Numbered from the stretch's first letter, positions 1-64,000 are shown. The stretch: DNA of 64,000 nt from Candidatus Poribacteria bacterium (GCA_965215265.1 OZ244048.1:1408001-1472000), one strand, 5' to 3'. The notes: generated by a model from the letters alone, not told the origin. Numbers and translations are program-made.

Positions 1-979
1 GGAGTGCCTCCGCATAACTCCGTTGAATCAATTCGCAGCTTGCGAAAGCACTTACAAGTAGCAGTAAGGTGGATTTCGGAAGATGAAAGTTGGTAATGAG
101 GGCATCGACAACACGAAATTGATGGCCGGGGTAGATAAATAAGTCACTATTTCCACGATAAGCATGGACAGCGCCTGTACTCCCAGCAGTTTCAAGTGCA
201 CGTACGACTGTTGTTCCGACGGCGACGATTTTCTGTCCAGCTTTCTGCGCTGTACGAATCTGTGCTGCCGCGGATGGCGCAAGATGGACATACTCAGCGT
301 GCATTTTGTGCGCTTTGACATCTTTCACGGTTACAGGTTGAAAGGTGCCAATGCCGACATGTAGTGTCAATGTCACGGTTTCTATTCCTGCTGTTTTCAA
401 TTTGGTTAACAGCGTGCGTGTGAAATGCAAACCGGCGGTTGGTGCAGCAATTGCCCCTTCAGCCGATGCATAAACGGACTGGTAGCGTTCTACATCTGCA
501 GATATTGGTGCCCGTTTGATGTACGGTGGGAGCGGCACCTGCCCGACCGTGGCAAGCATCTCAAAGAATTCGCCCGAGTAACGGAGATGTACAGTGCAAA
601 GTCCGCTTGGCAATTTTTCAAGCACTTCTGCGGTGAGTATTCCGTCCCGGAACGAGGCTCGCGTTCCAATTTTGAGACTTCGCTGCGGTTTTGCAAGCAC
701 CTCCCAGATATCCTGCTGCTTTTCTCGGACAAGAAGTAATTCTATTTTCCCGCCAGTCTCTACCTTTTTTCCAATGAGCCGTGCTGGAATCACCTTGGTG
801 TCGTTCAATACAAGTAGAGAGTTAGGCGGCAGAAAGTCTCCAATCTGGGAAAAATGGGTGTGGCAAAACACAGCTGCACGTTTGTCAACAATCATGAGTC
901 GTGACGCATCTCGATGTTGAAGCGGTGTCTGCGCGATTCTGTCTGCAGGTAAGTGATAATCAAAGTCCGCTAATTTCAT
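1..979 (-). CDS. queA: SAM:tRNA ribosyltransferase-isomerase QueA (runs off the left edge)
   Basis: Not in the ORF track. Manual translation gives N-terminal MKLADFDYHLPADRIAQTP and the motifs AVGTTVVRALE and LITNFHLPKSTLLLLVSAF; it follows ruvB. Confidence 0.93.
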   Translation of the reverse strand, partial: MKLADFDYHLPADRIAQTPLQHRDASRLMIVDKRAAVFCHTHFSQIGDFLPPNSLLVLNDTKVIPARLIGKKVETGGKIELLLVREKQQDIWEVLAKPQRSLKIGTRASFRDGILTAEVLEKLPSGLCTVHLRYSGEFFEMLATVGQVPLPPYIKRAPISADVERYQSVYASAEGAIAAPTAGLHFTRTLLTKLKTAGIETVTLTLHVGIGTFQPVTVKDVKAHKMHAEYVHLAPSAAAQIRTAQKAGQKIVAVGTTVVRALETAGSTGAVHAYRGNSDLFIYPGHQFRVVDALITNFHLPKSTLLLLVSAFASCELIQRSYAEAL

Positions 980-1119
980 ATCTTCTTCACGAAAGAGGCA
1001 TGGGTACGCTGTAGAACCCCCGGTAACTGCCCAGTGGGTGGCGAGTAAAAGGTAATCTTGCCATGAGACAAAGAATACCTATCTCGCCACTTGCCACTTG
1101 CCTGCATGAAATGCCAACG

Positions 1120-2145
1120 CTAAAAAAATAAGGATGCCTGAGAACCGGTCGGATATCCGAAGTATTCATAAGCTGCATCCGTAGCGACACGTCCGCCCGG
1201 TGTCAAAGTCAAGAGTCCCTCTTTAATGTAGTATGGCTCATAAACCTCCGATATAGTGCGTTCATCCTCACTGAGAGCGACCGCGAGTGCCTTAAGCCCT
1301 GCCCGTCCGTTAAATTTCTCAATAAGGTTTCGGAAATAGGTGTAGTCTTGGGCATCCAGTCCACGTTCATCGATACCGAAGAATTCCAAAGCTTCTTCTG
1401 CGACATCAAGGGTTAAAATTCCGTTTCCCTTGACTTCGGCATAGTCTCTCACATTGGCAAGTAATTTATTGGCAATGCGCATAGTGCCGCGTGCGCGTCG
1501 GGCTAGGGCGAATTCGGCCTCCGTCTCTATATTAATGCTGAGTTTTGTGCTATTGATGCGAATCGCCTGCTGAATATCTTCTGGTGCATAGTAATCTAGG
1601 TGTATACGAATGCCGAAGCGGTCCCGAAATGGCCCGGCGAGGAGTCCTTCGCGCGTCGTAGCGCCAACTAGCGTAAACCGTGGAATCGAAATTTGCACAA
1701 CATCTGCGGCGGCGCCCTGCCCAATCGCCAGATCTAATTGGTAATCCTCCATAGCTGGATACAACGACTCTTGGACATACCCTTTCATCCTGTGGATTTC
1801 GTCAATAAAGAGGACATCGCCTTTCTCAAGACTTGTCAAGGTTGAGGCCAGGTCGAGTCGTTCCATGACAGGGCCAATAGCCTGCTTAAAGTTACTCTGA
1901 ATTTCATTAGAGATAATCTTCGCAAGTGTTGTCTTCCCGAGTCCCGGTGGACTGACAAGCAGTACATGTTCCAATGCATCGCCGCGTTTTTTGGCAGCCT
2001 CAATGTGGATGCGGAGTTGCTCTTTGGCTTTCTCCTGCCCGATAAATTCGTTCAAGTTTTCGGGACGCAGGCTATATTCAAACCCCTCGTCTTCAACAGT
2101 CAACTCTTGCATATAAGAAGAATCCGATACGTTGTCATTGGCCAT
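1120..2145 (-). CDS. ruvB: Holliday junction branch migration helicase RuvB
   Basis: LRPENLNEFIGQ, PPGLGKTT Walker A, LFIDEIHR, FTLVGATTR; in a ruv operon. Confidence 0.97.
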   Translation of the reverse strand: MANDNVSDSSYMQELTVEDEGFEYSLRPENLNEFIGQEKAKEQLRIHIEAAKKRGDALEHVLLVSPPGLGKTTLAKIISNEIQSNFKQAIGPVMERLDLASTLTSLEKGDVLFIDEIHRMKGYVQESLYPAMEDYQLDLAIGQGAAADVVQISIPRFTLVGATTREGLLAGPFRDRFGIRIHLDYYAPEDIQQAIRINSTKLSINIETEAEFALARRARGTMRIANKLLANVRDYAEVKGNGILTLDVAEEALEFFGIDERGLDAQDYTYFRNLIEKFNGRAGLKALAVALSEDERTISEVYEPYYIKEGLLTLTPGGRVATDAAYEYFGYPTGSQASLFF

Positions 2146-2200
2146 TGTTGCTACCTATCAACCATGGTGTTGCGTAATTCATTATTCATTGGGTCAGGGG

Positions 2201-2797
2201 CTAATTCTGCATATACCGGAGTGCCTGTTTCACCAAATTTTCACGCTGCGTATCCTCTCCAAGCACCTTCTGTGCCTTTTCTACCGCTTGTATTGCATCA
2301 AGTTCGGAGGCACCCAAATTAACCAGGATTTTAATCACCTCGGTATCTGCTGCACTCGAGCTGCCCGGCTCGACTGCGTCCTCAAATTTGACTTTCCCAA
2401 TATTCTTTTTCAATTTATTGATAATGAGCAGTGCTATTTCTTTACTCAGCCGTGGTACGCGCATCAAAGTTGTAGCATCCGCTCGATGGACGGCCCGTTG
2501 AAATTGCGGTGGTGCCAGCTTGACTACGATGTTTTGCGCGAGTGCCGGGCCGACACCTTTCACCGTCAGTGCCATTTCAAATACCTTTAGCGCATCCCGT
2601 GAAGTAAACCCGTAGAGCGTAATCTGATTTTCACGATTTTGGTAATAGTGGGTGTAAAAGGTGACAGGCTCCCCGATAGCCGGTAAATCCTCGGCGGTTT
2701 TAGGGGGTACATCAACAGCGTACCCGATGCCATTTACTTCTACAATAACCTGTTTCGTATCTTTATGTGCAACAATCCCTTTGAGATAAGCAATCAT
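2201..2797 (-). CDS. ruvA: Holliday junction branch migration protein RuvA
   Basis: MIAYLKG, VNGIGY, LYGF and HhH motif VKGVGP; start moved to ATG 2797. Confidence 0.95.
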   Translation of the reverse strand: MIAYLKGIVAHKDTKQVIVEVNGIGYAVDVPPKTAEDLPAIGEPVTFYTHYYQNRENQITLYGFTSRDALKVFEMALTVKGVGPALAQNIVVKLAPPQFQRAVHRADATTLMRVPRLSKEIALLIINKLKKNIGKVKFEDAVEPGSSSAADTEVIKILVNLGASELDAIQAVEKAQKVLGEDTQRENLVKQALRYMQN

Positions 2798-2974
2798 GCT
2801 GTTTATTCTCTCCACTCATCACGATTCTCAGTCCGGTCTTCCCCGGCAGGTTAAGGTGCTTTGTTTCCGATTCGCTTACGAGAGATATAGGTAAGAGAAG
2901 AGGATTTAGTTCTATTTTTAGTGCAACATCTATATTCGGCTGCGCGCTATCCTCATTAGCTGAATCGCAGGCAG

Positions 2975-3472
2975 CTATCGGTATTTTTCTCGGAGTTCAA
3001 GTACTTTGTAGGAACGCGCGTGACAAATGGCTAGTGCTAATGCATCAGCAGCATGATCAGGACGCGGGAGCTGCTTGAGTTTCAGCAGTGTTTGAACCAT
3101 TTTTTGCATCTGTGCTTTCGTCGCCTTTCCGTATCCGACCACGGCCTGTTTAACCTCGGATGGGGTGTATGTTACAACAGTACATCCGGCGTTTGCGGCT
3201 GCTAACTTTACAATTCCCTTGACTTCGCCAACAACGAACGCGCTGCTCACATTTTTGCTGAAGAAAATATCCTCAAGGACGACAATCTGAATGGCAAATA
3301 AGCCAATCAGCCGTGCGACTTCCTCGTAAATCCGCTTCAGACGTATCTCAGTGGCTGTCCGAGCGTTTGTCCTGATGTTACCGTAATCGCGTGCGGTTGC
3401 AACCATGCCACTGGATTCAACCACCCCGTATCCGGTATTCGCAATACCCGGGTCAATCCCAAGAATAATCAA
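2975..3472 (-). CDS. ruvC: Crossover junction endodeoxyribonuclease RuvC
   Basis: ILGIDPG..TGYGVV, VKQAVVGYGKATK, DHAADALALAICH. Confidence 0.97.
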   Translation of the reverse strand: MIILGIDPGIANTGYGVVESSGMVATARDYGNIRTNARTATEIRLKRIYEEVARLIGLFAIQIVVLEDIFFSKNVSSAFVVGEVKGIVKLAAANAGCTVVTYTPSEVKQAVVGYGKATKAQMQKMVQTLLKLKQLPRPDHAADALALAICHARSYKVLELREKYR

Positions 3473-3514
3473 CCAAACTCCTTATAGCGAACCGGCCGGT
3501 CTCTCAATTTGCCG

Positions 3515-4261
3515 TTAAGCTGCAGCTTCTAAGAGTTCATCCGGTATATCAAAATTCGCATAGACCTTTTGTACATCATCAAGTTCGTCAAGTGCCTCCA
3601 TCAAGCGGAGCATCCTCTCTGCTTCTTTGCCTTCGAGTTTAACGGTGTTCTGCGGGATCATACTAATTTCAGCGAGTTGGATGTCCGCGTCTGTATTCTG
3701 AACGGCTGTTAAGACACTATCAAACATATCAAACGGTGTCAAGATTTCGATGCTGCTCTCAGATGGGCTTACATGCTCAGCGCCGGCATCTGCGGCAACG
3801 AGGAAGAGCTCGTCTTCATCAATGCTGTCGGTGCTGACAACAATCAGACCAGACTTGTCAAAGCCCCAGGCGACGCTCCCGCGTTCCCCCATTCGCCCGC
3901 CGTGCTTACGGAATGCATGTCGAATAGCAGCGACTGCGCGATTGCGGTTGTCAGTCAAAACCTCAATTATCAGCGCGACACCGCCGGGTCCATATCCTTC
4001 GTAAACAATTTCCTCGAAGGTAGCCCCCTCAAGTTCGCCTGTTCCACGAAGTATCGCTTTCTCGATATTATCGTTTGGGACGTTGCTAGATTTTGCTGTA
4101 GCGATGGCGGTGCGCAGGCGTGGATTCATGTCGACATCGCCCCCGCCAAGCCGTGCTGCAGCTGTTATCTCTTTAATCAACTTTGAGAAGAGTTTACCGC
4201 GTCTAGCATCATTTGCTGCTTTCTTGTGTTTAATCGTAGACCATTTAGAATGTCCTGACAT
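3515..4261 (-). CDS. yebC: YebC/PmpR family protein
   Basis: [28 protein letters not shown]; usual position upstream of ruvC. Confidence 0.95.
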
Positions 4262-4770
4262 CACCTATCTCCTTTCTCATCTCTCGTATAGTGTTTCGTT
4301 CTGATACCTCTTGATTTATCGATGGAGGTATAGTTCGCCAGAGGCTCCTTGGCTACTCCGCAATTAGCCATCTTAGTTTGAGGGCACCAATGTTCAAACG
4401 TTTTTGCTCTGCAGTTTGGACGCACCGCCCAAAATAGGGCAAGACTGAGTACGAATCGTGTTTTTCTAGGGTGCTCGTCGTGATTGCAGAGCTGGACATT
4501 AAAATAATAGTATAGCATAAACTCAAAAACGGTGCAACTAAAATCTGGTGTCCGGTTCCATCAGCCTCTTCCCAATTTCTGTTTTTCTATCTCTGCAGTC
4601 GCATCAAGGGTATCGGTTTTGTAACCTGAAAACAGGTTGCTTTTCCTAATAACTTAACAGAGTATAACATAAAAACATTACCGTGTCAATTTAAAAATTG
4701 GGTTGCATAAATATCAAAAAGTATGCTAAACTTTTGATATCCATCGTTTAAGGAGTCAAATTGCGTTCGA

Positions 4771-5547
4771 ATGTTACCTTTTGTCATCAAGATTGCGGAA
4801 GAGCCAATAGAACGTTTGTACCGTCTCAACATGGAGCATCAACAGATTGATGTTGATGTTCAAATTGTGCTCTACTCGCGGGACATTAACCGTGAGCAGC
4901 TAGCGCGTAGATTACAGTGGCTAAGGTTAAGCCAGCAGATTTTGCAAGAAGCGATTGAGAGTGCGTATGTCGCATTTATAGCGTTTCTTCAAAGTGAGGC
5001 ACAACCGGGGGAATTTCTGCCTTTTGAACTGCTGCAGCAATATCCGAGCCGCCACTACTGCTTAATCCTCTCGGTTGCTCGTGCTCATGAGTTAGGTGAA
5101 ATTTGTCAAAGGCAGCCAAACGGCAGACGCGCTCTGCTCCAATATCGTGGCTATGAGCTCGCCATTAAAGCGAGACGTGGGATTGACGATACAACTGCCT
5201 ACTTAGTTGCTCCTGAGAAGTATACGGTTTTCATCCGGCAGGTGCGCGAGCAAGACACGATTCACGTCTACCGCAGTAGTTTTATGAGTCTCACAGGGAA
5301 TAAACCGCCGTCGCTCCACCTGGATGCAGCGGCAATCATTGAGAGGCTCCAATTGGAATTGCCAGGCGAAACCGGGCGTGCGTTGCCGATAGGGCAGCTG
5401 CTGATGTTTCCATCGACAACAGAAGAGCTCAATTCGAACCGAATTAGGCGATGCCCTGTGTGCGGTGGCCGCGTCAGGATGCTTGGAAAAGACGGACATT
5501 TCTGCTTGGAGTGCGATTGGGACGATCTGCCGGTTCTAACGTTATGA
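4771..5547 (+). CDS. Hypothetical protein with C-terminal zinc ribbon
   Basis: 258-aa ORF with AAGGAG upstream; CPVCGG...CLEC at the C-terminus. Confidence 0.6.
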   Translation: MLPFVIKIAEEPIERLYRLNMEHQQIDVDVQIVLYSRDINREQLARRLQWLRLSQQILQEAIESAYVAFIAFLQSEAQPGEFLPFELLQQYPSRHYCLILSVARAHELGEICQRQPNGRRALLQYRGYELAIKARRGIDDTTAYLVAPEKYTVFIRQVREQDTIHVYRSSFMSLTGNKPPSLHLDAAAIIERLQLELPGETGRALPIGQLLMFPSTTEELNSNRIRRCPVCGGRVRMLGKDGHFCLECDWDDLPVLTL

Positions 5548-5622
5548 CGCATCTCTTACGCACCGGAATTCATGGTGTCTAGAGCCTGAACAGAGCTATG
5601 CGTAAGAAATCAAGTTTCGGCC

Positions 5623-6246
5623 TTAATAAGGAGGCCCTGAAAGCTGCGACTTGACGTAAAAAACGAAAGTTGTATTCACGACTGCTAACAGTGTTCCGAC
5701 AACCGTTTGGAGAAAGGTGTGCCGCTTCCGGTAAATGCGTGCCCACGCAATCAAGGGGACAAGTAAAAAAAGCGAAGCGAAAGCACTATTTACAAGAAAT
5801 ATCAGTACCATAATACAACCCGTCGTGACACTCGTATGAAAACTAATCTTCCACAACGGCGTAATGGCAGAGAAGACGAGAGTATTGACAATATAGGCGA
5901 TTCCTGCCCAAACGAGCTCCCGGCTCGCACCAATCCGATACAGTATAATCGTCCCTGCAATCATACTCACAAGCGTAAAGCAGAGCGGTACGAACCGCTC
6001 TTCTTTCGTGTGCAGATGAACATCACTGACCTTTGAAGTCCAATATAAGACGGCTATTCCCGATATCGGAAGCACCGTCACAAACACCGTCACAATCGTT
6101 AGCCATAGCAGCGCGTCGGTGGGTGTTTCTGCATGTGTTTCGACAACGAACAACGTTGTCGCAATCGGCACAAAAAACGGGCTAAAAATAACTGATGTGC
6201 CCAACGCAATTTGCGAACGAAATCCTGAAGAAGTACTACTCACCAT
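5623..6246 (-). CDS. Membrane protein, PAP2/phosphoesterase-like
   Basis: Several hydrophobic segments; WKISFH and WARIYRKRHT motifs. Confidence 0.65.
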   Translation of the reverse strand: MVSSTSSGFRSQIALGTSVIFSPFFVPIATTLFVVETHAETPTDALLWLTIVTVFVTVLPISGIAVLYWTSKVSDVHLHTKEERFVPLCFTLVSMIAGTIILYRIGASRELVWAGIAYIVNTLVFSAITPLWKISFHTSVTTGCIMVLIFLVNSAFASLFLLVPLIAWARIYRKRHTFLQTVVGTLLAVVNTTFVFYVKSQLSGPPY

Positions 6247-6249
6247 CGA

Positions 6250-7260
6250 CTATTTTGACGTTTCGAACGTGTTAAGAAAATTCACCAGATCTGCACCATG
6301 GGTACTGGGATTAACCTGTTTATCAACCTTTAGGATTTTCCCAGCTTTATCGATCACAACGGTTATCCGTTTAATAGAACCGTCGGGGGTCTCTGTTGCG
6401 CCGAAAAGTAACGCGAGATGCCGCCCGGTGTCTACCAAAAGCGGAAAGTTCAGTTGATTTTCTGCAGCAAATTTTTGATGGGATTCTGCATCATTCAAGG
6501 TAATCCCGAATACTTGTGCGTCGTGTGCAGCAAAATGACTCGACTCATCACGGAGCGAGCAAACTTCTGCCGTTCAGCCCCGACCAAAATCACGTGGATA
6601 AAACGCCAAAACCACGTTTTTCTTACCGCGACATGCGCTGAGTTGGTGTGTTTCACCTGCACCGTCGGTTGCGATAAAATCCGGGGCCATTGCCCCAACT
6701 TCGACCTGCGGTAAGGTCTTTTTCAACAGTGCAACCACATCTTTACCGTGTGTCTTCACGTTGACCTCTCGATCGATTGCGCGGATATATCCAGCCTTAT
6801 CAATGATGAAGGTGCTCCGTTTGGAGGCGTTAAAGCCTTCAATGATACCACTATACACCGTGCTCACTTTAAACTCTGTATCTGCAAGCAGTGAAAATTT
6901 ATAGTCTTGTGCGTCACAGAATTTCTGATGTGAGTCGACGGAGTCAACACTCACCCCCAAAAGCACGGTTCCTGTCGCTTCGAGCTCGCTCAAATTATCC
7001 CGGAGCGAGTTAAGCTCGGCTGTTCAGCCGCCGGTAAAATCTTTGGGGTAAAATGCGAGAACGACGTTTTTCTTTCCTAAGTAATCGCTCAGGCTGCGTT
7101 CAACGCCTTTCTCGTCTTTCAAGCTAAAATCGGGGGCAACCATACCTATCTGTAATTCACTCGGTTTTTCCATCTGATCCTCCGCTAAAACTGTTGGAAT
7201 CAAAAGGGCTGTCACGAGTAAAACAACCCAAACACGTAAATGTAATAGAATTTTAAACAT
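6250..7260 (-). CDS. Tandem two-domain BCP/PrxQ-type peroxiredoxin, selenoprotein with two in-frame UGA codons and a signal peptide
   Basis: ORFs 7024..7260, 6574..6993 and 6250..6498 are in one frame, separated only by TGA at 7024-7026 (FYPKDFTGG-U-TAELN) and 6574-6576 (FYPRDFGRG-U-TAEVC). Both TGAs are at the peroxidatic Cys position. Confidence 0.88.
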
Positions 7261-7560
7261 CGGGTTATTCCTTTAATATTAAATGACGTTCATGCATATT
7301 GCACACGAAACCAGACCTCAGCAAACACGACTGCTCCATTAAACAGAACAGGTTCCTATTTATTGTCAGCGCAAAACATCACAGAATATCAATCTAGTTC
7401 ATGTGGAACCATTAATTAGTTAATACAATTATAGTCTACTTTTCTGAAAGTGTCAACCAAAATCGCATCTGTCAACTTACCCCCATTTTTTTCAAGGTTT
7501 GGCGTGAAAGGCTTTTCGTCTATTTCAGCCCCATCAAGGTTTATGTTTTGTGAGTTATTG

Positions 7561-7628
7561 TGTAAATCTCGTCAGAGCAATTCGATGTTTAGAATTCTAA
7601 AGATCGAATGGCTCTGGTGAGGTTTGTA
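7561..7628. repeat. REP-like inverted repeat (TGTAAATCTCGYCRGAG family)
   Basis: Arms tgtaaatctcgtcagagc and gctctggtgaggtttgta; related copies at 7671-7685 (half), 8076-8143 and 29859-29917. Confidence 0.6.
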
Positions 7629-7720
7629 AAGATTTTAGAAAAACAGACTGCTTTAATGAACGCCTTAGCACAAATCTCGCCAGAGATTTACGTTGTTATG
7701 ATTCAATACATCTAAGTCAG

Positions 7721-8015
7721 GCAAAAAAAAAGTTTGCCAAAAAGTGTTATTTTCTGATAGAATGTTTTCGTTGATTTTTTATTTCGGAAAAAAAGTTGAC
7801 AAACAAACGTTCGTTATGCGATAATGCAAAACAACTTTTGAGTGATGCAAAAAAAAGTTTGACAAAAAGTGTTGTTTTCGGCTAAAATGTGTTCGTCTCT
7901 TTTTTATTTCGAAAAAAAAGAGTTGACAAAAAAATGTTCATTGTGCGATAATGCAAAACAACTTTTGAGTCAGGCAAAAAAAAGTTTGCCAAAAAACGTT
8001 GTTTTCGGCTAAACT
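7721..8015 (+). promoter_or_regulatory. Tandem array of five sigma70-like promoter units, about 63-bp period
   Basis: TTGCCA/TTGACA at 7734, 7796, 7859, 7923 and 7986, each followed after 18 nt by TAGAAT/GATAAT/TAAAAT/GATAAT/TAAACT and preceded by an A-tract. Confidence 0.65.
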
Positions 8016-8075
8016 GAAAGATACGAATTTTTGTATATCTCGGTACTATACCGGTTTATGTTATCTTAAATCGGA

Positions 8076-8143
8076 TGTAAATCTCGCCAGAGCCATCTTA
8101 TGTTATGAATCAAAACATCGGAAAACTTCGGGCGAGATTTGTA
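8076..8143. repeat. REP-like inverted repeat
   Basis: Arms tgtaaatctcgccagag and cttcgggcgagatttgta. Confidence 0.55.
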
Positions 8144-8760
8144 AAAAGAGACTCATTAAATCTGTCGGTGCTGAAATATACGAAAAACCTCGAATTCAGA
8201 CAGGGAAAAATTGAACAGATGAAACACCGAGAGTCCGTGTACCCCATAAGCAGAACGAGCTGCCCCGTGGTGCGGGGTTGTAGTTTTGGCACGAACGCGT
8301 GCGTACGCGGTGCTGTCGTGTGTTTTAAGTCCCTGTTAAGACGATTGACCCCCCCCCTTACTTCACATAAATTAACCCTTTTATTAACTCAGGCAGCATC
8401 TACATCTACCTTCGTTGCTGCTTTCTTATGCCTGCACGCCTCCCGTCTCGGACGGTGGGTGCCGTTGCGGGCTTTTTTTCTTGTGCGTGCGGTGTTCAGT
8501 TGCGGAGCCCCCGGGCTTCTGTATGCGGACCTGCCCGCCACGAACCCAGTTGGCTTATGCCAACGGTGCCGGTGTGTCAGTCGCCTCGGCACCCTACCTG
8601 ATAACACAAGTGCACTCACTCCTTAGAAAGAATAGAGAGTTAATTGTTGAAGTGGCGGAATCGAAGGCCGGTAACAAGGCATTAGCTACTGCAAATGAGA
8701 CACTGACAGCTGAAGTGACTGCAGCACCTGTAATGAATGACTAATAAAAGCGTGGCCGTA

Positions 8761-10032
8761 ATGTTTAGAATCTTATTTTTATTGCTGGCTAGTTCGCTGG
8801 CGGTTTGCCTGCTCAGCTGCGGATTTATTGAAGATGATGCTGAAGAAGAGGAGGCTCCCGCCGCGATCGAAAGCGTGACACCTTCCGGTGGTGAGCTTTC
8901 GGAAGATGGAAGCATCATAGTAACCTTTGACACCGATCCGGGCGATGTCAGCACCAGTGAGGGGTCTGTCTTCGGTGTGGGTAGGACTCGGGCCATCTCA
9001 GGTCCTTTTAGCCCCGGTGCGCTGGACTTGCGGCTCAACTGGTCAAATGGTGCAGGCAGCCTGACTTTGATTTACCAGGTCAAAGCAGCAAAAGCCAAGC
9101 CGCCGCCAGAGGGCATGGTGCTCATCCCCGGTGGTGCATTCCAGATGGGCAGCAACGATGCCGATGCCGGGAATGACGAGCAGCCTGTGCACACGGTGCA
9201 TGTGGACGCGTTCTACATGGATAAGCACGAGGTGACAAATCTGGAATACAAGCGGTTTGTGCTGGCGAACCCGCAGTGGCAAAAGACGCGCATCCCACGG
9301 GTGCTCCATAATGGTAATTACCTAAACGATTGGAGCGGTAATAACTATCCAGTGGGTAAGGCGAACCATCCTGTGGTATATGTGTCGTGGTATGGTGCGA
9401 TGGCATATTCCGCGTGGGCAGGTAAGCGTCTTCCGACGGAGGCAGAGTGGGAGAAAGCGGCACGGGGTGGGAAGTCAGGGTTAAAGTATCCGTGGGGGAA
9501 TACAATCTCCTCTGGGCATGCGAACTACGTTAGTAATGTAGGCGGTACAACGGCTGTGGGGAGTTATGCGTCGAACGGGTATGGGCTGTATGATATGACA
9601 GGGAACGTGTGGGAGTGGTGCCTGGATGCGTATGATTCGGATTTCTATTCAGAGTCTCCGTCTCGGAATCCGCTGAGTGACGTGAATACCATATCGAATC
9701 TGGATCTGATTGTAAAAAACTTTATGCATATTAAGTCTTCTCGCGTGTTGCGTGGCGGGAGTTGGTACGTTTTTACACGGCCCCTGCGTGTCGCCAATCG
9801 CCTCTGGAATTCTCCAGCGAGCACGTACAACGACTTCGGGTTCCGGTGCGCGAGGGCTGTCACGCCTCAAATCTTCACTCCTTGTCTCAAAAACACAAGG
9901 CATAGCCGGCGCAAAACCCGTGCGGCCTCTAAATGCCGCTCGCGACTTGGCATCACTATTGGTTGCGTACTGGTGAAGTTTCACCTAGTTTATATCGTTC
10001 ATAAAATTTTCTTCACTAAGTTTACAGTATAA
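8761..10032 (+). CDS. DGR target 1: lipoprotein with FGE-sulfatase (C-type lectin fold) domain and read-through C-terminal extension
   Basis: Lipobox LLSC; RLPTEAEWEKAARGG, NGYGLYDMTGNVWEW, RVLRGGSW...GFRC. Start set to ATG 8761 by alignment with the paralog. Confidence 0.9.
   Translation: MFRILFLLLASSLAVCLLSCGFIEDDAEEEEAPAAIESVTPSGGELSEDGSIIVTFDTDPGDVSTSEGSVFGVGRTRAISGPFSPGALDLRLNWSNGAGSLTLIYQVKAAKAKPPPEGMVLIPGGAFQMGSNDADAGNDEQPVHTVHVDAFYMDKHEVTNLEYKRFVLANPQWQKTRIPRVLHNGNYLNDWSGNNYPVGKANHPVVYVSWYGAMAYSAWAGKRLPTEAEWEKAARGGKSGLKYPWGNTISSGHANYVSNVGGTTAVGSYASNGYGLYDMTGNVWEWCLDAYDSDFYSESPSRNPLSDVNTISNLDLIVKNFMHIKSSRVLRGGSWYVFTRPLRVANRLWNSPASTYNDFGFRCARAVTPQIFTPCLKNTRHSRRKTRAASKCRSRLGITIGCVLVKFHLVYIVHKIFFTKFTV
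9741..9853 (+). repeat. DGR variable repeat VR1
   Basis: 113-nt ungapped match to TR; by manual count 19 mismatches at TR adenines and 7 at non-A positions. Confidence 0.85.
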
Positions 10033-10065
10033 CTTAATTAATTTAGAGTATAAAAGGAAAATAAA

Positions 10066-11196
10066 ATGTTTAGAATCTTATTTTTATTGATGGCCACCTC
10101 GCTGGCGGTTGGCCTGCTCAGCTGCGGATTTATTGAAGACGATGCTGAAGAAGAAGAGGCTCCCGCCGCGTTCCAAAGCGCGACACCGTCCGGTGGTGAG
10201 CTTGCGGAAGATGGGAGCATCACAGTAACCTTTGACACCGATCCGGGCGATGTCAGCACCAGTGAGGGGTCTGTTTCCGGTGTGGGTAGGACTCGGAGCA
10301 TCTCAGGTCCTTTTAGCCGCGGTGCGCTGAACTTGCGGCTCAACTGGGCAAATGGTGCAGGCAGCCTGACTTTGACTTACCAGGTCAAAGCGAAAGTAGA
10401 AACCGCAGTTGAGAAGGAGAGAGAGGTGCCTGAAGGAATGGTGCTCATCCCCGGTGGTGCATTCCGGATGGGCAGCAACGATGCCGAGGCCGATAATGAT
10501 GAGCAGCCTGTGCATACGGTGCATGTGGACGCGTTCTACATGGACACGCATGAGGTGACGAATCTGGAATACAAGCGTTTTGTGCTGGCGAACCCCCAAT
10601 GGCAAAAGACGCGTATCCCACGGGCGCTCCATAATGGTAATTACCTAAAACATTGGAGTGGTAATAACTATCCTTCGGGTAAAGCGAACCATCCTGTGAC
10701 GTATGTGTCGTGGTATGGTGCGATGGCGTATGCTGCGTGGGCAGGTAAACGTCTTCCGACGGAGGCGGAGTGGGAGAAAGCGGCGCGGGGTGGGAAGTCA
10801 GGGTTAAAGTATCCGTGGGGGAATACAATCTCCTCTGCGCGTGCGAACTATGGTGGTAATGTAGGGGACACGCGTCCTGTGGGGAGTTATGCGTCGAACG
10901 GGTATGGGCTGTATGACATGGCCGGGAACGTGTGGGAGTGGTGTCTTGATGCGTATGATTCGGATTTCTATTTTAATTCGCCGTCTCGTAATCCGCTGAG
11001 CGACGTGAACACCATATCGAATCTGGATCTGATTGTAAATGACTATACACATGTTAAGTCTCTTCGCGTGTTGCGCGGCGGTGGCTGGTACGATCTTACA
11101 CGCTACCTGCGCGCCGCTAATCGCCTCTGGGATTCACCAACGATCACGAACTTCAACAGCTTCGGGTTCCGGTGTGCGAGGGCTGTTACTCCTTAA
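10066..11196 (+). CDS. DGR target 2: lipoprotein with FGE-sulfatase (C-type lectin fold) domain
   Basis: Close paralog of target 1; lipobox LLSC; VR2 at the 3' end. Confidence 0.93.
   Translation: MFRILFLLMATSLAVGLLSCGFIEDDAEEEEAPAAFQSATPSGGELAEDGSITVTFDTDPGDVSTSEGSVSGVGRTRSISGPFSRGALNLRLNWANGAGSLTLTYQVKAKVETAVEKEREVPEGMVLIPGGAFRMGSNDAEADNDEQPVHTVHVDAFYMDTHEVTNLEYKRFVLANPQWQKTRIPRALHNGNYLKHWSGNNYPSGKANHPVTYVSWYGAMAYAAWAGKRLPTEAEWEKAARGGKSGLKYPWGNTISSARANYGGNVGDTRPVGSYASNGYGLYDMAGNVWEWCLDAYDSDFYFNSPSRNPLSDVNTISNLDLIVNDYTHVKSLRVLRGGGWYDLTRYLRAANRLWDSPTITNFNSFGFRCARAVTP
11064..11179 (+). repeat. DGR variable repeat VR2
   Basis: All substitutions against TR fall at TR adenines; one extra NNC codon in the (AAC)n tract. 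Confidence 0.95.
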
Positions 11197-11217
11197 ATCT
11201 TTACTCCTTTACCCCTT

Positions 11218-11237
11218 CCGATCTGCGTGCAGATCGG
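11218..11237 (+). promoter_or_regulatory. DGR homing hairpin downstream of VR2
   Basis: CCGATCTG-CGTG-CAGATCGG, a perfect 8-bp stem with a 4-nt loop about 20 nt after the stop codon, where DGR target-recognition hairpins usually sit. Confidence 0.75.
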
Positions 11238-11470
11238 GTCGATACAATTTTTTAACTATGAGTTAAAAATCAGTTAGAAATAGGGTAAAATATTAACTAT
11301 ATGTTAATTATCTGCTTATTTTTTGCTTGGTGCGTGCTGTAACCGGTGCGTTTTTGTGGCAAGTCCCGAATTTTATCCGGCTCGGTTTTTTTTTCGGGGT
11401 GTATCCGTGGCTGTACCGATATTAGGTTTAGCAATTCGGGTGGCCGGTGTGAGAATGTGGATTGGGTAGC

Positions 11471-11818
11471 ATGCCAACATCTACGACTACGATGAAAGCG
11501 GTTCCGAAATTATACGATGTGGTAATGTGGCTATTAGGCTGTGTGGAGAAATTCCCGCGTTCTCATAAGTTTACGCTGGGTGACAGAGTGGTGACTCTTG
11601 CGCTGGATATATTGGAGTTGCTGATAGAAGCGACCTATACGCGGAATAGGCTTCCGCTGCTGCGTCAAGCGAACGTGCAGCTGGAGAAACTCCGTTATCT
11701 GATTCGGTTGTGCCACGACTTCAAACTGATTTCAACGAAGCAGTACAACTATATTTCGGGTGAAATCAACGAAGTAGGGCAGCGAATCGGCGGGTGGATT
11801 AAGAGTCAATCTGCCTGA
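11471..11818 (+). CDS. avd: DGR accessory variability determinant (Avd, four-helix bundle)
   Basis: Small basic protein with FPRSHKFTLGDR, LEKLRYLIRL and IGGW, directly upstream of the RT. Confidence 0.9.
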   Translation: MPTSTTTMKAVPKLYDVVMWLLGCVEKFPRSHKFTLGDRVVTLALDILELLIEATYTRNRLPLLRQANVQLEKLRYLIRLCHDFKLISTKQYNYISGEINEVGQRIGGWIKSQSA

Positions 11819-11885
11819 GGCTGAAAAATCCTTGTTTTCCCTGCTGGTTCTCTTTATGAGAGGCATCTTATAGTTCAAGTTGACG

Positions 11886-12944
11886 ATGAAAACGTATAAT
11901 AGGCTGTTTGAACAGATCTGCTCGTTTGAGAATCTGCTAGTCGCTGCGCGTAAAGCGCAGCGTGGGAAGCGTTTTCAAGACGAAGTGGCGCGTTTCAACT
12001 TTCACTTGGAGCGTGAGCTATACCGCTTGCAGGCGGAGCTGCAGACGCAAAGCTATGAGCCGGGTGGCTATCATGAGTTTCATATCTACGAGCCGAAGTT
12101 GCGTAAGATTAGCGCAGCGCCTTATCGTGACAGGGTTGTCCATCACGCGTTGTGCAACGTTGTAGAGCCGCTTTTCGACCGGACGTTCATTTTTGATTCC
12201 TACGCGTGTCGGAAAGGGAAGGGTACGCATAAAGCCGTGGACCGGTTTACAGGATTCAGCCGCAAGACTGAGTATGTGCTGAAGTGTGACATTAGAAAGT
12301 ATTTTCCGTCAATCGACCACGAGATTCTGAAGACGCTGTTTCGCCGGAAGATTCGGGATGTAAAAACCTTGTGGTTGATGGATGTGATTGTTGATAGTAG
12401 TAACCGTCAGGAAAATGTGATAGGCTACTTTGACGGGGATACGCTATTGACACCGCTGTGGCGGCGGCGCGGCATTCCGATCGGGAATCTGACGAGTCAG
12501 TTTTTCGCGAATATCTATCTGAACGGTTTTGACCATTTTGTGAAAGAGCAGCTACAGTGTCGCTACTACATCCGTTATGTGGACGATTTCGTGGTGCTTG
12601 ACAGGGACAAGTCGCGGCTGCATGAAGTCAAAGTGGAGATGGTCTCCTACTTGGCGCGGCTGCGGCTGCAGTTACACCCGCACAAGTGCCAGGTTTTTCC
12701 GGTGAAAAGCGGCACGGATTTTTTGGGGTATCAGGTGTTCCCGACACATCGTAGGCTCCGGGCATCCTCTGTGACGCGTGCACGGCGGCGTTTGCGGCGG
12801 CTGCAAAGGGATTACCGCGTAGGTAAGATTTCACAAGAGCAGGTGACTCATTCGGTGCAAAGTTGGCTTGGCCATATTCAGCATGCGGACACGTATGGAC
12901 TGCGTCGGGCAATCTTTTCGGATATCCGTTTTCAGCGTTCATGA
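11886..12944 (+). CDS. DGR reverse transcriptase
   Basis: [34 protein letters not shown] (DGR-type GxxxSQ), YVDD, DFLGY; no endonuclease domain. Confidence 0.96.
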
Positions 12945-13033
12945 AGTGAAGCGTCAAAGCGTTTCAGAGTTTAAAAAGCGTGTCGCTTCTCAGCACGAGC
13001 TGGAGAAGCCCACGGGGTCTCAAGCCGAGCATC

Positions 13034-13146
13034 TCGCGTGTTGCGCGGCGGTAGCTGGAACAATAATACACGAAACCTGCGCGCCGCTAATCGCAACAGG
13101 AATACACCAACGAACACGAACAACAACAACGGGTTCCGGTGTGCGA
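13034..13146 (+). ncRNA. DGR template repeat (TR)
   Basis: Intergenic AAC/AAT-rich copy of the target 3' ends; would read RVLRGGSWNNNTRNLRAANRNRNTPTNTNNNNGFRCA. Confidence 0.95.
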
Positions 13147-13270
13147 AGACCCTTTCCGAGAGGTTAGCATCTTTCGGGGTTGCCAGAGTTGGTGTGCCTC
13201 CGAGGTAGGTGAGTCACATCAAGTGTGCATCGCTAAAGAGTCCAAGGCTTGATACCTGTGTTCATCTCTC

Positions 13271-13350
13271 TGTGAGATGTGCCAAAGATAAAACCCGGGG
13301 TGTGATGGTGAGTAGGCAGTGTGCCGAATGTTATCACACCTCTTTCTCTT
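13271..13350 (+). repeat. Structured direct repeat, copy 1 (downstream of TR)
   Basis: tgtgagatg..ccaaagataaaa..GGTGTGATGG-tgagtaggcagtgtgccgaa-TGTTATCACACC followed by a pyrimidine tract. Confidence 0.85.
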
Positions 13351-13465
13351 TTTTCTCTGCCTGATTTCTCTTTGCTTGACAATGATTCCCTGATGTGTTA
13401 TTATAAAGACAGAGTCGTTTTGAGAAGGGAAGCCCTTGACAACTGATACGTTTTAGGAGTATAAT

Positions 13466-14590
13466 ATGCAGAAAGGGGACATCCACGACTTTTTGTCCGA
13501 GATGTCTGTTTCGAACTTTTCCGATCGGAGCATACGCCGCTTATTAGAAAACAAGGAAAACGTCCGGGGCTTGCTAGAAATCGTTGCGGCAGAACTCGCC
13601 GCGTTGATTGATTTTGCGCATCTGGTTCCAATGAATAGGAGCCTGCTGCCCGCCACTCTTCGAGAACAAGAGGCAGACATTGTGTATCGGGTGCCCTTCA
13701 AAAGTGATGGTGATGAGGGTGCGGCAGAGCTGCTCATCTATCTGCTGATTGAACATCAATCGACGGTGGATGCGACGATGGGATTTCGTGTGCTTTTCTA
13801 CATGATGCTGATTTGGGACGCAGAGCGGCGGCGGTGGGCGGCCGAGACGGTGCCGAGAAGAGAGCGTGTATTGCCGCCGATTCTGCCTGTGGTGTTTTAC
13901 ACGGGGGAGCGGCGGTGGGAGAAGCCTCTGACACTTGAGGCGCTGATGAATCTGCCCGCCGCACTCTCTAGATTCGTTCCGAGATTTGACATCCTGTTTC
14001 TGAATCTGACAGGCACAGACAAGGCGACGCTGACAGAGGCGGCGCATCCATTCGGGTGGCTGATGAGAGTGCTGCAACAAGGAGATTCGGACAAAGCGTC
14101 TATAAGCCGGGCGTTACGAGAGACTTTGACGCAGTTGGCGACACTTGATGCGGCGGATTCAGGGCAGCGGCGGGAAGCGATAATGTATCTGGTATCGCTG
14201 ATTGTGCATCGGCGCCCAAAGGAAGAACAAGAAGAGTTGATAGAGTTGATAGACCGGCATACGAGTGATATGGAGGTAGCACCGATGGCAGAGACAATGG
14301 CCGAATTCCTCTTCGAACGAGGCATAGCACAAGGGATGGAACGAGGCATAGCACAAGGGATTGAACGAGGCATTGAACGAGGCATAGAACGAGGGAGAGA
14401 ACAAGGGGCGTGCCAGAATGCTATCAAAAATATAACCGCCGTCCTCAATGCGCGATTCCCTCATTGTGACATACACACTGCCACGCAGAAACTCGAAACG
14501 CTTTCTAACCTTGAACACCTCGAGCACCTGCTGCTGACAGCCGTCAAAGCCGATAGCTTTCAAGCATTCCTACAGGCATTAGAACTATAG
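13466..14590 (+). CDS. Rpn family recombination-promoting nuclease / YhgA-like putative transposase, copy 1
   Basis: ADIVYRV, YLLIEHQS, PILPVVFYTG and C-terminal ERGI repeats. Confidence 0.9.
   Translation: MQKGDIHDFLSEMSVSNFSDRSIRRLLENKENVRGLLEIVAAELAALIDFAHLVPMNRSLLPATLREQEADIVYRVPFKSDGDEGAAELLIYLLIEHQSTVDATMGFRVLFYMMLIWDAERRRWAAETVPRRERVLPPILPVVFYTGERRWEKPLTLEALMNLPAALSRFVPRFDILFLNLTGTDKATLTEAAHPFGWLMRVLQQGDSDKASISRALRETLTQLATLDAADSGQRREAIMYLVSLIVHRRPKEEQEELIELIDRHTSDMEVAPMAETMAEFLFERGIAQGMERGIAQGIERGIERGIERGREQGACQNAIKNITAVLNARFPHCDIHTATQKLETLSNLEHLEHLLLTAVKADSFQAFLQALEL
14285..14590 (+). CDS. Putative intragenic in-frame small protein (RpnS-like antitoxin), 101 aa
   Basis: GGAGGT (14272-14277), 7 nt, then ATG in frame within rpn. 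Confidence 0.6.
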   Translation: MAETMAEFLFERGIAQGMERGIAQGIERGIERGIERGREQGACQNAIKNITAVLNARFPHCDIHTATQKLETLSNLEHLEHLLLTAVKADSFQAFLQALEL

Positions 14591-14710
14591 AAACGCACGC
14601 GCCGAACGCCCTGGCCGGCACCGGGCTGCTCTTGTCGGGGTGTCAGGTAGGAACCCTACCGTTATTATACCCTCTGACAAGCGGAGCATGGTAGGTTGCG
14701 TACTATACCG

Positions 14711-14790
14711 TGTGAGATGAACCAAAGATAAAAGCAGAGGTGTGATGGTGAGTCGGCCGTGTGCCGAATGCTATCACACCTCTTTTTCTT
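14711..14790 (+). repeat. Structured direct repeat, copy 2
   Basis: Near-identical to copy 3 and similar to copy 1. Confidence 0.85.
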
Positions 14791-14925
14791 TCAGGCGATG
14801 CAGATTTCTCTGCCTGATTTGTTTATCTCTGCTTGACAATGATTCACGGATGTGTTATTATAAATAAAAAGTAGGAGTTTTGAGAAGGGAAGCACTTGAC
14901 AACTGATACGTTTTAGGAGTATAAT

Positions 14926-16062
14926 ATGCAAAAGGGGGACATCCACGACTTTTTGTCCGAGATGTCTGTTTCGAACTTTTCCGATCGGAGCATACGCCGC
15001 TTATTAGAAAACAAGGAAAACGTCCGGGGCTTGTTAGAAATCGTGTCGGCAGAACTCGCCGCGTTGATTGATTTTGCGCATCTGGTTCCAATGAATAGGA
15101 GCCTGCTGCCCGCCACTCTTCGAGAACAAGAGGCAGACATTGTGTATCGGGTGCCCTTCAAAAGTGATGGTGATGAGGGTGCGGCAGAGCTGCTCATCTA
15201 TCTGCTGATTGAACATCAATCGACGGTGGATGCGACGATGGGATTTCGTGTGCTTTTCTACATGATGCTAATTTGGGACGCAGAGCGGCGGCGGTGGGCG
15301 GCCGAGACGGTGCCGAGAAGAGAGCGTGTATTGCCGCCGATTCTGCCTGTGGTGTTTTACACGGGGGAGCGGCGGTGGGAGAAGCCTCTGACACTTGAGG
15401 CGATGATGAATCTGCCCGCGGCGCTCTCTCGATTCGTTCCGAGATTTGACATCCTGTTTCTGAATCTGACAGGCACAGACAAGGCGACGCTGACAGAGGC
15501 GGCGCATCCGTTCGGGTGGCTGATGAGAGTGCTGCAACAAGGAGATTCGGACAAAGCGTCTATAAGCCGCGCGTTACGAGAGACTTTGACGCAGTTGGCG
15601 GCGCTTGATGCGGCGGATTCTGGGCAGCGTAGGGAAGCGATAATGTATCTGGTATCGCTGATTGTGCATCGGCGCCCAAAGGAAGAACAAGAAGAGTTGA
15701 TAGAGTTGATAGACCGGCATACGCGTGATATGGAGGTAGCACCGATGGCAGAGACAATGGCCGAATTCCTCTTAGAACGAGGCATAGCACAAGGCATGGA
15801 ACGAGGCATAGAACAAGGCATAGAACGAGGCATAGAACGAGGCATAGAACGAGGGCGAGAAGAAGGGATTGAGCGAGGGGCGTGCCAGAATGCTATCAAA
15901 AATATAACCGCCGTCCTCAATGCGCGATTCCCTCATTGTGACATACACACTGCCACGCAGAAACTCGAAACGCTTTCTAACCTTGAACACCTCGAGCACC
16001 TGCTGCTGACAGCCGTCAAAACCGACAGTTTTGAAGCATTTCTACAAGCGTCAGAACTATAG
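14926..16062 (+). CDS. Rpn family nuclease, copy 2 (tandem duplicate)
   Basis: Almost identical to 13466..14590, 4 aa longer in the repeat tract. Confidence 0.9.
   Translation: MQKGDIHDFLSEMSVSNFSDRSIRRLLENKENVRGLLEIVSAELAALIDFAHLVPMNRSLLPATLREQEADIVYRVPFKSDGDEGAAELLIYLLIEHQSTVDATMGFRVLFYMMLIWDAERRRWAAETVPRRERVLPPILPVVFYTGERRWEKPLTLEAMMNLPAALSRFVPRFDILFLNLTGTDKATLTEAAHPFGWLMRVLQQGDSDKASISRALRETLTQLAALDAADSGQRREAIMYLVSLIVHRRPKEEQEELIELIDRHTRDMEVAPMAETMAEFLLERGIAQGMERGIEQGIERGIERGIERGREEGIERGACQNAIKNITAVLNARFPHCDIHTATQKLETLSNLEHLEHLLLTAVKTDSFEAFLQASEL
15745..16062 (+). CDS. Putative intragenic RpnS-like protein, 105 aa
   Basis: GGAGGT (15732-15737), 7 nt, then in-frame ATG. Confidence 0.6.
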   Translation: MAETMAEFLLERGIAQGMERGIEQGIERGIERGIERGREEGIERGACQNAIKNITAVLNARFPHCDIHTATQKLETLSNLEHLEHLLLTAVKTDSFEAFLQASEL

Positions 16063-16182
16063 AAATGCATGCACCGAACGCCTTGGCTGGCACCGGGCTG
16101 CTCTTGCCGGGGTGTCAGGTAGGACCCTTACCATCATTATACCCCCTGACAAGCGGAGCATGGTAGGTTGCGTACTATACCG

Positions 16183-16262
16183 TGTGAGATGAACCAAAGA
16201 TAAAAGCAGAGGTGTGATGGTGAGTCGGCCGTGTGCCGAATGCTATCACACCTCTTTCTCTT
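16183..16262 (+). repeat. Structured direct repeat, copy 3
   Basis: Closes the second rpn unit. Confidence 0.85.
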
Positions 16263-16448
16263 TGAGGCGATACCGATTTCTGAGAAATTGCCTCCTGATT
16301 TCCATCCATCTTTGTTGTCAATGTGTCGTGATAAGGGTTTCACAGAAAACAAATCCGCTACCTACACTTGTTGGGGGGACGGAAATATCAACCCGCTTTC
16401 CTATCTTTGTTCTGTATTCAGGCTGCCGCTTCGCACTCGTCCGACATC

Positions 16449-17312
16449 CTAGCCGCGCATAACCCCAGTTTCCTCTAACCAGACTTTCAAGGGAACATCC
16501 ACATCCTTGGGAGAAAAATGACCGTTCGCGTTCGTACCTCCTCCCAGCAGCTGCTGACGAATCGGATCGGCGCGATCAAACATCTCTTCCGGAATCGTCA
16601 TATCGTCTTTACTCCGCAGCCAGCGGTACCCATAGCCGTAAAATAGCCCTTTTCGCGTGATATCAGACTCATTTTCACTCCGCGCATGCCAAATCCGACG
16701 GTCAAAGAATACTGCAGCGCCTGGCTTACAGCACACAGGTATCGCCCCCTCCGGAGGAGAACCATCTACTGGGAGTTCTAAAGTATCCAAGAGATGGCTA
16801 CCGGGAATCATGTACAAATTTCCGCGCCCTGTTTCTGAACAGTCGGAGAGCCAATACACAACCTTTATCGAAAGCCGCGGGCGTGGCGAACTTTCAATCT
16901 CTATATTGACACGACCGCTATCCTGATGCCATCCTAACGGCGCTGGATTACCCCGGGACATCTCAGGGCGCGGCGGCGTGATAATCAGATGGCTATGGTA
17001 GCAGTAAATGTTCCAGCCCAAAGCACCCCACACCTTCGGAAACGTTTTATACCAATCCAAAATGTTGACGAATAGCTGATCTTTCCCGAGAACATTGGGA
17101 TAGAAAAAGTTTTGGGTTTCTGTCAGAGGCTTTTTGGTATACGCATCGTAACCTGCATCAAGATGCGCTTGGTAAATGCTATCAACACGGTTCTCAAGCC
17201 GTTCAACGAGCGCCAGTGGCAGCGCGTTTTCCACAATAAAATATCCTTCTTCGTTCAATCCACGGAGTTGTTCAGCCGTGATTTGATGCTGTAGATGCCG
17301 TTCATCAAGCAT
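16449..17312 (-). CDS. Phytanoyl-CoA dioxygenase (PhyH) family protein
   Basis: WHQD, IPGSH and FDRRIWHA Fe/2OG motifs. Confidence 0.88.
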   Translation of the reverse strand: MLDERHLQHQITAEQLRGLNEEGYFIVENALPLALVERLENRVDSIYQAHLDAGYDAYTKKPLTETQNFFYPNVLGKDQLFVNILDWYKTFPKVWGALGWNIYCYHSHLIITPPRPEMSRGNPAPLGWHQDSGRVNIEIESSPRPRLSIKVVYWLSDCSETGRGNLYMIPGSHLLDTLELPVDGSPPEGAIPVCCKPGAAVFFDRRIWHARSENESDITRKGLFYGYGYRWLRSKDDMTIPEEMFDRADPIRQQLLGGGTNANGHFSPKDVDVPLKVWLEETGVMRG

Positions 17313-17364
17313 ACTCTACTCCTCCTATTGCATTCAAGACAGTCCAAACTAGTGTGCGTGTCTC

Positions 17365-18318
17365 CTAAGCGGGTAAAGGTCCCTCTATCTCATCTACGAG
17401 GTGAATAGAATGAATGACATCGCGGAGGTCTGTCAGGGGGACTTTCGTATTGTGTATACAATCAATGAAATGGCGGTGCATTGTTAAAACCCCTTCATAG
17501 CTGGCTGAGTCGCGCTGGTCGACACCGTCCACCGCCCATCCGCCCATAACTTTTCTATTGTTGTCCTCATAAATTTCAATCTCTTCCGGAATTTTCAGAT
17601 AACATCCGATTCCGACACCATGTAATTCAGAGCGTAGTACGCGTCCGCCTGAGGCCCGGTTGCCGAAAAGCACCCCCGTAACGTTATTATCAAATCGGAT
17701 GAAGGCGGTGTAGAAATTGCGCTGTTCTGCACTGAACGTGTCGCGATGTGCTGTTACTTCGACGGCTTCCCCGCCTGCCATGTACCGTAGCAAATCAACA
17801 ACATGGCAGACATCGTTCCAAAGGGTAGTCGTAAATTCTCGATTTTGCCCGAGGATCTGCTTGTTAAACGTAGTAACAGCTAATGAAACAGGTCCTTTTT
17901 CTGCAACACGTCGCATCGCTTCGCGCGTCACTGCAGCATAGCGCCGTTGAAAACCGACCATGCAGTATACGTTGTTTGCAATTGCTGCTTCTAAAAGTTG
18001 GTGGGTTTCGTCGCTTGTTGCCCCTGGCGGTTTTTCAATAAAGAGATGTTTTCCGGCATTCAGGCAATCCAACGCCGGCTGCAAAATCCATTTCTCGTTC
18101 ATCACACAGTAAACGATGTCCAAGTCGACCTTATCCAACATCTTACGGTGGTCGGTGAACGTGTGTGGAAATTCATATTTTTGTGCGACCTGGGCTAATT
18201 TAGTTTCGTCAAGTTCACACGCTGCAAACATCTCTACCTCCTCTTCGAGACGGTTGACGTTTGGATAATGGGCACCTTGACTACGCCCACCAGCGCCGAT
18301 AAATCCTGCTTTAAACAT
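17365..18318 (-). CDS. Gfo/Idh/MocA family oxidoreductase
   Basis: GFIGAGG, HLFIEKP, VGFQRRY. Confidence 0.88.
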   Translation of the reverse strand: MFKAGFIGAGGRSQGAHYPNVNRLEEEVEMFAACELDETKLAQVAQKYEFPHTFTDHRKMLDKVDLDIVYCVMNEKWILQPALDCLNAGKHLFIEKPPGATSDETHQLLEAAIANNVYCMVGFQRRYAAVTREAMRRVAEKGPVSLAVTTFNKQILGQNREFTTTLWNDVCHVVDLLRYMAGGEAVEVTAHRDTFSAEQRNFYTAFIRFDNNVTGVLFGNRASGGRVLRSELHGVGIGCYLKIPEEIEIYEDNNRKVMGGWAVDGVDQRDSASYEGVLTMHRHFIDCIHNTKVPLTDLRDVIHSIHLVDEIEGPLPA

Positions 18319-18630
18319 AGAGAATTCCCCTTAAAATCTAATTCTTCTTGCATCTTGTATTTGCAGATATTTCGCTACATCTATCCGTACGTTGTTTGCC
18401 AATGCATAAGTTATTTTACTAGGATGCGATGTCCCTGTCAAGAAAATTAATTAACTTTTTTACTTGTCCCCATGCTTCGGACACCAAACAAAGCTGCCTA
18501 CATATTTGTTTGCGAACAGCCGCTCCCGGGCTTTCCGAGATGTTTACCCAAAATCGTTAGGAAAAAACTTGACTTTCTTAACATGTCGTGATATGATATT
18601 AAATCACCTCTGCTGATAGGAAATCAACCT

Positions 18631-20373
18631 ATGAACGACAAAAAAATGAAAATTCTGATTAGCGTGCCTATCTTTTTAGGGCTCTGTTTGGTCTGTATGT
18701 GGCAGGAATCTCGTATTTTTTCTACAGATCCGAACTTGGTCTGGTACAGCACCGTGCCCCCGCTCCTCGCTGTCACCTTAGCAATTCTAACAACACGACT
18801 AATATTGAGTCTCGGTGTGGCAGTAGGCGTGGGCATTATACTGTCGTGGCTTCAACAAGAGACAACGCTCCCCGGTTTTTTTAGTGAGATAGTTTGGTTT
18901 GTTCGCGAAGTGACTGTAACGAATGACGGCATAGATCTGTTCAATTTCTGGGTTATCCTGTTTGTGTGCCTGATCATGTCGGTGATTTCTGTGGTGGTAG
19001 CGTCTGGTGGCATTGAAGGTGTCGTTGCGTGGCTTTCTCAGTATGCGAGGGGCCCCCGTTCTACACAGTTCATCACAACGTTGATGGGCCTGATCATTTT
19101 TATAGGCGATTATTCCAACGCGATGTTGGTTGGTCCTACGATGCGCCCGTTGACCGATCATTATCGGATCAGTCGTGAAAAATTGGCGTATCTCGTAGAC
19201 TCTACCAGTGCGCCGATTGCGGGCCTCGCGTTTGTTAGCACGTGGATAGGCTACGAAGTTGGTCTCTTTAACGATGTTGCTAAATCCATCGGTATAGAAA
19301 AAGATGGATATGCGATGTTCTTTGACGCGCTCGGTTTTCGGTTTTACTGTATCCTCACCATTATTTTCGTTTTGGTGAATGCCATCAGTGGCAGAGATTA
19401 CGGCCTTATGCACAAGGCTGAGGCCCGGGCGCGGAAAACAGGACAAGTCTCTGCGCCGGATGCCCAAGCATTAGGGGACACGCTGAGTTTCAGTCAGGTT
19501 TCGAGTGCGCGCACACATCCGTTGTCAGCTGTTTTACCGCTTCTGACGCTTTTAGGATTGCTGCTGGGAGGATTCTGGATAGATGGCAGTGCTGCCGGGT
19601 CCCTTTTTTCAATCGCTGCATGGCGAGATGCGTTTTTAAAAGCGAGTAGCGGTGCTATCTTTTCGCTGAATGCCTGGCGTGCCGCACTATCAGATGCGAA
19701 CAACGTCATGGTGCTTGCGCTTGCAGCCGCTAGTGCCTTTGTTGTCGCGATTGTATGTGCGCGTTGTCTTTCAAAATTGCGATTTTCAGACATAGGTGCG
19801 GCTGTGTGGAACGGTGTTAAAGGAAGCCTGCTCCCGTTGAGCATTCTATTGTTGGCGTGGGGGCTAAAAGCCGGTTGTGATAAACTTTTGACCGGGCAAT
19901 TTCTCTCAGCAATACTTGAAGGTATCGTATCTGCACTCTGGTTCCCAATACTTGTGTTCGCCGTCGCTTCGGTTACCTCTTTTGCAACCGGGACGAGCTG
20001 GGGGACTATGGCGATTCTTATCCCGACGGCTATTCCGGTCGCGTTTTCGCTTGATAACGGGACCTACGGCATCACGACGATTATCTGCCTGGGTGCAGTA
20101 CTGGATGGCGCGATCTTCGGCGACCACTGTTCGCCGGTTTCAGATACGACGATTCTGAGTTCGATTGCGAGCAATTGTGATGCCTTACACCATGTAAGGA
20201 CGCAATTGCCTTACAGTCTCACCGTTGCAGCCCTAGCGATAGTGTGTGGCTATCTACCTGCAGCCCTTGGCATTTCATCATTCGTCGGAATTGCCGGTGG
20301 TGCGTTATTAATTCTATTATTATTTTACGGGCTCTCCCGTTTTCGCTACTGGCAGCAATCGAGTGTTTCTTAA
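18631..20373 (+). CDS. NhaC family Na+/H+ antiporter-like transporter
   Basis: ISREKLAYLVDST, FATGTSWGT, GDHCSPVSDTT. Confidence 0.88.
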   Translation: MNDKKMKILISVPIFLGLCLVCMWQESRIFSTDPNLVWYSTVPPLLAVTLAILTTRLILSLGVAVGVGIILSWLQQETTLPGFFSEIVWFVREVTVTNDGIDLFNFWVILFVCLIMSVISVVVASGGIEGVVAWLSQYARGPRSTQFITTLMGLIIFIGDYSNAMLVGPTMRPLTDHYRISREKLAYLVDSTSAPIAGLAFVSTWIGYEVGLFNDVAKSIGIEKDGYAMFFDALGFRFYCILTIIFVLVNAISGRDYGLMHKAEARARKTGQVSAPDAQALGDTLSFSQVSSARTHPLSAVLPLLTLLGLLLGGFWIDGSAAGSLFSIAAWRDAFLKASSGAIFSLNAWRAALSDANNVMVLALAAASAFVVAIVCARCLSKLRFSDIGAAVWNGVKGSLLPLSILLLAWGLKAGCDKLLTGQFLSAILEGIVSALWFPILVFAVASVTSFATGTSWGTMAILIPTAIPVAFSLDNGTYGITTIICLGAVLDGAIFGDHCSPVSDTTILSSIASNCDALHHVRTQLPYSLTVAALAIVCGYLPAALGISSFVGIAGGALLILLLFYGLSRFRYWQQSSVS

Positions 20374-21269
20374 TCTAAATCGGGAAACCGCAAGAACCGT
20401 TTCGCGTTTCCGCCCATAATGCCAGCCAACTCAGATTGGGATAGATTTGGCAAGAGCTGCTGCACAACGGTGGTGAGTTCTCCATATCCTGGATTCTCCA
20501 AAATCCAGGGAAAATCTGTTGCCCACATCAACCGTTTTGCCCCAAAATCAGTCAGTAAGCTCCGGTGCCAGCCTGCTAGGTCGTTATATGGAAAAGCCTC
20601 TTTACTGAATGCGTACTGGCCGGATAGATGTACTGTCACATTCTCAAAACGTGCCAGCCGGTAGGTTGTGTGCATTGCAAGGTTGTACCCTGTGACTTCA
20701 ATCCGTGGTCGTCCTTGCTTATCCCAACTGAATTTCCCTTTCCCGGGGCACATTCCCAGGTGATTCATAACAACCCGTACCTGCGGGAATTCTTGTATAA
20801 GGTAGGGGAGCAGGTGTGCATCAATGGCCCGTGGATAAAGCCAGAGGACATAATCCTGTTGGGCTGCATATTGCCAGATACGATAGGTTTCGAATTCTCG
20901 GAGAGAGATTTTTGCGAAGATATCGCGCGGTCCCCCAATGGTAGAGAGGCGGAACCCAATAACACCGCTGCCATCAGCCAATTCTGCCATGTGTTCCTCT
21001 GGATGCGGGTGCTCTGGCGGGATGAGCCCGATGCCTAAAAATCGTTTTGGATAGGTTTTTAGACAGTGCAGCAAATAGTTATGATGGGCTAAACTGGTGC
21101 CGCCTATTTGAACGAGCACTGCTTGGTCAATCTGGTGTTTTTCCATTTCGCCCAGCAATTTCTCTGCGGATTCCTCGCGTTCTGCCGGGCAAACTGGGGT
21201 CGTCTCACGTGGGAATTCGGCAGATGCCTTGGTAAAGACATGAAGGTGTGCATCAATTCGTGGCATCAT
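20370..21269 (-). CDS. Amidohydrolase_2 family protein
   Basis: IDAHLH, MNHLG, MWATDFP; start adjusted to follow AGGAG. Confidence 0.85.
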   Translation of the reverse strand: MMPRIDAHLHVFTKASAEFPRETTPVCPAEREESAEKLLGEMEKHQIDQAVLVQIGGTSLAHHNYLLHCLKTYPKRFLGIGLIPPEHPHPEEHMAELADGSGVIGFRLSTIGGPRDIFAKISLREFETYRIWQYAAQQDYVLWLYPRAIDAHLLPYLIQEFPQVRVVMNHLGMCPGKGKFSWDKQGRPRIEVTGYNLAMHTTYRLARFENVTVHLSGQYAFSKEAFPYNDLAGWHRSLLTDFGAKRLMWATDFPWILENPGYGELTTVVQQLLPNLSQSELAGIMGGNAKRFLRFPDLD

Positions 21270-21304
21270 AACACTGCTCCTATTTATCAGCAAGGGTGAT
21301 TTAT

Positions 21305-22018
21305 TTATTCTAAACTGAAAAGCTTCCGGCGGGCTGGGGTTGTGCAATACTCGGAGATTGCCGCAAACTGCTCTGGACTTACCCGGTCCGGCGTTTTCTT
21401 CTCATAAATCAAAATAATCGATTTCCGTGGTATATTCGAGTGGTTATCCATAGAGACGTGCCATCCGTATGAATTGAACATAATTGCGGTACCGGCTTTA
21501 CCGGGAAAAGTTTTATGTCCGGGCATACTCTCTTGATGCAGCGGTCGTGTATAAGGGCCGGCATCCGGTTTATGACTTCCCGGTACATAAGCAAATTCCC
21601 CAGACCGGGGTGCGACATCATTAACATAAATTTGCACCTTAATGTGGAGTGGATTGCGCTGAGGCACGTCTGGATGCCACCCGGTATAACTCACTGGCCA
21701 TGGTGCCACTGTACGAACCTGCGGTCCTAACAAGATAAGTTGATCATCAGTAAATTCCATTAATGCGCCGTAGTAGCTAGGGTAATCAATAATATCTATA
21801 AAAATCGGATCTTTTTCAAGTGGATTGGGAATATCATAAAAAGTCGCAGCCGCTTCGCCGGCCTCAACTCTATCTAACCATTCGGCTTTACAAGTATCCG
21901 CCCAATAGTCAAAAGCCGTCTGGAGCCGTTTTAAATCGTCTCCGTGAATAGCATTTTCAAAGACGAGGTATCCCTCGTCTTCCCAGTGTACCTTTTGCGT
22001 AGGAGTCGGTCGAATCAT
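21305..22018 (-). CDS. Phytanoyl-CoA dioxygenase (PhyH) family protein
   Basis: WHPD, VPGSH, GWH. Confidence 0.85.
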   Translation of the reverse strand: MIRPTPTQKVHWEDEGYLVFENAIHGDDLKRLQTAFDYWADTCKAEWLDRVEAGEAAATFYDIPNPLEKDPIFIDIIDYPSYYGALMEFTDDQLILLGPQVRTVAPWPVSYTGWHPDVPQRNPLHIKVQIYVNDVAPRSGEFAYVPGSHKPDAGPYTRPLHQESMPGHKTFPGKAGTAIMFNSYGWHVSMDNHSNIPRKSIILIYEKKTPDRVSPEQFAAISEYCTTPARRKLFSLE

Positions 22019-22031
22019 GATAAACCTCCTC

Positions 22032-23075
22032 TTATCTCACTTTACCTCTGCCTGCAATTTGCCAAATCGCCTCAACGTTATCGCCCCTCACAGCCGCCAT
22101 CTCATCGTGAAGGTTGCTTGTCATGCCTTGGTGCAGCGGAATAACAGAGAGGCGTTCCCCCACGCGAAATCGATGCGAAGATTTGCTGACATCCACGTGT
22201 CCATGTTCAACAGACATCCCGTAAATCTTCGCGTTAGGATGTTCAATGATATGTCCATAAGGCATTGGGGGGTAACTGGTAAAAGTCTTTTGCCCTCCAT
22301 CAATGATAATCCGTTCTGCAGTTGGCGTGCTCACCACAGTCACAATGATTCGCAGTGCGCATCGCGATGGGGACAACATGTCCGAATTCCCGATGCGCGT
22401 CATCCCCTCGTAGACGTAAGAGCCGGTTCGTGTTTCCGTGCATCCAATTTGCTTTGATATCGCCTCAGCTCCTGTGCCCCCGCCGCTGATAATATTAACA
22501 GGAATGCCATCGCGCCGCAGCAAGTCGAGCGTCTGCTCAATAAACGGTTTCGCACGCAGGTGACTCGGGTATGTCATGATTCCTCGGAGATCCAGTCCGG
22601 GCAACGCGACAACTTTTCGTGCGAGGGTTTGTGCCGATTGCGGTGAACCGACACCGCAACGGCCGCCCCCGGTGTCCAGCTCTATCAGTAACGGTACAAC
22701 ACAACCTTCCTGACTTGCGGCATGAGATATCCCGGCTGCTGTCTCTTCAGAATCTAGTGCAACGGTAATATCTGCCTGTTTTACCAGGGCTGTCAACCGT
22801 TTTAACTTGGGTGTGCCAATAATATTATAAGGAATCAGGATATCGTCAATGCCGGCACCTACCATAGCCTCTGCTTCGCCAAGTTTTTGGCACGTAATTC
22901 CGTTAGAGCCAGCAGCAAGTTGAAGTTTAGCAATCTCTGGCACCTTATGTGTTTTTGAGTGTACGCGGAGGGCAATCCCGATATCAGTACAGCGTGCTGC
23001 CATACCGCCAATATTACGTTCAAGAACGTCCAAGTCTATAATAAGCGCGGGCGTATCAAGGTCTGCGAGATGCAT
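22032..23075 (-). CDS. PLP-dependent D-threonine aldolase / D-serine dehydratase-like enzyme (alanine racemase fold)
   Basis: LDTPALIIDLD, RVHSKTHK, SGGGT, SVEHG. Confidence 0.82.
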   Translation of the reverse strand: MHLADLDTPALIIDLDVLERNIGGMAARCTDIGIALRVHSKTHKVPEIAKLQLAAGSNGITCQKLGEAEAMVGAGIDDILIPYNIIGTPKLKRLTALVKQADITVALDSEETAAGISHAASQEGCVVPLLIELDTGGGRCGVGSPQSAQTLARKVVALPGLDLRGIMTYPSHLRAKPFIEQTLDLLRRDGIPVNIISGGGTGAEAISKQIGCTETRTGSYVYEGMTRIGNSDMLSPSRCALRIIVTVVSTPTAERIIIDGGQKTFTSYPPMPYGHIIEHPNAKIYGMSVEHGHVDVSKSSHRFRVGERLSVIPLHQGMTSNLHDEMAAVRGDNVEAIWQIAGRGKVR

Positions 23076-23217
23076 CTCTTTTCCCTACAAGGATTTTCCA
23101 TATAGTCTATATTTAGCACACTTTTTTGTCAACGTGCTGAGCAAGTTTTTTCTTGTTTTTGATGTCTGCTGATTTGGAGATAAGTTTGGCCGCCGCCTTT
23201 TTACCAAAACTCTAAAC

Positions 23218-23247
23218 TTGACAAACCAGACCTGTTTGTAGTATCAT
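23218..23247 (+). promoter_or_regulatory. Putative sigma70 promoter of tyrS
   Basis: TTGACA-N18-TATCAT. Confidence 0.5.
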
Positions 23248-23280
23248 TAAAAATACCATGTTATAAAAAGGACAGTAAAA

Positions 23281-24567
23281 ATGGAGAACGTTTTTGAAAC
23301 CCTCAAGGAACGCGGTTTCGTAGAACAGTGTACCAATGAAGAGAAGGTAGCGGAGCTGCTATCAGAAAAGCAGCTTAGCTACTACGTAGGTTTCGACCCA
23401 ACCGCCGAGAGTCTCCACGTTGGTAGCCTTGTCCCTATCATGGCAATGGCCCATCTCCAACGTGCAGGACACCAACCGATTGCCATCATCGGTGGGGGTA
23501 CAACCATGATTGGCGACCCGAGCGATAAAACTGAGATGCGCCAATTGATGGCGTTTGAACAGATCGAGGCCAACGGTGCTGCTATTCTAAAACAGTTACA
23601 ACGTTACCTGAAACTCCAACAATCCACAGTCAATAACACCGGCGAAGAAGGATTGTTCATGAATAATGCTGATTGGCTGCTCTCTCTAAATTACATTGAA
23701 TTTCTACGCAACATTGGCAGACACTTCCGTGTCAATGAAATGATTCGCGTAGAAGGCTACCGGCAACGGCTTGAACGCGAGGAAGGGCTCTCCTTCCTTG
23801 AATTTAACTATCAACTCCTCCAGGCTTACGACTTCTTGTATCTTCATAAGAGACATGGATGCGTTCTCCAACTTGGTGGTGACGATCAGTGGAGCAATAT
23901 CCTTGCAGGTGTGGCCCTTGTCCGCCGGATTGCAGGTAAACGGGTACACGCTCTCACCTTCCCACTGCTCACTACAGCCGGCGGTACAAAGATGGGCAAA
24001 ACCGCGGATGGTGCAGTCTGGCTTGACGCGAAACGGACATCACCCTATCAGTTTTATCAATACTGGATTAACACCGACGACCGGGACGTAGAAAGATTCT
24101 TAGCCTATTTCACCTTTCTCCCGATGGACGAGGTGCGACAACTCGGCAGATTGGAACACGCGGCTATTCGTGAAGCAAAAGCTGTACTCGCCTACGAAGC
24201 GACTAAACTTGCACATGGAAAAGCCGAAGCAGCCAATGCACAAGCAGCATCGCACGCTGCTTTTGGGGGGAGCAGCCGGGGCATGGAGCTCACCGGAATA
24301 CCTACTTCTACTATTGCGTCTGAGCAACTCCAAACAGGCATTCCAATCATCGAGTTGTTCCATCAGGTTGGCTTAGCCAATTCACGTAGTGAAGCGCGAC
24401 GTCTCATTCAACAGGGCGGAGCATATATTAACGAGAAGCAGTATCGCGAGATAGATACCGTTATTGATAAAACCCGTCTTGAGAAGAGTGCATTGCTTCT
24501 TCGTGCGGGGAAGAAGCGTTACCATCGCGTTGTTCTTGAAGGAAATGAAACCGATTCGTCTCTCTAA
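23281..24567 (+). CDS. tyrS: Tyrosine--tRNA ligase
   Basis: GFDPTAESLHVGS, KMGKT, C-terminal S4 domain. Confidence 0.97.
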   Translation: MENVFETLKERGFVEQCTNEEKVAELLSEKQLSYYVGFDPTAESLHVGSLVPIMAMAHLQRAGHQPIAIIGGGTTMIGDPSDKTEMRQLMAFEQIEANGAAILKQLQRYLKLQQSTVNNTGEEGLFMNNADWLLSLNYIEFLRNIGRHFRVNEMIRVEGYRQRLEREEGLSFLEFNYQLLQAYDFLYLHKRHGCVLQLGGDDQWSNILAGVALVRRIAGKRVHALTFPLLTTAGGTKMGKTADGAVWLDAKRTSPYQFYQYWINTDDRDVERFLAYFTFLPMDEVRQLGRLEHAAIREAKAVLAYEATKLAHGKAEAANAQAASHAAFGGSSRGMELTGIPTSTIASEQLQTGIPIIELFHQVGLANSRSEARRLIQQGGAYINEKQYREIDTVIDKTRLEKSALLLRAGKKRYHRVVLEGNETDSSL

Positions 24568-24843
24568 TAGGGCAGGAACCGTAAATGTGCTGAACCTGCA
24601 ACGCCTTGTGCTGCGATGACTCGCTATTACCCATAAATAGTACAAGGGTGCAATTCCGCTTGAGAAGAAGCGGATTTAGAGAGTTTTTTCTGTGTACGCA
24701 AACTGTACGCTCCCAACAGCCGCCGGGTCGTCTGGGTTTGAGGTTTTGGGGCTCTGGTGGGCGAAAGCACGTGATGGCTAAACGAAATTTATGGGTAACA
24801 GTCAGTCTGCGATTAAGGGTAAAATTCATAATAGGAAACCGCC

Positions 24844-26379
24844 ATGGGATCAACCGGAACCCCCTTCAAGCGTCTAATCTTTATCCTAATTGATGGTGCA
24901 CCTTACCACATCTTTGAGGAGCTAGTCGAAAACGGAGACCTGCCCAACATCAAAAAATATGTGGTGGCGGCTGGGTGTCTCAAAAAAGCGGTTTCCGTTT
25001 TTCCGTCAACGACTGGCCCCGCCTTTACGCCTTTTTTCATGGGACTGTTTCCTGGTACAGCGAATATCCCGGGCATCCGGTGGCTGTCAAAAAGCGAATT
25101 TCAGAATCCTCATAGGTTCAAACGTCCAGGTGTCTGTAGTTATATGGGGCTTGACGCATTGAGTTTTGAGGCGGACCTGCCATCAGACTTCCCAACCCTG
25201 TTTGACTTTTTCTCACCTGTCAGCAACATTTATAACCCGCTTGCCCGTGGATGTCCGCCAGTAAAAAACTTGACGCGATGGGTAAAACCGGTTGCTTACA
25301 CATACGCGCATTTTTCGCACCGGTGGCGATTCGTAAATCAGATAGCACGCCGTCATCTCTGCGAAGCTGTGGAAGCCGGTGACAACTTTGTGATGTGCCT
25401 TTTTCCAGCCGTGGATACCTTTTCGCATCTCTCGCACACGCAATCGCCACAAGTACTTGAGACCTACCGGGAAATCGATACGACTGTCGGACAGCTCGTA
25501 GCGACATTGCAAAGAGACAAGACGTTTGATGAAACGCTCATTGTGATGACGAGCGACCATGGGATGACAAATACGCATACTCATATTGATGTTGTGCAAT
25601 CTCTCGATAACGCAGGATGGCGATGTTTGCATTACCCGTGCCTCTGGCGGCGCAATGTCAGATGTGCGAGTATGGTGTCGGGCAATGGGATGACGCATCT
25701 CTACTTTAAAAACGAGGCTGTCAGCTTAGGTATAGATATCGAATCCCAAGGCTGGGGTGAACGTATTCCTTTTGAGCACTTTCAGCAAATCGGTATTGTA
25801 GAAACACTCTTAGCACTTGAAGGCTTAGCACTTGTTGCGGGGCAAAGCGAAGACGGAGGCATTATTATTCAAAATCGAGTTGGAAAGGCGAAAATCAGAT
25901 GTCATAAAGCAACAGAGCTAGATGCAAAGTCTCCGCTCTTTTCCTACCGATTTGAACACGCAGATCCGCTCGGGTACGGTACGAATTATGATATGTTATC
26001 CTCACGCGAGCTGCTACAGCACACGTACAATACGCCGTATCCGGATGCTATCGTCCAACTCTGGCAAATCTTCCAGAGTCTTCGTACCGGAGATCTGGTT
26101 TTAAGTGCCGAAAAGGGTTATGACTTACGTGCCCGTTATGAAATCCCGGAGCATCATGCGACACACGGTGCTTTACTTGCCGAGCATCTACACATACCGC
26201 TGGCAATGAACGTGCCAATTGACGAAGAATGCATCCGTTCTGTTGATATTTTCCCAACACTCTTAAACTTGTGCGGACACCATGTTACCCACTTTCCAGT
26301 CCATCGGGCTGGTTCTGCAGATTGTGAAGAACAGTTTTCCTTACTGATCGACAGAATTGATGGTGAAATTGTAAGGTGA
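24844..26379 (+). CDS. Alkaline phosphatase superfamily (nucleotide pyrophosphatase/phosphodiesterase-like)
   Basis: LIDG, VFPSTTGPA, DTFSH, TSDHG, THG. Confidence 0.8.
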   Translation: MGSTGTPFKRLIFILIDGAPYHIFEELVENGDLPNIKKYVVAAGCLKKAVSVFPSTTGPAFTPFFMGLFPGTANIPGIRWLSKSEFQNPHRFKRPGVCSYMGLDALSFEADLPSDFPTLFDFFSPVSNIYNPLARGCPPVKNLTRWVKPVAYTYAHFSHRWRFVNQIARRHLCEAVEAGDNFVMCLFPAVDTFSHLSHTQSPQVLETYREIDTTVGQLVATLQRDKTFDETLIVMTSDHGMTNTHTHIDVVQSLDNAGWRCLHYPCLWRRNVRCASMVSGNGMTHLYFKNEAVSLGIDIESQGWGERIPFEHFQQIGIVETLLALEGLALVAGQSEDGGIIIQNRVGKAKIRCHKATELDAKSPLFSYRFEHADPLGYGTNYDMLSSRELLQHTYNTPYPDAIVQLWQIFQSLRTGDLVLSAEKGYDLRARYEIPEHHATHGALLAEHLHIPLAMNVPIDEECIRSVDIFPTLLNLCGHHVTHFPVHRAGSADCEEQFSLLIDRIDGEIVR

Positions 26380-26581
26380 CTATCAAGTTTTCCACAGTAA
26401 CATGAAAAAAGAATTTGACTTTTACCGTAAATTATGGTAATATATAATAAAATGCGTTAGTATTTTTAAACCCTTTATTGTGGATAACGTCTTATATGAC
26501 TAAAGACATGCAACTTAAGTGAAAAAAGGCGAAAGCAGGTGCTATCGTCGTACGAAGCTGTACGAACTGACTGAGAGTTGA

Positions 26582-26746
26582 ATGATGCAAACGATTGAAC
26601 ACAACGCCAACTTTACAGTACAAGCTAGCCGCGTGCCCTTTACTTTGGCTGATTTACGTGGCGGCTATCTGTACACCTGGCCGCTTTTCGCGCTCGGGTT
26701 GTACCTTTATTTTTACGGTGACTGTAGGGTGGCGAAGGTTCGTTAG
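26582..26746 (+). CDS. Putative attenuator leader peptide (54 aa, Tyr/Phe/Trp/Leu cluster)
   Basis: Manual translation MMQTIEHNANFTVQASRVPFTLADLRGGYLYTWPLFALGLYLYFYGDCRVAKVR*; lies upstream of a terminator and the DAHP synthase-leuA genes. Confidence 0.55.
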   Translation: MMQTIEHNANFTVQASRVPFTLADLRGGYLYTWPLFALGLYLYFYGDCRVAKVR

Positions 26747-26795
26747 TCATCAGTTTCTTGATGACAATTTAAGATTTTCATAACGTTTTATCACC

Positions 26796-26832
26796 ACCCA
26801 GCGTCCAAAACCTTTGATGTTGGGTATTTTTT
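26796..26832 (+). terminator. Intrinsic terminator / attenuator hairpin
   Basis: ACCCAGCGTC / GATGTTGGGT 10-bp stem (2 G-U pairs) followed by ATTTTTT. Confidence 0.65.
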
Positions 26833-27103
26833 GTTACGGAGTATAGCGATGAATAGCGACTCCTGTAATATGCCCGAATAGAATGAGGGCAAAAAAAATA
26901 AGAACTCATACCAAATGAACGTCATTCGTGTTACTTCCCACGTGTCGGGAGCACACGAGGTATCCTTTCATCTGCTCAGCCGCGGCACGGATATAGGGTA
27001 AAACAAGCACTGAGCCTGAAGCGGCACGTGAAGAGGACGAGTGCCTTAACGTAATTTGATATGACATAGCCCGAGGGTTATTTGTCGGAGGAAGTTCATA
27101 AAG

Positions 27104-28120
27104 ATGGTAATCGTTACCAAAACCGATGCAACACAAGAACAAATTGATGCGGTTGTCCAACGAATCAAGAGTGTCGGCTTGAAAGCACAAGTTTCAACTG
27201 GTGAACAACGCACTGTCATCGGTGTCATAGGGGACAAAACATTGCTTGGTGATATTCCGATAGAGTCGATGTCCGGCGTTGAACGCACAATGCCGATTAC
27301 TGCGCCATTTAAACTGGCCAGCCGCCAATTTAGAGAGGAACCGACGATTATTGCTGTGAACGGCACAAAGATTGGTGGGAGGCAGCTACCTGTCATCGCC
27401 GGACCGTGTGCGGTAGAAAGCACAGAACAGATAGTCACTATTGCCCACCATGTGAAAGAAGCAGGTGCCAGTTTTATCCGTGGCGGCGCTTTTAAACCGC
27501 GTACCGGGCCTTACAGTTTCCAAGGCTACGGGGAGAACGCGCTCGAAATGCTGGCAGAAGCCAAAAACGAGACCGGACTGGGCATCGTTACAGAAGTTAT
27601 GACCCCGCATGAAGTTGATTTGGTTGGGCAGTGTACGGATATTTTTCAACTCGGTACTCGGAACATGACCAATTTCTACCTATTGCGCGAGGTCGGCAAA
27701 GCGGGGAAACCGGTTATCCTCAAACGCGGCATGAGCTCGACGATTGAGGAATGGCTACTTGCTGCAGAGTACATCCTCGCGGAAGGAAACCCGGATGTCA
27801 TCTTGTGTGAACGTGGCATCCGCACCTTTGAAACGCATACACGTAACACACTCGATCTCAACGCTGTCCCAGTTGTTCATGAATTGAGCCACTTACCTAT
27901 CATCGTAGACCCCAGCCATGGAACGGGTATCCGGAGCCTTGTGAGTGATATGACAAAAGCCTCTGTCGCATCGGGTGCAGATGGACTCTTGCTTGAAGTC
28001 CATCATGATCCGGATCATTCTATGACAGGCGACGGTGCACAGTCACTGTTCCCAGAACAGTTTGAGCAGCTCATGAAGGAATTGAAGCCAATTGCGCACG
28101 CCGTTGGACGGGAGATATAA
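27104..28120 (+). CDS. aroF: DAHP synthase, type I-beta with N-terminal regulatory domain
   Basis: [33 protein letters not shown]. Confidence 0.93.
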
Positions 28121-28243
28121 ACCGCCGAGGAGAAAGGTTTTTAAATTATTGCTGATTTACAGTGTCGTAGTGCGAGTCTTGAGACTTTGTGCATCCAAGA
28201 CACAATGTCTGGGCACTGGATATCGCGTTTGGAGGAAGACACC

Positions 28244-29797
28244 GTGGACGATTTTCAAACCAACCCCCAAAAGGTCCATATTTTTGATACGACCTTGCGT
28301 GATGCAGAGCAGACACCCGGTGCTGCTCTCGGGATTGAGGAAAAACTAGAGATTGCTAAGCACCTCGCGAAACTAAAAGTCGATGTGATTGAAGCTGGAT
28401 TCCCGATTTCCTCACCTGGTGATTTTGATGCTGTGCAGCGTATCGCAAACGAAGTTGATGGCCCTGAAATTTGTGCGTTATCCCGTGTGGTGGAGAAGGA
28501 CATTACTGCTGCATGGCAAGCAATCCAAGACGCACCGCGTGCACGCATCCATACCTTTGTGGGCACATCACCAATTCACATGGGACGTATCACGCGCACA
28601 ACGCCGGAAGATACACTGCGCATGGCTGTCGATGCTGTTAGATATGCGACGGAGTTGTGTGCCGGACAGCCAAATGCAACCGTTGAATTTTCACCGATGG
28701 ATGCAGGACGTACCGAACCCGCGTTCCTTTACAAAGTGGTTGAGGCCACCATTGGAGCCGGGGCTAATGTCGTCAATATACCGGAAACCGTTGGCTGGAC
28801 GTTACCTGCTGAATTCGGAAACCTCATCGCGGGGATAAAGAAAAACGTCGCGAACATTGAGGAAGCGATTATTAGTGTCCACTGCCATAACGACTTGGGG
28901 CTTGCTGTGGCAAATAGTCTACATGCAATAGAACGGGGCGCACGCCAGGTCGAATGCACGATTAACGGGCTCGGAGAACGTGCTGGAAACACCTCTCTTG
29001 AAGAGATTGTGATGGCCATCCGGACGCGCCGCGACTATTTCAAAGAGTACTATACCGATATTAATACGCAAGAAATAGTGCCTATTAGTCGGCGAGTCAG
29101 CCGAACGATGGGAATCCCCGTGCAACCGAACAAAGCTATCGTCGGGGCAAACGCTTTTGCACACAGTTCCGGTATCCACCAAGACGGAATTATTAAGTCC
29201 CGTGTCACCTTTGAAATCATAGACCCGAAGGAGATCGGCTGGAAAGAGAGCCAACTGATTCTGAGCCCTCGTTCCGGACGTAATGCACTCAAACATCGCC
29301 TGAGTGAACTGGGCTACGAAATACCGCCGGAGCAATTAGACAAAGTTTACGAACGTTTCCTGCAGGTTGCCGATAAGAAGAAGGCGGTGCATGACGCAGA
29401 CCTTGAAGCAATCATGAGCGACGAAATTCGAGCAGTCCCCGCACACTTTGAGCTTGACTACATCCAAGTCGTCAGCGGCACCAAAATCTCACCTACTACC
29501 ACGGTTGGTGTGAAGACAGAAAACGGTGTAGTTGAGAGTGCATCAACCGGCGACGGGCCAGTTGATGCCGCGTTCAAAGCGATCGGGCAGATTGTCAAAT
29601 TCCGACTCAACCTGATTGACTATCAGATCCGGTCTGTCACCGAAGGCGAAGATGCAATCGGGGAGGTAACGCTAAAAGTGCAGGATAACGGGAACCTCAT
29701 CACAGGACACGGGGCAAGTACTGATATCATTGAAGCCAGCGCGAAAGCCTACATTCATGCTGTGAATAAGCTGATTCAACTCCGCTCAGAAGGGTAA
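28244..29797 (+). CDS. leuA: 2-isopropylmalate synthase
   Basis: FDTTLRD, HCHNDLG, GERAGN, HSSGIHQDG, regulatory GDGPVDA; GTG start after GGAGG. Confidence 0.93.
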   Translation: MDDFQTNPQKVHIFDTTLRDAEQTPGAALGIEEKLEIAKHLAKLKVDVIEAGFPISSPGDFDAVQRIANEVDGPEICALSRVVEKDITAAWQAIQDAPRARIHTFVGTSPIHMGRITRTTPEDTLRMAVDAVRYATELCAGQPNATVEFSPMDAGRTEPAFLYKVVEATIGAGANVVNIPETVGWTLPAEFGNLIAGIKKNVANIEEAIISVHCHNDLGLAVANSLHAIERGARQVECTINGLGERAGNTSLEEIVMAIRTRRDYFKEYYTDINTQEIVPISRRVSRTMGIPVQPNKAIVGANAFAHSSGIHQDGIIKSRVTFEIIDPKEIGWKESQLILSPRSGRNALKHRLSELGYEIPPEQLDKVYERFLQVADKKKAVHDADLEAIMSDEIRAVPAHFELDYIQVVSGTKISPTTTVGVKTENGVVESASTGDGPVDAAFKAIGQIVKFRLNLIDYQIRSVTEGEDAIGEVTLKVQDNGNLITGHGASTDIIEASAKAYIHAVNKLIQLRSEG

Positions 29798-29858
29798 TAT
29801 TCATTTTTTTGTATATCTCCGTACCATCAAAGGTTATGATTTTACAACGCTGCTCCTG

Positions 29859-29917
29859 TGTAAATCTCGTCGGAGATTCCTTAGGCATAGCATAAAAAGG
29901 CTCCGACGAGATTTGTA
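29859..29917. repeat. REP-like inverted repeat between convergent leuA and pepA
   Basis: Perfect 14-bp stem aaatctcgtcggag / ctccgacgagattt; same family as 7561 and 8076. Confidence 0.65.
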
Positions 29918-30045
29918 AAGGGTTTAACATTGCAGCAGCCTTGTTGCGGGCTCCTGTATATGAAAAAGCAGCAGCCTTGTTGCGGGCTGCACTATACGAA
30001 AGAAATATGTCAGGTTGTACGTAGTGTGATTGAGCAGATGCAGTG

Positions 30046-31536
30046 CTACCAATCCAGTACCAATTGCACCAACAACCGAACGCCGTAACCAGAAGCGCCT
30101 TCAGGAATATACGTAGAGCCCTTCATGCCCCATGCTGTTCCTGCGATATCCAAGTGAACCCAGGGAAAGTCTTCCACGAATTTCTTTAGAAACGCCCCGC
30201 CGGCAATTGTCCCTGCAGTGCCATCGCCGATATTCTGGACATCTGCCACTTTACTTTTAATTCCTTCATCGTAGTCGTCCCAGAGCGGCAATTCCCAGAC
30301 GCGCTCGTGCGTCTTTTGAGCGGCTGCCTTTACTCGATCCATGAGTGCTGGCTCGGTGCCCATGGCTCCTGCGGCAACATGTCCAAGACAGGTAATGACT
30401 GCCCCGGTGAGAGTTGCCAAATCGATAACGCCTTTCGGGTTATACTGGGCGGCCCACCCGAGTGCATCCGCCAAAATGAGGCGACCTTCTGCATCGGTAT
30501 TGAGGATCTCAATGGTTTTACCGCCGTAGGAGGCGACAACGTCCCCCGGTTTAATCGCCTTGCCGCCGGGCATGTTCTCGGTTGTGGGGATGAGCCCGAT
30601 AACGTGCAAATCGGGTTTCAGCTGCCCAATCACCTGCATAGCGCCAAGGACGGCCGCCGCCCCTGACATGTCGTGTTTCATCTCATGCATGTCTTTTCCG
30701 GGCTTGATCGAAATCCCCCCGGTATCAAAGGTAATCCCTTTTCCAACCAGGACAACCGTATCTTGCGCTTCGCCCTCAGGGCGGTGTTCCAAAATGATAA
30801 ACCGTGGCTCCTCAACACTGCCCTGTGCTACTGCTAAGAGTGTGCGGAAACCTTTCTGTTCCAAAGTAGCCTTGTCAAACACCTCACAACGCAGACCGTT
30901 TTCCGAGGCTACAGCAGCTGCCTTTTCAGCGAGTTGCGTTGGTGTAAGGTAATTCCCCGGTTGATTGCTTAAATTTCGTGCGAGCTTTGTCCCATTAGCG
31001 ATGATTTGTCCTCGTTCAACTGCGCGTTCAACCGTGGGTCTGCTCGGTTCACTTTCGGCTACAAAGGTAATTGATTCAAGCGCTTTCTTCTCATCTTCCT
31101 CTTGTGCTGTTTTGTGCAGATCGAACGTATAGAGTGAGAGCAAAACCGCTTCTGTTGCAGCCTGAACCATATTCTCAGGTTCAGGTACTTCGTCCGGAAC
31201 GACAAAGGTAGCGGATTTGAGTCCCATATCCCGTGCGTATTGTGCAGCGTGCCCGGCACCCTGACGCACCTTCTCGACGGTAAGTTCATTGTATGGGCCA
31301 AGGCCAACTAACAAGAGGCGGGGGGCTGCCATGGCACCGCGTGTATAGATGAGACTCGTGCTTTTCATTTTACCTGTGAAGTCGCCAAGTTCAATCAAGT
31401 CGCGAATTCGCCCATTTAATGCTTCATCAGCGATATGAAGATACCCACTATAAAAATCAGGATTTTCTAATACGCCTATGATAACCACATCGGTTTCATT
31501 TTGCCGGAAATCCCCTGTCTTGACTGTAATGTTCAT
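30046..31536 (-). CDS. pepA: Leucyl aminopeptidase (M17)
   Basis: VGKGITFDTGG, MKHDMSG, NTDAEGRL. Confidence 0.95.
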   Translation of the reverse strand: MNITVKTGDFRQNETDVVIIGVLENPDFYSGYLHIADEALNGRIRDLIELGDFTGKMKSTSLIYTRGAMAAPRLLLVGLGPYNELTVEKVRQGAGHAAQYARDMGLKSATFVVPDEVPEPENMVQAATEAVLLSLYTFDLHKTAQEEDEKKALESITFVAESEPSRPTVERAVERGQIIANGTKLARNLSNQPGNYLTPTQLAEKAAAVASENGLRCEVFDKATLEQKGFRTLLAVAQGSVEEPRFIILEHRPEGEAQDTVVLVGKGITFDTGGISIKPGKDMHEMKHDMSGAAAVLGAMQVIGQLKPDLHVIGLIPTTENMPGGKAIKPGDVVASYGGKTIEILNTDAEGRLILADALGWAAQYNPKGVIDLATLTGAVITCLGHVAAGAMGTEPALMDRVKAAAQKTHERVWELPLWDDYDEGIKSKVADVQNIGDGTAGTIAGGAFLKKFVEDFPWVHLDIAGTAWGMKGSTYIPEGASGYGVRLLVQLVLDW

Positions 31537-31560
31537 AAACTCTCCTTTGCAATTTCTACG

Positions 31561-31887
31561 TTACGATGCCCGTCGCATACCGGTTAAAACGACCAGAGGC
31601 TCGGTACTCGTCACAGTAATAGAGTGGTAGGTATTGGCTGGAACATCAATCCGATCCCCAGCTTCGCCGGTGCCGTTCTCATCGCCAACCTTCACATCTG
31701 CGGTTCCAGATAGAATACAGACGACTTCATCGCGGCTATGAATATAATCTAGATACGCACGGCCAGGCTGCCCGCTCCATTTGTAGGCATCAAACCCCTC
31801 AGATTGCAGCTGGTTCGAGAGCGTCGCTTGCAGGGCGCTATCGCCGGCATCCTTGTTCTGTTCCAACCAACGTGATTTCCAATTCAT
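31561..31887 (-). CDS. Cupin domain protein
   Basis: HSRDEVVCILSG ... GDRIDVPANTYH. Confidence 0.75.
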   Translation of the reverse strand: MNWKSRWLEQNKDAGDSALQATLSNQLQSEGFDAYKWSGQPGRAYLDYIHSRDEVVCILSGTADVKVGDENGTGEAGDRIDVPANTYHSITVTSTEPLVVLTGMRRAS

Positions 31888-32094
31888 AGTATCTCCTTTA
31901 TTTTTTCTGTAGAGAATGGAGTTTGGGCTATCAGTCTCTAAGGTTTTATAGCAAATAACCAGTTTCATCTCCTTTTTTGAGAGCGCCTGTGCGGAGAAAT
32001 GAACCTAGCCTCTTTGCGAGGATGTCCTACCAAGTAAGTGCCAAATGTGTCTGATTGATACGTTATGACAAAACCGGCTACCTTTCAAATGGGG

Positions 32095-34818
32095 TTAGAT
32101 GGGTTCTAACCGGACCGGACAAACCTTCAATTCAGCGGTATGTGTCACCGCATCGTATCCAGAACCAGTCAACCGGTTGACAGGTACATCCGCAAAACTG
32201 AAACTCGCGAAGACGGTACCGCGCGGAGAACGTTTGGTGGCCTTGACTTTAATCGTGATACTCCCCCGTGCGCTCTGCATTCTGCACCACTCGCCATCGG
32301 TTAACCCCCAGTTTTCAATATCAACGGGGTTCACCTCAACGGATTCTTCAGGTAATAGATAAGCGGTTCCGTGTGAGCGTCCTGTCTGTGTATGAGTGTG
32401 ATAAGATTCCAACCGCCGGCCGGTTGTGAGCCATACAGGAAATTCGGCACTGATAGTTTCAGCGGGATGCCGATAATGCACTGTGGAAAAGATACCGCGT
32501 CCATTGACAAACTCGTCTTCGTGCAACCTGGGCGTACCGGGGTGTGCTTTGTGAGGTACCGGCCACTGGTATTCGCCGGTCTCAATTCGTTCCCAATCCA
32601 ACCCAGCATAAATAGGAGAGACCCGGCACAGTTCGTTAAAAATCGGTTTGGGGGACTCAAAATCGAAGCCTTCAACGCCTAAACGCTGTGCAATTTGACA
32701 AATAATCCACCAATCCGGTTTAGCCTGGCCAGGTGGCTTTACTGCTGCTCGTAGACGTTGAACACGCCGTTCTGTATTGGTGCAGACACCATCCGTTTCA
32801 CCCCACGCTGTCGCCGGTAGTACAATATCAGCCAATTCTGCAGTCTCTGTCAGGAAGATATCAATCACCACCAGATGCTCTAACGAACGTAGCGCGTGCT
32901 CACAATGCTGGCGGTTCGGGTCGGAGAGGAGCGTGTTCTCCCCATCAATTAACATGGCATGGATGCTATCCCCACAGAGTTCTAAAGCGGTGACTTTGGT
33001 AATGCCCTTCTCCAATTCCACTTCTACGCCATACTCCTGCTTAAACTTTTCCTGATTCGCTGGATCTGTGACAGATTGGAAGCCGGGGTAATTGTTTGGG
33101 AGTGCGCCACTGTCGCCTGCCCCTTGGATGTTGTTTTGACCTCGCATGGGATTGATACCTGTTCCTTCCCGTCCAATATTCCCGGTCATCAGCACGAGGT
33201 TACATAGGCTCTGGACGTTTTCAACACCACAGATATGCTCCGTGATGCCGAGTGTATAATAGATTGCACCTTTATCTGCGGTGCCGTACCATATTGCTGC
33301 TTTTTCAATATCCTTTGCAGACACACCTGTAATGGTTTCCGCCCATTCCGGGGTCCACTGTGAGACATGTTCAAAGAACTGATTAAACCCGACTGTTCGC
33401 TTTTGAATAAATTCTTCATCAATCAATCCTTCGCGAGCGATGACGTGCGCCATTGCCAAAAGCAGTGCGCTGTCGGAGCCGACGCGTAGTGGGAGATAGA
33501 GATGCGACATCTGCGCTAACCCTATCCGCCGTGGATCTGCGACAATAAGTTTCGCACCTCCGGCGACAGCTTTTTTGAGTCCTGTCGCTGCGACTGGATG
33601 GCACTCTGTCATGTTCGTCCCGATACAGAAAATCACATCAGGCTTCTGCATATCGACGAGTGGGTTAGACATGGCGCCGCGTCCAATTGTCGCTGCCAGC
33701 CCGGCAACTGTTGGCGCGTGTCATGCCCTGCTGCAATTGTCAATGTAATTTGTACCAAACCCTGCGCGGATGAACTTCTGCATGAGGTAAGCAGCTTCAG
33801 TTGGTGCGCGTCCAGAAGCTACGCTGTAGATGCTGTGTTTTCCATGCGTATCCAGTACTTTGCGAAACCCCTCTGCTGCTTTGTCAAGTGCGACTTCCCA
33901 GGTCGTTTCATGCAGTTCTCCATCTTTGCCGCGCATGAGCGGCATGCTTAGGCGGTCGGAATGCTGCACGAAGTCGTATGCGAACTGGCCTTTTACACAG
34001 AGAGCGCCTTGATTGGCTGGACCATCCATCGCCGGATGGATGCCGACGATGTTATCATTCTTCGTCAAGACATCAACCGAGCAGCCAACGCCACAGTACC
34101 CGCATATCGTCCGTGTCTTCTCAATATCACCCGGAATCTCAGCTGCCCGGAGCGCTTTCTTATCAGCGAGTGCGCCTGTCGGGCATGTCTGGATGCACTG
34201 TCCGCAAAACGTACAAGCAGAATCTTTCAGAAGTCCATCGAATTCCGTGCTAATTTGCGTGTGGAAGCCGCGGTTCATGACCGTAATTGCATGATCGCCC
34301 TCCTGCTCTGCACAGACACGGACACAGCGATAGCAGGAAATGCACAGTTCGTAGTCACGCAGGATAAACGGATTATCATCGGATTTGCTTGTCCCGGATG
34401 TCGCGCCCGTTATCCGTGCCGATTTTCCGCCATACCCGTCACAGAGATGTGCGAGTTCACCAGACGCGTAGCCCCGTAATGGATTTACATCGACTTGACG
34501 GTTTTCGCTGGTAACCATTTCAAGGAGGGTTTTCCGATACGTTTCAATTGTCTCTGTTGCTGTCCGTATCACCATGCCTAATGCGGCTTTCGTTGTACAG
34601 GATGCGACTGGGTTCCGCGCGCCCTCCAATTCCACGATGCAGAGTCTACATCCGCCGAACGGCTCGAGCCGCGGATCATAACAGAGTGTTGGAATCTCTT
34701 TTTGATTCCGCTGTGCAACTTCTAATATCGTTTCACCGTCAGAAAAGTCGACTTCCTGGCCGTCAATTTTTAAGAACCCGCCGGCAAGCCGGTTTTGCGT
34801 CCTCTGTTTATGTGTCAT
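32095..34818 (-). CDS. Formate dehydrogenase alpha subunit, selenocysteine-containing, with N-terminal Fe-S domains
   Basis: ORFs 33721..34833 and 32095..33672 join in frame through TGA 33721-33723: NCSRA-U-HAPTVAGL, matching the FdhF catalytic motif. Also CGYCGVGC and RGQNNIQG. Confidence 0.93.
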
Positions 34819-34904
34819 CGCGATACTCCTCACATTCGAGCTAAACTGTTAAAATCTATAGATCTGAAGTGATAATGTTTAGTTAGTCTTTATCTCCGTC
34901 TGCG

Positions 34905-35927
34905 CTAGTTTTTTCCATCTGCAGCTTCATTTTCACCAAAGTCGATTTGTGGGACGTTCAATTCCGCTGCAAGAATTTTGCGTTTGGCTTCTTCAACCAT
35001 ATTTTGAACTGCCTGAGGCACCTTATGTTTCAAATCTGGATTGTAGGACATAGCAATCGCGCCGTCGCTTGCCATGGTAACAACGTAGGCCTTTGGTTTG
35101 AAATTGCCCTCCTTGACCAGCTTAGCAATCTGCACAAATGCATGTGGCGTAATCACTGCATTTGCCAAGACGGTGGTGGGTGAAACTTGACTTTGGTCTT
35201 TGTTAGAACCGAAGGTGTAGACGGTGTTGCCTGAGGCCTGTGCGATTTCAGCTGCTTCAAATACGCCTCGTCCGGCTGCATCTGCGTTATGAAAGATAAA
35301 GTCTATGCCTTCATTAATTTGTGCTAGGGCCAACTCTTTTGCCTTCCCGATGTTTTCCCAATCGCCTACGTATGTCCAACGGACCTCTGCATCGGCGTTA
35401 ACACTTTTCACGCCGCCTTCAAAGGCCATAAACGTGCTATTCACGGAGGGAATATTCTGACCTCCGACAATCCCTATCTTACCGGTTTCACTCATCATGC
35501 CTGCCATAATTCCTAACAGATAGCTTGCTTGCTCCAGCCGAAAGATGATAGGCGAAACGTTCGGTAAAATTGTGCTTCCGGAAGAAGTAATAAAAACTGT
35601 TTCAGGAAAATCCGGTGCGACGGCTTTGGCCGGATCTTGATACTCATAGCCATGTCCAAAAATTAAATGATAGCCATCCAAAGCATACGCCCGAAAGTGT
35701 TCCTCCTGATCTGCGGGCGTGCGGCTCTCAACATGGCTAATTTGGGCATTGAGTTCCTTTTCAATCCCCTTGAGTCCTTCATAAGCCAAAGCGTTCCACC
35801 CTGCATCCGTAATTGACGCAGGCAGAAGCATGGCTACCTTAAATTCTTTTTCCTGATGCCCTTTCGCGTAGCTATTTATGTTCCCAACCAGTATCAATAC
35901 CATTATTAAAATAGTAATTTGTTTCAT
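34905..35927 (-). CDS. BMP family ABC transporter substrate-binding protein
   Basis: Signal peptide; DAGWNALAYEG, LIFGHG, SYLLG. Confidence 0.85.
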   Translation of the reverse strand: MKQITILIMVLILVGNINSYAKGHQEKEFKVAMLLPASITDAGWNALAYEGLKGIEKELNAQISHVESRTPADQEEHFRAYALDGYHLIFGHGYEYQDPAKAVAPDFPETVFITSSGSTILPNVSPIIFRLEQASYLLGIMAGMMSETGKIGIVGGQNIPSVNSTFMAFEGGVKSVNADAEVRWTYVGDWENIGKAKELALAQINEGIDFIFHNADAAGRGVFEAAEIAQASGNTVYTFGSNKDQSQVSPTTVLANAVITPHAFVQIAKLVKEGNFKPKAYVVTMASDGAIAMSYNPDLKHKVPQAVQNMVEEAKRKILAAELNVPQIDFGENEAADGKN

Positions 35928-36197
35928 AAGAATAACTCCTCTTCACTTTAAAGTTTTGAGATAGTATAGCATAAGCCTATGAAAAATGCAAAGAATGTGT
36001 GTTGAATTGCCATTTGAACTCGGGTTTGGCGAGGGCCTGTTTGTAAAAAAGAGCAAAAGGCAACGCTCAACGTATCTCAAAAATGGCGACTTCTGTGGCC
36101 GGTGTGTTGTTGGGTGCCTGAATCAGAGGCGATCCTGTTTCTTTTGGAACTATCCTCTAATAAAAAAAGCAATTTTCAAAGGTGTTCCGACTTTCCA

Positions 36198-37634
36198 CTA
36201 CATCTGTGCCAACTTATTCTGAAGCCAGCGCGTCATCGGTGCATATGCCGGGTCACAGACTTCGATGAAATGTCCGGGCAAAGGCTGCCCAATCAACGCC
36301 TCAACATCGCGCCGTCGCTCTGAAACTACCGTAGGATGTTGAGTCGCAACGTTGACTTTCTCCTCCGGATCGTTTCGCACGTCAAACAACTCGTCGCCTC
36401 GTTCATCGTTATAGCCGACCGAGGTACAGAAGTTCCAGTGGTTATCACGTACACTGACACGTCCGCGTGCGTTGCCCGTTGCAAATCCCGCCCATCCGGT
36501 GATGATGCGTTCCCGTAAGAACGCCTTCTCTTGGGTAACGAGCTGCCAGATGTCTTCGCCATCGGTCCAGCTGCAAGGGATTCCGACTTGATTGAGGAGT
36601 GTTGGCATCAGATCATGATTCTGGACAAACGCAGAGACCGCATGATCTTGGGGGCCATCGGGGTGCCGTATCATTAGATTGAGCTGCGTATTGAATGGAT
36701 GCAATTTGTTAGCGCCTTTCCCGAAGCTGCCATGGTCGCGAAGCTGCGTCCCGTGGTCTGACATCAGTACAAGCATCGTGTTGTCTTGTAGATTGAGACT
36801 GCTAATTTTGTTCAGTAGCATGCCTACCCACTTATCCACGAACGTTACCTCGCCGAGGTAGAGTGCCTCGATTCGGCGGAGTTCGTCTTCGGTGGGCCCG
36901 TCGCCTTCGTATGCGCTGCCGGGTGTGATGAAATCCTTCCCCGAATAGTCTGGAAAATAGAGATCCGCGTATGCCTTAGGTGCATCCCACGGTTCATGCG
37001 GGTCAAAGCTGTCTACCCAGAGGAAGAAGGGGCCAAGGGTGTAGTTATCATCAAGCCAGTCGGCGGCGGCGCGGAAAACGCGTGCGCAACTGTAATCTTC
37101 TTCGGATGGACGGTGCCGTTGACACAAGAGATAGTTGACTAAGCCGGCGTGCCGTGGCCAATTTATCGGTTCTCGGACATGCTTCCGGAGCTGTGCTTGG
37201 ATTGAGCGCGGATCGCCGCTCCGCCAATTATCGGATTCCTGGCCTCGGATAAAATCAAGATGCGCGAACCCACGCGAGAAGTTCATCGTAGGTTTGAACA
37301 TGTGATAGGTATCGGCAATTAGCGCAGTTAGATAACCGTGCTCTAGTAGTACCTCTGCGAGAGTATGCTGCTCTGGTGGGATTTTATGCCATCCTGGGGC
37401 GTGGTGCCAATGTCCGCGGCGGTCGAAGTTATACCGCCAGGGGAAACTCCGCATCCCCGTAAAGTTTCCGCGGCGCACTTGAAGCGTGGGTTGTCCTTCA
37501 CCAAAAGCACGCGTGAACCGGACGCTCTCTGATGCGAATGCATCGAGATTGGGCGTTTGCACGTGACTATATTTTTTCCCTTGACCGATGATATCGGCTC
37601 GAAACGTGTCTAAACAGATACAGATAATGTTCAT
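36198..37634 (-). CDS. Sulfatase-like hydrolase with non-canonical active-site motif
   Basis: DTFRAD, TPNLD, FDPHEP, SDHG; TLQVR in place of CxPxR. Confidence 0.82.
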   Translation of the reverse strand: MNIICICLDTFRADIIGQGKKYSHVQTPNLDAFASESVRFTRAFGEGQPTLQVRRGNFTGMRSFPWRYNFDRRGHWHHAPGWHKIPPEQHTLAEVLLEHGYLTALIADTYHMFKPTMNFSRGFAHLDFIRGQESDNWRSGDPRSIQAQLRKHVREPINWPRHAGLVNYLLCQRHRPSEEDYSCARVFRAAADWLDDNYTLGPFFLWVDSFDPHEPWDAPKAYADLYFPDYSGKDFITPGSAYEGDGPTEDELRRIEALYLGEVTFVDKWVGMLLNKISSLNLQDNTMLVLMSDHGTQLRDHGSFGKGANKLHPFNTQLNLMIRHPDGPQDHAVSAFVQNHDLMPTLLNQVGIPCSWTDGEDIWQLVTQEKAFLRERIITGWAGFATGNARGRVSVRDNHWNFCTSVGYNDERGDELFDVRNDPEEKVNVATQHPTVVSERRRDVEALIGQPLPGHFIEVCDPAYAPMTRWLQNKLAQM

Positions 37635-37638
37635 AGGT

Positions 37639-38352
37639 TTATACCACTCCCATTTCGTTCAAAATCTGTCTTGTGGCTGCTATTGGATTTTCAGCATGAA
37701 TAATGGGTCTGCCGACAACGATGTAATCGGCCCCTCGATTTATTGCCTCTTTGGGAGTTGTTAGCCGTCGCTGATCTCCTGGGGCTGCCCATTCCGGACG
37801 TATGCCGGGGGTGACAATCAAAAAATCGTCGCCACATGCCTCACGAATCGGCTCAATTTCTAACGGTGAAGCGACTACCCCATCCAATCCTGCCTTTCTG
37901 GTCTGCTCTGACAGATAAACCACTTGTTTCGTAACTGTTCTTTCAGAGGCGAAGTTTGCTTGCAATTCCGTTTCCGTCATGCTCGTCAGCACTGTGACAC
38001 CGAGCAAGATCGGACGGGGGATGCCAGCAGCATCGGCTGCATCCGCTGCGCTGCGTTTCGCAGCATACATCATGTCAAATCCGCCGGAGGCATGCATATT
38101 GATCATGTGTGCGCCGTGCTTTGTCATGGTGCCGACATCCCGTGCCACAGTATTCGGAATGTCGTGGAACTTCAGGTCAAGAAAGACTTGATGTCCGCGA
38201 TCGCTGAGCCGACTCAAGGATGCCGGACCGAGGCGACTAAATGCCTGAAAACCGAGTTTGACCCAGGGCACCATATTAACTAGCGTTTGGGATAACCCAT
38301 CAATTTTCTCTAGATTATCAGTGTCTAATGCAACAATGAGTCTGTCTCTCAA
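37639..38352 (-). CDS. pyrF: Orotidine-5'-phosphate decarboxylase
   Basis: FLDLKFHDIPNTV, VTPGIRP, VVGRPI. Confidence 0.96.
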   Translation of the reverse strand: MRDRLIVALDTDNLEKIDGLSQTLVNMVPWVKLGFQAFSRLGPASLSRLSDRGHQVFLDLKFHDIPNTVARDVGTMTKHGAHMINMHASGGFDMMYAAKRSAADAADAAGIPRPILLGVTVLTSMTETELQANFASERTVTKQVVYLSEQTRKAGLDGVVASPLEIEPIREACGDDFLIVTPGIRPEWAAPGDQRRLTTPKEAINRGADYIVVGRPIIHAENPIAATRQILNEMGVV

Positions 38353-38443
38353 TTTTTACCTCCGCTATTCGTGATGTTTTTTTGCTTATGGGACGGCTGA
38401 CAAATACCTCCAGTCCACTATCGCTGCTACAATACCTGCGAAC

Positions 38444-39934
38444 CTATTTCCGTAACACTGCCTGAACCATCTGCAGTGTTTCTCGGTGCGCGTCCTGAAT
38501 CTGCGTTTGGCAGGTATCGAGCTGTTCAAGAATCTGATTCAACTGCTTTTCAAAGCGAGTTATCATCCGGCGTACCTCTGCTGGTGAGGTGCCGCCAAGG
38601 CTTCGGTTGTTTTGAAGTGCGAACAGCGCATCCAGAATCTGTTTCAATTGTGCTATAGGGATATCAAGTCCTCTCTGTTTCAAGAGCGTGTGGGTTGTCT
38701 CCCAATCTGCGAACGTTTTCTGCTGCTGGACGAGTTCTCCAACGAGCGATCCGACAATTTCGTGGCATTGTCGAAAACTGAGTCCGTGTTCTGTGACGAG
38801 ATAGTTGGCGAGTTCTGTCGCGGTTGCGAAGTTTGCGTTCGCCAGTTCTGCCATGCGTTCGGTTTTGAAATCTATTGTCTGGAGCAGCGAGGTTAACATA
38901 CCGAGGCACGCCTTCACGATGTCGAACGCCTCCCACAAGGGTGGTTTATCTTCCTGAAAATCGCGATTGTAACCGAGGGGTAAGCCTTTAAGATTCGTCA
39001 ATAGGTCAAACAAAGCGCCGTAGACTCGCCCGGTGCGTCCGCGTGTCAGTTCTGCTATGTCTGGATTCTTCTTCTGCGGCATGATAGAACTTCCGAAGCT
39101 ATAGGCATCGTCCAGTATCGCCATCCCGAATTCGTAGGTTGTCCAATAGACGAGTTCTTCGCTGATACGCGATAGGTTTGCCATCAATAGCGAGAGCGCA
39201 AACAGCGTCTCTGCGATAAAATCTCGGCTGCTGATGACATCCAGGGCGTGTTCATGTGGTGCGTCAAAGCCGAGTAGTTTCGTCGTGAGCTGCCGGTCGA
39301 TGTGGAACGTTGTGCCTGCCAAAGCACATGCCCCGAGAGGGTTCATGTTTGCAAGGGCGTAGGCGGCTTGCAACCGTTTGAGATCCCGCAAAAATATGCT
39401 CACATAAGCAGTCGCCCAGAAGCCGAGGCTAATAGGCTGCGCGTGCTGTGTATGCGTATAGCCGGGCATGACGGTGGTATCATGTTGCCCTGCAATCTTT
39501 AGGAACGCATCACACAGGCGGGAGAGCACGCGCTGAACATTGAGGATCTCTTCCCGAATGTAAAGATGTGCATCCACAAGTACCTGATCGTTCCGGGAGC
39601 GGGCTGTGTGAAGTTTTCCCCCAAATTCGCGTCCAGCGTTCTCAATCAGATACGATTCGACGTTCATGTGAACGTCTTCTTTATTCGCATCGAGCGTCAG
39701 GTTTCCGTTCTCAAAATCTTCTTCTGCCTTTTGGAGGCCCTGCAAAATCTCGCGCAGGTCTTCATCAGAGATAATGCGTTGCTGCGCGAGCATAATGGCG
39801 TGTACTTGGCTTCCCCAGATATCGTACTGGATTAAGCGGGTATCCGCTTCAATGGACTGCGTAAATGCTACCGTTTCGTTAGTGAGTCCAGTGTTAAAAC
39901 GGCCGCCCCAAAGTGTTTTTTGTGGTGTTTCCAT
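38444..39934 (-). CDS. argH: Argininosuccinate lyase
   Basis: LWGGRF, HTARSRNDQV, GSSIMPQKKNPD. Confidence 0.96.
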   Translation of the reverse strand: METPQKTLWGGRFNTGLTNETVAFTQSIEADTRLIQYDIWGSQVHAIMLAQQRIISDEDLREILQGLQKAEEDFENGNLTLDANKEDVHMNVESYLIENAGREFGGKLHTARSRNDQVLVDAHLYIREEILNVQRVLSRLCDAFLKIAGQHDTTVMPGYTHTQHAQPISLGFWATAYVSIFLRDLKRLQAAYALANMNPLGACALAGTTFHIDRQLTTKLLGFDAPHEHALDVISSRDFIAETLFALSLLMANLSRISEELVYWTTYEFGMAILDDAYSFGSSIMPQKKNPDIAELTRGRTGRVYGALFDLLTNLKGLPLGYNRDFQEDKPPLWEAFDIVKACLGMLTSLLQTIDFKTERMAELANANFATATELANYLVTEHGLSFRQCHEIVGSLVGELVQQQKTFADWETTHTLLKQRGLDIPIAQLKQILDALFALQNNRSLGGTSPAEVRRMITRFEKQLNQILEQLDTCQTQIQDAHRETLQMVQAVLRK

Positions 39935-40061
39935 ATTTTGTAGATGTTGGGACACAGAAAATTTTACCGTGAAGTGTGCGGTTACTTGTAAAACGTCTGA
40001 AGCCAATTTGGATCTACGGCACCCGGTAGTGCTTGATTAACAGTCCCAATTCGTTCGTTCT

Positions 40062-40919
40062 TTACTTTACGGTTGTCGGCCGGCGCGGCGGCATCGGTTG
40101 AATAATTTTCCGCTGCTCAGGGGTCAACTGTTCCAATAATGTATCCGAATGTGGGTAGTCAAATCGCTCACGGACGTACTTGGGAGAATAGCGATACACA
40201 ATAGAGCGGCGATAGCCAGGATTTGTCCGTTCTGCGGAGCCGTGCGTAATCGCATCGGTAAACATTACGACATCTCCGGCCTTGAGGTAAATCTCTTTTG
40301 TAGCCTCGGCAGTGCCTGCCGGCTTGCCGCTGATGCCGTCGTAGACTAAGCCTTTCCCATTAACCTTCAAGCGCGGATGAATCTCTGTGCAGTTATGGCT
40401 CCCTGGAATTAGAACAGGGGGTCCATCTCCGTGCCCGATATCGTTAATTGCCATCAGTACATTAATCTGCCCTACCATCCACTGCCCGGTGTTCTCTTGG
40501 CGGAAAGTGAGATAGCTCAGCGGTACGTGGCCGCCGCAGTGTATATGAATGAACCCGCCTGTGCCACGAACGTTGAGGAAATTCTCGTGAATAGAAAGTC
40601 CATTGACTTCGGAATGAATATACTTCTGAACTAATTCGATCCACGCTGGATGGTTGATGAGTTTCCGGAAAACGGTGCCGCCTTCAATGATGTTTTGAAA
40701 ATTAACGCCGTTTTCGACATTGTAGGTGTGCGTCTCGATATTGCCAATCCAACGTGGGATTCTGTTGTTGTCAGTATTTTCGGTCCACGGTTCTTCAACG
40801 TAAGCCCAATGTTGATCGATCCATAGGTTTATTTCCTGCAGATCGTCTTCGGAAATCGCGTTTTCTAAAATCAGATATCCGTGCAAATCGAAGAGATAAT
40901 CGTGTAAATCGTGGCTCAT
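40062..40919 (-). CDS. Phytanoyl-CoA dioxygenase (PhyH) family protein
   Basis: FDLHGYL, IPGSH, ITHG. Confidence 0.8.
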   Translation of the reverse strand: MSHDLHDYLFDLHGYLILENAISEDDLQEINLWIDQHWAYVEEPWTENTDNNRIPRWIGNIETHTYNVENGVNFQNIIEGGTVFRKLINHPAWIELVQKYIHSEVNGLSIHENFLNVRGTGGFIHIHCGGHVPLSYLTFRQENTGQWMVGQINVLMAINDIGHGDGPPVLIPGSHNCTEIHPRLKVNGKGLVYDGISGKPAGTAEATKEIYLKAGDVVMFTDAITHGSAERTNPGYRRSIVYRYSPKYVRERFDYPHSDTLLEQLTPEQRKIIQPMPPRRPTTVK

Positions 40920-40959
40920 GTTAGATCTCCAGAGTCGCGCTGTAGCGGTGTGCGTGTGT

Positions 40960-41763
40960 TTATAGGTACGCGTCCAATTTGGCTGCAGTGGGTGTTGGCG
41001 TAGTAATTCCGTTTTCAGGGATTTCTACCTTTGCTGTCCAGGCGATGGCGTTAAGAATAAACTTACGTAGCCGATCGTCAGCCCAATTGCGATGAAGGTG
41101 CCCGCCCGTAAACCCGACCCCCCGGCCGCCATCAGCACGCTCAACGCACCACGCTAGATGTTGTGGTTCACCGTTCGCCACGGATGTGCGAACATGCGGG
41201 TTGCCACTGTGCGGTCCGTCGAGTCTTGTTAACGTTGTCTCAGGCGCGATTGTGCTCAATAGCGGTGTTACGCCGTGCATATTTTCACGAAACCGCATGT
41301 GGTAGTACCACTCATCTTCTAATGAAAAAGGTTCTAATCCACGCGTTACGGGATGCAGTGGAAACCCGGTAAACGTTGCTGTCCAGTAAGGATTAACCGA
41401 GAGATGTGTCTCAAAGTAACCGCCGATCCAATCTAAAAAGCGATCGCCGGGTTCCCCCTTGGGTACTTCCACTGCGTAGTGCAGCATTGCGAGCCCGATG
41501 CCGTGCGCCATCAATTGACTGAGCTGCGCGAGGTGGGGAATCGCCAGATGCCGTGCCCCGCCATCCGAGTATACAATAATTGCATCGGTATCCTCAAAGA
41601 CGGCAGGATCCGCCGGCCAGCCTTGATATACGACTGCTTGGACATTTTCCACCGTAGTATTCAGCATATCTGCGAGAAAAGCACAGCCACCGGGATGCTC
41701 GTGTGCTCCACCTCCATGGCTCGCCTTTCCTGCAATCAGAACGATTCGAGATTTCTGTGCCAT
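40960..41763 (-). CDS. ThuA-like domain protein
   Basis: SHGGGAHEH, HPVTRG, DEWYY, GFTGGH. Confidence 0.75.
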   Translation of the reverse strand: MAQKSRIVLIAGKASHGGGAHEHPGGCAFLADMLNTTVENVQAVVYQGWPADPAVFEDTDAIIVYSDGGARHLAIPHLAQLSQLMAHGIGLAMLHYAVEVPKGEPGDRFLDWIGGYFETHLSVNPYWTATFTGFPLHPVTRGLEPFSLEDEWYYHMRFRENMHGVTPLLSTIAPETTLTRLDGPHSGNPHVRTSVANGEPQHLAWCVERADGGRGVGFTGGHLHRNWADDRLRKFILNAIAWTAKVEIPENGITTPTPTAAKLDAYL

Positions 41764-41915
41764 ATTCTCTCCTTTTTCACGTTTGTGCTTGATTACCGTT
41801 TTGCAACATTATAATTATACATGTCTTCGTTGCTGCTGTCAATTTTTTATAATTGACAAACCGCTGTAAAACTACTAAAATAATATCAAATCCTATCCAA
41901 TAAAGGAGCAATACC

Positions 41916-42764
41916 GTGCAAAGTTTCAAAATCGTCGATACCCATGTGCATCTCTGGCATCCTAAGCAATTCAGGTATCCATGGCTCTCGGAAGTACCGG
42001 TGCTAAACAGACCTTATCTACTAAAAGACTACACCGCCGCACATGGAGAAATCCCTATTGAGGCCCTGGTTTTCGTCCAATGCGATACGCATCCGGATGA
42101 TGGCTTGAAGGAGACTGCCTGGGTCACCTCACTGTCCTCGGTGGCTCGGCGTATCCGGGGCATAGTCGCTTGGGCCCCGCTAGAAGAAGGTGAAGCTGTT
42201 GTCCCGTTTGTAGAGAAATTAGCAGAGAACCCGCTTGTGAAAGGTGTCCGCCGCCTCATCCAGTCGGAGAGCATCGATTTCTGTATCCAACCGGCCTTTG
42301 TCGACGGTGTCAAGACGCTCGCTCACTACCGATTAAGTTTTGATATTTGTATTTTCCATCCGCAGCTTGCCAACGCAATCCGGTTGGTTGAACAGTGCCC
42401 GGATGTCCAATTTATCTTGGATCATATTGGCAAACCGGACATCAAAAATCAACTGTTTGAACCGTGGAAGCAAGAAATCCGGAGGTTATCGGAGTATCCG
42501 AATGTCCATTGCAAAATCTCTGGAGTCGTGACGGAGGCTGACCTCGCGCAGTGGGAAGCTGTGCACTTACAGCCGTATATTGAGCATGTCATTGACTGCT
42601 TCAGTTTTGACCGGGTAATATACGGTAGCGATTGGCCCGTCTGCACACAAGCGACGGATTACCCGCGTTGGGTTGACACACTGCAAGAGATTGTTGCGGG
42701 CTGTTCACCGGCGGAGTTAAAAAAACTATTCCACGACAACGCTATCAAGTTTTACAGACTTTAA
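41916..42764 (+). CDS. Amidohydrolase_2 family (sugar-lactonase-like)
   Basis: VDTHVHLW, LDHIGKP, CKISG, YGSDWP. Confidence 0.85.
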   Translation: MQSFKIVDTHVHLWHPKQFRYPWLSEVPVLNRPYLLKDYTAAHGEIPIEALVFVQCDTHPDDGLKETAWVTSLSSVARRIRGIVAWAPLEEGEAVVPFVEKLAENPLVKGVRRLIQSESIDFCIQPAFVDGVKTLAHYRLSFDICIFHPQLANAIRLVEQCPDVQFILDHIGKPDIKNQLFEPWKQEIRRLSEYPNVHCKISGVVTEADLAQWEAVHLQPYIEHVIDCFSFDRVIYGSDWPVCTQATDYPRWVDTLQEIVAGCSPAELKKLFHDNAIKFYRL

Positions 42765-42974
42765 CTCCTTTTCCGGAATAAGTGGACATGCTGGTTCTTT
42801 TTTGCTTGACAAAGGGTAAGCGGATTTTGCATTTGCGGTTGATTTGGCTAAGGGTGCAGGTTTGTCTTATACTTCTACTTCTAGAACGCTGCGATGGATA
42901 CAAAACCGATTTTAACAAACTTTAGCACACTGTATGTGCGGTGGCAGCGCTTCCTTATAGACAAACTTACATTC

Positions 42975-45161
42975 TTACATTCCGCTCTTAACTTGGCGGC
43001 GCCGCGGATGCAGCACAAATTCTGTATACCCGTTAGGCACCTCACACCCCTTGAAAACTAAATCTAACGCCGCTTTAAATGCAATGCTCTCCTTGTAATT
43101 CGGAGACATATTCCGATAGTGCGGGTCTCCAGCATTCTGGGCATCAACCACTCGTGCCATCCGTTTAAATGTCTCTGTTACTTGTGCACGCGAGACAATG
43201 CCGTGGTGCAGCCAATTTGCGATGTGCTGACTGGAAATCCGCAATGTTGCGCGATCTTCCATTAACCCGATGTTGTGAATGTCCGGTATCTTTGAACAGC
43301 CGACACCTTGATCAACCCAGCGGACAACATAACCGAGGATGCCCTGTGCGTTGTTATCTAATTCTGTCTGGATCGCTTCTGGCGACAATTCTCGTTCTAT
43401 CAACAACGGTGGTGTCAGCAAATCAGCCAAACTTGCTCGTGCGCGCTGCGCTAGTTCATCTAAGCGCTTTGCGACATTGATGCGGTGGTAGTGCATAGCG
43501 TGCAAAGTTGCAGCGGTAGGCGACGGTACCCATGCTGTCGTAGCCCCTGCCAATGGATGATTGCCCTTCGTTTGGACCATCTCTGCCATCTCATCAGGTT
43601 TTGTCCACATACCCTTCCCGATCTGCGCGGTGCCGGGCAATCCTGTTTCAATACCGATGTCGACGTTCCAGTCCTCATAAGCGACCATCCACGGTTCGTC
43701 GCGAATCTCCATTTTGGGAATCATCGGTCCTGCTTCCATGCTGGTATGAATTTCATCGCCTGTTCTATCCAAAAAACCGGTGTTAATAAAAACAATCCGA
43801 TCTTTCGCCATGCGGATAGATTCCTTGAGATTGACGGTTGTGCGGCGTTCTTCGTCCATAATCCCGATTTTCATCGTCTTCGGTGCGAGCCCGAGTGCAG
43901 CTTCAATCCTTTCAAACAAGCGTACCGTGAATGCGACTTCTTCTGGGCCGTGAAACTTCGGCTTGACGATATAGATACTGCCAGCGCGACTATTGCGAAA
44001 ATTCCCAGCTCCCTGCAGATCGTGTATGGCAGCGAGAGTTGTTACCATTGCATCTAGGAAACCCTCTGGAATTTCCGAACCGTCTTCAGTGGTAACAGCG
44101 TCGGTATATATATGGAGTCCGACGTTCCGAATGAGGAGCAGACTGCGTCCTGGCAACGTCAAGGTGCTGCCATCTGGTGCGGTGAACGTTTTATCTGGTG
44201 CTAGGCGGCGCGTCAGCGGTTTTCCGTTTTTCTCAAACGTTGTCTCTAACGTCCCCTTCATGATGCCGTTCCAATTACTATAGACCAGTCCCTTATCCGC
44301 TGCGTCGACTGCAGCGACAGAATCTTCACAGTCTTGAATAGTGGTTATCGCTGCTTCTAAAATGACATCGGTTACGCCGGCGGGATGTACCTTTCCGACA
44401 GGATGATTGCGGTCCAATTGAATCTCAATGTGCAACCCGTTATTTCTCAGTAAGATAGCCCGGAGTTCCTGATGTTCTAACCTAAAACCGGCAAATTGAT
44501 TCTGATCCGCTAACCCGACCGTGTCCGCTGCTGCGCTATGTTGTAAACGTGCGTGCAGCTGGTGGGTGCCATCGACCTGCTTGACGCTAAATTCGGTAAC
44601 GTCAGCGAAGCTCCCGGTTGCCAGTCCGGCAACTTCATCTAAAAATTTCTCGGTTGTCGCAATAACCTTGGTGCCGCGAATCGGGTTATAGGTGTCACCG
44701 CGGGTAGCACCGTCATCTTCGGAGATGACATCTGTGCCGTAGAGTGCGTCATACAGGCTGCCCCACCGTGCATTTGCAGCATTTAGGGCGTAGCGTGCAT
44801 TATCTGTCGGCACCACAAGTTGTGGTCCGGAAATCGTCGCTATTTCCGGGTCAACATTCTCTGTGTTAACCTGAAAATCTGGGCCTTCTGGGACCAGATA
44901 CCGGATTTCTGCGAGGAAGTCGGCGTATCCATCTAAAGGCTGTTCTTTATGGGCGAGGTACCATGCGTCAATCTGTTGCTGTATCAGATCTCGTTTTTCC
45001 AAGAGTGCGCGATTCTCCGGTGCCAAATCGGCGACAATGCTACCGAAAGCCGTCCAGAATGCATCGATGTCAATGCCGATGCCGGGAAGGATTTCATCCC
45101 TTACCAGCGCGTATAAATCGGCGTCTACTTTCAAACCACCGACTTCAATTCGGGTTCCCAT
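42975..45161 (-). CDS. glcB: Malate synthase G
   Basis: [46 protein letters not shown]. Confidence 0.97.
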
Positions 45162-45440
45162 ATTATCTCTCCATTCCTCATTGCTGATAATAATGCCTTT
45201 TATGATAACAACAGTCGGTAGTTGTGTCAACAATTTTTCGTTTGGGGTCCGGAGATCTGATTTTATAAGGGTGCCAAAATTGAGGAAAGACGGAATCCGT
45301 GGGGTGTATCGTGCAAAGAAGGAAGAGTGAGGATGCAGAGATTCTTCCTGGCTGCTCTATCAAAAACTTGCAAATATCCCGGACAATTGTTATAATAGAA
45401 ACAGATAGATTGGCAAACAAAAGGATGCAAAAAAAAGTAT

Positions 45441-46520
45441 ATGAAAATAGGAATTATCGGCTGTGGGACGATTAGTGGTGCCTACTTTGAAGGGGCTCGG
45501 AAAACTGACATCTTAGAGATTGCAGCATGTGCAGATCTGCGAATGGAAGCTGCACAAGCACAAGCCAACCGATACGGTTGTCGCGCCCTCACTGTAGAGG
45601 AACTCCTCGCGGAACCGGAGATTGAATTGGTTGTCAATTTAACGATCCCGCGTGCACACGTCGAGGTAGGTCTTCAGGTACTTGAAGCAGGGAAACATGT
45701 CTATAGCGAAAAACCGCTTGGTGTAGATGTCGAAAGCGGTAAGAAGCTGGTTGAGAGTGGTGCAGAGAAATCGCTGCGGGTGGGTTCTGCCCCGGATACG
45801 TTTCTCGGTGCCGGAATCCAGACCTCTCGTCAGGTACTGGATGCGGGTAAAATTGGCAGCCCAATTGCAGGTAGTGCCTTTATGTGCGGGCATGGGCATG
45901 AAAGCTGGCATCCGAATCCGGCGTTCTACTATGACATCGGCGGTGGCCCGATGCTTGATATGGGTCCCTACTACGTGACTGCGTTAGTGAACCTACTCGG
46001 TCCCGTCAAGCGTGTGGCGGCGATCACGAGCAAGGCATTTGAAGAACGTATCGCCACCAGTGATGCGGTGAAAGGGCTGAGAATTCCTGTGAAAACTACA
46101 ACGCACCTGACGGGTACAATTGAATTTGAGCAGGGTGCGATTATTACGATGATTATGAGTTTCGACCTGTGGCGACACAGTCTTCCTTGCATTGAAATTT
46201 ACGGTGAGACGGGTTCGATGCAGGTGCCGGATCCGAATGGTTTTGGTGGGACAGTCAATGTCTGTGAGGCGCATGCGGACTGGGAAAAGGTGCCGCTTGT
46301 CTACCCGAATAATGCACGCATGATCGGGGTAATTGACATGGTATCGGCGATCCGGAACGGGCGTGAGCATCGTGCCAGCGGTGCGTTGGCTTACCATGTT
46401 CTTGAAGTCATGCTCGCCTTCGACAGATCTTCCGAATCTGGTAAACACGTTGAGATAGAGAGTACTACCGAGAGGCCGGCTCCGATGCCGCTTGGGTTAA
46501 AGGAGTGGGAAGTAGAGTAA
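45441..46520 (+). CDS. Gfo/Idh/MocA family oxidoreductase
   Basis: GIIGCG, HVYSEKP, GGGPMLDMGPYY. Confidence 0.9.
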   Translation: MKIGIIGCGTISGAYFEGARKTDILEIAACADLRMEAAQAQANRYGCRALTVEELLAEPEIELVVNLTIPRAHVEVGLQVLEAGKHVYSEKPLGVDVESGKKLVESGAEKSLRVGSAPDTFLGAGIQTSRQVLDAGKIGSPIAGSAFMCGHGHESWHPNPAFYYDIGGGPMLDMGPYYVTALVNLLGPVKRVAAITSKAFEERIATSDAVKGLRIPVKTTTHLTGTIEFEQGAIITMIMSFDLWRHSLPCIEIYGETGSMQVPDPNGFGGTVNVCEAHADWEKVPLVYPNNARMIGVIDMVSAIRNGREHRASGALAYHVLEVMLAFDRSSESGKHVEIESTTERPAPMPLGLKEWEVE

Positions 46521-46592
46521 ATTTCTCATTCAGTCCAAAATTCACAAAAATAGAGAACTGGAAACGGTTCAAACGGTTCAAAGGAGAATTTC

Positions 46593-47795
46593 ATGAATTC
46601 TAAAACTTTCAAGATAACTTTTGTTGTAGGGCTTGCCTTTATTGCAACGTTCCTATTGGGGTGTGAACGGATAAGTGACACGCTGCGTCCATCTGAACCT
46701 TCTACTACGCCCAGTCTCAAAATCGGCGTGATTCAACCGGCAGATTATTTCGCGAGTTTTACGAGAGGTGCGGAATTAGCACGGGTCCAAATCAACCAGA
46801 GTGGTGGTTTGCTCGGAATGCCGGTGGAGTTCATCGTTAGAAATAACCAGACGGCAGCGGGTGTATTTCCTACGCCGGAAACAAGCGTGGCTCTTGCTAA
46901 AGAATTGATTGAAGTCGAAGAGGTTTTCGCGCTTCTGGGGCCGATTTTTTCAACGAATGCGGTGCAAGTCGGGCCGGTGGCACAAGCACATCAGAGGTTG
47001 ATGCTTCCCGGTGCGACAGGTTCACAGGTCACGGATACAGGTGAATTTGTCTTTCTTGTTGGCGCGTCTGCAGCACTTCATGGACAGGTGATGGCGGGCT
47101 TCGCAACGGATGCGACTGCAATCGCTGCAACAACCGCCGCAACGATTCATCAAGCGAAAGATGTCTACTCAATGGATCTGACCCAAGCTTTTGAGGCACA
47201 TTTTCAGAGTCTTGGGGGGACAATCGTTGCCCAAGAAACCTATCAAGTTGGTGATACAGCTTTCGGTGCGCAGCTCGCACGAATTCAAGAGGCGAACCCG
47301 GATGTTCTGCTTCTCTCTAGTTTTGCGCCAGAAGTTCCGTTGTTGATAAAAGAAGCACGGGAGCTGGGAATTACTGCAACCTTTGTCGGCGGGGATGGCT
47401 GGGATGACCCGGAGAAGTTCCTCACAATCTTACAGGATAACGCCCCCCTAGAAGGCTCTTATTACGCCACAAACCAGACAATGGATAGCGCGAATACATC
47501 ACAGTTCATTGAAGATTATAAGAAGATGTTTGGGGATAATCCGGATGGTGTGGCGGCATCGGGGTATGATGCAATTCAGCTATTGGCAATTGCAATTAAA
47601 ACGGCGCAATCTGTTGACTCCGTTGAAGTCCGGGATGCGTTGAAGGGAATCACTGATTACAGCGGTGCTACGATTATATCTCACTATGATGAAAAACGTC
47701 ATCCTGTGAAAAAAATTGGGGTGTTGACGATTCGCGATGGACAGCCGCAACCCTACTCAGTTGTTACACCGCGGCCTATCGATGCGGTTGAATAA
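46593..47795 (+). CDS. Branched-chain amino acid-type ABC substrate-binding lipoprotein
   Basis: Lipobox LLGC; INQSGGLLG, GGDGWD, GYDA. Confidence 0.85.
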   Translation: MNSKTFKITFVVGLAFIATFLLGCERISDTLRPSEPSTTPSLKIGVIQPADYFASFTRGAELARVQINQSGGLLGMPVEFIVRNNQTAAGVFPTPETSVALAKELIEVEEVFALLGPIFSTNAVQVGPVAQAHQRLMLPGATGSQVTDTGEFVFLVGASAALHGQVMAGFATDATAIAATTAATIHQAKDVYSMDLTQAFEAHFQSLGGTIVAQETYQVGDTAFGAQLARIQEANPDVLLLSSFAPEVPLLIKEARELGITATFVGGDGWDDPEKFLTILQDNAPLEGSYYATNQTMDSANTSQFIEDYKKMFGDNPDGVAASGYDAIQLLAIAIKTAQSVDSVEVRDALKGITDYSGATIISHYDEKRHPVKKIGVLTIRDGQPQPYSVVTPRPIDAVE

Positions 47796-47864
47796 GGTAC
47801 TTTTGTCGGAGTCGGCATAACAGAACCCGCAAAATTCAGGGAGTTTTTAATGCGGTGTTCCGTC

Positions 47865-48821
47865 TCATTGGGTTAACAACTTCAGGAGTTCTGCTTTGGT
47901 TTCGGCATCTAAGGAGCGTAAATCTTCTGAACTCAGCCCAGCCAGTCGTTCTTCCGGTGTGATGCCCTGGAGCCGTTCTTCCGGTGTGATGCCCTGGAGC
48001 CGTTCTTCCGGTGTGATGCCTTGGAGCCGTTCTTCCAATGTCATGCTCTGCAGCTGTTCTTCCGGTGTGATGCCCTGGAGCCGTTCTTCTAGTGTCATTT
48101 TTTTGAGCAAGTCCGGGCCCATGACATCAATAATCCGCCGGAGCTGTTTATCGTATAAATTCTCTCTTTTTGCCATTTTGAAGACCTCCATTGTGATTTC
48201 TGGCGCTACCCGCGCCGCATAGGAGAGGTAAGCCAGATTATCCTCGCCGATGAGCTGCTCGACAAACTGGTAAAACTTCCGTTTGGACGAGGCAAAGAGC
48301 AGCAGGGGGTAATTTTTCGCCACCAGTTCCAATTCATTACACACAAATAGGTTGACAGGCAATAAGTCCGTGCTTTGATAATGCCCGATACCTACGGAGT
48401 CCCACTTCACATCAGATGGGCAGCGGCTCAACACGTTTCTGGGTTGACGCGCGGAGACGATTGTCACCGTCATGTCAGCTGCCGAGAGTTTCTGCTCGGC
48501 CAGGTAGAGGTGGCTGCGCCCACGAATGAGGTGGTATCCGTCTCGTGTGAGAGCATCGGCTTTGCCTTTGAATTCAATCTGATTGTAGCGGCGGAAATAG
48601 TTGAAAGCGGTTTGCGTCTGAACTCTCTCCCGCTGTTGAGCGGTTTCCAAGACGAGCAGCGCATCGATGGTGCGTGGGAGCCGGCTCACCTCCACTTGTG
48701 TTTGGATAGGGATGGCGAGTTGCCCGAAGTTCACTGTCAAAACTTCTTTGAAGACAGGGTCAAGAAAATTGCGTTCGCTTGTTGGGTTATCAGTCGCCAT
48801 TACACCTTTACACCTTTCCAT
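47865..48821 (-). CDS. Divergent PD-(D/E)XK / Rpn-like protein with C-terminal 9-aa repeats
   Basis: IDALLV...IEFK nuclease-like motif; TPEERLQGI repeats; internal GGAGGT-N7-ATG at 48176. Confidence 0.6.
   Translation of the reverse strand: MERCKGVMATDNPTSERNFLDPVFKEVLTVNFGQLAIPIQTQVEVSRLPRTIDALLVLETAQQRERVQTQTAFNYFRRYNQIEFKGKADALTRDGYHLIRGRSHLYLAEQKLSAADMTVTIVSARQPRNVLSRCPSDVKWDSVGIGHYQSTDLLPVNLFVCNELELVAKNYPLLLFASSKRKFYQFVEQLIGEDNLAYLSYAARVAPEITMEVFKMAKRENLYDKQLRRIIDVMGPDLLKKMTLEERLQGITPEEQLQSMTLEERLQGITPEERLQGITPEERLQGITPEERLAGLSSEDLRSLDAETKAELLKLLTQ
47940..48097 (-). repeat. 27-bp coding tandem repeat (about 6 copies)
   Basis: ccgttcttccggtgtgatgccctggag units and variants. Confidence 0.85.
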
Positions 48822-48985
48822 CTCTACAATCTGATAGTGCGTAACTGCTTTGTGTTATTATATCGTATTTTGGCGCAAATTGCAAGCAAAATCCGGGGTG
48901 AGGTGTGGTAGCATTCAGCACGAAACCTATGCGCAAGCCGCCTCGCACTTTCTATTTACCTTGGCATAACAGCAGCCTCTCCTTT

Positions 48986-51900
48986 TTATGAAGGCTGTCC
49001 ACTCTCATCATCAGATTCAGGCATTACCTGATGAGGTAAGCGCTCAATGATTCTGGTTGATTGGACGCTGATGTAAACGATGCGCTCTATGGCTGTTATC
49101 AGGTCTCGTGGATGCTCGAACCAGCCGTTGGCATCGTTGATGATGCCACTCTCCTTGTCCTGCTTGATGCGATACCTGTCTATAAACCACTCCAAGGGGG
49201 TTCTGCCGTTGACCAGGTAACGATGCGCTTCTTCCGGGATACCGGTCAATTGGACGTGTTCGTTGAGCATCAGCGTTGTTTTCTGCGGCTTATCGGCAAA
49301 TCGCATGGCCCGGGTGCCGAGCCGAAAATGCTGCGGTTGCGGCACGCCCTGTTGTGCGAAAATAAGTTCCAACGGAATGCGTTCACCCGTCTCGTAACTG
49401 AGGTGGAGTTCGGCGAGTCTGGAGCCCGCTTCCGCGAAGGCGTGGAAATCGGGTGCAAACGGGATACGTGGTAACATCTTGGACAAATCGTTGGCGAATT
49501 GTTCTCTATAACAGGGTGCGTGGAGGAGCCCGTAAACGTAGTCGAAGATGTCGTCTTTCGTGATTGACTTGTCGCTATAGTGGTTCCGAAACGCGTGCAA
49601 TGCGGTGTCCGAGATATTGTCAATCCGTTTGGGTGAATCGTCAGCACGGAGAAATGAGCCAGCCGCGTCTGACTTATCCGAAGGTTTCGGATATTGCCAC
49701 CGTGGGAAGCATTGTGAGCCACTGTTTAAACCGAGATCTGGCATCGTATCTGTCATCAACACGGAAAAGGGAGTTTTAGTTCCAATACCAGGGACACATA
49801 TCACACGATTTTCGCTGGAACTGTCTGGGAAAATCTTGTGCATCTGGTACCGCCTCTGTATGAACGTGTAATCTGTGTAACAATTTGTGGCAATGAAAGG
49901 TCGGTACACAACCTTTTGGATATAACTCTCATTAAATGCGGTTTTTCTCCTCCGCCTTAGGTCGTTCTCAAGATCTATATTCCACTTAATGTTTGTGGCG
50001 TAGCGGTTGACGACCTCCGCTATTGTTAATTCCGGGTTTTCTTCAAGTTTAGAGAGTGCGGCGAGGTAGTCTTGCGTCATCTGTCTTGCATTTTCAGCAC
50101 ATGCCTCGCGAGAAAAATTGTAGAGGTATGCGTCTCTGCCTGTTGCCAATCCCATAGAATACAGCCTAAATATCGCATCGTCTGCCTTACCAGCCTTTGC
50201 CTGCTTTGTCCCCAGCGGATAAAATTTACTAAACGCTTCACTGCGCTGCTCAATCCAATCGTGGTGGGCATTAGGCGTAATGGTTTGCCAATCGTTGAAC
50301 CCTTTTATAGAACCTGCCTCGCGGAGTGCGTCCAGTTTTTCCTCGCGGGTGAGATAGTCGCCGATGTCACGGTAGTGGATGCGGCATCCGTCATGGGAGG
50401 CGTTTGGGTTTTTGACAAGGATTGTAATAGCAACAGGGGCCCGTGAGCCTTGACCGAACACCTTGCCGCCTTCGCGACGTGAACGTTCCCCCTGAGTTCG
50501 TTGATTCCCTCGCAGGTTTAGGACGTGGATGGAACTAAACTCTTCTGCGAAACAGGCGCGGATGCCTGCATCGGCGTTTCCGTCAATCCATGAGCCGTTG
50601 GTGACGAAGGCGATAATTCCTTCTTTTTTGATTCTATCGGATCCCCAGCGGATCGCCATCTTGTAGGTATCATAGAGGTGTCTTGTATTCGTCACCGTAG
50701 AGGATTCAACGTAGGTTTCTCTGACACGGTTTTCAAGTTCGGGATAATCAATGTTGGGGTTGTCGTCGGCTGCGCTCCGCTGTCCTACGGACCAGGGTGG
50801 ATTGCCGACGATGACCTGGATCGGGAGTTTCTGTTGCCGTTCGGCACGTTCGTTGTTGTCGGGCAGCCACTCCTTCGGGAAAAGGGTGGGAGCTTCTTCC
50901 TTGTTCAGGTTGAACGTATCCGTCAGCACGATGCCCTTAAAGGGTTCGTACGCGCTGTCTTCTCCGTGCCGGCCACGGAACGCTTCTTCTATATTCACGG
51001 CGGCGATGTAGTAGGCGAGCAGCACGATTTCATTGGCGTGGAGTTCCTCCCGGAACTTGCGCCCCACATCGTCCGGGTGGATAAGCCCAGATTGTAACAG
51101 TCGGACGGGAAAGATGCCGGTGCCCGTAAACGCATCCAGCAGATGCACTCCTTCATCGCTGAGGCATCGGCCAAATTCATCTCGCAACACCTCCTCGGCA
51201 CTGTGCAGAATGAAGTCTACAACTTCAATCGGTGTGTAGACGATGCCGAGGCGTTGTGCGTCTTTCTCCAGAGCGGTGGCGAAGAATTTCTCGTAAAGTT
51301 CCAACAGAACGCGTTGTTTGCCTTCGCTGTTGTCTATGCCGCGTGCACGGAGTTGGACGCTCTCGTAGAAACGGGCTAAATCGCGTGTTTCGTCCTCCAA
51401 GCCGAATTCGGCGAAATCGGACTGGAGGCTGTTTAGGGCAATGGCGACGGGGTTACCGGCGGCGAAGTCGTAATGCTCAAAGAGTGCTTCAAAAACAGGG
51501 CGTGTCAAGATGTGCTGTGCCATCATCTCTATGGCGTTGCTCTGGGTGATTGAGGCGTTTATTGAACTTTGCAATTCTGTATGGAACGCGTCGAACCATT
51601 CACGCAGTGCCTCATTTTCGAGGGTATTGAGTAAGCCTTCAATTCTTGCGGTGACTCGCAAAAAAATATCGGCGACATCCTTTGCCCAGCTCTCCCAGTA
51701 TTTTCTGTCTCCGCAGTTCTCAACGATTTTGGCGCAGATGGCATCGGCGGGAATCTCCAGGGGCAAAAAGAGTTGTTGCGCGTTTAAGGCAGCCGGGGTG
51801 TCCGTGCCATCTCCATCAAGGTTATATCCGGTGAAGATTATCCGAGGGGTGGGGGTGTTGTTGAGGTCTATTCTGTTGATTTCGGCGTTGAGCCTGTCGT

Positions 51901-53824
51901 CGTGTGAGCGGAGGGCGCGGAGAATCTTCCACACTGCGGCGAACCGGTTATTGTCGTTGAGAATATTGGCCGGATCTGCGCCTGCGGGTATTGCCACCGG
52001 CAGGATGATGTAGCCGTACTGCTTGCCGGGCGCTTTACGCATCACACGGCCGACTGCTTGCACGATGTCCACGTGCGAGTTCCTCGGGGCCATGAAGAGC
52101 ACTGCGTCGAGGGCGGGGACATCGATGCCTTCGGTGAGACACCGTGCATTTGAGAGAATACGGCAAACCCCGTCAGAATCACCCTTTAACCACTCAATCC
52201 GTTTTTTGCGGGCGAGCGCATTATCTTTTCCATCCACGTGCTCGGTTTCGCACTTAAAGTTGTGCGGGCGGTGCGCGTCCGGCATTCGTTCTATAGCACT
52301 CTCTATAACCCCGTCCCAATGTTTCACAAGGTTCTTTGACGCGGCGATGGTGTTGGTGAAGGCGATGGCACGGGTTAGCGGTTTGATTGCCGCATCGTCA
52401 GGGGTTTTTCTTTCCGGGTTTTGGAGGGCACGCCAGCAGCCTACAATCTTCGTCGCGTCGTTAATGTTAAGGGCGCTGCCACCGGATGTGCGGTATGTCT
52501 GCAGCGCTGCATCCGCATTAGGTTCGTATATGGAAAGCACGACAACCTTGTAGTCAGAGAGCAGATCTTGTTCGACGGCTCTAGAGAAGGGCAGGTAATG
52601 GAATGCTTCGCCGTAGGTGTCCGCATCGTCCATAGAGAACACTTCAATATCATGGCGTGCGGCTTTTGCCTTCGCGCTTTCGGTATAGAGGCGTGAGGTA
52701 GCCGTCATGTAGAGGCGCTTCTTGGCATGGATTCGGGCGTTGTCGTGTACCAGTATAAAGTGAGAAGTGTCTTCATCTGAGGCTGCGATGCCTGTGGTTC
52801 GGTGTGCTTCGTCGCAAAGGACGATATCAAACGGCGGGGCGGCTGCCGCTTGTGCTTGTTCGACGATGGGGAGTGAATGGTAGGTGCAGAACACGACTTT
52901 CATAGTGTCTGTGTCTCTTTTCTGAAGCGCTTCAGAAATCACATCGGGCGCTGTCGTCACAGGTATTTCCAGCTCTAGGATGGATGCATCCTCGGTGGTT
53001 TTCCCGGCTCGGGTATCGGAACAGATACCGATGTAGCGGTGCGGGATGGCCTGTTGTTCTGCCCATTCTCGCATCGCTTGTGAAAAGAGCCCGATGGAGG
53101 GCACGAGGTATAGCACCCTGCCACCGACACCGGCGATAGCCTCGGCAATGCGGAGCGCCGTGAACGTTTTGCCGGTGCCGCACGCCATCAGGAGTTTGCC
53201 ACGGTCGGAATGTTTGAAGCCGTTGATAACGTCATCAACCGCTTCTTTTTGATGCGGGCGGAGGCTGAACTTTTCTGGTTGAGAGTCGAGTTGTTCGGGC
53301 GCTTGCTCGGCGAGGTCGGGCCAGTTGACGGGGCGGCTGGCGAGTTCGGCGGCACTGAGGCGTTGGCAGGGCGGTTGCAAGCCGTCGAGAGTCCTATAGA
53401 CGTTCGCACTCCAGCTGTCGCTGGTGTCAACGAACAGGCGCGCGGTGAAGGGCGCACGACCGGATGCCGAGATAAAGGTGTCCACATCTTGTTTTCTGAT
53501 ACGTGTGTTTTCAGCGTAACATTTGCACTGGATTGCGCAGTAGCCGCCTTCGCGTTCTTCCGCTACCAGGTCGATGCCGATATCCACCCCATCGAACTCT
53601 GGGCGAAGCGCTGCCCATTCAGCCCAGAGATACACATCGGAAAACCGATTTTTATAGAAGGCATCTTCAAGCAGATAGCGCCGGATTAAACGCTCGAAAA
53701 GTCTGCCGACTCCGTATTGGGTATTCGCATTTTCGCGAATGTAGTGGAGGGCGGTGTAGAAGCCGTTATCTTTTTGTTCGGTTCCGCTTTGTAAGTCTAA
53801 GTAGATTTGTGTGGTTTCTGACAT
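48986..53824 (-). CDS. Type ISP (single-polypeptide, LlaGI/LlaBIII-like) restriction-modification enzyme
   Basis: N-terminal Mrr-like GIDLVA..IQCK; SF2 MACGTGKT, DEAH, QAVGRVMR; MTase DAFTGTG and GNPPW; C-terminal recognition region; 1612 aa. Confidence 0.9.
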   Translation of the reverse strand: MSETTQIYLDLQSGTEQKDNGFYTALHYIRENANTQYGVGRLFERLIRRYLLEDAFYKNRFSDVYLWAEWAALRPEFDGVDIGIDLVAEEREGGYCAIQCKCYAENTRIRKQDVDTFISASGRAPFTARLFVDTSDSWSANVYRTLDGLQPPCQRLSAAELASRPVNWPDLAEQAPEQLDSQPEKFSLRPHQKEAVDDVINGFKHSDRGKLLMACGTGKTFTALRIAEAIAGVGGRVLYLVPSIGLFSQAMREWAEQQAIPHRYIGICSDTRAGKTTEDASILELEIPVTTAPDVISEALQKRDTDTMKVVFCTYHSLPIVEQAQAAAAPPFDIVLCDEAHRTTGIAASDEDTSHFILVHDNARIHAKKRLYMTATSRLYTESAKAKAARHDIEVFSMDDADTYGEAFHYLPFSRAVEQDLLSDYKVVVLSIYEPNADAALQTYRTSGGSALNINDATKIVGCWRALQNPERKTPDDAAIKPLTRAIAFTNTIAASKNLVKHWDGVIESAIERMPDAHRPHNFKCETEHVDGKDNALARKKRIEWLKGDSDGVCRILSNARCLTEGIDVPALDAVLFMAPRNSHVDIVQAVGRVMRKAPGKQYGYIILPVAIPAGADPANILNDNNRFAAVWKILRALRSHDDRLNAEINRIDLNNTPTPRIIFTGYNLDGDGTDTPAALNAQQLFLPLEIPADAICAKIVENCGDRKYWESWAKDVADIFLRVTARIEGLLNTLENEALREWFDAFHTELQSSINASITQSNAIEMMAQHILTRPVFEALFEHYDFAAGNPVAIALNSLQSDFAEFGLEDETRDLARFYESVQLRARGIDNSEGKQRVLLELYEKFFATALEKDAQRLGIVYTPIEVVDFILHSAEEVLRDEFGRCLSDEGVHLLDAFTGTGIFPVRLLQSGLIHPDDVGRKFREELHANEIVLLAYYIAAVNIEEAFRGRHGEDSAYEPFKGIVLTDTFNLNKEEAPTLFPKEWLPDNNERAERQQKLPIQVIVGNPPWSVGQRSAADDNPNIDYPELENRVRETYVESSTVTNTRHLYDTYKMAIRWGSDRIKKEGIIAFVTNGSWIDGNADAGIRACFAEEFSSIHVLNLRGNQRTQGERSRREGGKVFGQGSRAPVAITILVKNPNASHDGCRIHYRDIGDYLTREEKLDALREAGSIKGFNDWQTITPNAHHDWIEQRSEAFSKFYPLGTKQAKAGKADDAIFRLYSMGLATGRDAYLYNFSREACAENARQMTQDYLAALSKLEENPELTIAEVVNRYATNIKWNIDLENDLRRRRKTAFNESYIQKVVYRPFIATNCYTDYTFIQRRYQMHKIFPDSSSENRVICVPGIGTKTPFSVLMTDTMPDLGLNSGSQCFPRWQYPKPSDKSDAAGSFLRADDSPKRIDNISDTALHAFRNHYSDKSITKDDIFDYVYGLLHAPCYREQFANDLSKMLPRIPFAPDFHAFAEAGSRLAELHLSYETGERIPLELIFAQQGVPQPQHFRLGTRAMRFADKPQKTTLMLNEHVQLTGIPEEAHRYLVNGRTPLEWFIDRYRIKQDKESGIINDANGWFEHPRDLITAIERIVYISVQSTRIIERLPHQVMPESDDESGQPS

Positions 53825-54292
53825 ATTAGTTCTTTTCAGCTCCTTTGCGAACGGGGATGTAGGGTCTTCGGAAGGATTGTTGTTGTGGTGCTTGGCGTGT
53901 CAGGGTGCCGTTCTGGAGGTGAGGGATATCTGGAATCAGCGGCGGCGGCGCTAGTGGCAGCGCTGCGAGCAGAAAAAAAGCCTGCCCTGTGCTTGAGGGT
54001 GCCAGTGGGCAGGCGTGCAGTCGAGTGAAAGTGAAGTTGAGGCGAGCTGGTGATGCGCGAGAACTTAACAGATATAAGGGGGGGGGTAAATCGTTCTTTT
54101 TGCTGACGGACCCGGCAGATGGCAGTTATCGGCGGCAGCCGCAATGTGCGTGAATCTCGATTGAGTGCTTGCGTGCAACGGCAGCGCGGTATTGAGAGAG
54201 AGGACAGATTTTACTGAAGTGCTAAGAGTTATATGCATGAGCGTTATGGTTACCCTCGAGGTTGGAAACCCTTACCTGCCGAGGCAGGGCGT

Positions 54293-54407
54293 GTTTCCTA
54301 ACTTGCGAGTTGAGAGGCTTTTGATTTCAAGATTGTACTACATTTTATCAATAATGTCAAGTTAAAAATTGTTTCAATCTCGTTATCGAGAGGCTTTTGA
54401 TTTCAAG
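54293..54407 (-). CRISPR. Degenerate repeat-spacer-repeat unit detached from the main array
   Basis: Repeat 54371-54407 has 3 mismatches to consensus. Repeat 54293-54331 keeps 20 nt of it plus a GAAAC end. The spacer is 39 nt. Confidence 0.7.
54332..54360 (-). promoter_or_regulatory. Consensus sigma70 promoter inside the terminal spacer
   Basis: Minus strand TTGACA-ttattgataaaatgtag (17 nt)-TACAAT. Confidence 0.65.
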
Positions 54408-54594
54408 TTCTGAATAGGAACAGAACGTGTACCGAGATAAGCAAATTGCTTTGCTTGGCATCTAAAAGCTTATCGGCGGCTAACTCTCCTGCGTTCTCAC
54501 GGTTGACATGGTTGTTGTCATAGTGATGTGCCAGTTTTCCATCCATTCCTATATGCACCGCCACAATATGCCCATCTTCTGTCATATCACTCAT
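54403..54594 (-). CDS. Short ORF, probably truncated; stop codon supplied by the CRISPR repeat
   Basis: AAGGAG-N8-ATG overlapping the end of the upstream gene; TGA lies inside repeat 54371-54407. Confidence 0.45.
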   Translation of the reverse strand: MSDMTEDGHIVAVHIGMDGKLAHHYDNNHVNRENAGELAADKLLDAKQSNLLISVHVLFLFRT

Positions 54595-55210
54595 CTATTT
54601 TACTCCTTAAGTTTTTGTCATCCCACTCCATAGGGGTAAGGCGTTTGAGTAGCCATGCCGCACACCATGCTTTAGAGTTGGTCGGATGATGAACATCTGC
54701 ATTTTCTAAAAGATATGCACGTTCGTCGTCCGTGAGCTGGAGTGCTTCATAGATAGGTAGCCCTGTAATGTTTTCAATCGCTTCTAAATGCATCAGGTTG
54801 ATAGGGTAATAATCATCTACCCTGTTTGCCTTCTTAGAAAGATCTAATCCGTCTCCGCCGTATAGCCCGCGAAGTGTCAGCATTTGCTTCCGCAATGCAG
54901 GGATGGCTTGATGGAGTTTTAGGTAATCGGCTAATTGAATCGCTATCTGGGACCCTTCCGAAATGCGTCGGCAGATGTCGGACGCAATCCAACGCCTGTT
55001 TCTCATCAGCCACTGTAGTTGTTCGGCCGTAAAGGAAATCCCTAACGGGGTGAAATAGTCATCATGCAGTTCATCAAAAAAAACGGCTCCTATATCGTCT
55101 CTAAGCCCAACCGATAGTGGTTCAGGCGTGGGTGGTGCCTGCCCGGAAGGGAGTGCACAAGAAAAAATGAACGGCAGGAACAAGAAGAGGAGATGTCGTT
55201 TTTTTTTCAT
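54587..55210 (-). CDS. Hypothetical lipoprotein located between CRISPR repeats
   Basis: 207 aa; AAGGAG RBS; MKKKRH, hydrophobic stretch, then IFSC lipobox-like motif. Confidence 0.7.
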   Translation of the reverse strand: MKKKRHLLFLFLPFIFSCALPSGQAPPTPEPLSVGLRDDIGAVFFDELHDDYFTPLGISFTAEQLQWLMRNRRWIASDICRRISEGSQIAIQLADYLKLHQAIPALRKQMLTLRGLYGGDGLDLSKKANRVDDYYPINLMHLEAIENITGLPIYEALQLTDDERAYLLENADVHHPTNSKAWCAAWLLKRLTPMEWDDKNLRSKIDE

Positions 55211-55249
55211 AGGATGCTCCTTTTAATTTTAGCATGCTCGCGTCCCTCA

Positions 55250-58200
55250 ATGCCAATATCGTTATCGAGAGGCTTTTCATTTCAGGCGAGCAGTAAAGAC
55301 ACCATACGGATTAACCGGTGCATCGTTTCAATCTCGTTATCGAGTGGCTTTTCATTTCAGTTCAGCACGTTCCTCTTTACACACACCACATTTACGTTTC
55401 AATCTCGTTATCGAGTGGCTTTTCATTTCAGGTTTTGTGCATTGTATGCATGAATTGACTCTTCGACAGTGTTTCAATCTCGTTATCGAGTGGCTTTTCA
55501 TTTCAGGCTCATGATAATCCTCCTATCATGCCGCGGGCCTTGTCTGCAGTTTCAATCTCGTTATCGAGTGGCTTTTCATTTCAGGTAATTCTAAAGGAGA
55601 ATTATTATGACGTTCTATGTGTTTCAATCTCGTTATCGAGTGGCTTTTCATTTCAGGCTGGACAGCAACCGTGGAAGGTGTCGCCAACACGACACTAGTT
55701 TCAATCTCGTTATCGAGTGGCTTTTCATTTCAGGGCGGTTTTTCATAACCGCCGGCACCTATTATTGACTGTTTCAATCTCGTTATCGAGTGGCTTTTCA
55801 TTTCAGGTGCGGTATTCAAAGTCTTCTGGAGTTAAGATACGTGTGTTTCAATCTCGTTATCGAGTGGCTTTTCATTTCAGGGCTAATAATTTCGTAATCG
55901 GGGGGTTGCGTGGTCGGCTTCGTTTCAATCTCGTTATCGAGTGGCTTTTCATTTCAGGGAAATCCGTCCGGGTGTATATCAAGCATCATATGAGTTTCAA
56001 TCTCGTTATCGAGTGGCTTTTCATTTCAGGTGAAAAAATTGCAGAGATTATGAAAATGAATCGCTTAAGTTTCAATCTCGTTATCGAGTGGCTTTTCATT
56101 TCAGGTTCCATAAATGCTTATGACCCTCTCTTTTCCGAATTAAGATTGTTTCAATCTCGTTATCGAGTGGCTTTTCATTTCAGGGTCAAATTCGCTTTTA
56201 TGCTTAAATAAGTGTGATAAAGTTTCAATCTCGTTATCGAGTGGCTTTTCATTTCAGGAACAGAGTATAAGTCCCTTGGCTGCATCGCCACGATGTTTCA
56301 ATCTCGTTATCGAGTGGCTTTTCATTTCAGGGCAAAAAGGCAGTTGTGCTGCGATTTGCTTGAAGCTGGGTTTCAATCTCGTTATCGAGTGGCTTTTCAT
56401 TTCAGGCTGGTGATTCTCAACGAATTTGATGTCTTCCAATAGGTTTCAATCTCGTTATCGAGTGGCTTTTCATTTCAGGAATTCAAATCTCGCTACATTG
56501 TATCATTGCGTCATGTTTCAATCTCGTTATCGAGTGGCTTTTCATTTCAGGGCCGGACTGTTTTCAAATACATTTTCATTGACAGAGTTTCAATCTCGTT
56601 ATCGAGTGGCTTTTCATTTCAGGTCTATTGGGCGGATGCTGACAATTTTATCATTCATGTTTCAATCTCGTTATCGAGTGGCTTTTCATTTCAGGAGATG
56701 GACATGAACGTGAACATCAACGCACTTTTAGAAAGTTTCAATCTCGTTATCGAGTGGCTTTTCATTTCAGGAACCTTGTTTTGAAAAGAGAAAGGGGGGT
56801 ATGATTTCATGTTTCAATCTCGTTATCGAGTGGCTTTTCATTTCAGGATTGAGAATGAAAGTGTATTTTTCATTAAGTTTAGTGAGTTTCAATCTCGTTA
56901 TCGAGTGGCTTTTCATTTCAGGAGAAAATACGAGATTCAAAATTCACTAACAAAACTGTTTCAATCTCGTTATCGAGTGGCTTTTCATTTCAGGTAAATG
57001 TCTCGAAGATTACCATGTCTGTCAAAAGAGTCAGGTTTCAATCTCGTTATCGAGTGGCTTTTCATTTCAGGTACAAACCTCGCAGACAGACATCTGCTGA
57101 AAGTATTAGGTTTCAATCTCGTTATCGAGTGGCTTTTCATTTCAGGCTATGCGGTTGGACAATCTGTCAGTAGCATGCATACAGAGGGTTTCAATCTCGT
57201 TATCGAGTGGCTTTTCATTTCAGGTTCCAGTTCGGGGGTGCTGACGGCAGACATTGAATTCGGGGCGTTTCAATCTCGTTATCGAGTGGCTTTTCATTTC
57301 AGGTTTTTTTAGCCTCAGTCTCCTCGCCCAAGCCACTCGCAGTTTCAATCTCGTTATCGAGTGGCTTTTCATTTCAGGGTCTGGCACGGGGTGGGTGGAA
57401 AATTCTTCTTATGACAGTTTCAATCTCGTTATCGAGTGGCTTTTCATTTCAGGTGATAAACCAATATGGTAGCCTCGCCCCAATTGCCCCCGTTTCAATC
57501 TCGTTATCGAGTGGCTTTTCATTTCAGGTTTTTCGCGGCAACGGCACGCTCTAGTGTCAGTGTGTTTCAATCTCGTTATCGAGTGGCTTTTCATTTCAGG
57601 ACAAGGGCAAGGTGGGCATACATGCTGGCGGTGAGTTTCAATCTCGTTATCGAGTGGCTTTTCATTTCAGGTGTACGCACAACCAAGACAGAAGAAGACA
57701 ACTACTACAACGTTTCAATCTCGTTATCGAGTGGCTTTTCATTTCAGGGTACGCTCTATGCAGTCTTTTGTGGAGGAGGTTAAACGTTTCAATCTCGTTA
57801 TCGAGTGGCTTTTCATTTCAGGTTCAACCCATAATCAACCAAGCATGCTGCAGCAAGTTGCTGCGTTTCAATCTCGTTATCGAGTGGCTTTTCATTTCAG
57901 GGTAGGTGCGAATTACGTTGAGACAGGTTTGGCTTATCTTGCGTTTCAATCTCGTTATCGAGTGGCTTTTCATTTCAGGATACGTCAGCGTCTCTATTGA
58001 ATGATTGACTGTGTCGTGTTTCAATCTCGTTATCGAGTGGCTTTTCATTTCAGGGGAAATGCGGCGGCGGTTGCATGAAGAGCAACTGGCATATGTTTCA
58101 ATCTCGTTATCGAGTGGCTTTTCATTTCAGGATAAATTTGACTTTTACGACAAAAGGTGGTATAATTATGTTTCAATCTCGTTATCGAGTGGCTTTTCAT

Positions 58201-60072
58201 TTCAGGTCTATTTTACTGCAGGCTTCATCTCTGTTTAATCGTATGTTTCAATCTCGTTATCGAGTGGCTTTTCATTTCAGGCAGGGTTGAAGTGCATCAA
58301 GGACGAATTCGAAACACTTGTTTCAATCTCGTTATCGAGTGGCTTTTCATTTCAGGCACCGATTCATATCCCCCCCAGAATCCACAGACGTAGCGTTTCA
58401 ATCTCGTTATCGAGTGGCTTTTCATTTCAGGAGATTTCAGAAAAGATATTAGATGCCGCCGTCATAGCTGTTTCAATCTCGTTATCGAGTGGCTTTTCAT
58501 TTCAGGTTTGATTTTGAATTAGAGAACAAACCTGAGGACATGGTTTCAATCTCGTTATCGAGTGGCTTTTCATTTCAGGATTTTAGACGGCGCAGTGTCA
58601 GACGCGCTTAGCAGTGTTTCAATCTCGTTATCGAGTGGCTTTTCATTTCAGGCATGATTCATGCACAAATGCTAGAAAACACAGTGAGTTTCAATCTCGT
58701 TATCGAGTGGCTTTTCATTTCAGGCGGCGGCGTTATCCTCATTGGACTTTTACACTCAGTTAGTTTCAATCTCGTTATCGAGTGGCTTTTCATTTCAGGG
58801 CTCAGTTCGGTTTTCATACGCGAAACAGGTATCGGGTTTCAATCTCGTTATCGAGTGGCTTTTCATTTCAGGCAACTTGCATTTTTCTATAAAATGCCTT
58901 CTGTTATAATTAGTTTCAATCTCGTTATCGAGTGGCTTTTCATTTCAGGCCATCTCTACCATCATGGCGGTATATTTTTCGAGATGAGTTTCAATCTCGT
59001 TATCGAGTGGCTTTTCATTTCAGGACAACGTGTCTTTGAAAACACCGTCCGTGCCACTGAATCCAGGTTTCAATCTCGTTATCGAGTGGCTTTTCATTTC
59101 AGGTACCATGTTTTTTGTTTACCTTTTTTCTAATGTATTATGTTTCAATCTCGTTATCGAGTGGCTTTTCATTTCAGGGGCCAGCGGCAGGATTGACATT
59201 GGGGGTTGGTTATTCATGTTTCAATCTCGTTATCGAGTGGCTTTTCATTTCAGGTTGATTTTATGTTGGTGGACAACGTCATTGTTATTGTTTCAATCTC
59301 GTTATCGAGTGGCTTTTCATTTCAGGTCCATGACGTAGGTGGTGCTGCGGGGTGTTCTGTCTTGTTTCAATCTCGTTATCGAGTGGCTTTTCATTTCAGG
59401 TCCCTTGGTGCCGTCCGGTGTTGGGCGGCACCTCGGGTTTCAATCTCGTTATCGAGTGGCTTTTCATTTCAGGTCTGTTAACGTCTGCCAGTCGTACAAA
59501 AACCTTTGACAAGTTTCAATCTCGTTATCGAGTGGCTTTTCATTTCAGGCCATTGCTTAACACCTCCAACATAGTTCTTTCTGTAATGTTTCAATCTCGT
59601 TATCGAGTGGCTTTTCATTTCAGGCTCGAAACGCTTTAGAAAGCGAATTTGACGCTAATTTGTTTCAATCTCGTTATCGAGTGGCTTTTCATTTCAGGTA
59701 TCTACAAGCACACAACCTGGACAAACAAGTGCAACGACGTTTCAATCTCGTTATCGAGTGGCTTTTCATTTCAGTTACAGGCCGCCATTGAGGCAGTTGC
59801 TTACAAGCAAGTTTCAATCTCGTTATCGAGTGGCTTTTCATTTCAGGCAGTGAAAGAATTGAAAACAGTCCGTAGAAGTCTGAAGTTTCAATCTCGTTAT
59901 CGAGTGGCTTTTCATTTCAGGTTCTAAAATTTCGGGAGGTACATGAATATTATCATAACCGTTTCAATCTCGTTATCGAGTGGCTTTTCATTTCAGGTAT
60001 TCAGACGCTTCTCTACCTCAAGCCCCTCAGAAGTCGTTTCAATCTCGTTATCGAGTGGCTTTTCATTTCAGG
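55250..60072 (-). CRISPR. CRISPR array: 64 canonical 37-bp repeats plus one degenerate trailer repeat
   Basis: Plus-strand repeat GTTTCAATCTCGTTATCGAGTGGCTTTTCATTTCAGG (minus strand ends ATTGAAAC). Counted by hand from 55325 to 60036; spacers about 34-42 nt; degenerate copy at 55250. Confidence 0.98.
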
Positions 60073-60298
60073 TCCGCCCGCCGGAGCTCACACTACGTCT
60101 TATTGCAATCGCAACATTTCTGTCAGTGTCTAATTTTGAAGTGATTGCACGCACTACTGTCACACATGGGTGCGTCATAAAGTAGATAGACATAAGACTC
60201 CAGCCACTTTCTGCCAGGGTGCAGGAAATTTTGGTCTCCTTCCGCTGACAGATTTTCTCCTTAGACTCTATTTTACACTATATATGATAATTTGTCAA
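60073..60298 (-). promoter_or_regulatory. CRISPR leader with putative promoter
   Basis: Between cas2 and the first repeat; minus strand TTGACA-N17-TAAAAT at 60298-60270, overlapping the cas2 3' end. Confidence 0.7.
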
Positions 60299-60545
60299 GG
60301 CCTTTTTTCACGCCGATCCGTTTTATCTGTTTTTCACAAGTTGTACAGAGATGATAAAACGTGAGGCTATCTTCTGTGGTGTCGATTGTGTTCTGCAGAC
60401 GGTGTTGTAGACGTAGGAAAGCACGGCGATCGGTGTTGCATTCAAAGACACTGTATTGGATGCGGGTGCCGAAATCCTGAAGGATTTTGGCGACGCGAAT
60501 CCGGCGGTTGTTATCGGTAATATCATAGGCGACAGTATAATGCAT
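60273..60545 (-). CDS. cas2: CRISPR-associated endonuclease Cas2
   Basis: YTVAYDI, FGTRIQYSVFEC; GGAGG RBS. Confidence 0.95.
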   Translation of the reverse strand: MHYTVAYDITDNNRRIRVAKILQDFGTRIQYSVFECNTDRRAFLRLQHRLQNTIDTTEDSLTFYHLCTTCEKQIKRIGVKKGLDKLSYIV

Positions 60546-60590
60546 GTGTGTTACCTCCATAGGCATTGCGGATTTAATCATTAGATTGGT

Positions 60591-62222
60591 TCACCGCGTG
60601 GTGAGTGGGGTATAGTCAGATATTTCACCTGTTAGGTATTTCGCTAGCAAGCGGACTTGTAATTCCATAGCGCGCCGAAAAGTGAGTTTATATTTGAATG
60701 CCGGATGGGTAATGGTCTCGTTTTTCCGGGTTTCATAAGCTGCGTAAAAAGTTTTCCGTGCACGTTCTTTGAGATACCAGCCTCCGTGTGCTTGTGTAAA
60801 GTCGTTTGGCGTGATCTGCTTGGTATTTATCAGTGTGATGACAACAGAGTCTGCGATAATCGGACGAAATTCTTCCATGAGGTCTAGCGCGAGACACGGT
60901 TTTCCGTATTTCAATTGGTGAAAGAAACCGATGTAGGGGTCTAGTCCAACGATCTGAATTGCAGACATCACATCTGCTGTTAGTAGCGAGTAGGCGAAGC
61001 TCAACAAAGCGTTGGTAGGATCAGCAGGAGGTCTGCGGCTCCGGTGTTGGAAATCGAACCCGAGTTCGGATTTGAGCATAAAGGGGAAGGATCGGAAGTA
61101 CGCGGCGGTGGCATTGCCTTCAATACCAAGGAGCTGCGTCAGATTTAGAGCATTCGCAACCCGTTTTTGCATGAGCTTGATTGATTTTATGCTTTCCAGC
61201 AAAGGGGCCAGGTCTGTTTCGATTTTGTTTCGCCATTTGCGTCGTTGGAGCATCAGTCGCATGTTTGCCAGCTTACCGTGAATGAAGGCTTTAGCAAGCG
61301 TTAACGCGTGTTCATTTATATTCGCGATTCTGTATTGTGCGGAGCGCAGAAGTGAATTCCGTGAGACTTGTGGTGTCAATGCGCCGTGATAACGCCCGTA
61401 TTTTGAGAGGAAGACCACGGGGATGCCATCGTGCAAAAGTGTCTGCATTGCGGGTGTAGTCAAATTGACGTTTCCGGCGATGACGACTTGTCCGAGATGA
61501 ATGAGTGGGATATCGCGTAGGACCTGGTTCTCTCGTGTGACGAGTATGCGTTGTCCGGTCTTTTTTATGGCGCATCCTTGTTCGTCAACGTAGAGGACGT
61601 TGTCAATGCCGAGTGCGGGTTTTATCCGCTTCGGGCGTTCATCCAATTTCTGTAGATAGGCGACCTCATCTGGCAGGCAAATAGGGCGTATGCTACAGCC
61701 GTTGCATCGGTTATCGTGAATCGGTTTTGGAATCTGCCTGGATTGAAGGAGAGCACGTGCCTGTGTGAGATATTGATGTGTTGTCTGGCGCAGTTCTGCA
61801 TCAAAGGGGACCTTGCGCCGCCGTTTGGAACCGATATAAAAGATGTAGCCGTGCGGGATGGATAGCCCGGTTTTTTCCTCCAAGAGTAGTCCCTGTAAGC
61901 AGAGTTGAACCTGATCGTTGATCCAATTTCCGATTCCTGCTTTTTTGAATTCAATTGGATAAGGGATTCCGTCTTTTTCCTCTACGAGATCTGTGTAACC
62001 GGAGACACCGAGTGCTTCTGAGGCGAGGTAAAGTCGTCGCGAGATGGTTTTATCGCCTTTACGGCGTGCGTGTACCTCTGTGTGGACATTCTCATGCTTA
62101 ATTGTGCCTTCTTCTATGTGGTGGTTGATGACTTGATGTCCTTCAATTGATTCATAATAGAATCGCCGTGGACAAAAAACGTAGGTGTTTATTTGTGAGA
62201 GTGGAATGTAGGTTTCAGACAT
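60591..62222 (-). CDS. cas1: Cas4-Cas1 fusion
   Basis: N-terminal Cas4 (FCPRR, IEFK, CNGCSIRPIC) fused to Cas1 (LLGIEG, NALLSFAY, LALDLMEEFRP). Confidence 0.95.
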   Translation of the reverse strand: MSETYIPLSQINTYVFCPRRFYYESIEGHQVINHHIEEGTIKHENVHTEVHARRKGDKTISRRLYLASEALGVSGYTDLVEEKDGIPYPIEFKKAGIGNWINDQVQLCLQGLLLEEKTGLSIPHGYIFYIGSKRRRKVPFDAELRQTTHQYLTQARALLQSRQIPKPIHDNRCNGCSIRPICLPDEVAYLQKLDERPKRIKPALGIDNVLYVDEQGCAIKKTGQRILVTRENQVLRDIPLIHLGQVVIAGNVNLTTPAMQTLLHDGIPVVFLSKYGRYHGALTPQVSRNSLLRSAQYRIANINEHALTLAKAFIHGKLANMRLMLQRRKWRNKIETDLAPLLESIKSIKLMQKRVANALNLTQLLGIEGNATAAYFRSFPFMLKSELGFDFQHRSRRPPADPTNALLSFAYSLLTADVMSAIQIVGLDPYIGFFHQLKYGKPCLALDLMEEFRPIIADSVVITLINTKQITPNDFTQAHGGWYLKERARKTFYAAYETRKNETITHPAFKYKLTFRRAMELQVRLLAKYLTGEISDYTPLTTR

Positions 62223-63069
62223 GTTGATCTCCTTGCTTTAAAGGTATGCGTTTTGTTTGTCCCATGCCCATAGTGGTTTTGTAGCCGGTGCCGGAATAAA
62301 GGGCAAAATCAGCCAACCAGTTAGCGGTATAGAGCAGGTCGAGGTTGAGTTTATCGGTGGGTTCAAAGCGGCATGTGCAGGTACCGATCCATCCGATCAC
62401 GGTGTATGAGCCGAAATTATGGGCGCGTGTGCGGGTATGGGCTTCAGAGAGGCGTGCGTGTGCGGCAATGAAGTTTAAGAGTTGCCTTTCATCAATCTGC
62501 ATCGGCGCGAAAGCATTCCATTTTTTGACCCAGCTCCGGTAGCATCGGACTAAGTCGACTTGGGTATGCGTATATGTCTTTTGCCCACGGGGGGTGAGTG
62601 CGCGGAATGAAGTAGGTGAATAGAATTTGATTCGGAATTGAGTTTCAGGGAGTGCGGATTGTACAATTTGGGTGTAGGAGGCGTTTGCACTCCAGGTTTG
62701 TGCTTCAGTAGCGTGTGAGACCCACTGTTTAACCTGAAACGTTGCTTCTCCCAATCGGATGGGTGGCATGGTAAGTGCCAAAAATGCCTGCCCAAATTCT
62801 GCAAAGAGCGCGTCATCTAAGAAGGTGAATCGGAGTTTGCAGTCGGTGCCGGCTCGGAGATGGATTCGGTTGTTGTGCGACTTGCCTTTCGCCTGAAGTG
62901 GTGAGACGGTGAAAGGCTTTTGTGAGGTTTGTGCGTGCAGTGCTGTCGCCAATTCTGGATTCGTCTGCTTCAGAATTGAGAGGAATGCGGCGTGTGCGTG
63001 GTGTCCCATGGTGGGACGGAGTGCGGCACCGGTTTGTGGTATGAGGGAAAGTACTGTGCTGATAGGCAT
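62215..63069 (-). CDS. cas6: CRISPR pre-crRNA endoribonuclease Cas6
   Basis: PFTVSPL, FYSPTSFR, G-rich loop SGTGYKTTMGMG. Confidence 0.93.
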   Translation of the reverse strand: MPISTVLSLIPQTGAALRPTMGHHAHAAFLSILKQTNPELATALHAQTSQKPFTVSPLQAKGKSHNNRIHLRAGTDCKLRFTFLDDALFAEFGQAFLALTMPPIRLGEATFQVKQWVSHATEAQTWSANASYTQIVQSALPETQFRIKFYSPTSFRALTPRGQKTYTHTQVDLVRCYRSWVKKWNAFAPMQIDERQLLNFIAAHARLSEAHTRTRAHNFGSYTVIGWIGTCTCRFEPTDKLNLDLLYTANWLADFALYSGTGYKTTMGMGQTKRIPLKQGDQHV

Positions 63070-63144
63070 GGGGGCTTCTCCTTATGTTGTTGTTTCGCTT
63101 TTTGTAAGTGCTTTGCGAGCGCGTATACAAGCGGCTCTCATTAA

Positions 63145-64000
63145 TCAAGACTCGAAGAGAGATAACTGTTCCCCACCTGTTGGTGCAGGCCTCGAAGATT
63201 TCGACTGTTTTTTCGATTTCGGTTCAAGTTCTTCCGGCGGCAGCTGTATTTCCTTCTCAGACGAAGATTTCTCCAAATCTTTCAAATAATGCAGCCATAT
63301 TTTTTTTGCGTCTCCATTTTCACGGGTTGTTTTGTAAATAAGATTTTGTCGGTACCCCTTAGTGCCGCCAGATTCAAACACTTTGGGAACTTCGACGTAC
63401 CCAACTTCTTCACAAAAATCAGTTTCAGGTACCTCAATAAAAAGTTCTTTAAAGTAGACAGCGCCGCCATAGTTAAGCGGAACGAACCTGAATTCCTCGT
63501 TATAGTTATCGTAATATCGCTGATAAACCTTAATATTCGAGTCAACCGTCTCGCCCTGCTGATTGGCGATACAACTTCGAATCGGCAGATTGATAGCATT
63601 TTCAGGCTGTTGCTTCGAGGATTCAGGAATCTTGGTCGTAAGGATAAGTGAGGGTTCAAAACTCCGCGTAACCACAAGGCCTCTATCGTGCAGCGGTTTG
63701 TTTTCAAGACGCGCTTCGTAGACGTACTCATACAGCATATCAAAAAGTACCTCTGCCCGATAGTCGGAATGCGGTTCGTACTGCATGATGTCAAGAATTT
63801 GATTTGGCTGAAACCTATCCGCTGTTTGCGTTTGTAGAAGGTTCAGGTAGGTTTCCTCTTCCTCACTAGAGATAACCGAGAGAAATGGACGGATCTTGTT
63901 TCCTACAACTACAATTTCAGCGTCTTGAATTTCTCCTTTGCGGTTGCACCTGCCTGCGCGTTGGATAAGCTGATCTGGGTTGCACAATTCCGTGAGCAGC
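63145..64000 (-). CDS. cas3: Cas3 helicase C-terminal part (truncated by the window edge)
   Basis: Helicase motif VI LIQRAGRCNR in cas operon context. Type I; subtype cannot be determined from this window. Confidence 0.8.
   Translation of the reverse strand, partial: LLTELCNPDQLIQRAGRCNRKGEIQDAEIVVVGNKIRPFLSVISSEEEETYLNLLQTQTADRFQPNQILDIMQYEPHSDYRAEVLFDMLYEYVYEARLENKPLHDRGLVVTRSFEPSLILTTKIPESSKQQPENAINLPIRSCIANQQGETVDSNIKVYQRYYDNYNEEFRFVPLNYGGAVYFKELFIEVPETDFCEEVGYVEVPKVFESGGTKGYRQNLIYKTTRENGDAKKIWLHYLKDLEKSSSEKEIQLPPEELEPKSKKQSKSSRPAPTGGEQLSLFES

Follow-up and report, generated by a model that had tools for sequence, protein, structure and literature searches.

The locus described here raises the question of how an intact gene came to lie between two CRISPR repeats, and whether the CRISPR-Cas system itself had any part in bringing it there. 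The window that was analysed, a stretch of 64,000 nt, corresponds to G000:C1:1408001-1472000 of a single-contig 4.83-Mb genome of a Candidatus Poribacteria bacterium and ends on the right with a type I-G CRISPR-Cas locus, which is encoded on the minus strand. The assignment to this subtype is based on a Cas4g/Cas1g fusion gene (60591-62222, minus strand; 629.8 bits with NF049935 at a cut-off of 560), on a fragment of Cas3g at the window edge (minus strand) and on the adjoining array, the effector genes lying outside the window. The Cas6 gene (62215-63069, minus strand) scores above the cut-off of TIGR01877. Directly upstream of the leader we find cas2 and the Cas4g/Cas1g gene. The leader itself is about 220 nt long (60074-60300, minus strand) and contains the promoter-like site TTGACA-17-TAAAAT (60298 to 60270). 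It is followed by the active type I-G array (55325-60073, minus strand) with 64 identical 36-nt repeats of the consensus sequence GTTTCAATCTCGTTATCGAGTGGCTTTTCATTTCAG, whose start-to-start distance of 71-79 nt implies spacers of about 35-43 nt. Transcription of the array from the minus strand is backed by the orientation of the Cas4g/Cas1g and Cas6 genes, by the promoter-like site of the leader, by the repeat ending in ATTGAAAC and by the decay of the repeats at low coordinates, and the trailer of the array is the low-coordinate end.

In transcript order the trailer consists of the oldest regular spacer S1 (38 nt, 55324 to 55287), a first variant repeat (55250-55286, the upstream repeat in the following), 842 bp of non-CRISPR DNA (55249 to 54408, the insert), a second variant repeat (54371-54407, the downstream repeat), the 39-nt fossil spacer S0 (54332-54370) and a degenerate terminal repeat of 39 nt (54331 to 54293), all read on the minus strand. 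The two variant repeats flanking the insert had been pointed out in an earlier note on this DNA and are indeed present, with five and three mismatches to the consensus, respectively, and with the GAGAGG variant in both of them; the terminal repeat had been missed. Between the upstream and the downstream repeat about seven positions differ. Four of the five mismatches of the upstream repeat fall within its last 10 nt in the sense of the transcript, that is into the base of the hairpin and the 8-nt handle: the G at the hairpin base is lost, which shortens the stem from 4 bp to 3 bp, and four of the eight handle bases are changed. Judged by its sequence the upstream repeat looks like a terminal repeat, because the changed hairpin base and handle are dispensable in terminal repeats, and we assign to it the role of working terminal repeat in the active array. 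The downstream repeat, which we regard as a fossil repeat, has the ATTGAAAC handle intact and a hairpin of 5 bp. The terminal repeat is identical to the downstream repeat in its first 20 nt (transcript sense) and diverged in the remainder; two substitutions are common to these two repeats and absent from the upstream repeat. A search of the region 53500-55600 against Rfam returned a single sub-threshold match (E 0.82).

The insert contains on the minus strand an intact gene for a protein of 207 aa (54587-55210). It had been described earlier as a lipoprotein-like gene with a ribosome-binding site, and our analysis agrees: a GGAG (55220 to 55217) lies 6 nt ahead of the ATG, within the 39 nt (55211-55249, minus strand) which separate the ATG from the upstream repeat and which had been estimated at about 40 nt. 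Among the differences listed for run X9 (see below), to which 15 further ones outside the listing have to be added, there is none in the region 55190-55286. The protein has a signal peptide, a lipobox MKKKRHLLFLFLPFIFS-C with Cys18 and a HEAT/ARM-like body that is all-helical. Pfam, NCBIfam and PHROG have no family for it. An exhaustive search, on the other hand, yielded relatives at E<=1e-3 in the form of 68 cluster representatives, most of which are lipoproteins with a length of about 200 aa, and the protein aligns with them from the lipobox Cys through the C-terminal WLLKRL motif; Cys18 is invariant in one alignment and matches the G-C lipobox of the family in another. By these alignments the 207-aa ORF is a complete member of this lipoprotein family, and its product is predicted to be a substrate of signal peptidase II and hence a bacterial lipoprotein. 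The AlphaFold (AF2) model (pLDDT 82) is all-helical and repeat-like. Foldseek found nothing at E<=0.001 for this model in the PDB, and a wide VIA-align search gave a best Z of 6.7 with VHS/ENTH- and HEAT-like helical repeats, a value below what is meaningful for helical proteins. In the ESM Atlas unnamed clusters came first, followed by HEAT-repeat clusters at 0.84-0.86, which we treat as leads only.

Members of the lipoprotein family occur in 28 of the 159 genomes of the order and in 14 of the 111 genomes of the same bacterial family; the family is missing in the same-genus genome G001. At the 15 loci inspected the neighbouring genes differ, and the CRISPR repeat is never found within 1.5 kb. 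Since the family is chromosomal and patchily distributed, with varied neighbours and no such repeat nearby elsewhere, we conclude that the lipoprotein gene is an ordinary chromosomal accessory gene which is intact at this locus. It is whole in every strain seen, including the X9-type protein (P0002), which also comprises 207 aa and is 96% identical, and is probably a working gene. Purifying selection may act on the gene, going by this one diverged strain with differences at 8 of the 207 residues.

The second ORF of the insert (63 aa, 54403-54594, minus strand) overlaps the lipoprotein gene by 8 nt and ends on a TGA inside the downstream repeat. The earlier note had considered it to be translationally coupled to the first gene. 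The overlap and the position of the stop codon are as described, but the ORF turned out to be a scrap of a NodB pseudogene, and the diverged strain X9 differs in this part. Longer relatives were found by six-frame searches of the genomes, whereas a word-index search gave none. Residues 4-41 of the ORF align with residues 72-109 of a 246-aa protein from genome G086 with 22 of 38 residues identical (58%, E 9e-12), and this protein as well as a 248-aa protein from genome G063 are polysaccharide deacetylases of PF01522 (E 1e-16). Most of the ORF (54472-54585, minus strand) is an internal fragment of a NodB-type polysaccharide deacetylase gene; the stretch of 64 nt between this fragment and the downstream repeat (54408-54471, minus strand) has no recognised origin. 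Of the deacetylase, 70 codons are missing on the N-terminal side and 135 on the C-terminal side. While a complete NodB domain comprises about 120-200 residues with an N-terminal Asp-Asp motif (TFDDGP), here about 38 of the approximately 246 codons of such deacetylases are left, and both the TFDDGP part and the entire C-terminal half are absent. The 63-aa ORF has no match in Pfam or NCBIfam, and the sole PHROG match has an E of 0.23. Further pieces of NodB were not detected above noise in other frames, nearby or elsewhere in the genome; a homology reaching upstream to 54657 was discarded, being weak and having two stops inside. Matches to the NodB fragment occur in 5 of the 159 genomes, G000 included.

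Going by this comparison the 63-aa ORF is a pseudogene relic and not a gene, and its seemingly coupled ATG just happens to be the earliest one in the fragment's reading frame. Because the NodB gene is cut at both ends and continues in its homologues, such as the 246-aa PF01522 protein, the insert is only part of what was once a longer gene segment, which bears out the suspected operon fragment and adds that its second gene is cut at both ends. NodB-type deacetylase genes for about 246 aa are found at L015 1057-1835 (G019), L054 781-2031 (G086) and L055 1300-2527 (G063), where they adjoin genes of small lipoproteins or membrane-anchored proteins of 157-160 aa without a Pfam family; the deacetylase gene of G019 is broken up into one ORF of 75 aa and another of 196 aa.

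For the strain comparison, contigs of four public runs from four studies (X1, X5, X6 and X9) were aligned with the region 53600-55800. Run X1, which may be the source sample of the window genome, contains one contig of 984 nt over 54369-55352 that includes both junctions and shows no difference. The low-depth contigs of X6 cover parts of the region, among them the junction at the upstream repeat. In X5 one contig extends over 54226-54637 and a second one over 54790-55360, each with one junction, and the second contig then runs straight into the leader, so that the same insert lies beneath a single-spacer array. The X5 strain is identical wherever these contigs cover the region, and its array runs from the leader through one repeat and S1, the only spacer, to the upstream repeat; one spacer as compared with 64 in the window genome means an array that has either collapsed or grown fast. 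The X9 contig of 1072 nt is about 96% identical, spans both junctions and covers 54223-54405 and 54584-55353, while 122 other letters replace 54406-54583. In this strain the gene and both flanking repeats are kept, and the spacer beside the upstream repeat and the rest of the array differ. As the diverged X9 strain retains the layout, the gene and both flanking repeats are older than the split of these strain lineages. The active array has turned over fully since then.

We consider it most probable, with a likelihood of roughly 60%, that the 842 bp go back to an old event in the trailer of one array, either an insertion or a rearrangement, and that subsequent erosion spared a useful lipoprotein gene. 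In the order of events that we infer, the starting piece would have been ordinary chromosomal-type DNA, with a lipoprotein gene and, behind it, a gene for a NodB deacetylase, and would have become part of one type I-G array at its old end, by entry or by recombination, between the present upstream and downstream repeats. Illegitimate or repeat-mediated recombination is the most likely mode of entry, and integration by Cas1-Cas2 is unlikely. The units downstream of the insertion, i.e., the downstream repeat, S0 and the degenerate terminal repeat, would thereby have become fossils and the upstream repeat the working terminal repeat of an array which has since been renewed completely from the leader end. 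Deletions would then have eroded the inserted DNA, reducing the deacetylase gene to about 38 recognisable codons and leaving the lipoprotein gene whole. The NodB fragment, cut at both ends and replaced in X9, fits the erosion of a longer segment. The age of the layout, the terminal character of the upstream repeat, the lack of marks of a mobile element or a foreign donor and comparable interruptions in three of ten related arrays (see below) speak for this reading as well. Some observations are less easily accommodated. The substitutions shared by the downstream and the terminal repeat fit two arrays equally well as a stepwise evolution of the repeats; both boundaries of the insert lie at or within a few bases of repeat ends, which a random illegitimate insertion does not predict; and for a gene that simply landed there it is odd to have no detectable promoter of its own. 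Neither an empty site, that is an array without the insert, nor a donor locus was found, and the insertion event as such is to be taken as probable.

The main rival explanation, which we regard as unlikely, assumes two tandem arrays. The main array would have ended at the upstream repeat, the genes would have lain between the two arrays, and the downstream array would have collapsed by repeat-repeat deletion to the one unit made up of the downstream repeat, S0 and the terminal repeat. In favour of this assumption the upstream repeat is degenerate exactly where terminal repeats are, the two substitutions shared by the other two repeats would be accounted for, and X5 demonstrates that one spacer is enough for this array to exist. 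Leaderless remnants are moreover present elsewhere in the genome. Two orphan units (C1:1786268-1786303 and C1:4672270-4672305) consist of a GAGAGG-variant repeat, a short spacer and a degenerate repeat and are located amid housekeeping genes without leader or cas genes, and a remnant of the terminal repeat is found at 3.43 Mb. The downstream repeat together with its flanks (43 nt) matches the orphan repeat at genome position 4,672,265-4,672,307, with 2 and 4 flanking bases included; save these 6 flanking nt, the three orphan units show no homology outside the repeats. However, no leader-like sequence could be detected upstream of the downstream repeat or of the orphan repeats, the longest word in common with the leader being 10 nt (at the downstream repeat). 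Over the approximately 7-18 kb around the trailers of ten related arrays, furthermore, no additional array with this repeat came to light, and relatives have clear insertions at the same position, such as the repetitive element in genome G017.

The remnant at 3.43 Mb is part of a duplicated block. The 6.5-kb block at 47825-54343 (minus strand) comprises a 318-aa ORF, a Type ISP restriction-modification gene (1612 aa, 48986-53824, minus strand), the 470-nt region upstream of this gene and the terminal repeat, and it is duplicated with 95% identity at C1:3,425,898-3,432,333, where the terminal repeat has a 15-nt deletion. We had considered the terminal repeat to be a half-repeat cut by this duplication; this was rejected, since the second copy keeps the distal part and the deletion is internal. 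The ends of arrays in this genome have evidently gone through several rounds of relocation, duplication and collapse. Three more Type ISP paralogues with 70-76% nucleotide identity are located at about 0.14, 0.91 and 3.16 Mb. The 318-aa ORF (47844-48892, no Pfam family) has further copies at C1:1346339-1347325 (88%) and C1:3425457-3425906 (84%) and may be a repeated or mobile gene. The surroundings of the array form a variable defence island: synteny with G001, a genome without an I-G adaptation gene, ends near 46.5 kb.

The earlier note had favoured a different reading, namely a foreign operon fragment captured as an oversized spacer or inserted at a repeat, with the array acting as a gene-capture platform. 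Spelled out, Cas4/Cas1-Cas2 would have integrated a kilobase-scale spacer at the leader-proximal repeat, thereby duplicating the repeat, and the unit would later have been pushed to the trailer. We think this improbable. In its favour there are repeat copies on both sides of the insert with the junctions at or near the repeat ends, and the variant seen in both repeats, GAGAGG, is the older one and makes up the consensus of the array in genome G007 as well. The length of 842 nt is nevertheless far from the approximately 35-43 nt implied for the spacers of all other units, and no donor or PAM is known. A foreign origin finds no support either. The insert has no match among 50,697 phage records and 72,556 plasmid records, no relative of the 207-aa protein turned up in the JGI metagenome contigs that were scanned with it, and these phage, plasmid and JGI databases, which are limited in extent, yielded no protospacer beside a PAM of the subtype in a foreign element. 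Instead, members of the lipoprotein family are chromosomal genes within the same bacterial family, and the GC content of the insert (46.2%) is to be compared with 48.1% for the genome. The insert is furthermore a deletion mosaic in which a whole gene is joined to an internal fragment of another one. As the earlier note had stated, transposase genes and terminal inverted repeats are missing; a target duplication is missing as well, and the insert is single-copy in the genome, so that it does not show the characteristics of an IS element, a MITE or a transposon.

Long repeat-flanked inserts are not confined to this array, and this could be taken as an argument for capture: including the present one they occur in 4 of 11 arrays. 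We compared ten I-G arrays of relatives, of which seven have no gap of more than 100 nt at their end. In the other three the last regular repeat is separated from a distal degenerate one by 0.7-1.25 kb of non-CRISPR DNA. In G022 the gap of about 700 nt (L062 7945-8681) encodes an 88-aa fragment of an N6 DNA methylase (PF02384, E 2.6e-15); two REP-like palindromes are also present. The gap of 1253 nt in G017 (L065 8718-9971) is mostly taken up by tandem copies of a repetitive element about 350 nt in length, for which that genome has 183 matches. In G031 the gap of about 800 nt (L067 8690-9551) consists of decayed repeat pieces. Long gaps thus occur in the trailers of related arrays, but none of the three contains an intact gene or a member of the lipoprotein family, and nothing ties the event at our locus to Cas1-Cas2, so that the idea of a gene-capture platform finds no support. 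The parallel in G017 in particular is a repetitive element that needs no Cas proteins. All interruptions are moreover situated at the trailer. Captures at random times would not lead one to expect this position; it would follow if the functional array stopped at whatever interrupts it and the units downstream then decayed and were deleted. In the trailer third of the G040 array (L068 3387-4127) a second repeat variant is found 10 times, differing from the array consensus at 8 positions, which suggests two array generations or a fusion.

A related and more general proposal is that the I-G arrays of this order repeatedly take up kilobase-sized DNA, as in the 4 of 11 arrays, by a repeat-directed process, either long-fragment integration by Cas4/1-Cas2 or the re-insertion of repeat-bearing circles, and that the lipoprotein gene is transcribed from the array promoter as a part of the pre-crRNA. 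To this we give little credence. The consensus scan of 53700-55500 revealed no sigma-70-like site ahead of the lipoprotein gene, as the earlier note had expected from the short distance to the repeat, and no terminator-like site on the minus strand. Judged from these signals, transcription of the pre-crRNA may run on into the gene, which, as the earlier note had stated, has the same orientation as the array (minus strand for both); this holds for the main reading as well. A promoter picked out by eye (TTGGCA, 19 nt, TGcTAAAAT; 55256 to 55226) was rejected, as its spacing is long and the start about 7 nt downstream would fall into the ribosome-binding site. The release of the gene from the pre-crRNA by Cas6, which had also been proposed, appears doubtful, because in the upstream repeat the hairpin base and the handle are mutated.

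It is very improbable that the unit formed by the downstream repeat, S0 and the terminal repeat functions as a mini-array like those of CreA/CreR, or that the gene is a selected CRISPR accessory with a role as regulator or safeguard. Such a function would agree with a spacer-like sequence between two variant repeats, with the handle and the 5-bp hairpin kept in the downstream repeat and with the conservation of the unit and the gene in a diverged strain. Yet the best matches of S0 in its own genome (4.8 Mb) are words of 13-14 nt, which is the level of chance, and do not provide the partial complementarity to a promoter that a CreA/CreR pseudo-spacer would show. Members of the lipoprotein family at the 15 other loci inspected are never within 1.5 kb of this repeat, related I-G loci are without the gene, and the unit is positioned at the trailer and not beside the cas promoter. 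S0 also carries a sigma-70-like site, TTGACA-17-TACAAT, which agrees with the consensus at 11 of 12 positions, is the best match in the scan of 53700-55500 and had not been reported in the earlier note. Through the terminal repeat this site aims at the Type ISP restriction gene, which follows downstream at a distance of about 500 nt. Nearer to that gene there is a weaker site, CTGACA-16-AACAAT, which the duplicate at 3.43 Mb has as well.

An assembly artefact joining unrelated DNA via the CRISPR repeats, which commonly cause misjoins, is a possibility that the earlier note had also raised; it has a practically negligible probability, as contigs from the runs of four studies bridge the junctions, X1 without any difference and the diverged X9 with the same layout, and as the upstream and the downstream repeat are unique variants, so that k-mer graphs pass through them.

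If the insertion into a single array followed by erosion is the correct reading, the locus would be a well-documented example of the ageing of a CRISPR array. Any interruption would fossilise the downstream units and turn the repeat just upstream into the new terminal repeat, and an array may turn over fully while its fossil end and the content trapped there persist across strains. For annotation the locus holds a warning: where the stop codon of an ORF lies inside a repeat, the ORF may be the scrap of a pseudogene. If, in contrast, the trapped gene depended on the array promoter or on Cas6, this would be a new way of wiring a host gene to CRISPR expression.

Several components of this picture are already in print, as far as the cited descriptions go: arrays split by IS elements or MITEs, eroding trailers and Tn7-like elements that target repeats. 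A narrow search of the literature gave no description of an intact non-mobile gene between CRISPR repeats, and we do not claim that such a case is unreported. The mini-arrays of CreTA/CreR (PMC10097628) resemble our locus in having a spacer-like sequence between two variant repeats outside a regular array. The locus differs from them by its position at the trailer, by the lack of a partial target in the genome and by the lack of an evident toxin partner. Tn7-like transposons that target CRISPR repeats in cyanobacteria carry tnsAB, tnsC and tniQ and mostly no cargo according to PMC11837452. They share with our locus the presence of foreign DNA inside CRISPR arrays, but neither these genes nor the ends of such an element are found here.

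The closest counterparts are interrupted and eroding arrays. PMC4852346 reports 59 curated cases of CRISPR arrays interrupted by IS elements or MITEs, and in the cases it describes, as in ours, non-CRISPR DNA divides the array and the distal remnant has the same repeat. The relative G017, with its repetitive element of 183 genome matches, corresponds exactly to this situation. Our insert, in contrast, lacks transposase, inverted repeats and target duplication, is single-copy and combines an intact gene with a gene fragment. Degenerate, eroding trailer ends are described for CRISPRDetect (PMC4869251), in terms of mutated repeats, partial deletions and overlong apparent spacers distal to the leader, and the trailer analysed here, whose terminal repeat is degenerate in its distal half, conforms to that description. 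The difference is that the long apparent spacer of our array does not hide decayed repeats; it encodes a full-length conserved protein.
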